From a virus (taxonomy: Duplodnaviria > Caudoviricetes), in IMG/VR virus record IMGVR_UViG_3300005805_000424, positions 1 through 25,966 of that record: a stretch of DNA of 25,966 bases. The stretch is one strand, 5' to 3'. The notes beneath the pieces are model-generated. The model was not told the DNA's origin. It saw only the letters and a program-made list of their open reading frames with translations, and did no database searches. Numbering within the stretch: the first letter of the stretch is position 1; every line of letters starts with the position of its first letter. Made by a program: the position numbers and the translations under genes. Below are positions 1 through 25,966 of the stretch, piece after piece.

Positions 1-298
1 ACGCACCAAATGCTGTGATCGTGGCACTTGTAAACGACAGATCAGCAAAGTCAGTGAAGGCCGTTGTGCCGCTAGAAGTTGGCGTCACGTTAACCAGTGT
101 GCCGCCGCCTGCTGCATAGGTGCCTGAGTTTGCTACTTCGTTTGTTACCGTATACGCAGTCGTAGCCGCAGTAAACGAGGCACTGTTGTCATACATTGCA
201 AGCTTAAAAGTATCGCCACCCGCAGTGCGAAAGTCGTGTACACCCTCCAAGATTTGCACCTTGAAGCTTGTACACATGAAATTTCCCGTAAATGCCAT
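1..298 (-). CDS. Virion structural protein (partial, runs off left edge)
   Basis: Not in the ORF track. ATG at 298, just after the stop of the upstream gene, reads MAFTGNFMCTSFKVQILEGVHDFRTAGGDTFKLAMYDNSASFTAATTAYT... with no stop to the edge; Thr/Ala/Gly-rich, as in tail/structural proteins. Confidence 0.75.
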   Translation of the reverse strand, partial: MAFTGNFMCTSFKVQILEGVHDFRTAGGDTFKLAMYDNSASFTAATTAYTVTNEVANSGTYAAGGGTLVNVTPTSSGTTAFTDFADLSFTSATITAFGA

Positions 299-299
299 T

Positions 300-587
300 T
301 TATTCCCCTAAAAGATGTACCAAATCAGGATATCCAGCTTCGCGCAACTTGTGTGCAATGGTTGCGCGGTCCTGAATTACCGCTTGCTGCAGGTAAAACA
401 ATCCAATCTGCTTCACAGCCGCCTGAAATGCAATTGCTTGATCACGAATAACAGGATGGCTGTTGCCGCCTACGTAAACAATCTTGTCCACCATGTGTTG
501 AGCAAGCTCCTCGGGCGTGTGCCCGCGGCCACTCGTCGTGGCGACAGTCACTTTGTTCAACAAAACAGGTGCTTGAGCTATATTCAT
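300..587 (-). CDS. Hypothetical phage protein (95 aa)
   Basis: 4-nt ATGA overlap with the upstream gene; GGAG-type RBS for the next gene at its 3' end; co-oriented in the structural operon. Confidence 0.75.
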   Translation of the reverse strand: MNIAQAPVLLNKVTVATTSGRGHTPEELAQHMVDKIVYVGGNSHPVIRDQAIAFQAAVKQIGLFYLQQAVIQDRATIAHKLREAGYPDLVHLLGE

Positions 588-1240
588 GGTCCAGGTGTGT
601 CTGATTTAAGTTGAATACGCACCATTCCGTCTCTGTACTCATCGCGACGGCGACGTCCTTGTTGCTCAATGCCCAGACCCTGAACAGCCTGCTTATAGCT
701 ATTTTCAAAGTACGTCAGCATCTCCAACGGTCCCTTAGTATAACTGTATGCTTGGATTAAACACGCATAAAAAAGCGCTTCAGGCGCATTTGTGCTGATC
801 CAAGTCGTGGGCGTTGCAGGAGAAAGTTGTGCAGGGCGGTAAATGTACCCAAGTTCAACAGAAAAGTTTGCATTTGGCGTGGGCGCCACGTAAAACGTGT
901 TTTGATCCCACACCGAATAATATTTTGGCGTGTTTGTAGTAGCACCGTTTGGCCAATACTCTTTCATAAAAGAAGTATCACGGAAATCCAAGAAAATTTG
1001 ATTGGTGCCTGACGTAATCATCATGTAGCGATGCGTCAAAATGTCCGAAGGCGCAGTCAGAAACTTGTTCCCGCTTGTCATGTTGCCCGCAACTTCAAGC
1101 TTAAAGACATCCAAGTCAATATCACGCAAAATCCGGTTCTCGGCAAGCGTAATGAACGTGTTAATCACCGAGGTTGAAAAGACGTTAGCGTCCACCTCAG
1201 TGTAATTGCGGATGTTCGTGACTAATTCGTCATATGTCAT
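584..1240 (-). CDS. Putative head-tail adaptor / tail tubular protein (218 aa)
   Basis: N-terminal 'TYDELVTNIRNY...FITLAENRI.RD', central 'PKYY', C-terminal 'PEALFYACL..AY.Y.K' pattern typical of podophage adaptor proteins; position after the capsid module. Confidence 0.6.
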   Translation of the reverse strand: MTYDELVTNIRNYTEVDANVFSTSVINTFITLAENRILRDIDLDVFKLEVAGNMTSGNKFLTAPSDILTHRYMMITSGTNQIFLDFRDTSFMKEYWPNGATTNTPKYYSVWDQNTFYVAPTPNANFSVELGYIYRPAQLSPATPTTWISTNAPEALFYACLIQAYSYTKGPLEMLTYFENSYKQAVQGLGIEQQGRRRRDEYRDGMVRIQLKSDTPGP

Positions 1241-1587
1241 GTTGTCACCACTGTAACTTTTCCAACGGAGCTTACCCCAACAATATCTTTAGAGGGGGGA
1301 TAAGGCTGCATGTTCGTGCCACCATTCGCACTACCTAAACTCTGAAATGCAGTAAATCCTGGCGCCCCAACAAACACAGACATCGGCTCGATACGGTCTG
1401 GGCGCGGATCACGTAGCGCAATGGAGTCGCCTCGATACTTTAAAGGCTCAAGTTGCGGCTCTTTTGGCTCGTAATCCTCTGGGCAAACCATGAAACCACG
1501 CCAGTTCTTGCGCAAAACATTGTACGAGTAACGCTGACCACAGTAATCACAGAGGCCGTAGGAGAATTTGCCCGTTGCGAAAGCCAT
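1237..1587 (-). CDS. Conserved phage protein with Cys cluster (116 aa)
   Basis: CDYCG...W.G.MVCPEDYEPKEPQL motif; translationally coupled to its neighbours. Confidence 0.7.
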   Translation of the reverse strand: MAFATGKFSYGLCDYCGQRYSYNVLRKNWRGFMVCPEDYEPKEPQLEPLKYRGDSIALRDPRPDRIEPMSVFVGAPGFTAFQSLGSANGGTNMQPYPPSKDIVGVSSVGKVTVVTT

Positions 1588-1588
1588 C

Positions 1589-2254
1589 TTAGAACCCTAA
1601 GTCAGGGACAAAATGCACACTCGCAGTATCACGGTCAGCAAGTGCTGCACGTTGGAAATCCTCTTCGTAAATCTGCTTCAAAGGACCGGTGCGCTCAGGA
1701 GCGTATTTCAATGACAACATGTAAGCCAAGCCGCTTGCCAAACAAGGCAAGAACCTGAAGTTTACGTCTGCCGTATTGGTGTAAGCTCCCGCATCTTCAA
1801 TGCGTCGTATACGGTAGTAAACAAGGGTATAGTTTTGATCAGACGCAGGATACAAGTAAACCGTCGTAGGATTAGCGCGCTGTACGTAATACTGCGAAGG
1901 ACGCGCTTGTGTCGTCTTATCCGGCACGTTTAAGTACTCTTCACGACTGATTCGATCAATCGTAATGTCCGTGCTAGGACCCGAGTTGCTCAAGCGAACA
2001 ACCGCAGACAAGACGTTGACGGTGTCAGAAGCAAGAACCAATTCCCGCGAACCCTGAACAAGAGGAAATGTCGCTTCCTCAATAGTCCATAGGTTTAACC
2101 CTCGGCTTGCCCAGTCTAAAAACAACAAATTCAAAGAACGACGCGCACTCGTCAACTGATAACCATTGGTCATCCTGATCCCGCAGCGCTCAAAACTTTC
2201 CTCTATCAGATCATCAATCTGTAGGTTAAAGTCAGTCGTTCCTGAAGTTGCCAT
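1589..2254 (-). CDS. Putative head-tail connector / tail tubular protein A-like (221 aa)
   Basis: 'IEESFERCG...SARRSLNLLFLDWASRGLNLW' and 'RFLPCLASGLAY.LS.K' motifs; location in the structural operon. Confidence 0.6.
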   Translation of the reverse strand: MATSGTTDFNLQIDDLIEESFERCGIRMTNGYQLTSARRSLNLLFLDWASRGLNLWTIEEATFPLVQGSRELVLASDTVNVLSAVVRLSNSGPSTDITIDRISREEYLNVPDKTTQARPSQYYVQRANPTTVYLYPASDQNYTLVYYRIRRIEDAGAYTNTADVNFRFLPCLASGLAYMLSLKYAPERTGPLKQIYEEDFQRAALADRDTASVHFVPDLGF

Positions 2255-2442
2255 TATTTAACCATCCCGCCTTTTTTGAGCTTCTTGCCCATGGCCATGC
2301 GCTTGTGTTGATTAACAGCACCTCCATTTTTCATCATTACAGGACCCGTAGTCTGCGAAGTTTCCTTCAGCATCTTGTTCCGAGGACCCGTTCCAACCGC
2401 TCCGCCGCCTTTAGTTGCAGCACCCATTCCACGTCCGGCCAT
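2254..2442 (-). CDS. Small basic Gly/Lys/Met-rich protein (62 aa)
   Basis: Start re-called to ATG 2442 (MAGRGMGAATKGGG...), preceded by AAGGA RBS; avoids the overlap with the 2465-2707 gene. Confidence 0.7.
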   Translation of the reverse strand: MAGRGMGAATKGGGAVGTGPRNKMLKETSQTTGPVMMKNGGAVNQHKRMAMGKKLKKGGMVK

Positions 2443-2464
2443 GATTATTTCCTTTAATAGTTGT

Positions 2465-2707
2465 TTACGTAATCTTTCTGAAGGGTTTGACTTTTGCGCT
2501 AATTTTTTTCGGTTGTGCCACAAACTGCTTTCCTGCTGCCTTGCCCTTTCGTTTTGCACGCGTAGTAGCGGCATACTCAGCGGGGCTCAAAGCCTTAATC
2601 GCAGCCTTTGGAAGGTATCTCTCACCCGTCTCAGAAGACTTTTTGCCAGACTTGGTTTGCCAATCCGCGTCGCCCCAAGACTTCAACGATTTTTGCGGAG
2701 CTTTCAA
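2465..2707 (-). CDS. DUF5872-like basic protein, C-terminal-half homologue (80 aa)
   Basis: 'QKSLKSWGDADWQTKSG...ERYLPKAA...LSPAEYAAT.RAKR.G...GKQFV' motif; TTG start overlaps the TGA of the upstream gene. Confidence 0.6.
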   Translation of the reverse strand: MKAPQKSLKSWGDADWQTKSGKKSSETGERYLPKAAIKALSPAEYAATTRAKRKGKAAGKQFVAQPKKISAKVKPFRKIT

Positions 2708-2991
2708 TCTCGATAACCTCCGCCTTTTTCTTTATACCTCTTGGCCAATAACTGTGCCTTGCGCCCGCTCCACTGACCCGCGCCCGTGCCCTGTACCGCG
2801 GAAGCTTTTATGCTGCTAAACAAGCGCTTGCGCATTCCAGGTTTGGTGTAGTTACCCGACTCGTTGACTTTGGACTTGGCTTCGCCGCCTTTTGCATACG
2901 CCGAAACATCCAAGTCATCTGAACGAGACTTTGCCTTACCCTTTGGCATTTTGGAAGCTAAAATCACACCCATTCCGCGACAAGTTTTCAT
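2704..2991 (-). CDS. Basic protein, DUF5872-associated N-terminal-half homologue (95 aa)
   Basis: 'YTKP.MRKRL...IKA....G..AGQWSGRKAQLLAKRYKEKGGGY' motif. Confidence 0.65.
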   Translation of the reverse strand: MKTCRGMGVILASKMPKGKAKSRSDDLDVSAYAKGGEAKSKVNESGNYTKPGMRKRLFSSIKASAVQGTGAGQWSGRKAQLLAKRYKEKGGGYRD

Positions 2992-3008
2992 GGCAATGCC
3001 TTTTAAAC

Positions 3009-3043
3009 ACAGCCCTGTCAGAATAACTTACAGGGCTGTTTTT
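3009..3043. terminator. Intergenic hairpin, possible terminator or processing stem
   Basis: ACAGCCCTGT (3009-3018) / ACAGGGCTGT (3030-3039) perfect 10-bp stem, T-run follows on the + strand. Confidence 0.5.
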
Positions 3044-3047
3044 GTCA

Positions 3048-3302
3048 TTACTTTTTACCCTTAGCACCGCCTGAAGCAGCGCCTTTTTTCATCATGCCGC
3101 CGCTTGCCATCATCTTTGACTTTGCCATGCCGCCTTTAGCCATTTTACCCACGCCGTCGGCCGCAAATGCAGGAACTTTTTTACCATTCTTTTCGACCAT
3201 TTTCATGGCGCCAGTTGTAGCTTCTTTTTTCTTAACAGCACCGCCCGCAGCGTAGCCTTTTTTCATCATGCCGCCAGACGCCATCATCTTTGAGTTCATC
3301 AT
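3048..3302 (-). CDS. Low-complexity Met/Lys/Gly/Ala protein with repeated xAxGG motifs (84 aa)
   Basis: SKMMASGGMMKKG occurs twice; GGAG RBS upstream. Confidence 0.7.
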   Translation of the reverse strand: MMNSKMMASGGMMKKGYAAGGAVKKKEATTGAMKMVEKNGKKVPAFAADGVGKMAKGGMAKSKMMASGGMMKKGAASGGAKGKK

Positions 3303-3307
3303 TTTTA

Positions 3308-3973
3308 CTACTCCTTGTACAAATTATTAAATGTTTGCGTAGGGTCCATGTACGAGTCATCCTGCTCGGCACAATGAATCCACTGATTAGGTCTAAAATC
3401 TGGCGCACCTTTGCCAGTTACCCAGTATGCAGGGCTGGTGACCCTTACCCGATTATTTGGTAATGCAACCATATTACCTGTCCACTTCCCTGCATCCGTC
3501 AGAATTAACACATGGCTTTGTTTATGCTGTGAGGGGTCTTCCGACACTTCGCTCTCCGCATAATCTACCGTAAACAGGTATCTGCCTGTGAAGAATTCGT
3601 TGTTTATCTTGCATATCCAAGGCGAGGGCTTTGCCCGCTCTAGGCTAATGATTGAATGGTTGTATGAGTTGCAATCCCAAGGCTGCGACAAGTGGTTAAG
3701 CATCCGCTCTGGCCAGTTCTCTAGCGGAATATCTCCCACCAGTGCCGCCAAGGGCATTCTTGCCCACATCGCTCCGCCATGCACATTCTCTTGACTGCCG
3801 TCATCCGCTTCGCAACCAGTAAAAATGACCTGAAAGCTTAAACTGCGATCAGGAATGGTTGTAACGGCCACCGCCAATGCATGAATAAACTCACCCTGGT
3901 ATTTCTGGTGCCCATTGGTAAACTCTTTTCTTACCCAGCACTTAAAATACGGGATGTTACTGGTCAAGTACAT
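3308..3973 (-). CDS. Conserved hypothetical phage protein (221 aa)
   Basis: Start re-called to ATG 3973 (MYLTSNIPYFKCWVRKEF), 1 nt after the upstream stop; globular with motifs GGAMWARMP, QPWDC, QHKQSH, ALPNNRVR. Confidence 0.75.
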   Translation of the reverse strand: MYLTSNIPYFKCWVRKEFTNGHQKYQGEFIHALAVAVTTIPDRSLSFQVIFTGCEADDGSQENVHGGAMWARMPLAALVGDIPLENWPERMLNHLSQPWDCNSYNHSIISLERAKPSPWICKINNEFFTGRYLFTVDYAESEVSEDPSQHKQSHVLILTDAGKWTGNMVALPNNRVRVTSPAYWVTGKGAPDFRPNQWIHCAEQDDSYMDPTQTFNNLYKE

Positions 3974-3974
3974 G

Positions 3975-4244
3975 TCAACACTTCCAACGCTTAAGCGCGG
4001 CTGCCTTACGGGTGGGGCGACCCTTTTCATCCTTCATCGGACCCGCCATTCCGCTAAATCTTGCGCAGAAAGATTTTTTACGTGCCGCATCTTTTGGCGT
4101 TTTGGGGTTGGGAGCCGGCGCTTTTAAATTAGAGCCCGTTGCCGCATTCATTTTGGCTCGACCCTTGGCAGTTAGTCCCGCCCCCTTGGATACAGGCAAC
4201 TTCTCCCCGCGTCCAACAGACAGAGAGGGGGTTTTCTTAGCCAT
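3975..4244 (-). CDS. DUF6321-like basic protein (89 aa)
   Basis: 'GLTAKGRAK.N...GSNLKAP...RKKSFCAR..G......KAAALKRWKC' motif. Confidence 0.65.
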   Translation of the reverse strand: MAKKTPSLSVGRGEKLPVSKGAGLTAKGRAKMNAATGSNLKAPAPNPKTPKDAARKKSFCARFSGMAGPMKDEKGRPTRKAAALKRWKC

Positions 4245-4546
4245 TACGCAGCAGCGCCGCCAACAAACAGTAGCGTCACACTAGTAATTTCTGCGCTGCT
4301 CAACGTGATGTGAATGCCATCAGGAAACAAGATTCCATTGTCTGGAATAATCATGTCCTGAGATCCTGCCACAGCAGGAGAAGTCATTGTCATCAGCGTT
4401 GTGCCCGATGCGCCGCCGCTTTTCAGCGTAATGGTGGCGGGGGTAACCGTGTGGGTAAAATACATTCCAGCAAGACGTGAACGACCATTAACCGCTTGGC
4501 TGGTTGCAGTCTTGCTGACCGCCGAGATATCGCTTGCAAAGCTCAT
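4244..4546 (-). CDS. Small beta-rich virion protein (100 aa)
   Basis: 'IPDNGILFPDGIHI' motif, GGAG RBS, TAATG coupling to the next gene. Confidence 0.7.
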   Translation of the reverse strand: MSFASDISAVSKTATSQAVNGRSRLAGMYFTHTVTPATITLKSGGASGTTLMTMTSPAVAGSQDMIIPDNGILFPDGIHITLSSAEITSVTLLFVGGAAA

Positions 4547-4555
4547 AAGTAGCTC

Positions 4556-4714
4556 CTACTGTTCTTGCGTTTCTTCTGGCGCTTCTAAGCGATTGATAAG
4601 CATTTGATAGGCCGCAACAGTTGCTTTGGATTGAAGGAGGAAGACTTCAGCCTTCCCCGCCTCTTTCTGCAACTCGGCAATCTCTGCTTCCAGAAATTCC
4701 TTGGTAATCTGCAT
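4556..4714 (-). CDS. Small acidic coiled-coil protein (52 aa), missing from the ORF track
   Basis: MQITKEFLEAEIAELQKEAGKAEVFLLQSKATVAAYQMLINRLEAPEETQEQ; TAATG coupling at 4716-4712; fills the intergenic gap. Confidence 0.75.
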   Translation of the reverse strand: MQITKEFLEAEIAELQKEAGKAEVFLLQSKATVAAYQMLINRLEAPEETQEQ

Positions 4715-5292
4715 TATGTATTCGTTGTGGTCAACATAATGTAGTAAGCAGTGCCAGCGCTGTCCACAATCTTCAATGAGTTTGTAGCAGCGCCCTGCGT
4801 ATTTGCCGTTACCATCGCAGAAGGAACATTAAACAAGTTAGCAACCGTACCCGATCCACTGTTCGTAAAACGAATAAACGAAGCGTTAGTCCAAGTGCCG
4901 CCAGACGCAAAATCAGAGTCAGCTTGAATAGCTGCGATTGTGCCGCCAGGGTTTGTAGATGTGCCACCCAATGTAGCGCGAAGCGCGTTACCAGCACCAG
5001 AAATAGTGCCTGAACCATTAATGGACAAGCTAACGTGAGCACCGTTAATTGTGCCGCCTGTTGCGCCGCCTACGCCTGTCACTCTGGTCAAGGCGCGGAT
5101 TGTTTCACCGGAACCTGTTGAAGTGAATGTTAAGCGGGAGTAATTTAAACGCGTATCGCCGGTTGTAGCCGAAGAAGTTGCGTAAGCGGAGTCAATGTTT
5201 TGAGCGGTAGTTACAACAATAGGGTCAGTGTCTGTGCCAGAAACAAAACCGTTAAGCGATTTGACTGGGCCGCTGAATGTGGTCAATGCCAT
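4714..5292 (-). CDS. Putative capsid decoration / head fibre protein (192 aa)
   Basis: N-terminal MALTTFSGPVKSLNGF followed by Thr/Gly/Ser-rich beta sequence; first gene after the major capsid; AAGGA RBS. Confidence 0.6.
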   Translation of the reverse strand: MALTTFSGPVKSLNGFVSGTDTDPIVVTTAQNIDSAYATSSATTGDTRLNYSRLTFTSTGSGETIRALTRVTGVGGATGGTINGAHVSLSINGSGTISGAGNALRATLGGTSTNPGGTIAAIQADSDFASGGTWTNASFIRFTNSGSGTVANLFNVPSAMVTANTQGAATNSLKIVDSAGTAYYIMLTTTNT

Positions 5293-5304
5293 GATAATTC
5301 CTTG

Positions 5305-5380
5305 TATATGCAGTACTTCGCCTTATAGTCTCTGCATCGTCCGCTGGGGCGGTCTATAAGGCTGGAGGTTCCCAGATTTA
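5305..5380 (-). ncRNA. Structured RNA downstream of the gpT-like capsid gene (candidate Mu-gpT-DE motif)
   Basis: Perfect 9-bp stem GCCUUAUAG/CUAUAAGGC enclosing a CCGC/GCGG hairpin; two pseudoknot-compatible pairings (CUGGG:CCCAG, AUGCAG:CUGCAU). Name suggested by genomic context only. Confidence 0.6.
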
Positions 5381-5385
5381 CATCA

Positions 5386-5413
5386 ATCATAACCTATACA
5401 ACAATAAATGCAA
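5386..5413 (-). promoter_or_regulatory. sigma70-like promoter
   Basis: TTGCAT (5413-5408) - 16 nt - TATGAT (5391-5386), just after the capsid terminator and about 6 nt before the structured RNA. Confidence 0.55.
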
Positions 5414-5416
5414 GCA

Positions 5417-5450
5417 CAAAAGAAAAACCCCGCCTTTTGGGCGGGGTTTT
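5417..5450 (-). terminator. Rho-independent terminator of the major capsid gene
   Basis: Minus strand AAAACCCCGCC-CAAAA-GGCGGGGTTTT then TCTTTT, about 20 nt after the stop codon. Confidence 0.9.
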
Positions 5451-5469
5451 AACTTAACTATCGAAATAG

Positions 5470-6378
5470 TTAAGGCGTTCCGGGTGAACCGAAAATTCCT
5501 CTGGCGTCGCTAAAGCCAAACGAGTACCGTTCGCGTGCCTTGTAGCGCACGTTACCTGTATCGAAATCGCCCTCAAAACCAGTCTTGATATTGACGCGCT
5601 CAAACATCTTCATGCCGTTAGGGGCATCGGTGAGGATGAAGAATGCATCAGGATCTGTCAGGTAATGGTTGACAGAGTAGCCTTGGGGAACCATGCCCAT
5701 GTTGCGGATAGCGTTGATGTCGTTATCTGCAGTACCAACACGCAGAGTTGACTTCAAGATGCGATCTGCAGTGAACTGGAGTTCCTTAGGAACAACCAAC
5801 TTCAAACCCTGAACAGCGATCTTCAAGCCACGCTCGTCCGTGAAGGCGGCGATGTCAATCAGAGCTTGCTCAAGTGAAGTTTCTGTCAAGTCAGCAGGAG
5901 TAGCGAGCTCGTTTTTGAGGTCTGGGCCGCCCAGTGTTGGGTGATCCAAAGCGCAAAGAGGCTTGCCGTCACCACCGATGGAGGTTGTGAAAGCACCATT
6001 CAGAACAGCCGCAGCTTTAATCTGTTTGGTTGTAGCCATTGAGCGAGCAAGAGCCTTGGTGTAACGGGCTGCAAGACGGTCGTAGAGGTTGTCCTCGACG
6101 GCTTCCTCGGTCAGCGAGAACGCCAATGCAATCGTTTCGTGTGTGTAGCGCGCTGTGTAGACTTCTTGTGCTTGGTCGTACGAGACGCCAGCACCTTCGT
6201 TCTTCACAGGAGCTTCACCGAAACCGGAGAGCATAACTTCCTCTTCAAAAGCACGATCAGAGGATTCGATATCATATATCTCTTCATGCTCTTTATCGTA
6301 GTTTTTGTACTCAAGACCAAACAAGGCGTTAAGACCTGGCTCAAGTTCCTTTACTAGTTGTGCGCGTGAGATAGCCAT
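5470..6378 (-). CDS. Major capsid protein (Mu gpT-like family, 302 aa)
   Basis: MAISRAQLVKELEPGLNALFG start, 'SDRAFEEEV.LSGFG.AP.K.EG', 'LVVPKEL', terminal 'RYKARERYSFG.SD.RGIFGSPG'; followed by a strong terminator. Confidence 0.9.
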   Translation of the reverse strand: MAISRAQLVKELEPGLNALFGLEYKNYDKEHEEIYDIESSDRAFEEEVMLSGFGEAPVKNEGAGVSYDQAQEVYTARYTHETIALAFSLTEEAVEDNLYDRLAARYTKALARSMATTKQIKAAAVLNGAFTTSIGGDGKPLCALDHPTLGGPDLKNELATPADLTETSLEQALIDIAAFTDERGLKIAVQGLKLVVPKELQFTADRILKSTLRVGTADNDINAIRNMGMVPQGYSVNHYLTDPDAFFILTDAPNGMKMFERVNIKTGFEGDFDTGNVRYKARERYSFGFSDARGIFGSPGTP

Positions 6379-6380
6379 GA

Positions 6381-6959
6381 TTAGGTTCCTTGTCCAATAA
6401 CACCAGCACTGCCGTAGAGGTGTTCGTTAATCTTCACCACGACAACTGCATTGGTGCCGAACTCATTGCCTGGGACGTTGTACAAGCCAACAATCTTCAG
6501 GTTCAGTGCGGCGGTCTTTGCAGGGGTACCAGCCAATTCCATGCCAGAAACACCAGTCGTAGCGTTGCCCGTGCCAATCGACACATCAGCGTTCCAGCCG
6601 ACATGTGCCTGTGTGACGCTAGACGCAGCTTGAATGATGAACAACTGACTTGGATCGTCAATGACGTCAGCTTGGATTGTGCCAATGGTGACATTGACGC
6701 TACCTGGATAGTAGTTTTTCCAAGTTGGCTTGTTTGTGGTTGGATCGTTGTAGAAACAACCGTTAAACACGCCCACTGCTGCGGTATGTGTTGCGGGGTC
6801 AAATTGGACCAAGTAACCATTATAAACAGTTACTAAGTCACCTTGGTAAATTGCGCCAGCTTGGTTATCTTCAATTGCGTAACCATACTGCTTCTGTCCA
6901 CCAGTAGCAGAAAGGTTACCAAGAGCTTTTAGACCAAAAGGCTTATCGACGTTTGCCAT
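6381..6959 (-). CDS. Putative capsid cement / minor capsid protein (192 aa)
   Basis: MANVDKPFGL...IYQGDLV...VGVFNGCFY...V.DDP..LF.IQ...VKINEH pattern; directly upstream of the major capsid gene. Confidence 0.65.
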   Translation of the reverse strand: MANVDKPFGLKALGNLSATGGQKQYGYAIEDNQAGAIYQGDLVTVYNGYLVQFDPATHTAAVGVFNGCFYNDPTTNKPTWKNYYPGSVNVTIGTIQADVIDDPSQLFIIQAASSVTQAHVGWNADVSIGTGNATTGVSGMELAGTPAKTAALNLKIVGLYNVPGNEFGTNAVVVVKINEHLYGSAGVIGQGT

Positions 6960-6978
6960 TTTGTAAGTCCTTTAAGGG

Positions 6979-7461
6979 TTATTCGGCGTCCTTAGAGCCG
7001 CCGAAGGATACTTTTGTCTGCCGTTCTGGACGGTTGATTTTCATTGACGAGTGTGCATTCGTCTTCAACAGTTCATTATCAACAGATTTTAATTGGTCGT
7101 GTGTTCGCGCAGCGTAATATGCTTTGCGCTCTTCCGCTGTTTCATCAGGGATCTTAGCCAGCAATAGACCTCCCACGCCGATTACACCGGCATGTCGGCC
7201 ATCTTCTACCGAAGGTGACTGAAAATCGGGGTGCTCGTCGGCGCGAACCAACTCATACCCTTCACGGAGTTTTGACGAGACGTTAATCCGGTCATCAGAT
7301 CCGTTGACTTCAGCTCTAATCCAGCGGTGCCGGAAGCCCTCTGGTGCGGGGGGCGCATCCAAGCGTGACGGTGGAGCCCATGGTTTACGGCGCGTATCCT
7401 TCTCACGTGTTTCCATCGCGCGAGGGGTACGATTCAGTTTTGGCACGTTAATTTCACTCAT
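6979..7461 (-). CDS. Conserved head-module protein (160 aa)
   Basis: 'W.PPS.LDAPPAPEGFRHRWIR...N.S.KLREGYELVR...GVIGVGGLLLAKIP' motif; AGGAG RBS. Confidence 0.75.
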   Translation of the reverse strand: MSEINVPKLNRTPRAMETREKDTRRKPWAPPSRLDAPPAPEGFRHRWIRAEVNGSDDRINVSSKLREGYELVRADEHPDFQSPSVEDGRHAGVIGVGGLLLAKIPDETAEERKAYYAARTHDQLKSVDNELLKTNAHSSMKINRPERQTKVSFGGSKDAE

Positions 7462-7464
7462 GGC

Positions 7465-8391
7465 TTACTCCTTGACATACTTGGCATATTCCTCAAGAGG
7501 AACACCTAGTTTTTTAGCTATCGCAACCTGGCTCGGACTTAACCGGACAGTGCGGCGTGCGGAACTATTAACTCCCGAAGATCGGGTGGCAGGCGCAACC
7601 GTTTGCACGGGCCGGTTGGCTCTGGAATTTTGCGTCGCATTGGAATTGTTCCCGCCAGAAAACTTCTGTGGAAACGCCTCACGAACACGGCGATCTAACT
7701 CATCATAATACTCATCGGACGTGGGGTCAAATCTTTCTGCTTGAACCAACTGAATATGAATTCCACGCGCCGCAGCCGTCATCGGCACATCACGCCCAAA
7801 CCACTCATTGCGTTCTGCCCAGTCTTCTGCACGTGGGTCAGGCTGTGCGCGAGACTGCTGTACTGCAGCCTGTTGTTGTCTGTAGGCAGCTTGTTGTTGT
7901 TGTGCAACAGTCTGCGCCCTTCGATGCTCTTCAGCATCCGCAACACGGCGCTGATCATACAGAATATTGGACAATCGCTCTTGTGCCTCAATTTCCGTAT
8001 CAGTATCGCCCTCTTCCCGCGCTTTTTTAATGATTTGGCGTAAAGTATGCGCCTCGGTATCAATTCGACTGCGCGTCTGGACTAAACGCTCGGCATCTGT
8101 GTGCTGGAACTGTTGTTCTAGTTGCTCTACACGTTGCTGTACGCTTTTTGCGTAGTTAATAGCCGTTTCTTCTCGACGCTGCGTCTCCCGTAACCGAGCC
8201 GTCAGTTTGTCAATCCGTTTTTTAACCTTGTCCCCGTATTCCTCTAGCTCGCTAGACTCTTGCGAAGACTCTACCGAAACCTGAGGGGGTTGCTCCTCGT
8301 CTTTTAATACCGAATTTTTGCCGTCTTCGCTCACTTCGACCGTAGCAGGCTGTTCGTCTTCGCCAATATTATATTCAAGCTGTTCATTCAT
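7465..8391 (-). CDS. Putative scaffolding protein (308 aa)
   Basis: Acidic N-terminus, long coiled coil, C-terminal 'VRLSPSQVAIAKKLGVPLEEYAKY'; between portal and capsid genes. Confidence 0.65.
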   Translation of the reverse strand: MNEQLEYNIGEDEQPATVEVSEDGKNSVLKDEEQPPQVSVESSQESSELEEYGDKVKKRIDKLTARLRETQRREETAINYAKSVQQRVEQLEQQFQHTDAERLVQTRSRIDTEAHTLRQIIKKAREEGDTDTEIEAQERLSNILYDQRRVADAEEHRRAQTVAQQQQAAYRQQQAAVQQSRAQPDPRAEDWAERNEWFGRDVPMTAAARGIHIQLVQAERFDPTSDEYYDELDRRVREAFPQKFSGGNNSNATQNSRANRPVQTVAPATRSSGVNSSARRTVRLSPSQVAIAKKLGVPLEEYAKYVKE

Positions 8392-8403
8392 CTCTAGTAC
8401 CCC

Positions 8404-8868
8404 TTACATGTGCAAGATATCAGACGGATCATTTAGGATCCCGATAATCTCGTCGTCGTTCAAAATGCGTATCTCGCCACCATCTATCGAGATACGGGAA
8501 CCTGCGTAACGCCCAAAGATAATCCAATCCCCTTCCTTGCACCAAGGGCCGTGAGGGAATTTGCTTTCATCGCTATACGCTAAATCACCCATCTTCAACA
8601 CATAACCACATGTGGTGGCCAGTTGTGTACGCTTTTGGGTTTCTTCAGCCAAAACGATACCGCCTTTGGATTTTTCTGCACCACGGTACGGCAAGATGGC
8701 AATACGCCATCCTGTAGGATTGGGAATCCTATCCATTACCTCGTTTTGAATCTTAGAGGGATCAAACTCCCCGTCCGCAGAATATGCGTCATCCAAACTC
8801 GGTCCGCGATCCGCGGCCTCTTGTTGCCACTTACGTTCAAGTGCAGTAAGTGTTGCGTCAGCTTCCAT
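8404..8868 (-). CDS. groES: Co-chaperonin GroES (Cpn10) homologue
   Basis: 'P.GWRIAILP....EKSKGGIVL.E......GYVLKMG...CKEGDWIIFGRYAG..I.IDGGEIRILNDDEIIGIL' is the Cpn10 signature including the GGI mobile loop. Confidence 0.9.
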   Translation of the reverse strand: MEADATLTALERKWQQEAADRGPSLDDAYSADGEFDPSKIQNEVMDRIPNPTGWRIAILPYRGAEKSKGGIVLAEETQKRTQLATTCGYVLKMGDLAYSDESKFPHGPWCKEGDWIIFGRYAGSRISIDGGEIRILNDDEIIGILNDPSDILHM

Positions 8869-8885
8869 TGGGTACTCCTTCAGGG

Positions 8886-9077
8886 TTAAAAATCATTTTG
8901 AGTTGCCCGTTTAACTAGTTCTCGAACGGACTGCTCTACCATTTTTAAGCCTTCAAGACGCCCCATCATGAACCGATACCGTTCCATGTCCGCAATCGTG
9001 CCATTAAGCACAATCGCCTCGGAGTCCTGCTGCAGTTTCCTGATTTCTTTCAGGACTGCCTCTGCAAATTCAAGCAT
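8886..9077 (-). CDS. Small helical conserved phage protein (63 aa)
   Basis: 'G...DMERYRFMMGRLEGL' motif; lies between the portal and GroES genes. Confidence 0.7.
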   Translation of the reverse strand: MLEFAEAVLKEIRKLQQDSEAIVLNGTIADMERYRFMMGRLEGLKMVEQSVRELVKRATQNDF

Positions 9078-9131
9078 GGTCTATTCCATGTAAGGCAGAC
9101 AGTTACAAGCCACCGTCTGGAGGCGTAAAAT

Positions 9132-9470
9132 TTAATACATGCGGGTTGATTTTTTCTTCATCACGCAGCCCTGACCGCGAGCCGTGACCATTCCGCCTTT
9201 TTTCATCTTCACGGGCGTGTCATCCTCTGGGTACTGCACTTCAGAGGCAGCCATGTCTTCGTAATCACGCGCCGATTGAGGCACCGACTCCATGTCCTTC
9301 CTTGCCTGCTTTGCATCATCACGCGCAGCTTTGCTCATGGTAGGCGCAATCCTACTAAGTAGATCGCGCTCTTCACGTTGTGCGCGCTGAAGCTTTTGGC
9401 GTGAGCGCTCCATCTTCTCTTTTTCAGATGCGGTAGGCTTACGTACAACCGCGGATTTATTGGGTGACAT
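9132..9470 (-). CDS. Hypothetical protein with C-terminal MKKGG..ARGQG motif (112 aa)
   Basis: AGGAG RBS; co-oriented in the operon. Confidence 0.7.
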   Translation of the reverse strand: MSPNKSAVVRKPTASEKEKMERSRQKLQRAQREERDLLSRIAPTMSKAARDDAKQARKDMESVPQSARDYEDMAASEVQYPEDDTPVKMKKGGMVTARGQGCVMKKKSTRMY

Positions 9471-9479
9471 ACCTAACTC

Positions 9480-9719
9480 CTAGTAAATTTTAACAGGGTA
9501 ATTGCCGTCACGCTTTTTAACGGTGCGCACCACGCCACCGTTTCTCATCTTTTTTGTTTTTCCCGCCGTAGACAAGGAAATAGCAATAGCTTGTTTCACT
9601 GCCTTACCCTTTGTCTTCGGTTTGCTCGTACCTATCGTGCCAGACTTTTCATAGTCTCTCACAATCTCGGAAATATTTCCACTCACAACCTTGTTGCTTC
9701 GTCCTTTTTTAAGAGGCAT
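9480..9719 (-). CDS. Small basic protein (79 aa), KQAIAI.LS.A motif (DUF6496-like)
   Basis: Start re-called to ATG 9719 (MPLKKGRSNKVVSGNISE), GGAG RBS inside the portal 3' end. Confidence 0.7.
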   Translation of the reverse strand: MPLKKGRSNKVVSGNISEIVRDYEKSGTIGTSKPKTKGKAVKQAIAISLSTAGKTKKMRNGGVVRTVKKRDGNYPVKIY

Positions 9720-12087
9720 TGCGTCGCTCCATCCCTTGTTGAAGAATCTGCGCACGCTCACGTGCGACTTCCGCACGCTGATCAGCAATGTTTTGCTGTG
9801 TCTGAACACGTATTTGCGTAGATTGCTGATTTTGTGCAATCTTTTCACGGTCAATGGCAATTTGCTCTTGGTCAATCTTCAAGTCAGCCTGGTCTTTAGC
9901 CGCCTGTTGAGCAAGTTCCTTTTCTTTGAGCGCAATAACAGGATCGGGTTGACCGCCACCGCCCGAAAGTTGGTTCTGCAGGTCACGCACCTCTTGCATA
10001 AACTGTGCACACTTCAGTGCAATCATGCCTTCTTTTTGGATTGACGACACCATGTGGTCAGGATCGCTGCCGTAATTCATGAAGATTTCGGCTTCGGTAT
10101 CTTCCTCGGCTTTTATACGCACATGCTCAAAAATATGCTTCTGCAAGGTTGCCGCCGCCGCGGGTAATGACCCTAAAATTGGGGACAAGCCCATAATTAA
10201 ATGCCCTGCAATGTGCGCATCATGCTGTTGCCCCGCAAAAGCCTTTAATTGCATGCCATCCAACACATCGGCATTTTCTGTCGCGGGATCCTTGGGCATT
10301 TGTGTGTTCTGCGGGCGCAAAATCCCGTCAATATCCCGAATGTTCAGCGCAGCATACACCCTATAGTACGCCTCGTACATGTTGTGCATCTGGGGCGCGG
10401 TCTGCGCTAATTGCAATTGTGTCTGGGCAAGCGTAATGCGTTGCGCAGCAGAAAAAATATTAGGATCTGCCACGGGCAAGACCGCTACCATCTTGCTGAA
10501 ATCGTGTTTTTTAATGGAGCGCGAGGCACCTGGCACATCGTAGGGGTACTCTTCGGGCAAATACTCGCCAAAACCTCTGGCAAGCATTTCAAATTCCATT
10601 TTTTGCGCATAATGCATGCGCTTATGGATGGCCGACATCACCATGGAGCCACGCTCAAGCAGCGCAATGGTGGTGCCCACCGCCGCATTCTGGTTTCCAT
10701 CGCCTACTTGCATGTCCGCCGTGCTTGCCAGACGCTTGCCTGCCTCCACCGTAAAGCCCAACAACTGAAATAGTGTCTGCGAAGGCTCTTTATACGGTAA
10801 CGGAAGCAGCGAAGAGGTTAATTCCGCACCGCCCGCATCAATATCACGCCACTCACCAGGCTGGATCGGCTGATCATCATCCGCGATCCGCGCGCCTTTG
10901 GCCTTGAAACCCGCAGGCAAGTTTGCCAGAGTACCCGAATCCAATAATTGACGAAGAGCTGCCGTTGCTGTCTTAGATAAGCCGCCAATCAGATGGACAA
11001 AACCCAAGCCGTACGCACCCAAGCCCTCAACCAAGACGTAATGCACAAAATATTCGCGACGTTCAAACTTTTTGTTGCCTTCAGTCCAGTTGCGACGCAC
11101 GCTCAAAACCTTGCCGCTCGACTCATCTAAGGTCACCACATACGGCAACTTGATTTCTGTCGGTTCGCCGTCCTCGCCCACGTCCTCAAAGCCTGGAATA
11201 TTTAATGCAACTTGGAATTCCAACAGGAAAAGCTCTTCGGGGGAGCCCGATTCCACGACTCCTGTCTGCTTGTCCACCGAATAACGAATCTGACTAGCAT
11301 CCGCGGGCACGCCCAACGCAGAAACATTGACATCCAAGTACTCGCCTGCGACCACGCGCTTGCGAAAATCATTGGAATCCATCGCAATACGGTGCGTGAT
11401 CCGCGGGCATTGGCTCATGACGCTTGAACCCCAGTACGGGATATACACGTCATCAGGCAAACAGAGCTTGCTCACCATGCGTCCAAGCTGCTCGTCGTAA
11501 TAAATCTTTTTAAATGCCGAGCCGCCGTACCCTGTGTAGAACAAAAGTTGATCAAACTCCGGTGTGTACTCTTTCATTACCGTCGTGATCTGGTAATTCA
11601 TAAAGTCTTGCACGCGAGAAGCTTGTTGAGCCTTGTCTAACGTCTCTTTGCCCACGATCTGCGTGCGCACGGGACCACCCGCAGGCATCAGTTCCTTCAT
11701 GGCTTGGGACTGAAACTGCACAATCGCCTCAGTCAACATGGGATGCACCGCACCGGCCGCTCCTCGGAAAGGCTTCGTGCGCTCTTCAATCTTTAAACCA
11801 AGAAGCTCCAAACCCTTGGAATACATCTGTTCCCAGTCGCCACGGCCAGATTTGTCCGCCTCAAACATCGCCATTAATTCAATAGAAATGTGCGACAACT
11901 CGCCCTCGTCAATGACCTCGGCCAAGTTGCCATAGAAACCAACTTCATTGGCCTCGTCGTCACCGATTTCAATCAAAGCGCCACCGTCGTCTTCTAGGAC
12001 GATCTCAATGTCAGGCATTTGTGACACCTCTGGCTGCTCGATTTCCACGGTAATCGGAGCGGGATTAACGCTTTTTTCTATAGGCAT
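9709..12087 (-). CDS. Portal protein (P22-like, 792 aa)
   Basis: Size, position after the terminase, motifs 'HPML.EA.VQFQ.QA..EL.PA.GPV', 'GSAFKK.YYD', 'YG.G..HLIG', 'GTT.ALLE.G..VMSAIHKR.H', C-terminal coiled coil. Confidence 0.88.
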   Translation of the reverse strand: MPIEKSVNPAPITVEIEQPEVSQMPDIEIVLEDDGGALIEIGDDEANEVGFYGNLAEVIDEGELSHISIELMAMFEADKSGRGDWEQMYSKGLELLGLKIEERTKPFRGAAGAVHPMLTEAIVQFQSQAMKELMPAGGPVRTQIVGKETLDKAQQASRVQDFMNYQITTVMKEYTPEFDQLLFYTGYGGSAFKKIYYDEQLGRMVSKLCLPDDVYIPYWGSSVMSQCPRITHRIAMDSNDFRKRVVAGEYLDVNVSALGVPADASQIRYSVDKQTGVVESGSPEELFLLEFQVALNIPGFEDVGEDGEPTEIKLPYVVTLDESSGKVLSVRRNWTEGNKKFERREYFVHYVLVEGLGAYGLGFVHLIGGLSKTATAALRQLLDSGTLANLPAGFKAKGARIADDDQPIQPGEWRDIDAGGAELTSSLLPLPYKEPSQTLFQLLGFTVEAGKRLASTADMQVGDGNQNAAVGTTIALLERGSMVMSAIHKRMHYAQKMEFEMLARGFGEYLPEEYPYDVPGASRSIKKHDFSKMVAVLPVADPNIFSAAQRITLAQTQLQLAQTAPQMHNMYEAYYRVYAALNIRDIDGILRPQNTQMPKDPATENADVLDGMQLKAFAGQQHDAHIAGHLIMGLSPILGSLPAAAATLQKHIFEHVRIKAEEDTEAEIFMNYGSDPDHMVSSIQKEGMIALKCAQFMQEVRDLQNQLSGGGGQPDPVIALKEKELAQQAAKDQADLKIDQEQIAIDREKIAQNQQSTQIRVQTQQNIADQRAEVARERAQILQQGMERRNAS

Positions 12088-12105
12088 TTGTAAAACCTTG
12101 TTGTG

Positions 12106-13377
12106 TTAACCACCACCAGAATCGTTATACCAATAGTTTTGTTCTTGGTACTCTGGTGAGTTTAAAATGCTTTGCCGTATCTCTTCTTCCGACGCGTTTC
12201 TATTTGCAGCGATACCTGTTGGATCAGGAGCACGGCCCAGTAACTCTTGATACAAGGCCTCTATCCCCCCAATGTTGGGGTTTTGTGCTTGGTATTCTGG
12301 AGATGCGGCAATACTTTGGCGAATAACCTCGTCGGACTGCCCTACATTTGCAGCAACTCCTGTCGGGTCAGGGGCACGACCGAGCATTTCTTGGTATATG
12401 TTGGCAATCCCCCCACCAGGCGCTCCCGCACCTGCTCTTGCTTGATACTCAGGCGAGCTTAAAATGCTTTGGCGGATTGTTTCTGCAGAAGCGCCTTGAT
12501 TTGCTGCAAGCCCCGTTGGGTCAGGGGCACGACCTAGCAACTCTCGGTATAGTTGCGTAATAACGTCCGCGCCCACACCCGGTGATCCCGCTACAGGGGC
12601 GCTGGCGCCCGCAATCTTTTTCTTGTACTCATCCGAAGCTAGAATGCTTTTGCGGATTGTATCAATTGAAGCACCCTTATTTACAGCAAGACCTGTTGGG
12701 TCTACTTCTCGCCCTAACAACTCCCTGTACAAACGTGCTATGTCCGCCGTGCTTGCAGCGGCGGCGGCACCCGTTGATCCCACCACAGGGGCAGCCGCAG
12801 CACCTGCGCCAGACCTGCCGCTTATGTTACGTAAGCTTTCCGCTATCCTAGCGTCTTCTTGACTCTTCGCTGCATACTGTGCTTGGGAGGTAGCCTCCAT
12901 GGCACGTCGCCTTGCAGCACTATTCTCCGCACGAATAGCCTCGGTAAGTGCTGCTTGACGTGTGTAAAAATCATTGGCCGTGTTGTCCGCCGCTGTAGGC
13001 GTTCTTACTTGGGGAACGGGGACATTAAAGTCATAAATACTTGACCCAGTCGATCCAAAGGAAGGCTGTTGCACTAAAGGTGGTGCCGGCAAAACAGGGG
13101 AAACAGCCGCAGGCGACATGGATCCAAACATCGGACGCGGTGCCCTAAGCCCTGCGATGTCCGTGTTTAACGCCCCAAAAGTCGGCCTAAGCGCTCGGGG
13201 AGTAAAGGGAGTAGGTGTAGATGAAAGAAAGGCAAGAGGATCAGCGCTCTGCGCAGTAGGCAACGCGGTTTCTTCTACCAAACCGCCGTCTGCATATCCC
13301 ACCGATTGTTGTTGCAAAGGCGTTAAATCCTTCGCTCTACCTAACGCATCTAACATCATGCGAGAACGCGTATCCAT
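12106..13377 (-). CDS. 423-aa protein with four C-terminal DUF4214-like repeats
   Basis: Four copies of LY(R/Q)E(L/M)LGR(A/E)(P/V)DPTG.A.N...S.(E/D).IR.SI..S(P/D)EY; Pro/Ala-rich N-terminal half. Confidence 0.75.
   Translation of the reverse strand: MDTRSRMMLDALGRAKDLTPLQQQSVGYADGGLVEETALPTAQSADPLAFLSSTPTPFTPRALRPTFGALNTDIAGLRAPRPMFGSMSPAAVSPVLPAPPLVQQPSFGSTGSSIYDFNVPVPQVRTPTAADNTANDFYTRQAALTEAIRAENSAARRRAMEATSQAQYAAKSQEDARIAESLRNISGRSGAGAAAAPVVGSTGAAAAASTADIARLYRELLGREVDPTGLAVNKGASIDTIRKSILASDEYKKKIAGASAPVAGSPGVGADVITQLYRELLGRAPDPTGLAANQGASAETIRQSILSSPEYQARAGAGAPGGGIANIYQEMLGRAPDPTGVAANVGQSDEVIRQSIAASPEYQAQNPNIGGIEALYQELLGRAPDPTGIAANRNASEEEIRQSILNSPEYQEQNYWYNDSGGG
12145..12740 (-). repeat. 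Intragenic tandem repeats (4 x about 38 aa)
   Basis: Repeat visible in protein and DNA (GGGTCAGGGGCACGACC occurs twice on the + strand). Confidence 0.85.
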
Positions 13378-13407
13378 GGGACAACCCCGCTAAAAATAAT
13401 TACTCCG

Positions 13408-13437
13408 ATTGTATACCTCAATAGTACTCAGGTACAA
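13408..13437 (-). promoter_or_regulatory. Possible sigma70-like promoter for the repeat-protein/portal genes
   Basis: TTGTAC (13437-13432) - 18 nt - TACAAT (13413-13408), spanning the terL stop. Confidence 0.4.
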
Positions 13438-15919
13438 CCCCCGCATCTGAACTCGCCTCCTCCGCCTCATCGGAGTCCAGAGCAATAAAATTCCCCGTCC
13501 TAAACCGCATCCACGCCTGTACCGTACTGTCCACTTGGTCGTCATTGTCCCCGTTCGGGAATGCCGCGCACTCCTCGACCAACTCCTCGGCCCAATGCTC
13601 GTCAGGCGCCCACACCATCCCCGCCTCCAAAATAGGCGCCACCGCGTTGGCTCTAGAAACCTTGTCCTGCCCCGCTCGTCTGCCCCCAGGCGCGTACATC
13701 GTCACAGGAATCCCCACGCGCCGCAGCTCCTGCTGCAAAGTAGTTCCCGTCGCCTTCGCCTCAATCAGTACATTGTCAGGATTCCAGTACTTGTACTCCG
13801 CAATCGCCACCCGTTTGAGCTCAGGAAAGTCCCACCGACCGCGCTTGACGGCCAACAAGATAATGTTTGGCCCATCGTCCGCACTGGGGTAAAACACCCC
13901 CCACGTCGTAATCACAGAAAAGTCCGCCGTCTCCTTCTTGGAGTACGCCGTGTCGTAGCTCTGGATAATATACTCCACAGGGGGAGGCTCACTTTGCTGC
14001 CACACGCGCCACCACTCGCGCTTGAGAATCGCCCCCTCATCGGCCGTCGGGCGCTGCTGGTACATCGCATTCCACTTCTGCACGGACAGCGACGCGCGAA
14101 CCCCCTCCAACTCCTCAAGCTTCCAGAACTCCGGCCACAACGCGCGGCCACTGGGCAAGATAGCAGGAAACTCAATTACCTCCCACTGATCCGCATTCTT
14201 TCCCTGCTGTGACTTCAATAACCTAGCCGTCAGATCCTTGGTCCCCCATCGGGTCATAACCACCACAATCGCCCCGCCTGGCTGCAAACGTGTCCGTGGA
14301 CCCGAGCTATACCACTCCCACGCATTGTCCAACGCTAACTCACTCATCGCATCTTGCTCCGAGTGCGGATCATCAATCACCAAGACATCCGCGCCACGCC
14401 CCGTCATCGCTCCACCCACACCCACCGCAAAATACTCCCCTCCCTTATTCGTGTCCCACCGACCCGCCGCCTTGCTGTCTTGCTTCAACAGAACACCAGG
14501 GAAAATCTCCTTGTACACGTCCGTGTCCATCAAGTCGCGCACCTTCCTGCCAAAACGCACCGCTAACTCGCCATTGTGCGTCGCCTCAATTGCCTTGGTC
14601 CGCGGATCACGTCCCATCAAAAAAGCTGGCAGAAGATAGGATGCAAATTCGGATTTTGTGTTGTGAGTACAGATGTATCCTTCACCTGCCAAGAACAACC
14701 CATCCTCCCGATCCACCTTAATGCATTGCGTATCTCCGGTACAACCAAGCTTTCTAATGCGAATGTATCTGCCAAAAGTACGCTCACTTTTTAGGGTTCG
14801 CTCTTCTTTGCGGGGAAGGAAGCAAATGTTGCTGGCATAGAAAGAAATTTTCCAAGAATTGCCATAAGACTTGTCTCCGATCTTTGCCTCTGACACAAGG
14901 ATATTGGCTTTAATTCCTAGGCTCCGGATAAGCTCTGCCGCTTGGTCAATAAATGCCCGATTGCTCTGTGCAAAGAAACACTGGCCTTTTTTGGATATAT
15001 TCCCATCTGAATCCATTAGCCCTTTCAACAAGTCACGGCGCTGGCTTTTGCTCGCCGTCATGTACGCTGCAGGAATATGCTTGTTGCCCAATACGCCAAG
15101 ATCACGCAGTTTAACTTTAAGACCAAGAATGCCAAACGTCATTTTTGTAGACTGATCTGTTGTGGCATAGCCTCGACGCTCAACTTCAGGACGTATAAAT
15201 GCGGCGTCCTCGTCGTGTGACGTAATAATTCCATTATCTTTGTGTCCGTCACCTAACCATAGGCCAAGCACATAGGGGTCTATAGGCAGGTCTGCTTCTG
15301 CATATTGAACAGGCAAACAATCAGGCAATCTCGGAAGCCGTGGCTTTACCATGTGAATGCCTTTAATAAACTCTACCTCTCCCGATCTCTTGGTTCTCAG
15401 AACTTCGCCATTCTGCCGACGCCACAATTGTTCTGTGGTGTAGTCATGGTAAACGGAACCTTTTCTGTCAAGCCGGACAGTCCACAGGTGCTCGCCGTCC
15501 ACGTCAAGGTAAGTATTATCATCCGTCCAAACGCGATATAACTCCCTGTCCTTAAAGACCTCAGACTTCCCCAAAACCTTAACAGGGCATCCGTCAGGAC
15601 CAAAGACAAAGTCTCCTGGCTGCAGGTTTGCCATCGTTTTAAAACCGCTTGTGGTAGGTATTTTCATATCCACCATTATAGCATGTCTTGGAGGCATGTT
15701 CACAATCAACCGCTTTAACGTCCCATTGGCAATCCTGTCAAACGCATCAGCCATAATCCGGTGATGCTCACCAAGAATCGCGGCCGGCCAGACGTATTTG
15801 ACAAAGTCGATGAAGTGCGTACGCGCCTTTTCCTGCGCCTCCAACATCTGCAGACGCAACTCTAGCCGCAGCTTCTCAGCCTCTAACTCCGCCCCATGAC
15901 CGCTACGCATAGTATTCAT
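13418..15919 (-). CDS. terL: Terminase large subunit, intein-containing
   Basis: Walker A PPRH/TKS (split by the intein), 'TGRGADVLVIDDP' Walker B, 'VMTRW', nuclease motifs 'QSYDTA', 'IEAKATG', 'FPNGDNDDQVDS'; start ATG 15919 preferred to GTG 15940. Confidence 0.95.
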   Translation of the reverse strand: MNTMRSGHGAELEAEKLRLELRLQMLEAQEKARTHFIDFVKYVWPAAILGEHHRIMADAFDRIANGTLKRLIVNMPPRHAIMVDMKIPTTSGFKTMANLQPGDFVFGPDGCPVKVLGKSEVFKDRELYRVWTDDNTYLDVDGEHLWTVRLDRKGSVYHDYTTEQLWRRQNGEVLRTKRSGEVEFIKGIHMVKPRLPRLPDCLPVQYAEADLPIDPYVLGLWLGDGHKDNGIITSHDEDAAFIRPEVERRGYATTDQSTKMTFGILGLKVKLRDLGVLGNKHIPAAYMTASKSQRRDLLKGLMDSDGNISKKGQCFFAQSNRAFIDQAAELIRSLGIKANILVSEAKIGDKSYGNSWKISFYASNICFLPRKEERTLKSERTFGRYIRIRKLGCTGDTQCIKVDREDGLFLAGEGYICTHNTKSEFASYLLPAFLMGRDPRTKAIEATHNGELAVRFGRKVRDLMDTDVYKEIFPGVLLKQDSKAAGRWDTNKGGEYFAVGVGGAMTGRGADVLVIDDPHSEQDAMSELALDNAWEWYSSGPRTRLQPGGAIVVVMTRWGTKDLTARLLKSQQGKNADQWEVIEFPAILPSGRALWPEFWKLEELEGVRASLSVQKWNAMYQQRPTADEGAILKREWWRVWQQSEPPPVEYIIQSYDTAYSKKETADFSVITTWGVFYPSADDGPNIILLAVKRGRWDFPELKRVAIAEYKYWNPDNVLIEAKATGTTLQQELRRVGIPVTMYAPGGRRAGQDKVSRANAVAPILEAGMVWAPDEHWAEELVEECAAFPNGDNDDQVDSTVQAWMRFRTGNFIALDSDEAEEASSDAGVVPEYY
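14660..15682 (-). mobile_element. Intein (341 aa), Ala1 / class 3 signature, with LAGLIDADG homing endonuclease
   Basis: Removing AIMVD...ICTHN restores MPPRH-TKSEFASY; block B 'DGEHLW', block C 'LGLWLGDG', block E 'LKGLMDSDG', block F 'TQCIKV', block G 'THN/T'. Confidence 0.93.
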
Positions 15920-16246
15920 GGCGCAAATAATATCACGCACCGCGGAGCGCGAGGCAAGAAGAACGGCTCAAGGATCACGGCTCAAGGGCAAAAGTCATTT
16001 GCGTTTGAATTTTGCAAAAAATTTTGGGGAAATCGTTTATAGAACAAAGGGGGAGGGTTCACGGATCAAGGGGCTAAGGTCGCTTTAGTCATTTGCGATT
16101 CGGCGCTAATATTTTGTGCGAAATAGGGCTTAAGCTGCCGCTAGGGAAAAAGGGGGGCTATTTTGCGGAGTGAGTGCTAACTAACCTAGGGTAAACCCGA
16201 AGTGCTCAAGGTACCCTGAGGGTTAACCCTGAGCCAAGCGCCTAGG

Positions 16247-16292
16247 ATAGGAAAAGCCTATCGGATTCCTGGACCTGATAGGCGTTGACAAT
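16247..16292. promoter_or_regulatory. Paired ATAG-N7-CTAT (LysR/OxyR-type) boxes, unit 1
   Basis: ATAG-GAAAAGC-CTAT, 16 nt, ATAG-GCGTTGA-CAAT. Confidence 0.45.
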
Positions 16293-16358
16293 GGCGCTGG
16301 ATGCGTGGATCGTGCGGCATGGATCACGGATCACGTGCCACGGATCACGGATCACGAT

Positions 16359-16374
16359 TGTTTCACGTGAAACA
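16359..16374. promoter_or_regulatory. parS: parS site 1
   Basis: Exact TGTTTCACGTGAAACA, the canonical bacterial chromosomal ParB-binding palindrome. Confidence 0.88.
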
Positions 16375-16411
16375 ATTGAAACGATCCGTGACCCATGCCC
16401 ACGGATCACGC

Positions 16412-16456
16412 ATAGGGAAAGCCTATCACCCGCCTGGATTCATAGCCCACGACTAT
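16412..16456. promoter_or_regulatory. Paired ATAG-N7-CTAT boxes, unit 2
   Basis: ATAG-GGAAAGC-CTAT, 15 nt, ATAG-CCCACGA-CTAT. Confidence 0.45.
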
Positions 16457-16475
16457 CGGACCAGATTCCCTCAAT

Positions 16476-16491
16476 TGTTTCACGTGAAACA
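16476..16491. promoter_or_regulatory. parS: parS site 2
   Basis: Exact TGTTTCACGTGAAACA within a 22-bp perfect palindrome (16473-16494). Confidence 0.88.
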
Positions 16492-16663
16492 ATTTGGATG
16501 GATCACGCACCACGGATCACGGAAAAATCTAGAAGAAAAACGGATCACGGATCACGTGCCTATTTTAGAAAATATTGGTGAGTTTAGGGGAATAGTACGT
16601 AAATACATACTATTGGTAGTGAATTCCACTATTTTTTAATTATGATACGGGAATTTTCCCTAT

Positions 16664-16679
16664 TGTTTCACGTGAAACA
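16664..16679. promoter_or_regulatory. parS: parS site 3
   Basis: Exact TGTTTCACGTGAAACA. Confidence 0.88.
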
Positions 16680-16883
16680 CCAATAAAAACAAGCGATATT
16701 TTGGCCTACACCTAGGCGTCAAAAAGGTAAAAAATCGCTCAAAACCCGTTTAAATGCGTCCTATGGCCATTAGGGAAAATCTATTGATCCCTCCAGGTTA
16801 ATAGATATTTATTTGTGGTGAATTGTGGTACATCCATTAAAATCAAAGAGTAGGATTTTTATTAACTTTATAGGGGTTACGTA

Positions 16884-17093
16884 ATGAAGAAATACATTAT
16901 CGAAACACGCACGTTTTGCGATGGATGGGTTAACACGTGGACGGATGATGGAAAACCCGTTATTTTTGATAACTTCCAAGAGGCGCAAGAGGAGTTAAAT
17001 ATTTACTTGTTTGGGCTATCCATTGACGTTGATTTAGGCAATATTGAAGATTACGATCCCGAAGATTTTCGTGTAACTGAAATAGGCGAATAA
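16884..17093 (+). CDS. Small acidic hypothetical protein (69 aa)
   Basis: AGGGG RBS; first gene of the AT-rich plus-strand block; 'GWVNTW.....P..FD...EA..EL' pattern. Confidence 0.75.
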   Translation: MKKYIIETRTFCDGWVNTWTDDGKPVIFDNFQEAQEELNIYLFGLSIDVDLGNIEDYDPEDFRVTEIGE

Positions 17094-17095
17094 TC

Positions 17096-17365
17096 ATGCA
17101 TAGACTCTTTTATAACTACGATGGAAAACTACCACGCATTAAGGGATTTATAGACGATTCTTGGCGGAATGACGTTTGCCCATCGTTACTAAATGAATCA
17201 AAAAACCTTAAGTTATGGGTAGATTATAAAAATCCTAATAGGCGTGAATGTGGCGGTATGCGTTACACGTTATGCGCCTATAACAATAATGCGGATCAAT
17301 ACGAAGAATTATTCGCCACAGAATCACTAACTGAAATGAGGGGATATATAAATGAAAAATATTGA
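17096..17365 (+). CDS. Hypothetical protein (89 aa)
   Basis: 'F.D.SWRNDVCPS......L.LWVDY.NP..RE' pattern; tight gene packing. Confidence 0.75.
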   Translation: MHRLFYNYDGKLPRIKGFIDDSWRNDVCPSLLNESKNLKLWVDYKNPNRRECGGMRYTLCAYNNNADQYEELFATESLTEMRGYINEKY

Positions 17366-17543
17366 ATCCGCACGGGATTTTATAAAGGTTTGTGATTACA
17401 AGGGTTATTTCCACGGAAAAACATATTACATAGACAAAACTAAACAGGGTTATGTTGCATCAACAGGCGGGATTTATTGCGAGAAATTTAATGCACGTAC
17501 GCTAAAGGATTTATCCGATCAATTACTAAAGGTCACAAAATGA
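17352..17543 (+). CDS. Hypothetical protein (63 aa)
   Basis: GAGGGG RBS; overlaps both neighbours by a few nt. Confidence 0.65.
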   Translation: MKNIESARDFIKVCDYKGYFHGKTYYIDKTKQGYVASTGGIYCEKFNARTLKDLSDQLLKVTK

Positions 17544-17815
17544 AACACTTAAATATGACTGATGAGCACGTTAATACCGTGCATTATGCATGCTTAATGC
17601 TTAACTCATTGGGGTTAAACGATCCACACTTATCACAGAATAACGAAGGTGATCCCGTGATCGCTTTCACGTTTAACGATGTGGGCATTTTTAACCCGTA
17701 TATGACAGAAAATGGGTTTGACGAATGCGATGCGGGTGATTATGGCCTGACAGGCATTCAAGCAAATGCACTATGCAAAATTAACGATGCATTAGGCTTT
17801 AATTGGGAGTTATAA
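17540..17815 (+). CDS. Hypothetical protein (91 aa)
   Basis: ATGA coupling, AAGG RBS. Confidence 0.65.
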   Translation: MKHLNMTDEHVNTVHYACLMLNSLGLNDPHLSQNNEGDPVIAFTFNDVGIFNPYMTENGFDECDAGDYGLTGIQANALCKINDALGFNWEL

Positions 17816-17818
17816 ATA

Positions 17819-17986
17819 ATGAGCACTAAACAAAACCTTTTAAAAGAATTTGATGCTATGCGTGGCGTGGGCATTAGAGTACCGGATAATGCTTACAGCA
17901 TATTAGATACCGAAAACCTAGGCGATTATGAGGGCATGGGGCTAAGTGATTTAGCGGATCTTTTAATACAGTTATCGGAGTTATGA
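17819..17986 (+). CDS. Small acidic protein (55 aa), missing from the ORF track
   Basis: MSTKQNLLKEFDAMRGVGIRVPDNAYSILDTENLGDYEGMGLSDLADLLIQLSEL; GGGAG RBS upstream. Confidence 0.7.
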   Translation: MSTKQNLLKEFDAMRGVGIRVPDNAYSILDTENLGDYEGMGLSDLADLLIQLSEL

Positions 17987-17989
17987 AAA

Positions 17990-18055
17990 ATGAAACACGA
18001 TATTTTATGCGTGGTGTTATTCGGTTTACTTATTGTTGCTGCATGCTTTTTATAA
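17990..18055 (+). CDS. Putative 21-aa single-pass membrane peptide
   Basis: MKHDILCVVLFGLLIVAACFL; GGAG 9 nt upstream of the ATG. Confidence 0.45.
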   Translation: MKHDILCVVLFGLLIVAACFL

Positions 18056-18131
18056 AAACTATAGTCCGCCAGGAATTGATAGGAAAATACAATCTTGGCG
18101 GATCGTAAAAACTTTATAATTAATTCAGTTT

Positions 18132-18514
18132 TAAACCTATACAGAGAGAAAAATCATGGGACGATACTTTTTGCAAGATATGGCGAATGCATATTTAGAG
18201 TGTGCATATTTTACCGATGTTGAAGAAAATGAAAGCGAAGAAATTGAATTTACACCCACGTTTAAAAACAATGCATATAAAGCATGTTGCGATTTTGAAA
18301 ATGCATGCGCCACGCTAGAAATTGATATCAGGGTTTATTCACCAGAACAATTAGGGCACGATCTGTGGTTAACCCGTAACGGGCATGGCGCGGGATTTTG
18401 GGATCGCAAAGAAATATATAATGATCATGCTGATTTATTTACAGGCATGGCACGTGCTCAGGGTTACCACGAAATAGAATTCGTATAATATTAGTAAACC
18501 TATACAGAGAGAAA
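18132..18514 (+). repeat. 20-bp direct repeat leader TAAACCTATACAGAGAGAAA (18132-18151 and 18495-18514)
   Basis: Identical 20-mer before two consecutive start codons, each with a TATAAT shortly upstream. Confidence 0.8.
18156..18488 (+). CDS. Conserved phage protein (110 aa)
   Basis: 'GHDLWLTRNGHGAGFWDR' motif that I recognise from phage hypothetical proteins; function unknown. Confidence 0.8.
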   Translation: MGRYFLQDMANAYLECAYFTDVEENESEEIEFTPTFKNNAYKACCDFENACATLEIDIRVYSPEQLGHDLWLTRNGHGAGFWDRKEIYNDHADLFTGMARAQGYHEIEFV

Positions 18515-18520
18515 GAGATC

Positions 18521-19270
18521 ATGAAAAAAAGACAATTGTTTTCCATTGGTACGAATGCCAAAACAGTAAAGGGCAATAAGTTAGGTTTCCTAACTGGTGT
18601 AATGTATTTCGCACCTAGTGATTTATCAGGTTTTCAGGTTTGCCCAATGGCAAAAATGGCACGCTGCGAAGATCCATGTTTGTATAAATCCGGCCGTGGT
18701 GTTTTTAATAGTACCCAAAATGCACGCATCAAAAAGACACAAGAGTTTTTTACGGAACAAAACGAGTTTATGCATACTTTGGTGTACTCAATTAATGCAT
18801 TGATTCGCAAAGCAAAAAAAGAAAAACTAATCCCATTAGTGCGACTAAACGGTACAAGCGATATCCGATGGGAAAATATTCGTTTTGAGTACGAAAATAA
18901 GTACCTAACTATTTTTGAAGTATTTCCAGATATTCAATTTTATGACTATACAAAAATAGTGAATCGCAAAGACTTACCCGCAAACTATGATCTAACTGTT
19001 AGTTATTCCGGTGCTCCAGGTTTCCAAAAGTATATTCAAAAATCTATAGATTCTGGTGATCGCATAGCGGCCGTTTTTCGCACTCAAGAAAATATCCCCG
19101 ATACTTTTTTAGGCATGGATTGCATAGGTGGTGATGATAGCGACGTGCGACACGTAGAGCCAAAAAATGTAATCGTAGCTCTTTACGCTAAAGGTAAAGC
19201 AAAACGGGATACATCGGGCTTTGTAGTGGATGCACCACGCAAAGTGATACCAATACGTTTAGCCGCATAA
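18521..19270 (+). CDS. GP88-like protein (249 aa)
   Basis: 'CP.A....C...CL..SGRG', 'RLNGTSDI.WE', 'FPDIQFYDYTK', 'GD.SD.R', 'L.AKG.A' motifs. Confidence 0.75.
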   Translation: MKKRQLFSIGTNAKTVKGNKLGFLTGVMYFAPSDLSGFQVCPMAKMARCEDPCLYKSGRGVFNSTQNARIKKTQEFFTEQNEFMHTLVYSINALIRKAKKEKLIPLVRLNGTSDIRWENIRFEYENKYLTIFEVFPDIQFYDYTKIVNRKDLPANYDLTVSYSGAPGFQKYIQKSIDSGDRIAAVFRTQENIPDTFLGMDCIGGDDSDVRHVEPKNVIVALYAKGKAKRDTSGFVVDAPRKVIPIRLAA

Positions 19271-19285
19271 CTCTAGGGGTTAAAA

Positions 19286-19540
19286 ATGGATGATTACGAT
19301 TTAGGTAAACGTCACGGGATCGCACGGAAAGAAAAGCGATACCCAAATAACAATAGTTATGCTGCGGGATATATAGTGGGCATAAACACATTAACCACGG
19401 ATCAGATTCTACAAATGGCCGTGACAATTGGAATGATGCGCTATGCATTAGAGCGTACACAAACCCTTTTGAACGATCCAGATGCATCTAGTTTTGATGC
19501 TGATCTAGTTTTAAACTTAATTGAAAAGGCCTTGAAATGA
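19286..19540 (+). CDS. Hypothetical protein (84 aa)
   Basis: AGGGG RBS; coupled to the next gene. Confidence 0.65.
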   Translation: MDDYDLGKRHGIARKEKRYPNNNSYAAGYIVGINTLTTDQILQMAVTIGMMRYALERTQTLLNDPDASSFDADLVLNLIEKALK

Positions 19541-19758
19541 ACAAAATTTATCGCGCCAATTACGAATCCCGTAATTTTTCTTTTGAGGCGTATGGCAAAA
19601 CTGAACACGACGCGCGCGCTGCGTTAATGATCGGTTTGTTGCGCCATATGCACCAATACAATCTTGACCACGATTGGTATCAAAAAGACGATATCTCAAT
19701 TGTTGAATACCAAATGAATACCCCATATCGGGATTACAGCATCATCAAGGGTGAATAA
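19537..19758 (+). CDS. Hypothetical protein (73 aa)
   Basis: ATGA coupling; 'SRNFSFEAYG.T...A...L..GL..H..QY' pattern. Confidence 0.7.
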   Translation: MNKIYRANYESRNFSFEAYGKTEHDARAALMIGLLRHMHQYNLDHDWYQKDDISIVEYQMNTPYRDYSIIKGE

Positions 19759-19759
19759 C

Positions 19760-19936
19760 ATGAACAAACCACAACTATATACTATGACAGGTTTTGTCAG
19801 GGTTACGATTGAAATTATTGCAGCGGATGATGAATCAGCAGAAAAACAATTCTACGATGCCCAATTATCGGACTTTGTTTTAAAAGAAATTGAATTAATC
19901 GAAGTTGAACATTTAGGGGAACATTATGCCAATTAA
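19760..19936 (+). CDS. Small acidic protein (58 aa)
   Basis: ATG 19760 after AAGGGT RBS preferred to GTG 19751; 'V.IEI.A.D.ESAE' pattern. Confidence 0.6.
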   Translation: MNKPQLYTMTGFVRVTIEIIAADDESAEKQFYDAQLSDFVLKEIELIEVEHLGEHYAN

Positions 19937-20153
19937 ATACTTGAACGGCCAATTAGTTGAACATGGGGATATTGTGCACGTTAAAAACCGCGCCTATTAT
20001 GTGAGGGATATTTACGACACAATGGACACGATTACCCTATCTAAGATGGATGAATCAAAGGACCAAGTGAATGTAAAACTGTCGGATATAGGCGCCTATC
20101 GTGACAACGTGCACCCCTTATTTAAGGACATTTTGGGGGCGATCAAACCATGA
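19926..20153 (+). CDS. Hypothetical protein (75 aa)
   Basis: AGGGGA RBS; 'Y.NGQ.V..GD.V' beta-rich start. Confidence 0.65.
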   Translation: MPIKYLNGQLVEHGDIVHVKNRAYYVRDIYDTMDTITLSKMDESKDQVNVKLSDIGAYRDNVHPLFKDILGAIKP

Positions 20154-20257
20154 AAACCACGCCCACGAATCCAGGACTGTTTAAGCTTATTTCACGTCTT
20201 CTCATGTTTGCGGCCTTTCACGCCATTTTTACAAACAGAGATAAGAAAAACAAATAA
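20150..20257 (+). CDS. Putative 35-aa peptide, missing from the ORF track
   Basis: MKTTPTNPGLFKLISRLLMFAAFHAIFTNRDKKNK; ATGA coupling; ends just before the terminator. Confidence 0.45.
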   Translation: MKTTPTNPGLFKLISRLLMFAAFHAIFTNRDKKNK

Positions 20258-20261
20258 CCCT

Positions 20262-20285
20262 AAGCCCCGCTAGTCAGGGCTTTTT
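20262..20285 (+). terminator. Terminator at the convergence of the early block and the nuclease/terS operon
   Basis: AAGCCC-CGCTAGTCA-GGGCTT followed by TTT. Confidence 0.6.
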
Positions 20286-20286
20286 C

Positions 20287-20706
20287 TTAGCCATCGGCCA
20301 ACAGAGCACGCATCTCGGACCAATCTACAGACCGTACAGGCCATTGAGCGATGGGGGCTACCCTTACGCCTTCATCAAACAGGAAAAGCGCCTGAGCGCC
20401 CCTGTAGAGCTTTAGCGTGGGTTTGTCCCCAGATGACTCAGGTGGATAGTACTGGACCAGTATGAAAGTCGGGCACCCAATACTAGCGTGCTTAAGATGA
20501 AATGAGTACTGGTGGGGGCTAAGGTTTATCTTGAGTCCCGCTTTCACTACCTTCAGCTCCATCATCACGAACATCGAATGCGAATCCAAAGCTATCAACA
20601 GGTCCGGGATCCCGAGGTTTACCCGGTTCTCGATCTTCGTGATCAGGGCTCGCGGCAAATTTTCGTTTAACTTTTTCGAGAGCATTGCTTCCGGTTTCAT
20701 CGGCAT
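20287..20706 (-). CDS. PD-(D/E)xK nuclease (VRR-NUC / Holliday-junction-resolvase-like, 139 aa)
   Basis: 'KPE', 'IEN....GIPDLLI', 'MELKV', 'LSPHQ..FH' motifs. Confidence 0.8.
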   Translation of the reverse strand: MPMKPEAMLSKKLNENLPRALITKIENRVNLGIPDLLIALDSHSMFVMMELKVVKAGLKINLSPHQYSFHLKHASIGCPTFILVQYYPPESSGDKPTLKLYRGAQALFLFDEGVRVAPIAQWPVRSVDWSEMRALLADG

Positions 20707-21319
20707 CGCTTACATCCTCAATTTGATTGACTTCAATGTCCAACACCCCGCCTGGGGAGCTGCCGTATAACTGCTTGATTTCTTGAAGCTTTCGCATGAC
20801 TTCTTCTTTGCTCATGCTGTCAATCGTGCCGTGCCGGATTTCCTTTCGATCAATGTAGATGGTGCCCAACGCTTGCCCGCGCCTGTACTCCGCGGCCACC
20901 GCAGCACCGTAATTACCCGCTTCGAGCGCGCGATCTCTAATCATCTGCATGTCGCGCATATGCCGTTCGAACGTCGTGCCGTATTTTTCGGCCAGTTCAC
21001 GCCTAAACTCTTGAATTGCGGCCACCACGTGGGGATGCGTCTCTGGCGTGGTCAACGCTCTGGCCATGGGACCCGCGCTAGAGTCTGAATAACCCGCACG
21101 TAATGCAGCCTCTTTCATCGTGACCTGCCCCTCGCCCGACACCAACTCATGCACAAACCGCCATTCCCGCTCGCTGAGCGCTTTAAATCTCCCGCCCTTA
21201 GGCTTGGGTACGGGTTCACTCAAACGCATCGCCACGGACGCTTTAAGCAGCGTGGGGGGCTTTTTAAGCGAACGCGATGCCTTACGCCGTTCATTCTTCT
21301 GTTCTTTTGACAAAGTCAT
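20519..21319 (-). CDS. terS: Terminase small subunit
   Basis: 'LSERE.RFV.E.........KEAALRAGYS..SA...A..L' HTH start, 'ALEAGNYGAAVAAE..RG.A.G.IYIDRKEI'; ATG 21319 follows GAGGAGG RBS. Confidence 0.8.
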   Translation of the reverse strand: MTLSKEQKNERRKASRSLKKPPTLLKASVAMRLSEPVPKPKGGRFKALSEREWRFVHELVSGEGQVTMKEAALRAGYSDSSAGPMARALTTPETHPHVVAAIQEFRRELAEKYGTTFERHMRDMQMIRDRALEAGNYGAAVAAEYRRGQALGTIYIDRKEIRHGTIDSMSKEEVMRKLQEIKQLYGSSPGGVLDIEVNQIEDVSDADETGSNALEKVKRKFAASPDHEDREPGKPRDPGPVDSFGFAFDVRDDGAEGSESGTQDKP

Positions 21320-21321
21320 GG

Positions 21322-21579
21322 CTAAACCCTCCTCACAATCCAAATCCCATCCTCTTGCCCCTGCCGGACAGTAAACCGCCTTGTCGGGTAACGACGATAA
21401 AACGATTTTAGTGCGCTTCTAATATTTTCCACTTCAACAGGCGACTCACACAAGAAGTAGTCCCCGCGTATCATGGACTTGAACGGATATCTAATCCTTT
21501 TGCTTGTCGAACTTCGACGCATGTAGTGCTGTTTTTGAGTAATTCCAACCAGCCCCACAACCTCATCTCTTACAGGCAT
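21322..21579 (-). CDS. Small basic putative DNA-binding protein (85 aa)
   Basis: 'YPF..M..GD.F..........RSA..........F.VR......I...RV' pattern; GGAGG RBS. Confidence 0.7.
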   Translation of the reverse strand: MPVRDEVVGLVGITQKQHYMRRSSTSKRIRYPFKSMIRGDYFLCESPVEVENIRSALKSFYRRYPTRRFTVRQGQEDGIWIVRRV

Positions 21580-21604
21580 TTCAACCTCCTTTCCGAGTAT
21601 CCAA

Positions 21605-21635
21605 GTAGAGTATCCTACTCTACCCCTTTTAGCAA
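21605..21635 (-). promoter_or_regulatory. sigma70-like promoter overlapped by an 8-bp inverted repeat
   Basis: TTGCTA (21635-21630) - 17 nt - TACTCT (21612-21607); GTAGAGTA-tcc-TACTCTAC palindrome at 21605-21623. Confidence 0.45.
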
Positions 21636-21661
21636 TCTTTTCGAAACCAATTATTCAATTC

Positions 21662-21874
21662 TATTAACGGATACTTCCCACGAAAAAAAAAAAAAAAAGT
21701 AAAAAATGAGACCGCGCGCGCACCCCGTAAAAACATCACCCCTCACGTTTAAATAATCCTTTGTGTAATAAAAGACCCGCATAAACACTAGCTCTTCACG
21801 TCATTACGCCCTTACGGATACTTTTTGTTCAAAAAAATAATTTCATTTTTTTTCGTGGGAAGTATCCGTTAATA
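21662..21874. repeat. 29-bp perfect inverted repeat pair; origin-like region
   Basis: TATTAACGGATACTTCCCACGAAAAAAAA (21662-21690) and its exact reverse complement (21846-21874). Confidence 0.85.
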
Positions 21875-22035
21875 TAAGGGGCCAGACGTAATAATCCTGT
21901 TTTCCCAAATTTCAACGTAATAATTTTGCCGCTTCGCGGTCCGCGGTCCTTGACCCCTTCTCCTATCTCATTCTCCGCCCTCCGACCCCCTTTTTCCCCT
22001 CCTTTTTGCCCCTGCTTCGCAGCCCCTCTTACGTG

Positions 22036-22065
22036 TTGTACATTACACTACGTTTGTGTTATATT
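22036..22065 (+). promoter_or_regulatory. sigma70-like promoter for the nuclease-methyltransferase operon
   Basis: TTGTAC (22036-22041) - 18 nt - TATATT (22060-22065) with extended -10 TG. Confidence 0.5.
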
Positions 22066-22098
22066 AAATACCATTACTAACAACTTCTTGGGGTTGTA

Positions 22099-22503
22099 AT
22101 GGAAGAAAAAAAGCCTTGTTCAAAGTGTAAGGAAGACAAATTTTTATCTTTTTTTCACCGCAGTACAAAAGCATCTGATGGGCATGCTTCTTGGTGCAAG
22201 ACATGTGTTAATGGTTTTGCCAGGCAATCAAGAAAGCGCACGTATTTTCCTGAAAATAAAAGAAAGTGGCAGCTTAAAACACGTTATGGACTGACTCCTG
22301 AAAAGGTTGAAACAATTTTGGTTAAACAGCAACATCAGTGCGTATTGTGTTTAAGTTCTTTAGATAAATTTCACATTGATCATTGCCATAACACAGGTCA
22401 GGTTAGGGGTATTTTGTGCCACAAATGCAATATTCGACTAGGGGGTTGGGATGATCTCCAATGGCGTAACAAAGCTTTATCTTATCTTGGGATTCACGTA
22501 TGA
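22099..22503 (+). CDS. Recombination endonuclease VII-family (His-Me) nuclease, probable homing endonuclease (134 aa)
   Basis: N-terminal CxxC...CxxC, 'YGLT', 'Q...CVLC', 'HIDHCHNTGQVRGILCHKCN..LG'. Confidence 0.88.
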   Translation: MEEKKPCSKCKEDKFLSFFHRSTKASDGHASWCKTCVNGFARQSRKRTYFPENKRKWQLKTRYGLTPEKVETILVKQQHQCVLCLSSLDKFHIDHCHNTGQVRGILCHKCNIRLGGWDDLQWRNKALSYLGIHV

Positions 22504-24461
22504 AATTCATTTCAATCTGTTCTGGTATTGAGGCTGCGAGCGTGGCTTGGGAGCCCCTTGGTTGGGAGGCGGTGGCTTTTTCTGAGATTGAGCCGTTCCC
22601 GAGTGCTGTTTTGGCTCATCACTACCCTGACGTTCCTAATTTTGGGGACATGACGAAGTTTGATACGTGGCCAGAGGAGATTTTTCTGGAGGCGGATTTG
22701 ATTGTTGGTGGTCCACCCTGCCAAGCTTTTTCTGTGGCGGGAAATCGTGAGGGCTTGGCGGATGACCGAGGCAATCTGACGCTTGTGTATGTACAACTTA
22801 TCAATCACGCTGATTTAATTAGGAAAAAGCATGGAAAAGAACCAGTTATCGCTTTTTATGAAAACGTCCCCGGACTCTTCTCAGACAAGACCAACGCATA
22901 TGGCTGCCTTCTTGGAGCGCTTGCCGGAGAAGATGGTGCGCTCCTCGCTCCAGGGGGCAAATGGACAGACGCTGGTTGCGTGTCTGGTCCCCAAAGAGCA
23001 ATGGCGTGGAGACTCTTGGACGCCCAATACTTCGGCTTGGCACAACGTCGCAGACGTGTGTTCCTTGTCGCAGGTGCTGGAGACGGGTTTAATCCCGCCG
23101 AGATTCTTTTTGAGCGAGAGGGCGTGCGCAGGGATTTTGCGCCGAGCCGAGAAACGGGGCAAGCGGTTGCCGGAACAATTGCAGCGCGCTTTGGAGACGG
23201 TGGCCAACCGACTGGAGGCGTAGGAGTAGCGCACGTTGCGCCTACCGTTACTGGTGGGCCTCCTTTTAGTCGCACAGGCAATGAACGCGTGGAATGCGAT
23301 GCCCTCGTAGCGACCACTGTTATTGGAAACGTGGAGGGCGGGGCGGCCACTACCCTGTCTTCACGGGAGTACAAGGGCTTGTCTTGTGGGCGCGACGGCA
23401 TGACGAGTGCGGCGGTGGTGTATGAGCCTATTGCCCTTGCCATCCCGATCCATGATCAGGCCACGCGGTTCGCGGGCAAGCGTGGGGACAAGCAAGATGG
23501 CAAGGGCAATGGACTGGGGATAGGTGAGCCCGGAGCCCCGATGAACACGCTCACCAAGGGGGATCGCCATGCGGTGGCGCATGCCATACCTCTTGACCTA
23601 CGCAATGCGGGTCGTGATCCAGAGAAGTATGACGCAATCAACCGTCAAGGCGTGGGGGTCGGTGAGGCGGGTGATCCATCACACACTATTACGTCCGCTT
23701 TTGTGCATGGCGTGGCGCAGTCTGTTGAATCAACGCCTGATACCTTGTATAATAAAGGTATCAAACAAGGGGAACATGATGCCTGCACACAAGAAACCTA
23801 CGCCGGAACGCTATTGCGAACATTGCTCCAAGAGGTTGGAGAGGAAACTTTTGCCAAATGGGGACTTGGAATATTTAATTCACTTCAATCGTCGGAAATA
23901 TTGCGGGAGAAGCTGCATGGCAGCGGCTTTCGACCTGCGACATTCTCCCGTAGTTGGGTGGTCTACTGCACATTATCACGCAAGGAAAATGGTTCCTGCT
24001 GGTTGTTGCAATCGTTGCTCGAAGCCGAATGCCCTCGATGTACATCACAAGGATGGAAACCATCTGAACAATACGCTAGAGAACTTGGAGCGTATTTGTC
24101 GGGGTTGTCACAACCTGGAGCACAGTCGCAGAGGTTCTTGCAAGATTTGTGGCAAGCCGCAGAAGGGTTTGGGCTACTGCGAGAAGCATTATCAAAGATT
24201 CAAGAAATGGGGCGACCCTTTAATGGTCAAACACAACCAGTTTTCTCCAGCATGCAAGTTAGACGATTGACCTGCGAAGAATGTGAATTTTTACAGGGAT
24301 TTCCACGCGGTTACACCAACATCCCGTGGCGTGGCAAGCCAGAGGCGCCTGATGGTCCGAGGTACAAGGCGCTTGGTAACTCATGGGCGGTACCGAACGT
24401 GCGTTGGATAGGCGCGCGTATTGATCAATATTTGAAGGCACCGAAAGGAGAAGTGAAATGA
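22500..24461 (+). CDS. C5 cytosine DNA methyltransferase (653 aa) with expanded variable region
   Basis: Motif I 'CSGIEA', IV 'GGPPCQAFS', VI 'ENVPG', VIII 'QRRRRVF', IX 'RRLT..ECE.LQGFP', X 'YKALGNS'. Confidence 0.93.
   Translation: MKFISICSGIEAASVAWEPLGWEAVAFSEIEPFPSAVLAHHYPDVPNFGDMTKFDTWPEEIFLEADLIVGGPPCQAFSVAGNREGLADDRGNLTLVYVQLINHADLIRKKHGKEPVIAFYENVPGLFSDKTNAYGCLLGALAGEDGALLAPGGKWTDAGCVSGPQRAMAWRLLDAQYFGLAQRRRRVFLVAGAGDGFNPAEILFEREGVRRDFAPSRETGQAVAGTIAARFGDGGQPTGGVGVAHVAPTVTGGPPFSRTGNERVECDALVATTVIGNVEGGAATTLSSREYKGLSCGRDGMTSAAVVYEPIALAIPIHDQATRFAGKRGDKQDGKGNGLGIGEPGAPMNTLTKGDRHAVAHAIPLDLRNAGRDPEKYDAINRQGVGVGEAGDPSHTITSAFVHGVAQSVESTPDTLYNKGIKQGEHDACTQETYAGTLLRTLLQEVGEETFAKWGLGIFNSLQSSEILREKLHGSGFRPATFSRSWVVYCTLSRKENGSCWLLQSLLEAECPRCTSQGWKPSEQYARELGAYLSGLSQPGAQSQRFLQDLWQAAEGFGLLREALSKIQEMGRPFNGQTQPVFSSMQVRRLTCEECEFLQGFPRGYTNIPWRGKPEAPDGPRYKALGNSWAVPNVRWIGARIDQYLKAPKGEVK
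22831..23223 (+). CDS. Alternative-frame methyltransferase beta subunit-like protein (M.EcoHK31I-beta type, 130 aa)
   Basis: Nested in the +1 frame; AGGA RBS 6 nt before the ATG; 'KTSPD', 'W..N', 'CSLSQVLET...P.RFFLS..AC.GILRRA..RGK.LP' motif. Confidence 0.7.
   Translation: MEKNQLSLFMKTSPDSSQTRPTHMAAFLERLPEKMVRSSLQGANGQTLVACLVPKEQWRGDSWTPNTSAWHNVADVCSLSQVLETGLIPPRFFLSERACAGILRRAEKRGKRLPEQLQRALETVANRLEA
23725..23773 (+). promoter_or_regulatory. Internal promoter, operator-like palindrome and RBS for the nested HNH gene
   Basis: TTGAAT (23725-23730) - 17 nt - TATAAT (23748-23753); perfect 9-bp inverted repeat TGATACCTT/AAGGTATCA (23738-23763) around the -10; AAGGGGA RBS at 23767-23773. Confidence 0.75.
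23776..24270 (+). CDS. HNH endonuclease nested in the +1 frame of the methyltransferase (164 aa)
   Basis: 'CNRC...DVHHKDGNHLNNTLENLERICRGCHNLEH' HNH core plus Zn-finger-like CEHC..CGRSC and CKIC..GYCEKHYQR..KWGDP; start ATG 23776 or 23779. Confidence 0.85.
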   Translation: MMPAHKKPTPERYCEHCSKRLERKLLPNGDLEYLIHFNRRKYCGRSCMAAAFDLRHSPVVGWSTAHYHARKMVPAGCCNRCSKPNALDVHHKDGNHLNNTLENLERICRGCHNLEHSRRGSCKICGKPQKGLGYCEKHYQRFKKWGDPLMVKHNQFSPACKLDD

Positions 24462-24661
24462 GCCGAATTATTACGCCTACAAGCCCCCGTAAGGACACCT
24501 TCTTGACTTTGCGGGTGACGGAGGCCTTCCGTGAGGACTTGGCCATGTTGGCTGAACAGTCGTTGAGGAGCGTGAGCTCACAGGCTTTTTATTACATTCA
24601 GCTTGGCATGCAGTACGAAGCGCGTCTTAACCTGTCCTCTGAGCCCCCAGAAGCCCCGTAG
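24458..24661 (+). CDS. Ribbon-helix-helix (Arc-like) DNA-binding protein (67 aa)
   Basis: 'FLTLRV...FREDL..LA....RSVSSQ...YI' pattern; ATGA coupling and AGGAG RBS. Confidence 0.7.
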   Translation: MSRIITPTSPRKDTFLTLRVTEAFREDLAMLAEQSLRSVSSQAFYYIQLGMQYEARLNLSSEPPEAP

Positions 24662-24687
24662 CGGCGTTTTGCTGCCCCAGAAGCACT

Positions 24688-24730
24688 AAGCCCTGCCTTT
24701 TGCCGAAAGCGGCGTGGCGGGGCTTTTACT
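24688..24730. terminator. Terminator-like hairpin between convergent transcription units
   Basis: AAGCCCTGCC...GGCGGGGCTT stem with inner GCC-GAAA hairpin, followed by TTACT on the + strand. Confidence 0.55.
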
Positions 24731-24789
24731 TGTTTATTGGTTTTGTGGGGTGTGAGCCTCGATAAAGCACGATTACGAATCAAAGAAAA

Positions 24790-24945
24790 ACTACGCTCAG
24801 GCGGCGAAGAGTGCAGGTGCCTGCCAAGGTACCTAGGTTGCTTATACCGCCCTCACGTCCAGGCGGCTAAGACCTGGTGCTCACATGGCTAGTGCCTGTT
24901 GCCCAAGCGCCAGACATGTAAGCCCCCGTCTTTCCGGGGTGTCAG
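24790..24945 (-). ncRNA. Candidate structured non-coding RNA
   Basis: Consecutive hairpins with G-U pairs and GAAA/GCAA loops on the minus strand; no convincing ORF. Confidence 0.4.
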
Positions 24946-24987
24946 TAAAACGCGGGGGTTTGAACTAAGGAGGTTCGTTTCACGTGT

Positions 24988-25224
24988 TTATTCTACGACT
25001 TTTTTTGGTTTGCGGGTGTACTTCTTGGCGGCCATGATCCCCGAGTCGTGGTCCGTGATCCTTGATGCGTTTTCGCGGCGCGCGGCTCGCTCCTCTACCA
25101 TGGCCTCTGCGATGTCGTAGGCGTATTCTGCTAGTTCGCTGATTAAGGGGGTGCGGGTATCGGAGTTCAGAAGCCCTTGCAGGGCGAGGGCAGCGAAGAA
25201 GTCGGTCAGGTCTTCGTCATTCAT
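24988..25224 (-). CDS. Small helical phage protein, 'D(F/Y)FA..A(L/M)QG' family (78 aa)
   Basis: 'LTDFFAALALQGLL...AEYAYDIAEAMVEER'. Confidence 0.75.
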   Translation of the reverse strand: MNDEDLTDFFAALALQGLLNSDTRTPLISELAEYAYDIAEAMVEERAARRENASRITDHDSGIMAAKKYTRKPKKVVE

Positions 25225-25408
25225 TATTTCTCGCTTTTAGCATGACATCTGCAATCGAATATGAATTGTCAGCAATTTCTACCCAATTGTGAATATTGTT
25301 TTGAGTTAAATATCCTTGCATAGCCGCCGTTGCGAAGTAATCCCGCAAGGTCATACCTTCAGCCATGTCTGTTTCTCTTTTCCATGTAGGAAATGCAGGT
25401 TGGTTCAT
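25217..25408 (-). CDS. Small helical phage protein, 'GMTLRDYFA' family (63 aa)
   Basis: 'PAFP...GMTLRDYFATAAMQG...SYSIADVMLKAR'; GAGGAG RBS. Confidence 0.8.
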   Translation of the reverse strand: MNQPAFPTWKRETDMAEGMTLRDYFATAAMQGYLTQNNIHNWVEIADNSYSIADVMLKARNNE

Positions 25409-25731
25409 TTGTTTGTCTCCTCGATGAGTTTGTCTAAGTAGTGTCGTGCCTTTTTTAAATCTTCAAGCCCGTGCTTTTCTTTCCATCGCGATACGTACTT
25501 GACTACGTTGCCTTCTAGATAGCCAAGGTTATTCGCAATGATGTAATCCCAGGGCTGAATAGCTTTGTTCTGGTAGTGGTCACCTCCTACCTGTCTGTCG
25601 TTAGCGGCGGGCTTAGCTGCAGTTTTAGCAATCGCCGCGTGTACTTGATCCTTGATACTTGCTCGTCGTTCTTCTTCGGCTTCCATGCTGTGGTTCCGAT
25701 TGTATACATCTTGTAGTGGTGGGTAACTCAT
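25405..25731 (-). CDS. DUF3310 (SaV-like / T7 gp1.7-related) protein
   Basis: 'QVGGDHY....IQPWDYI....LGYLEGNVVKYVSRW..K.GLEDLKKARHYLDKLI'; ATG 25731 couples to the upstream TGA and follows AAGGAG. Confidence 0.85.
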   Translation of the reverse strand: MSYPPLQDVYNRNHSMEAEEERRASIKDQVHAAIAKTAAKPAANDRQVGGDHYQNKAIQPWDYIIANNLGYLEGNVVKYVSRWKEKHGLEDLKKARHYLDKLIEETNK

Positions 25732-25966
25732 ACGGCACTCCTTATCCATGAAGCCGCTATATCACATCGGGGGAAGGGTAATGGTACTTCTGTGGCCATG
25801 CTTTGTGTAGACCTGTAGGTTTTAAGTGGACGTTCCGCGTCCTCGCCGTCCCCCCAAGCGTACTTCCTGATAAGCACGCCCCTCTTAGTTCTTGCCCAAG
25901 CGCAGATGTGTACTCGCCGAAACTTATACAGCTCGGACAGCACGGCCGCTACGGTCGCAACGGACA
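25728..25966 (-). CDS. Hypothetical protein, 5'-truncated by the window edge (possible winged helix)
   Basis: Frame is open from the right edge (SVATVAAVLSELYKFRRVHICAW...KYAWGDGEDA..P). Confidence 0.6.
   Translation of the reverse strand, partial: SVATVAAVLSELYKFRRVHICAWARTKRGVLIRKYAWGDGEDAERPLKTYRSTQSMATEVPLPFPRCDIAASWIRSAV

Follow-up and report, generated by a model that had tools for sequence, protein, structure and literature searches.

On bacterial chromosomes, parS is the site at which the CTP-bound ParB clamp (Spo0J/ParB) loads, closes on the DNA and spreads. Phage-plasmid cassettes such as P1 parABS and N15 sopABC combine genes for a cognate ParA and ParB with sites of their own. 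For the Bacillus phages phi29 and Nf, Meijer et al. reportedly described in 2005 host parS sites that are used through host Spo0J/ParB. Five host parS sites are present in the virulent Bacillus phage phi29, whose genome is segregated into the prespore with the help of host Spo0J (PMC2731898; PMC9437464). The accessible part of another study takes as its subject phages with their own parB (PMC10286716). In the main text of openly available papers, we found no survey of host parS in phages other than the phi29 family or in phages of non-sporulating hosts; the words parS and parB do not occur in the main text of PMC9599517, nor does parB in bioRxiv 2019.12.14.876532.

Here we analyzed a single virus record of 25,966 bases (the window, meaning the whole stretch of DNA under analysis), which represents approximately 43% of a genome of roughly 60 kb. 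The original prediction for this DNA was that it holds three perfect chromosomal parS sites with no parA or parB in view. We compared the locus with its relatives, with other phages and with candidate hosts, and we list its features in Table 1.

Three parS sites in the gap upstream of terL

We found three exact copies of TGTTTCACGTGAAACA, the consensus parS as given in the accessible part of PMC7383237, and no further match in the window at up to three mismatches. Shuffled versions of the window (n = 100) contained a mean of 0.14 matches and none of them reached three (0/100), confirming that the three copies are beyond chance. Each copy is thus the complete 16-bp chromosomal-type consensus palindrome. 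The origin and parAB neighborhood typical of chromosomal parS is missing here, with phage genes flanking the sites on both sides and contigs bridging them. All three sites fall between the terL start and the first small plus-strand ORF, and the only ORFs running across them are short GATCAC-repeat frames without support, in agreement with their description as non-coding. Site 3 overlaps the -35 hexamer of a promoter-like match pointing toward terL; the promoter scan yielded one such match where 2.1 were expected, which is chance level and not significant alone.

To these sites we could add contigs from lake runs (four runs of one study, among which X1 may be the source of the record), and contigs from three of the four runs examined cover all three sites. 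One contig, from run X2 (14432-18200), links terL, the three sites and the small genes; therefore, an assembly chimera with a host origin region, the artifact that would have undone the original prediction, is ruled out. Other contigs of runs X1 and X3 match parS alone (16353-16679) and have different flanks, so that parS is present in further lake genomes as well. Immediately before terL (15957-15988), a 14-bp repeat varies in copy number among the lake runs, with an extra copy in X2.

The gap itself is rich in repeats. The sequence CACGGATCAC occurs six times in the window, always inside this gap, and the period-7 repeats may possibly be a packaging or terminus signal. The conserved block with its two GGG-W4-CCC palindromes is possibly a second host-factor or packaging site; a similar palindrome is found near the parS of Alcaligenes phage QDWS535.

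Table 1. Coordinates, strand and supporting observations for the features of the window
Feature	Position	Strand	Observation
Major capsid protein	5470..6378	-	90% identity to DSL-LC04, 70% to HTVC023P and HTVC027P
Terminase large subunit (terL) with intein-like LAGLIDADG insert	13418..15919	-	PHROGs/Pfam; ATG at 15919
Non-coding gap between late genes (terL-portal-capsid) and divergent small genes	15920..16883	.	Holds the three parS sites
Conserved block with two GGG-W4-CCC palindromes	16184..16235	.	Nearly invariant; 4/4 close relatives aligned
Period-7 GGATCAC/CACGGAT repeats around sites 1 and 2	16316..16556	.	Sequence repeats
parS site 1	16359..16374	.	Exact consensus; 440 bp upstream of terL ATG; aligned in L002, L003
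parS site 2	16476..16491	.	Exact consensus; 557 bp upstream of terL start; aligned in L001, L002, L003
parS site 3	16664..16679	.	Exact consensus; 745 bp upstream of terL start; kept in L003, deleted in L001/L002
Small AT-rich ORF cluster	16884..20153	+	38% GC vs 50%; includes a GP88-family gene
Small nuclease-like gene adjoining terS	20287..20706	-	PHROG 2165; no Pfam match
Terminase small subunit (terS)	20519..21343	-	PHROGs

Phage identity

A search of the 34 main ORFs against PHROGs identified terL, portal, capsid, GroES, adaptors, terS and a methyltransferase. The capsid identities in Table 1 assign the phage to the HTVC023P-type group, and the related terminase, GroES and gene order agree with this, as does PolA, which comes from the relative G001 and lies outside the window. 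By these sequence criteria, the window phage is a freshwater member of the group, predicted to be of lytic type and approximately 60 kb when complete. HTVC023P-type phages lack an integrase and are reported to grow lytically, per the accessible text of bioRxiv 2019.12.14.876532. Twelve matches to genome contigs were considered as a clue to the host and rejected, as these were short contigs in unrelated bins and most likely mis-binned phage.

Several further features were seen in the window. The intein-like insert in terL (14650-15690, ~345 amino acids between PPRH and TKS) has LAGLIDADG and homing-endonuclease matches and is absent from L001 and L002, relatives at 97% identity. A repeat protein with DUF4214 occupies the interval between terL and portal (12106-13377) and is present in G001 as well. 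The 653-amino acid methyltransferase frame (22500-24461) contains two nested same-strand ORFs, one at 22831-23223 and the other, an HNH ORF, at 23569-24270; this arrangement is suggestive of a gene that is interrupted or frameshifted and contains a mobile insert. The small AT-rich ORFs are probably early genes. The gene adjoining terS is presumably nuclease-like, a label that we take from its PD...ExK motif.

Search for partition genes

In the window, neither parA nor parB was found among the main ORFs (34 searched against PHROGs and 23 against Pfam), consistent with the claim that none is in view in this ~43% of the genome. We then turned to relatives, entering 42 records, a subset of the relatives' loci, into a ParB_N search. 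No IMG/VR relative exceeded the cut-off (0/39), including those at least 90% complete (0/6). HTH_ParB was found in none of 16 records and AAA_31 (ParA-type) in none of 13, while control genomes matched; among relatives at least 90% complete both counts were 0/7. A weak ParB_N match in G023 (E 0.005, 11 bits, inside a 1031-amino acid frame) fell below the cut-off, and ParB_N matches on G040 and G041 belonged to bacterial bins; all three were set aside. The nearest near-complete relative, G001 (96% complete), has three sites beside terL and encodes PolA, primase and helicases, and no ParA, ParB or integrase was detected among its 80 ORFs. Because over half of the window phage's genome is missing, it is through relatives only that we infer its own genome to be without parB. 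The phi29-type arrangement of a virulent-type genome lacking integrase and par genes was likewise found through relatives only, and the complete relatives do not encode the cognate ParB that would have argued against use of a host protein.

Conservation and position across the phage family

As the original prediction had proposed, we surveyed parS in related phages. We picked the best 80 of 449 relatives by terL, irrespective of the motif; 55 of these had at least 1 kb of upstream sequence, forming 35 clusters at 95% identity, and 25 were too short and were dropped. The exact GTTYCACGTGRAAC core was present within 1 kb upstream of terL in 22 of the 35 clusters, and in 26 of 35 with at most one mismatch, counts that do not represent independent events since the clusters share ancestry. 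The site was absent from seven of the 35 clusters within the sequence examined. The remaining 502 kb of the relatives' DNA held three sites. When we repeated the count with permuted palindromes, 1,255 of 1,259 scored zero and the other four overlap the same site.

The family sites vary as chromosomal parS does. Twenty-nine of 33 match GTTYCACGTGRAAC exactly (one further mismatch was allowed, and the pattern itself permits Y/R), and variation falls mainly at the two positions variable in chromosomal parS and at the outer bases. In L003, both variable positions are changed at all three sites with the palindrome preserved; the window's form and that of L003 are both among the chromosomal parS types in the accessible part of PMC7022226 (Table 1).

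Position changes from lineage to lineage. L001 and L002 have lost the distal site and gained others. In the terL tree, support for the clade with three sites is strong (100/99); elsewhere in the tree, branches carry a single site at -48, at -103 to -111 or behind terL. Across relatives, sites were found at -48, at -103 to -111, in clusters at -430 to -770, behind terL and behind the capsid gene; most relatives keep a single site, and three or four copies are seen in the window's clade. A site that moves in this way fits a clamp-loading (spreading) site better than an operator.

Sampling of viral loci by the motif only also led to this family: HTVC023P-type phages made up 14 of the 80 parS-bearing loci in one sample (71 distinct contigs) and 15 of the 80 in another, near-duplicates included. 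In all 29 of these family loci, the site falls in the block that runs from terS to ~1 kb past the capsid gene and makes up about a quarter of the genome; in none does it adjoin conserved polymerase, primase or helicase genes. The exact site is absent from DSL-LC04, HTVC023P, 023Pt_psg01, CRP-901, CRP-902, Pag-Yong1 and Caulobacter phage RW; eight of ten records tested together lack it, HTVC023P, CRP-901, CRP-902 and Caulobacter phage RW among them. In the distant relative Alcaligenes phage QDWS535, a single site occupies the corresponding gap, flanked by divergent small genes and the terminase. By these comparisons, parS is a trait of the family and a real feature under selection.

A codon-embedded site and SAR11 genomes

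The cultured pelagiphage HTVC027P has one exact core at 16413, in codons for AFHVKH. The ORF that bears it (L298:4215-4600, ~16215-16600) is small, lies beside terS and is unannotated in the GenBank record, and period-7 GCTTG-type repeats follow it. Homologues of the window's gene at 20287..20706 in L002, HTVC027P and many marine relatives have parS within FHVKH codons; the window's own copy reads SFHLKH and is without parS.

Because the HTVC027P site falls inside an unannotated ORF, we assessed it by codon use across 82 homologous genes (40 clusters at 90%), of which 35 clusters code AFHVKH. Exact parS codons were found in 15 of these 35 clusters, all marine, compared to 0.29 expected from codon use. 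Across 39 conserved columns, GCG and GTG are the two most over-used codons, and the parS haplotype is 65-fold over expectation, with windows outside or at the edge of the site reaching at most about 24-fold. This codon over-use provides moderate evidence for selection on the embedded site and not stronger evidence, because a site-bearing query was used and the homologous genes have a common ancestry, which inflates the control windows.

Two of three SAR11 single-cell genomes have the same core inside gidB, adjoining parA-parB; these two have one exact chromosomal site each, in genomes that are incomplete. ParAB and the core parS thus occur together in SAR11 single-cell genomes, the SAR11 genomes that the analysis covered. 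The cultured carriers of the family site infect Pelagibacter (HTVC027P) and Alcaligenes (QDWS535), both of which are non-sporulating.

parS in other phages

To see how widely phages carry parS, we estimated the number of IMG/VR stretches at ~5,700 and ~2,600 for two parS forms (by extrapolation, 2 and 3 of the 64 parts having been searched) versus 39 and 46 for control 16-mers (two only, one of them not palindromic). Contamination by host chromosomes was rejected as the source, as none of 160 sampled loci contained ParA, ParB or GidA in the DNA stretch around the site. The first sample, typed by scanning 107 of 161 picked ORFs, included 18 phi29-like contigs, two Microviridae and nine contigs of other phages in which a terminase gene lies close to the site. 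A terminase match near the exact site was found at 22 of 80 loci, unrelated phages included. Two other phages have five exact parS directly upstream of a distant terL of 26-28% identity (L104:2657-3444 and L146:5001-5928).

Among cultured phages, a 30-mer with the site matched 412 records at 1,299 places, with Clostridium, Microbacterium, Arthrobacter, Bacillus and Gordonia as the leading names. A control palindrome matched 135 records at 144 places. Escherichia ranked second for the control and was not within the ten commonest names for the parS 30-mer; to our knowledge, E. coli has no chromosomal ParB. For the Pseudomonas-type parS form, Pseudomonas phages lead (21/96 records). Records of Listeria phages LM 4-11-1 and 4-14-1, unannotated fragments that are likely host DNA, were set aside as suspect and not counted.

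The same 14-16-mer is found in phage groups as unrelated as phi29-like phages, Microviridae, T5-like phages and actinophages. Exact parS is present in Microviridae contigs L089, L119 and L409, and there are many Microviridae records among the cultured-phage matches. Vibrio phage phi3 (T5-like) has two intergenic sites (L391:822-835 and 2935-2948) in the annotated terminal repeat, around the A1 gene. As a host control, T5-like phages proved not discriminating, because the three other Vibrio phages and all four enterobacterial phages lack sites (1/4 versus 0/4 with sites). We also counted exact parS in Pseudomonas phages NoPa (3), SYP (6) and XD2 (4) and in Gordonia phage Hail2Pitt (2) (L385, L386, L384 and L392, respectively), mostly among small-ORF regions.

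Possible functions of the phage sites

The comparisons make it highly probable that host ParB binds and loads on the phage parS sites. The original prediction had the phage borrowing host ParABS in cis to position, shield or titrate; the borrowing appears well supported by conservation together with the lack of par genes. We favor positioning or segregation of phage DNA, to which we give about an even chance, for two reasons: no other use of host parS has been demonstrated on a phage, and relocation of the site is tolerated. Host ParB clamps would load on the three sites and spread over a few kb of the packaging-head module, and host ParA or SMC would then handle the phage genome as if it were an origin region, in the way that Spo0J acts for phi29. 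Phage DNA would thereby be positioned by the partition machinery and passed on when the cell divides, and the phage would gain persistence, or a favorable placement ahead of lysis in cells that grow slowly. A chromosomal parABS cassette stabilizes a plasmid, per the accessible text of PMC4820964. Against this reading, the site is dispensable, as the seven clusters and several cultured relatives without it demonstrate, and the published purpose in phi29 is spore entry. Nothing in the comparisons points to shielding of phage DNA.

Partition alone does not account for the confinement of the sites to one module. That confinement, from terS to the capsid gene in every motif-picked family locus, would suit host ParB acting as a repressor and copy-number timer, its spreading damping the late packaging-head genes until phage replication dilutes it. 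Many sites lie 48 or ~105 bp before the terL start, site 3 of the window overlaps the promoter-like match in a conserved block, and the accessible texts describe P. aeruginosa ParB repressing genes beside parS3 and parS4 (PMC7022226) and ParB spreading that can silence neighbors (PMC4820964). Even so, we regard such a timer as rather unlikely, since sites also occur behind terL, behind the capsid gene and inside coding sequence, the two closest relatives have lost site 3 and acquired others, and the promoter match is at chance level. We are more skeptical that tens of replicating phage genomes serve as a decoy that strips ParB from the origin and stalls host segregation or division. Phage copies would outnumber the single chromosomal site of the two (incomplete) SAR11 genomes, the window's clade reaches three or four sites per genome, and ParB loss blocks division in Caulobacter and Hyphomonas (PMC7022226, accessible part of Table 1); however, most relatives have a single site, a decoy could be located anywhere and yet the sites keep to one module, and titration may be a mere side effect.

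The terminase matches beside exact sites in unrelated phages, the period-7 repeats surrounding the window sites and the location of both phi3 sites within a terminal repeat would be expected if host ParB or SMC marked the start of packaging or the end that enters first, the clamp organizing DNA near a pac site or terminus or tethering the first-entering DNA. This seems improbable to us: contigs have no depth step or end near the sites (contigs cannot show ends), the four sites of XD2 are scattered, and no termini are given in the accessible parts of PMC9599517, bioRxiv 2019.12.14.876532 and PMC10149686. It is also conceivable that the sequence is an operator of a phage protein (TerS or a small regulator) whose match to parS is coincidental, or that CACG-rich repeats and FHVKH codons yield it as a neutral by-product. 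A weak HTH match was found in TerS and an RHH protein is encoded, CACG repeats abound in the gap, and much of the embedded site follows from the peptide FHVK alone. Such an origin is very improbable, given that the same 14-16-mer recurs across unrelated phage groups, that Pseudomonas phages top the list for the Pseudomonas-type form, that Escherichia drops out of the top ten for parS while ranking second for the control, and that GCG and GTG are the most over-used of the conserved codons. These readings, including the partition of phage DNA that we favor, are not mutually exclusive.

If partition by the host is correct, lytic phages of SAR11 and fresh waters would join host chromosome segregation through a 16-bp cis element with no gene of their own, an element to which gene-based annotation is blind. 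It would also offer a mechanism for carrier states or delayed lysis without an integrase, a long-open question in nutrient-poor waters. We think it possible, though somewhat doubtful, that borrowing of the host centromere is a common and overlooked strategy of lytic phages in non-sporulating bacteria. Cultured carriers make the idea testable, and HTVC027P (with the site) and HTVC023P (without it), which infect the same SAR11 strain, form a natural test pair.

Comparison with known systems

New here are the conservation of parS across a whole family, the turnover in its position and its codon-embedded form in a cultured SAR11 phage. Within the HTVC023P, HTVC027P, DSL-LC04 and CRP-901 group, the window phage shares capsid identity of 60-90%, gene order, GroES, PolA and the lack of an integrase, and it differs in carrying a site that several cultured members do not have. 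Compared to chromosomal ParABS centromeres, the 16-mer is identical, the tolerated variants and the clustering are alike, and embedding in coding sequence is shared (gidB in SAR11), whereas the sites described here lie on phage DNA, and neither parAB nor gidA nor an origin is close to them. Like the P1 and N15 cassettes, the sites would place a centromere on an extrachromosomal phage genome; this is not a cassette of that type, because the cognate genes are absent, with complete relatives encoding neither ParA nor ParB.

The closest parallel is phi29 and Nf, and "undescribed", as the cis-acting system was originally termed, is too strong given the five host parS sites used via Spo0J in phi29 (PMC2731898, accessible part). 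Both systems combine a virulent-type phage and several chromosomal-type parS sites with no phage par genes. The window phage belongs to an unrelated family whose hosts are aquatic and probably without spores (SAR11 for one cultured carrier); aquatic proteobacteria are not known to form spores. The spore-entry step of phi29 cannot apply to the cultured carriers of the family site, because their hosts are non-sporulating. Unlike in phi29 and Nf, the sites of the window's family cluster in the packaging-head module, with no known Spo0A-type switch.

Follow-up and report, generated by a model that had tools for sequence, protein, structure and literature searches.

We describe what is probably a homing HNH endonuclease gene, located in the +1 frame of a phage methyltransferase gene just before motif IX. 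Judged from sequence, translation of the host enzyme probably runs on through it, with neither RNA nor protein splicing. The window, by which we mean the whole 25,966-nt stretch of DNA that was analysed, is a 26-kb linear phage fragment carrying capsid, terminase and small early-type genes. Its C5 cytosine methyltransferase (MTase) gene is unbroken from 22500 to 24461 and has the motifs PCQ, ENV, QRRRRVF, RRLT and GNS; the motif numbers used here (Table 1) are those that we take to apply to C5-MTases. The core of the enzyme is modelled confidently by AlphaFold (pLDDT >90) and matches the fold of M.HhaI (E 3e-11). C5-MTases have a variable region between motifs VIII and IX, in which splits are tolerated according to the accessible part of PMC3404938. 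The insert lies at the end of this region, between HGVAQS and MQVRRLT.

Table 1. Features of the methyltransferase locus, in window coordinates
Feature	Position	Strand	Remarks
Phage C5 cytosine methyltransferase (MTase), 653 aa	22500..24461	+	Single open frame from motif I to motif X; PF00145 E 6e-34
Conserved +1-frame ORF, 130 aa, inside motifs VI-VIII	22831..23223	+	Beta-like position; no motif IX
Mosaic variable region between motifs VIII and IX	23121..23723	+	GC 61%; predicted disordered
Dual-coding insert, 528 nt, 176 MTase-frame codons (residues 409-584)	23724..24251	+	5' edge uncertain by ~9 nt; placed from empty alleles and near-identical elements
-35-like hexamer TTGAAT	23725..23730	+	Apparently not common to 97%-identical elements
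Palindrome, operator-like, enclosing the -10	23738..23763	+	Core CCTTG-N6-AAAGG (23743-23758), conserved in relatives
-10 hexamer TATAAT	23748..23753	+	-10-like hexamer in relatives
Shine-Dalgarno-like AAGGGG	23767..23772	+	6 nt 5' of second ATG
HNH ORF, +1 frame, zinc-finger/HNH	23776..24270	+	ATG 23776/23779 to TGA 24268-24270; 163 aa from second Met
HNH layout			N-terminal CxxC pair; core CxxC-HH.D..N..N-CxxCH; C-terminal zinc finger
Motif IX, filled form RRLTCEECEFLQGFPR	24261..24308	+	Putative target site, changed and thereby immune; the HNH stop codon lies within it

Alignment with insertion-less MTase alleles, proposed in an initial annotation of this DNA, defines the extent of the insert. 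It is absent from 79 of the 80 IMG/VR loci retrieved with the window's MTase C-terminus, where the variable-region module joins M[QA]VRRLT directly. One such empty allele (L120) runs from HGVAQT straight into MAVRRLT, which gives an insert of 528 nt, or 176 codons, open in the MTase frame. Elements that are 97% identical in the MTase frame begin to resemble each other only at PDTLYN (a comparison at the protein level only), so the 5' edge may lie near 23733 and the -35-like hexamer probably falls outside the conserved element. The insert is present in a single copy in its own record. It was said to look more AT-rich than the MTase sequence before it, which is true beside the preceding variable region (47.5% GC against 61.2%), but it is ordinary against the window mean of 48.6%. 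Its MTase-frame peptide has no usable match in the ESM Atlas, none in PHROGs and, in Pfam, only one to DUF3243, below the cutoff. AlphaFold draws helices in it, mostly at low confidence (34-76 in 10-residue blocks): the pLDDT is 60-76 at residues 431-460 and below 60 for most of the remaining residues. From the model and from the selection on its MTase frame (below), we infer that the segment is compatible with the host and has some structure, and is not a neutral loop.

The nested HNH gene and its upstream signals

The initial annotation read a complete zinc-finger/HNH protein in the +1 frame, and this is borne out by the open frame itself, by matches to the Pfam HNH_3 profile (E 6e-5, under the curated cutoff) and to PHROG 1271 (E 3e-13), and by a set of invariant residues. 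In an alignment of 32 HNH sequences these are C14, C17, C43, C47, C78, C81, H90, H91, D93, N98, N103, C108, C111, H112 and H116; with both histidines of the HH pair, D93, N98, N103, H112 and H116 unchanged, the beta-beta-alpha-metal motif is intact. Relatives start at the second Met (23779). The stop codon does come from the coding sequence of motif IX, as had been claimed, its TGA being formed within the MTase codons TTG-ACC.

The HNH model has a pLDDT of 88.8, and over residues 57-118 it can be superposed on HNH folds by VIA-align with Z-scores of 4.5-5.2, which are middling. The best match is the modification-dependent EcoKMcrA (Z 5.2, rmsd 3.2, 58 residues aligned), tied with other HNH folds. 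Because these matches are only middling, and a Foldseek search with the model gave no PDB match at E<=0.001, no specific homing family is assignable by structure.

Of the near-consensus promoter reported upstream, TTGAAT-17-TATAAT, the -10 is the part that stands. The whole element (23725-23753) is the best of three promoter-like sites in 21500-25966, but shuffled sequences give 3.8, so it is weak alone. A -10-like hexamer, on the other hand, precedes the HNH start codon in 35 of 81 loci; control windows have one in 23 of 914 cases and empty alleles in none of 79 (shuffle mean 9.4). Its distance from the start is mostly 25 nt, with a Shine-Dalgarno (SD) sequence, or 7-8 nt, an arrangement that is presumably leaderless-like. 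The -35 is not conserved, with a fair example in only 12 of the loci that have a -10-like hexamer. The claimed ribosome-binding site is present too (AAGGGG), and GGAG-type motifs occupy the SD position in several relatives.

The perfect 9-bp inverted repeat noticed around the -10 is confirmed (TGATACCTT/AAGGTATCA at 23738-23763). Taken alone it is weak, as shuffling the insert 1000 times yields such a repeat in 11 cases and eight occur in the window as a whole, but its core is conserved: CCTTK-N6-MAAGG is found in 39 of 84 upstream regions, against 4 of 565 control windows, and is specific to a spacer of 6. In one relative (L262) the palindrome fills the spacer of a perfect TTGACA-16-TATAAT. 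We rejected the palindrome as a phage-wide motif, the window having one perfect and two one-mismatch sites where 4.0 are expected. Some compensatory pairs in the outer arms would suit an RNA hairpin, a reading that we favour less than that of a DNA site, given the fixed spacer, the G/A inner pair in 17 of 38 and at most one G-U at the three innermost outer pairs. The palindrome looks like a putative operator, and autorepression of the HNH gene at this site, as in I-TevI, is plausible by analogy.

Selection in the two reading frames

The open MTase frame is not due to chance, since synonymous recoding of the window's HNH gene introduces a mean of 8.0 MTase-frame stops (P(0)=1e-4). Across the HNH match this frame is stop-free in all 47 of the closest IMG/VR loci and in four distant ones; among further loci above 70 bits, 68 of 73 are stop-free, and weakly related HNH matches from the same search have at least two stops there in 29 of 29 cases. 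After dropping duplicates, partial matches and distant members we retained 85 nested loci, two pairs of which are still near-identical. A wobble T that would make a stop (before AA, AG or GA) occurs at 0 of 2718 sites in these loci, compared with 2666 of 6986 (38%) elsewhere, and at 29 of 107 sites in three free-standing members. Selection excludes stop codons from the MTase frame across the nested insert family. Frequent stops in homologous inserts, which the initial annotation had named as evidence against itself, are absent from all 85 nested loci.

Amino-acid selection was measured on 27 disjoint pairs (p<=0.3), with transitions and transversions split; a pooled all-pairs dN/dS was discarded, as its pairs are non-independent and its mutation types unsplit. 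In the HNH frame transitions give an omega of 0.13 and transversions one of 0.07, i.e. about 0.1, which is the purifying selection that had been expected. For HNH-silent changes in the MTase frame it is 0.56 and 0.44 (p 7e-6 and 0.02), and 0.39 on the 12 closest pairs, with an overall range of 0.39-0.57. The identical statistic gives 0.93 and 1.37 for the single-coding motif I-IV, the best-powered control. Smaller single-coding controls lie between 0.53 and 1.41 with none significant, although two transversion values fall below 1 (0.53 and 0.63). The ranking of change rates in the MTase frame tracks amino-acid similarity in that frame: conservative changes (L/L, I/V, M/V) reach 0.26-0.27 and exceed radical ones (L/F 0.07, R/W 0.09, R/G 0.09). 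At one Asn codon of the HNH gene all 61 of 61 sequences have AAT, so that the MTase frame always reads Trp there. Amino-acid selection is strong in the HNH frame and moderate in the MTase frame. This contradicts the expectation of only stop avoidance in the MTase frame. Of the idea that the element is tolerated as a translated loop, the unspliced read-through is supported by the 85 stop-free loci and by constrained flanks, but the segment is more than a passive loop.

The N- and C-terminal parts of the MTase in filled alleles have an N/S of 0.04-0.10, against 0.03 in empties, indicating purifying selection. Flanks as constrained as those of empty alleles fit an enzyme that is active. The carriers are not all plain full-length enzymes: of the 64 filled loci with the N-terminus in view, up to 14 were marked as disrupted 5' of the insert (L039 and L295, at the least, being regex artefacts), compared with 5 of 67 empties, and motif IX contains a stop in 10 of 79 filled loci.

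A beta subunit had also been proposed within the gene, for a total of three proteins from the locus. The +1 frame over motifs VI-VIII is indeed stop-free in 105 of 114 loci, against 5 of 113 upstream controls, and the 130-aa ORF found there matches 164 GenBank phage records (tblastn). It is not a true EcoHK31I beta, since it is without motif IX, which stays in the main frame. On sequence grounds, three products from the MTase locus are plausible.

Motif IX as the likely target, and the rival readings

In empty alleles motif IX has the form RRLTP.ECERLQGFPD. ECER is intact in none of the 79 filled loci with a recognisable motif IX but in 71 of 75 empty ones, and within the main 83-row clade in 0 of 26 against 54 of 57; five further empty loci (four distinct), found independently, agree with this pattern. 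In filled alleles ECER is lost through C to A, T or V, through E to F, S, A or C, through R to F, I, A, L or T, or through inserted bases. Part of the association is explained by linkage alone, because motif IX adjoins the insert. The alteration is what would be expected if the HNH protein cut these codons and carriers needed co-converted immunity, and the likely target is a predicted stretch of ~12 nt in the conserved motif IX codons. For T4 endonucleases, the accessible part of PMC2988022 describes immunity through co-conversion of the cut-site sequence. Some filled loci belong to distant host subfamilies, in which the native motif IX may differ.

We propose that the HNH protein would be made from its own internal promoter, its expression damped by the palindrome, which overlies the -10 or lies in the spacer between the two hexamers. 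In a co-infected cell the HNH protein would nick or cut an empty allele in the motif IX codons, at about GAG TGC GAG CGC, 25-40 nt beyond the insertion point. Repair would then transfer both the insert and a changed motif IX, now resistant to the nuclease. The 176 additional residues would be accommodated where the variable region ends, a part of the enzyme that accepts insertions and splits, and may have been shaped by selection into a compatible stretch with some helix.

The stops in motif IX come from 6-7-nt insertions: eight of the 10 are CTY-stop-CTB, one is CTT TAA C CTT and one is another 7-nt insertion, and a further filled locus (L330) also has a 7-nt insertion. An IMG/VR scan found the 6-nt stop form in seven contigs, six with the HNH and one with no profile match. 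Two same-stop pairs have no T at 21 and 21 risk sites, and differ at 15 of 64 and 12 of 47 safe sites, which suggests that the MTase frame is still read in carriers of these stops. By analogy, the insertions are possibly passed by ribosomes in what we take to be hopping; alternatively, the loci may be dead genes or the result of recent recombination. The window's own allele has no motif IX stop. A much fuller account, which we offer tentatively and regard as rather doubtful in its entirety, would comprise a complete splicing-free homing cycle, a new selected host segment created by overprinting, and a motif IX recoded by every carrier. In several lineages the recoding would take the form of a 6-7-nt matched-codon stop insertion (CTY-stop-CTB) across which ribosomes hop or shift, making it a minimal natural equivalent of the gene 60 bypass in T4.

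On a quick tree of the catalytic MTase N-terminus (91 rows, 34 filled, 44 of 88 branches open) the filled/empty label changes 15 times, at least five of these changes being forced by starred branches, and the filled label is still clustered (27.7 changes when shuffled). Five database proteins carry 97%-identical inserts in hosts that are 78-95% identical to the window's MTase. The patchy tree is not proof of homing, because these MTases recombine freely. It is conceivable, though unlikely, that the HNH protein is a fixed or hitch-hiking accessory nuclease, acting e.g. against competing phages or modified DNA, that was moved by ordinary recombination among mosaic MTases instead of by homing. 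The variable region is visibly mosaic among close relatives, the tied best fold match is the modification-dependent EcoKMcrA, and of the five family members with MTase-frame stops two (L278 and L293) lie away from any MTase seen in their locus. The other three are still beside or inside a C5-MTase gene, with L292 and L164 directly 3' of one and L303 splitting one before motif IX. Furthermore, linkage to one ancestral variant does not predict that the empty-type ECER is always lost, and by many independent routes (0/79 against 71/75). A split gene is, by analogy, a plausible intermediate on the way to nesting, given that splits in the variable region are tolerated by C5-MTases. Among the more distant members, nesting is seen in Dcm-type hosts and in the cultured phages CUB-EPI_14 and phiKX1; in the former, a Staphylococcus phage, the carrier gene is annotated only as methyltransferase.

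Less probable again is a two-chain enzyme, similar to M.AquI, in which translation begins anew at the Met preceding motif IX to give the C-terminal piece, the read-through of the insert being incidental. Such a Met is found in the window (MQVRRLT) and in most empties, L303 is truly split at this point, a gut-type clade has an SD-like GGAGG and an ATG before motif IX with its upstream frames broken, and natural and engineered C5-MTase splits work (PMC3404938, accessible part). Two chains would leave unexplained both the 0/2718 stop-making wobbles and the amino-acid selection in the insert's MTase frame, a frame in which the split member L303 has 11 stops. Removal of the insert by an unrecognised RNA or protein splicing event is very improbable: unusual phage introns exist, one of them cited in the accessible text of PMC11855218, but the HNH ORF and promoter fill the whole insert, the ORF ends inside host codons, RNA splicing would not select on MTase-frame residues, no Rfam intron family matches 21500-25000 at E<=1, and, in agreement with the earlier report of no intein terminal motifs, neither the MTase protein nor the insert matches a Hint domain and the insert ends in FSS before Met, where an intein would have His-Asn followed by Cys, Ser or Thr.

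Known systems and significance

The arrangement was initially presented as a different strategy, but it is not new. The ShiLan domain and the Pacc40 gp60 insert are out-of-frame HNH domains in actinobacteriophage DNA methylases (Arsenault, Gosselin and Gogarten 2025, PMC11855218). That study of mycobacteriophage methylases is computational and, in its accessible text, reports no in-frame stop and no intein or intron, and proposes a tolerated loop. ShiLan and the present insert share a phage methylase host without host-frame stops, a differently framed HNH flanked by zinc fingers, the lack of any signature of an intein or intron, a patchy distribution and an altered residue beside the site in invaded alleles. 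The hosts differ, as ShiLan gp65 has the DPPY amino-methylase motif and the present host has C5 motifs. The ShiLan HNH is described in the +2 frame with a GTG and no ribosome-binding site, whereas ours is in the +1 frame with an ATG, a -10 and an SD sequence; the accessible text reports no selection analysis for ShiLan, and the present family has one. Homology between the two HNH proteins is undetectable (family profile 0.6 bits, BLAST E 0.08; the comparison covered ShiLan). Thus the present element has the traits of the ShiLan type as a kind, namely a stop-free methylase insert, an alternate-frame zinc-finger HNH and a disjunct distribution (confounded by host recombination), but not those of the ShiLan family, i.e. 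homology, host class and a +2 frame with GTG. By its sequence it is a separate, widespread family of the ShiLan-type strategy. We found no earlier paper on this C5-MTase insert family in a literature search of mainly open-access main texts. The accessible part of PMC12613952 mentions another out-of-frame case.

Other systems resemble single parts of the locus. T4-type free-standing homing endonucleases, including the autorepressing I-TevI and Aeh1 mobE (PMC2988022, accessible part), likewise have their own promoter with an operator or hairpin and gain immunity by cut-site co-conversion, which is presumed for our family. They lie in introns, between genes or in a split host, whereas the present HNH is overprinted on a continuous host frame. 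In T4 MobA/gene 60 a bypass insert blocks nicking (bioRxiv 10.1101/2022.08.31.505936, accessible part): an HNH gene lies beside a small insertion that disrupts the target and is skipped in translation, which parallels the CTY-stop-CTB relatives. The gene 60 bypass is 50 nt and structured, while the candidate sites in relatives here are 6-7 nt and are missing from the window's allele. M.EcoHK31I, like the present locus with its predicted ORF, has a further polypeptide encoded out of frame within its C5-MTase gene. According to the accessible parts of PMC2836561 and PMC3404938 its beta chain supplies motif IX and alpha is without it, whereas here motif IX is in the main frame and missing from the 130-aa ORF. 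A cyanobacterial dnaX intein (bioRxiv 10.64898/2026.09.14.751524, accessible part) contains a dual-coding homing endonuclease with purifying selection in the alternate frame, as here, but that enzyme is a LAGLIDADG carried by a splicing intein and ours is an HNH without an intein signature.

The accessible text of the ShiLan paper leaves open whether the host is read through, how the HNH is expressed and where it cuts. To this the present family adds near-absolute stop exclusion, selection on an overprinted frame, a conserved -10 with an operator-like palindrome and a predicted target of ~12 nt, as well as a candidate mini-bypass in the form of motif IX stop insertions. It also reveals an annotation blind spot, with HNH genes overprinted in genes labelled methyltransferase: 108 protein clusters contain the insert as read in the MTase frame, and almost all of them have a C5-MTase Pfam domain. 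Finally, the family is a dated model of how de novo protein sequence arises by overprinting.

Genes and repeats outside the methyltransferase

Two of the features collected in the table below adjoin the C5 cytosine methyltransferase (MTase) gene. The Endonuclease VII-like ORF is possibly a second homing endonuclease, in this case free-standing, at the same MTase gene, and the product of the Arc-like gene is a candidate for the putative protein that binds the palindrome in the predicted HNH promoter. The non-coding gap that separates the divergent gene blocks hosts a perfect inverted repeat, with arms about 155 nt apart and an A/T run at its end; this is a possible origin or control region. Further away, the terminase large subunit has a LAGLIDADG domain inside it, which is probably an intein.

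Features of the window outside the MTase gene
Feature	Position	Strand	Remarks
Cpn10 co-chaperonin gene	8404-8868	-	structural block
423-aa protein	12106-13377	-	structural block; repeated DUF4214 / sigma70_r3-like matches
Terminase large subunit	13418-15940	-	840 aa
29-bp inverted repeat	21662-21690 / 21846-21874		
Endonuclease VII-like ORF	22099-22503	+	4-nt overlap with MTase start
Arc-like ribbon-helix-helix gene	24458-24661	+	overlaps MTase stop

Additional HNH copies and frame switches

Among the MTase relatives, loci L041/L328 host a second HNH copy in another frame of the same MTase region, some 830 nt 5′ of motif IX, and the protein P0153 carries an in-frame HNH_3 domain in addition to the dual-coding insert. 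At four loci (L022, L024, L032 and L290) the variable region and the insert, past motif VIII, run on in the same frame as the beta-like ORF, 3′ of its stop. This recurring frame switch may reflect error, decay or recoding.

Variation within motif IX

Motif IX is interrupted by a stop codon at L032, L036, L038, L040, L041, L265, L271, L283, L285, L290, L295, L324, L326 and L330, almost wholly HNH-filled alleles. The insertions are 6 or 7 nt long and, in nearly all cases, Leu codons lie on both sides of the stop. These insertions, at the predicted HNH target, are a candidate site for a short ribosomal hop or +1 shift.

Three alleles (L095, L136 and L130) are empty, yet have a motif IX of the filled type (ECES, ECEA and ECET, respectively). 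It is possible that these are immune alleles, from which the HNH gene has since been lost or which never acquired it.
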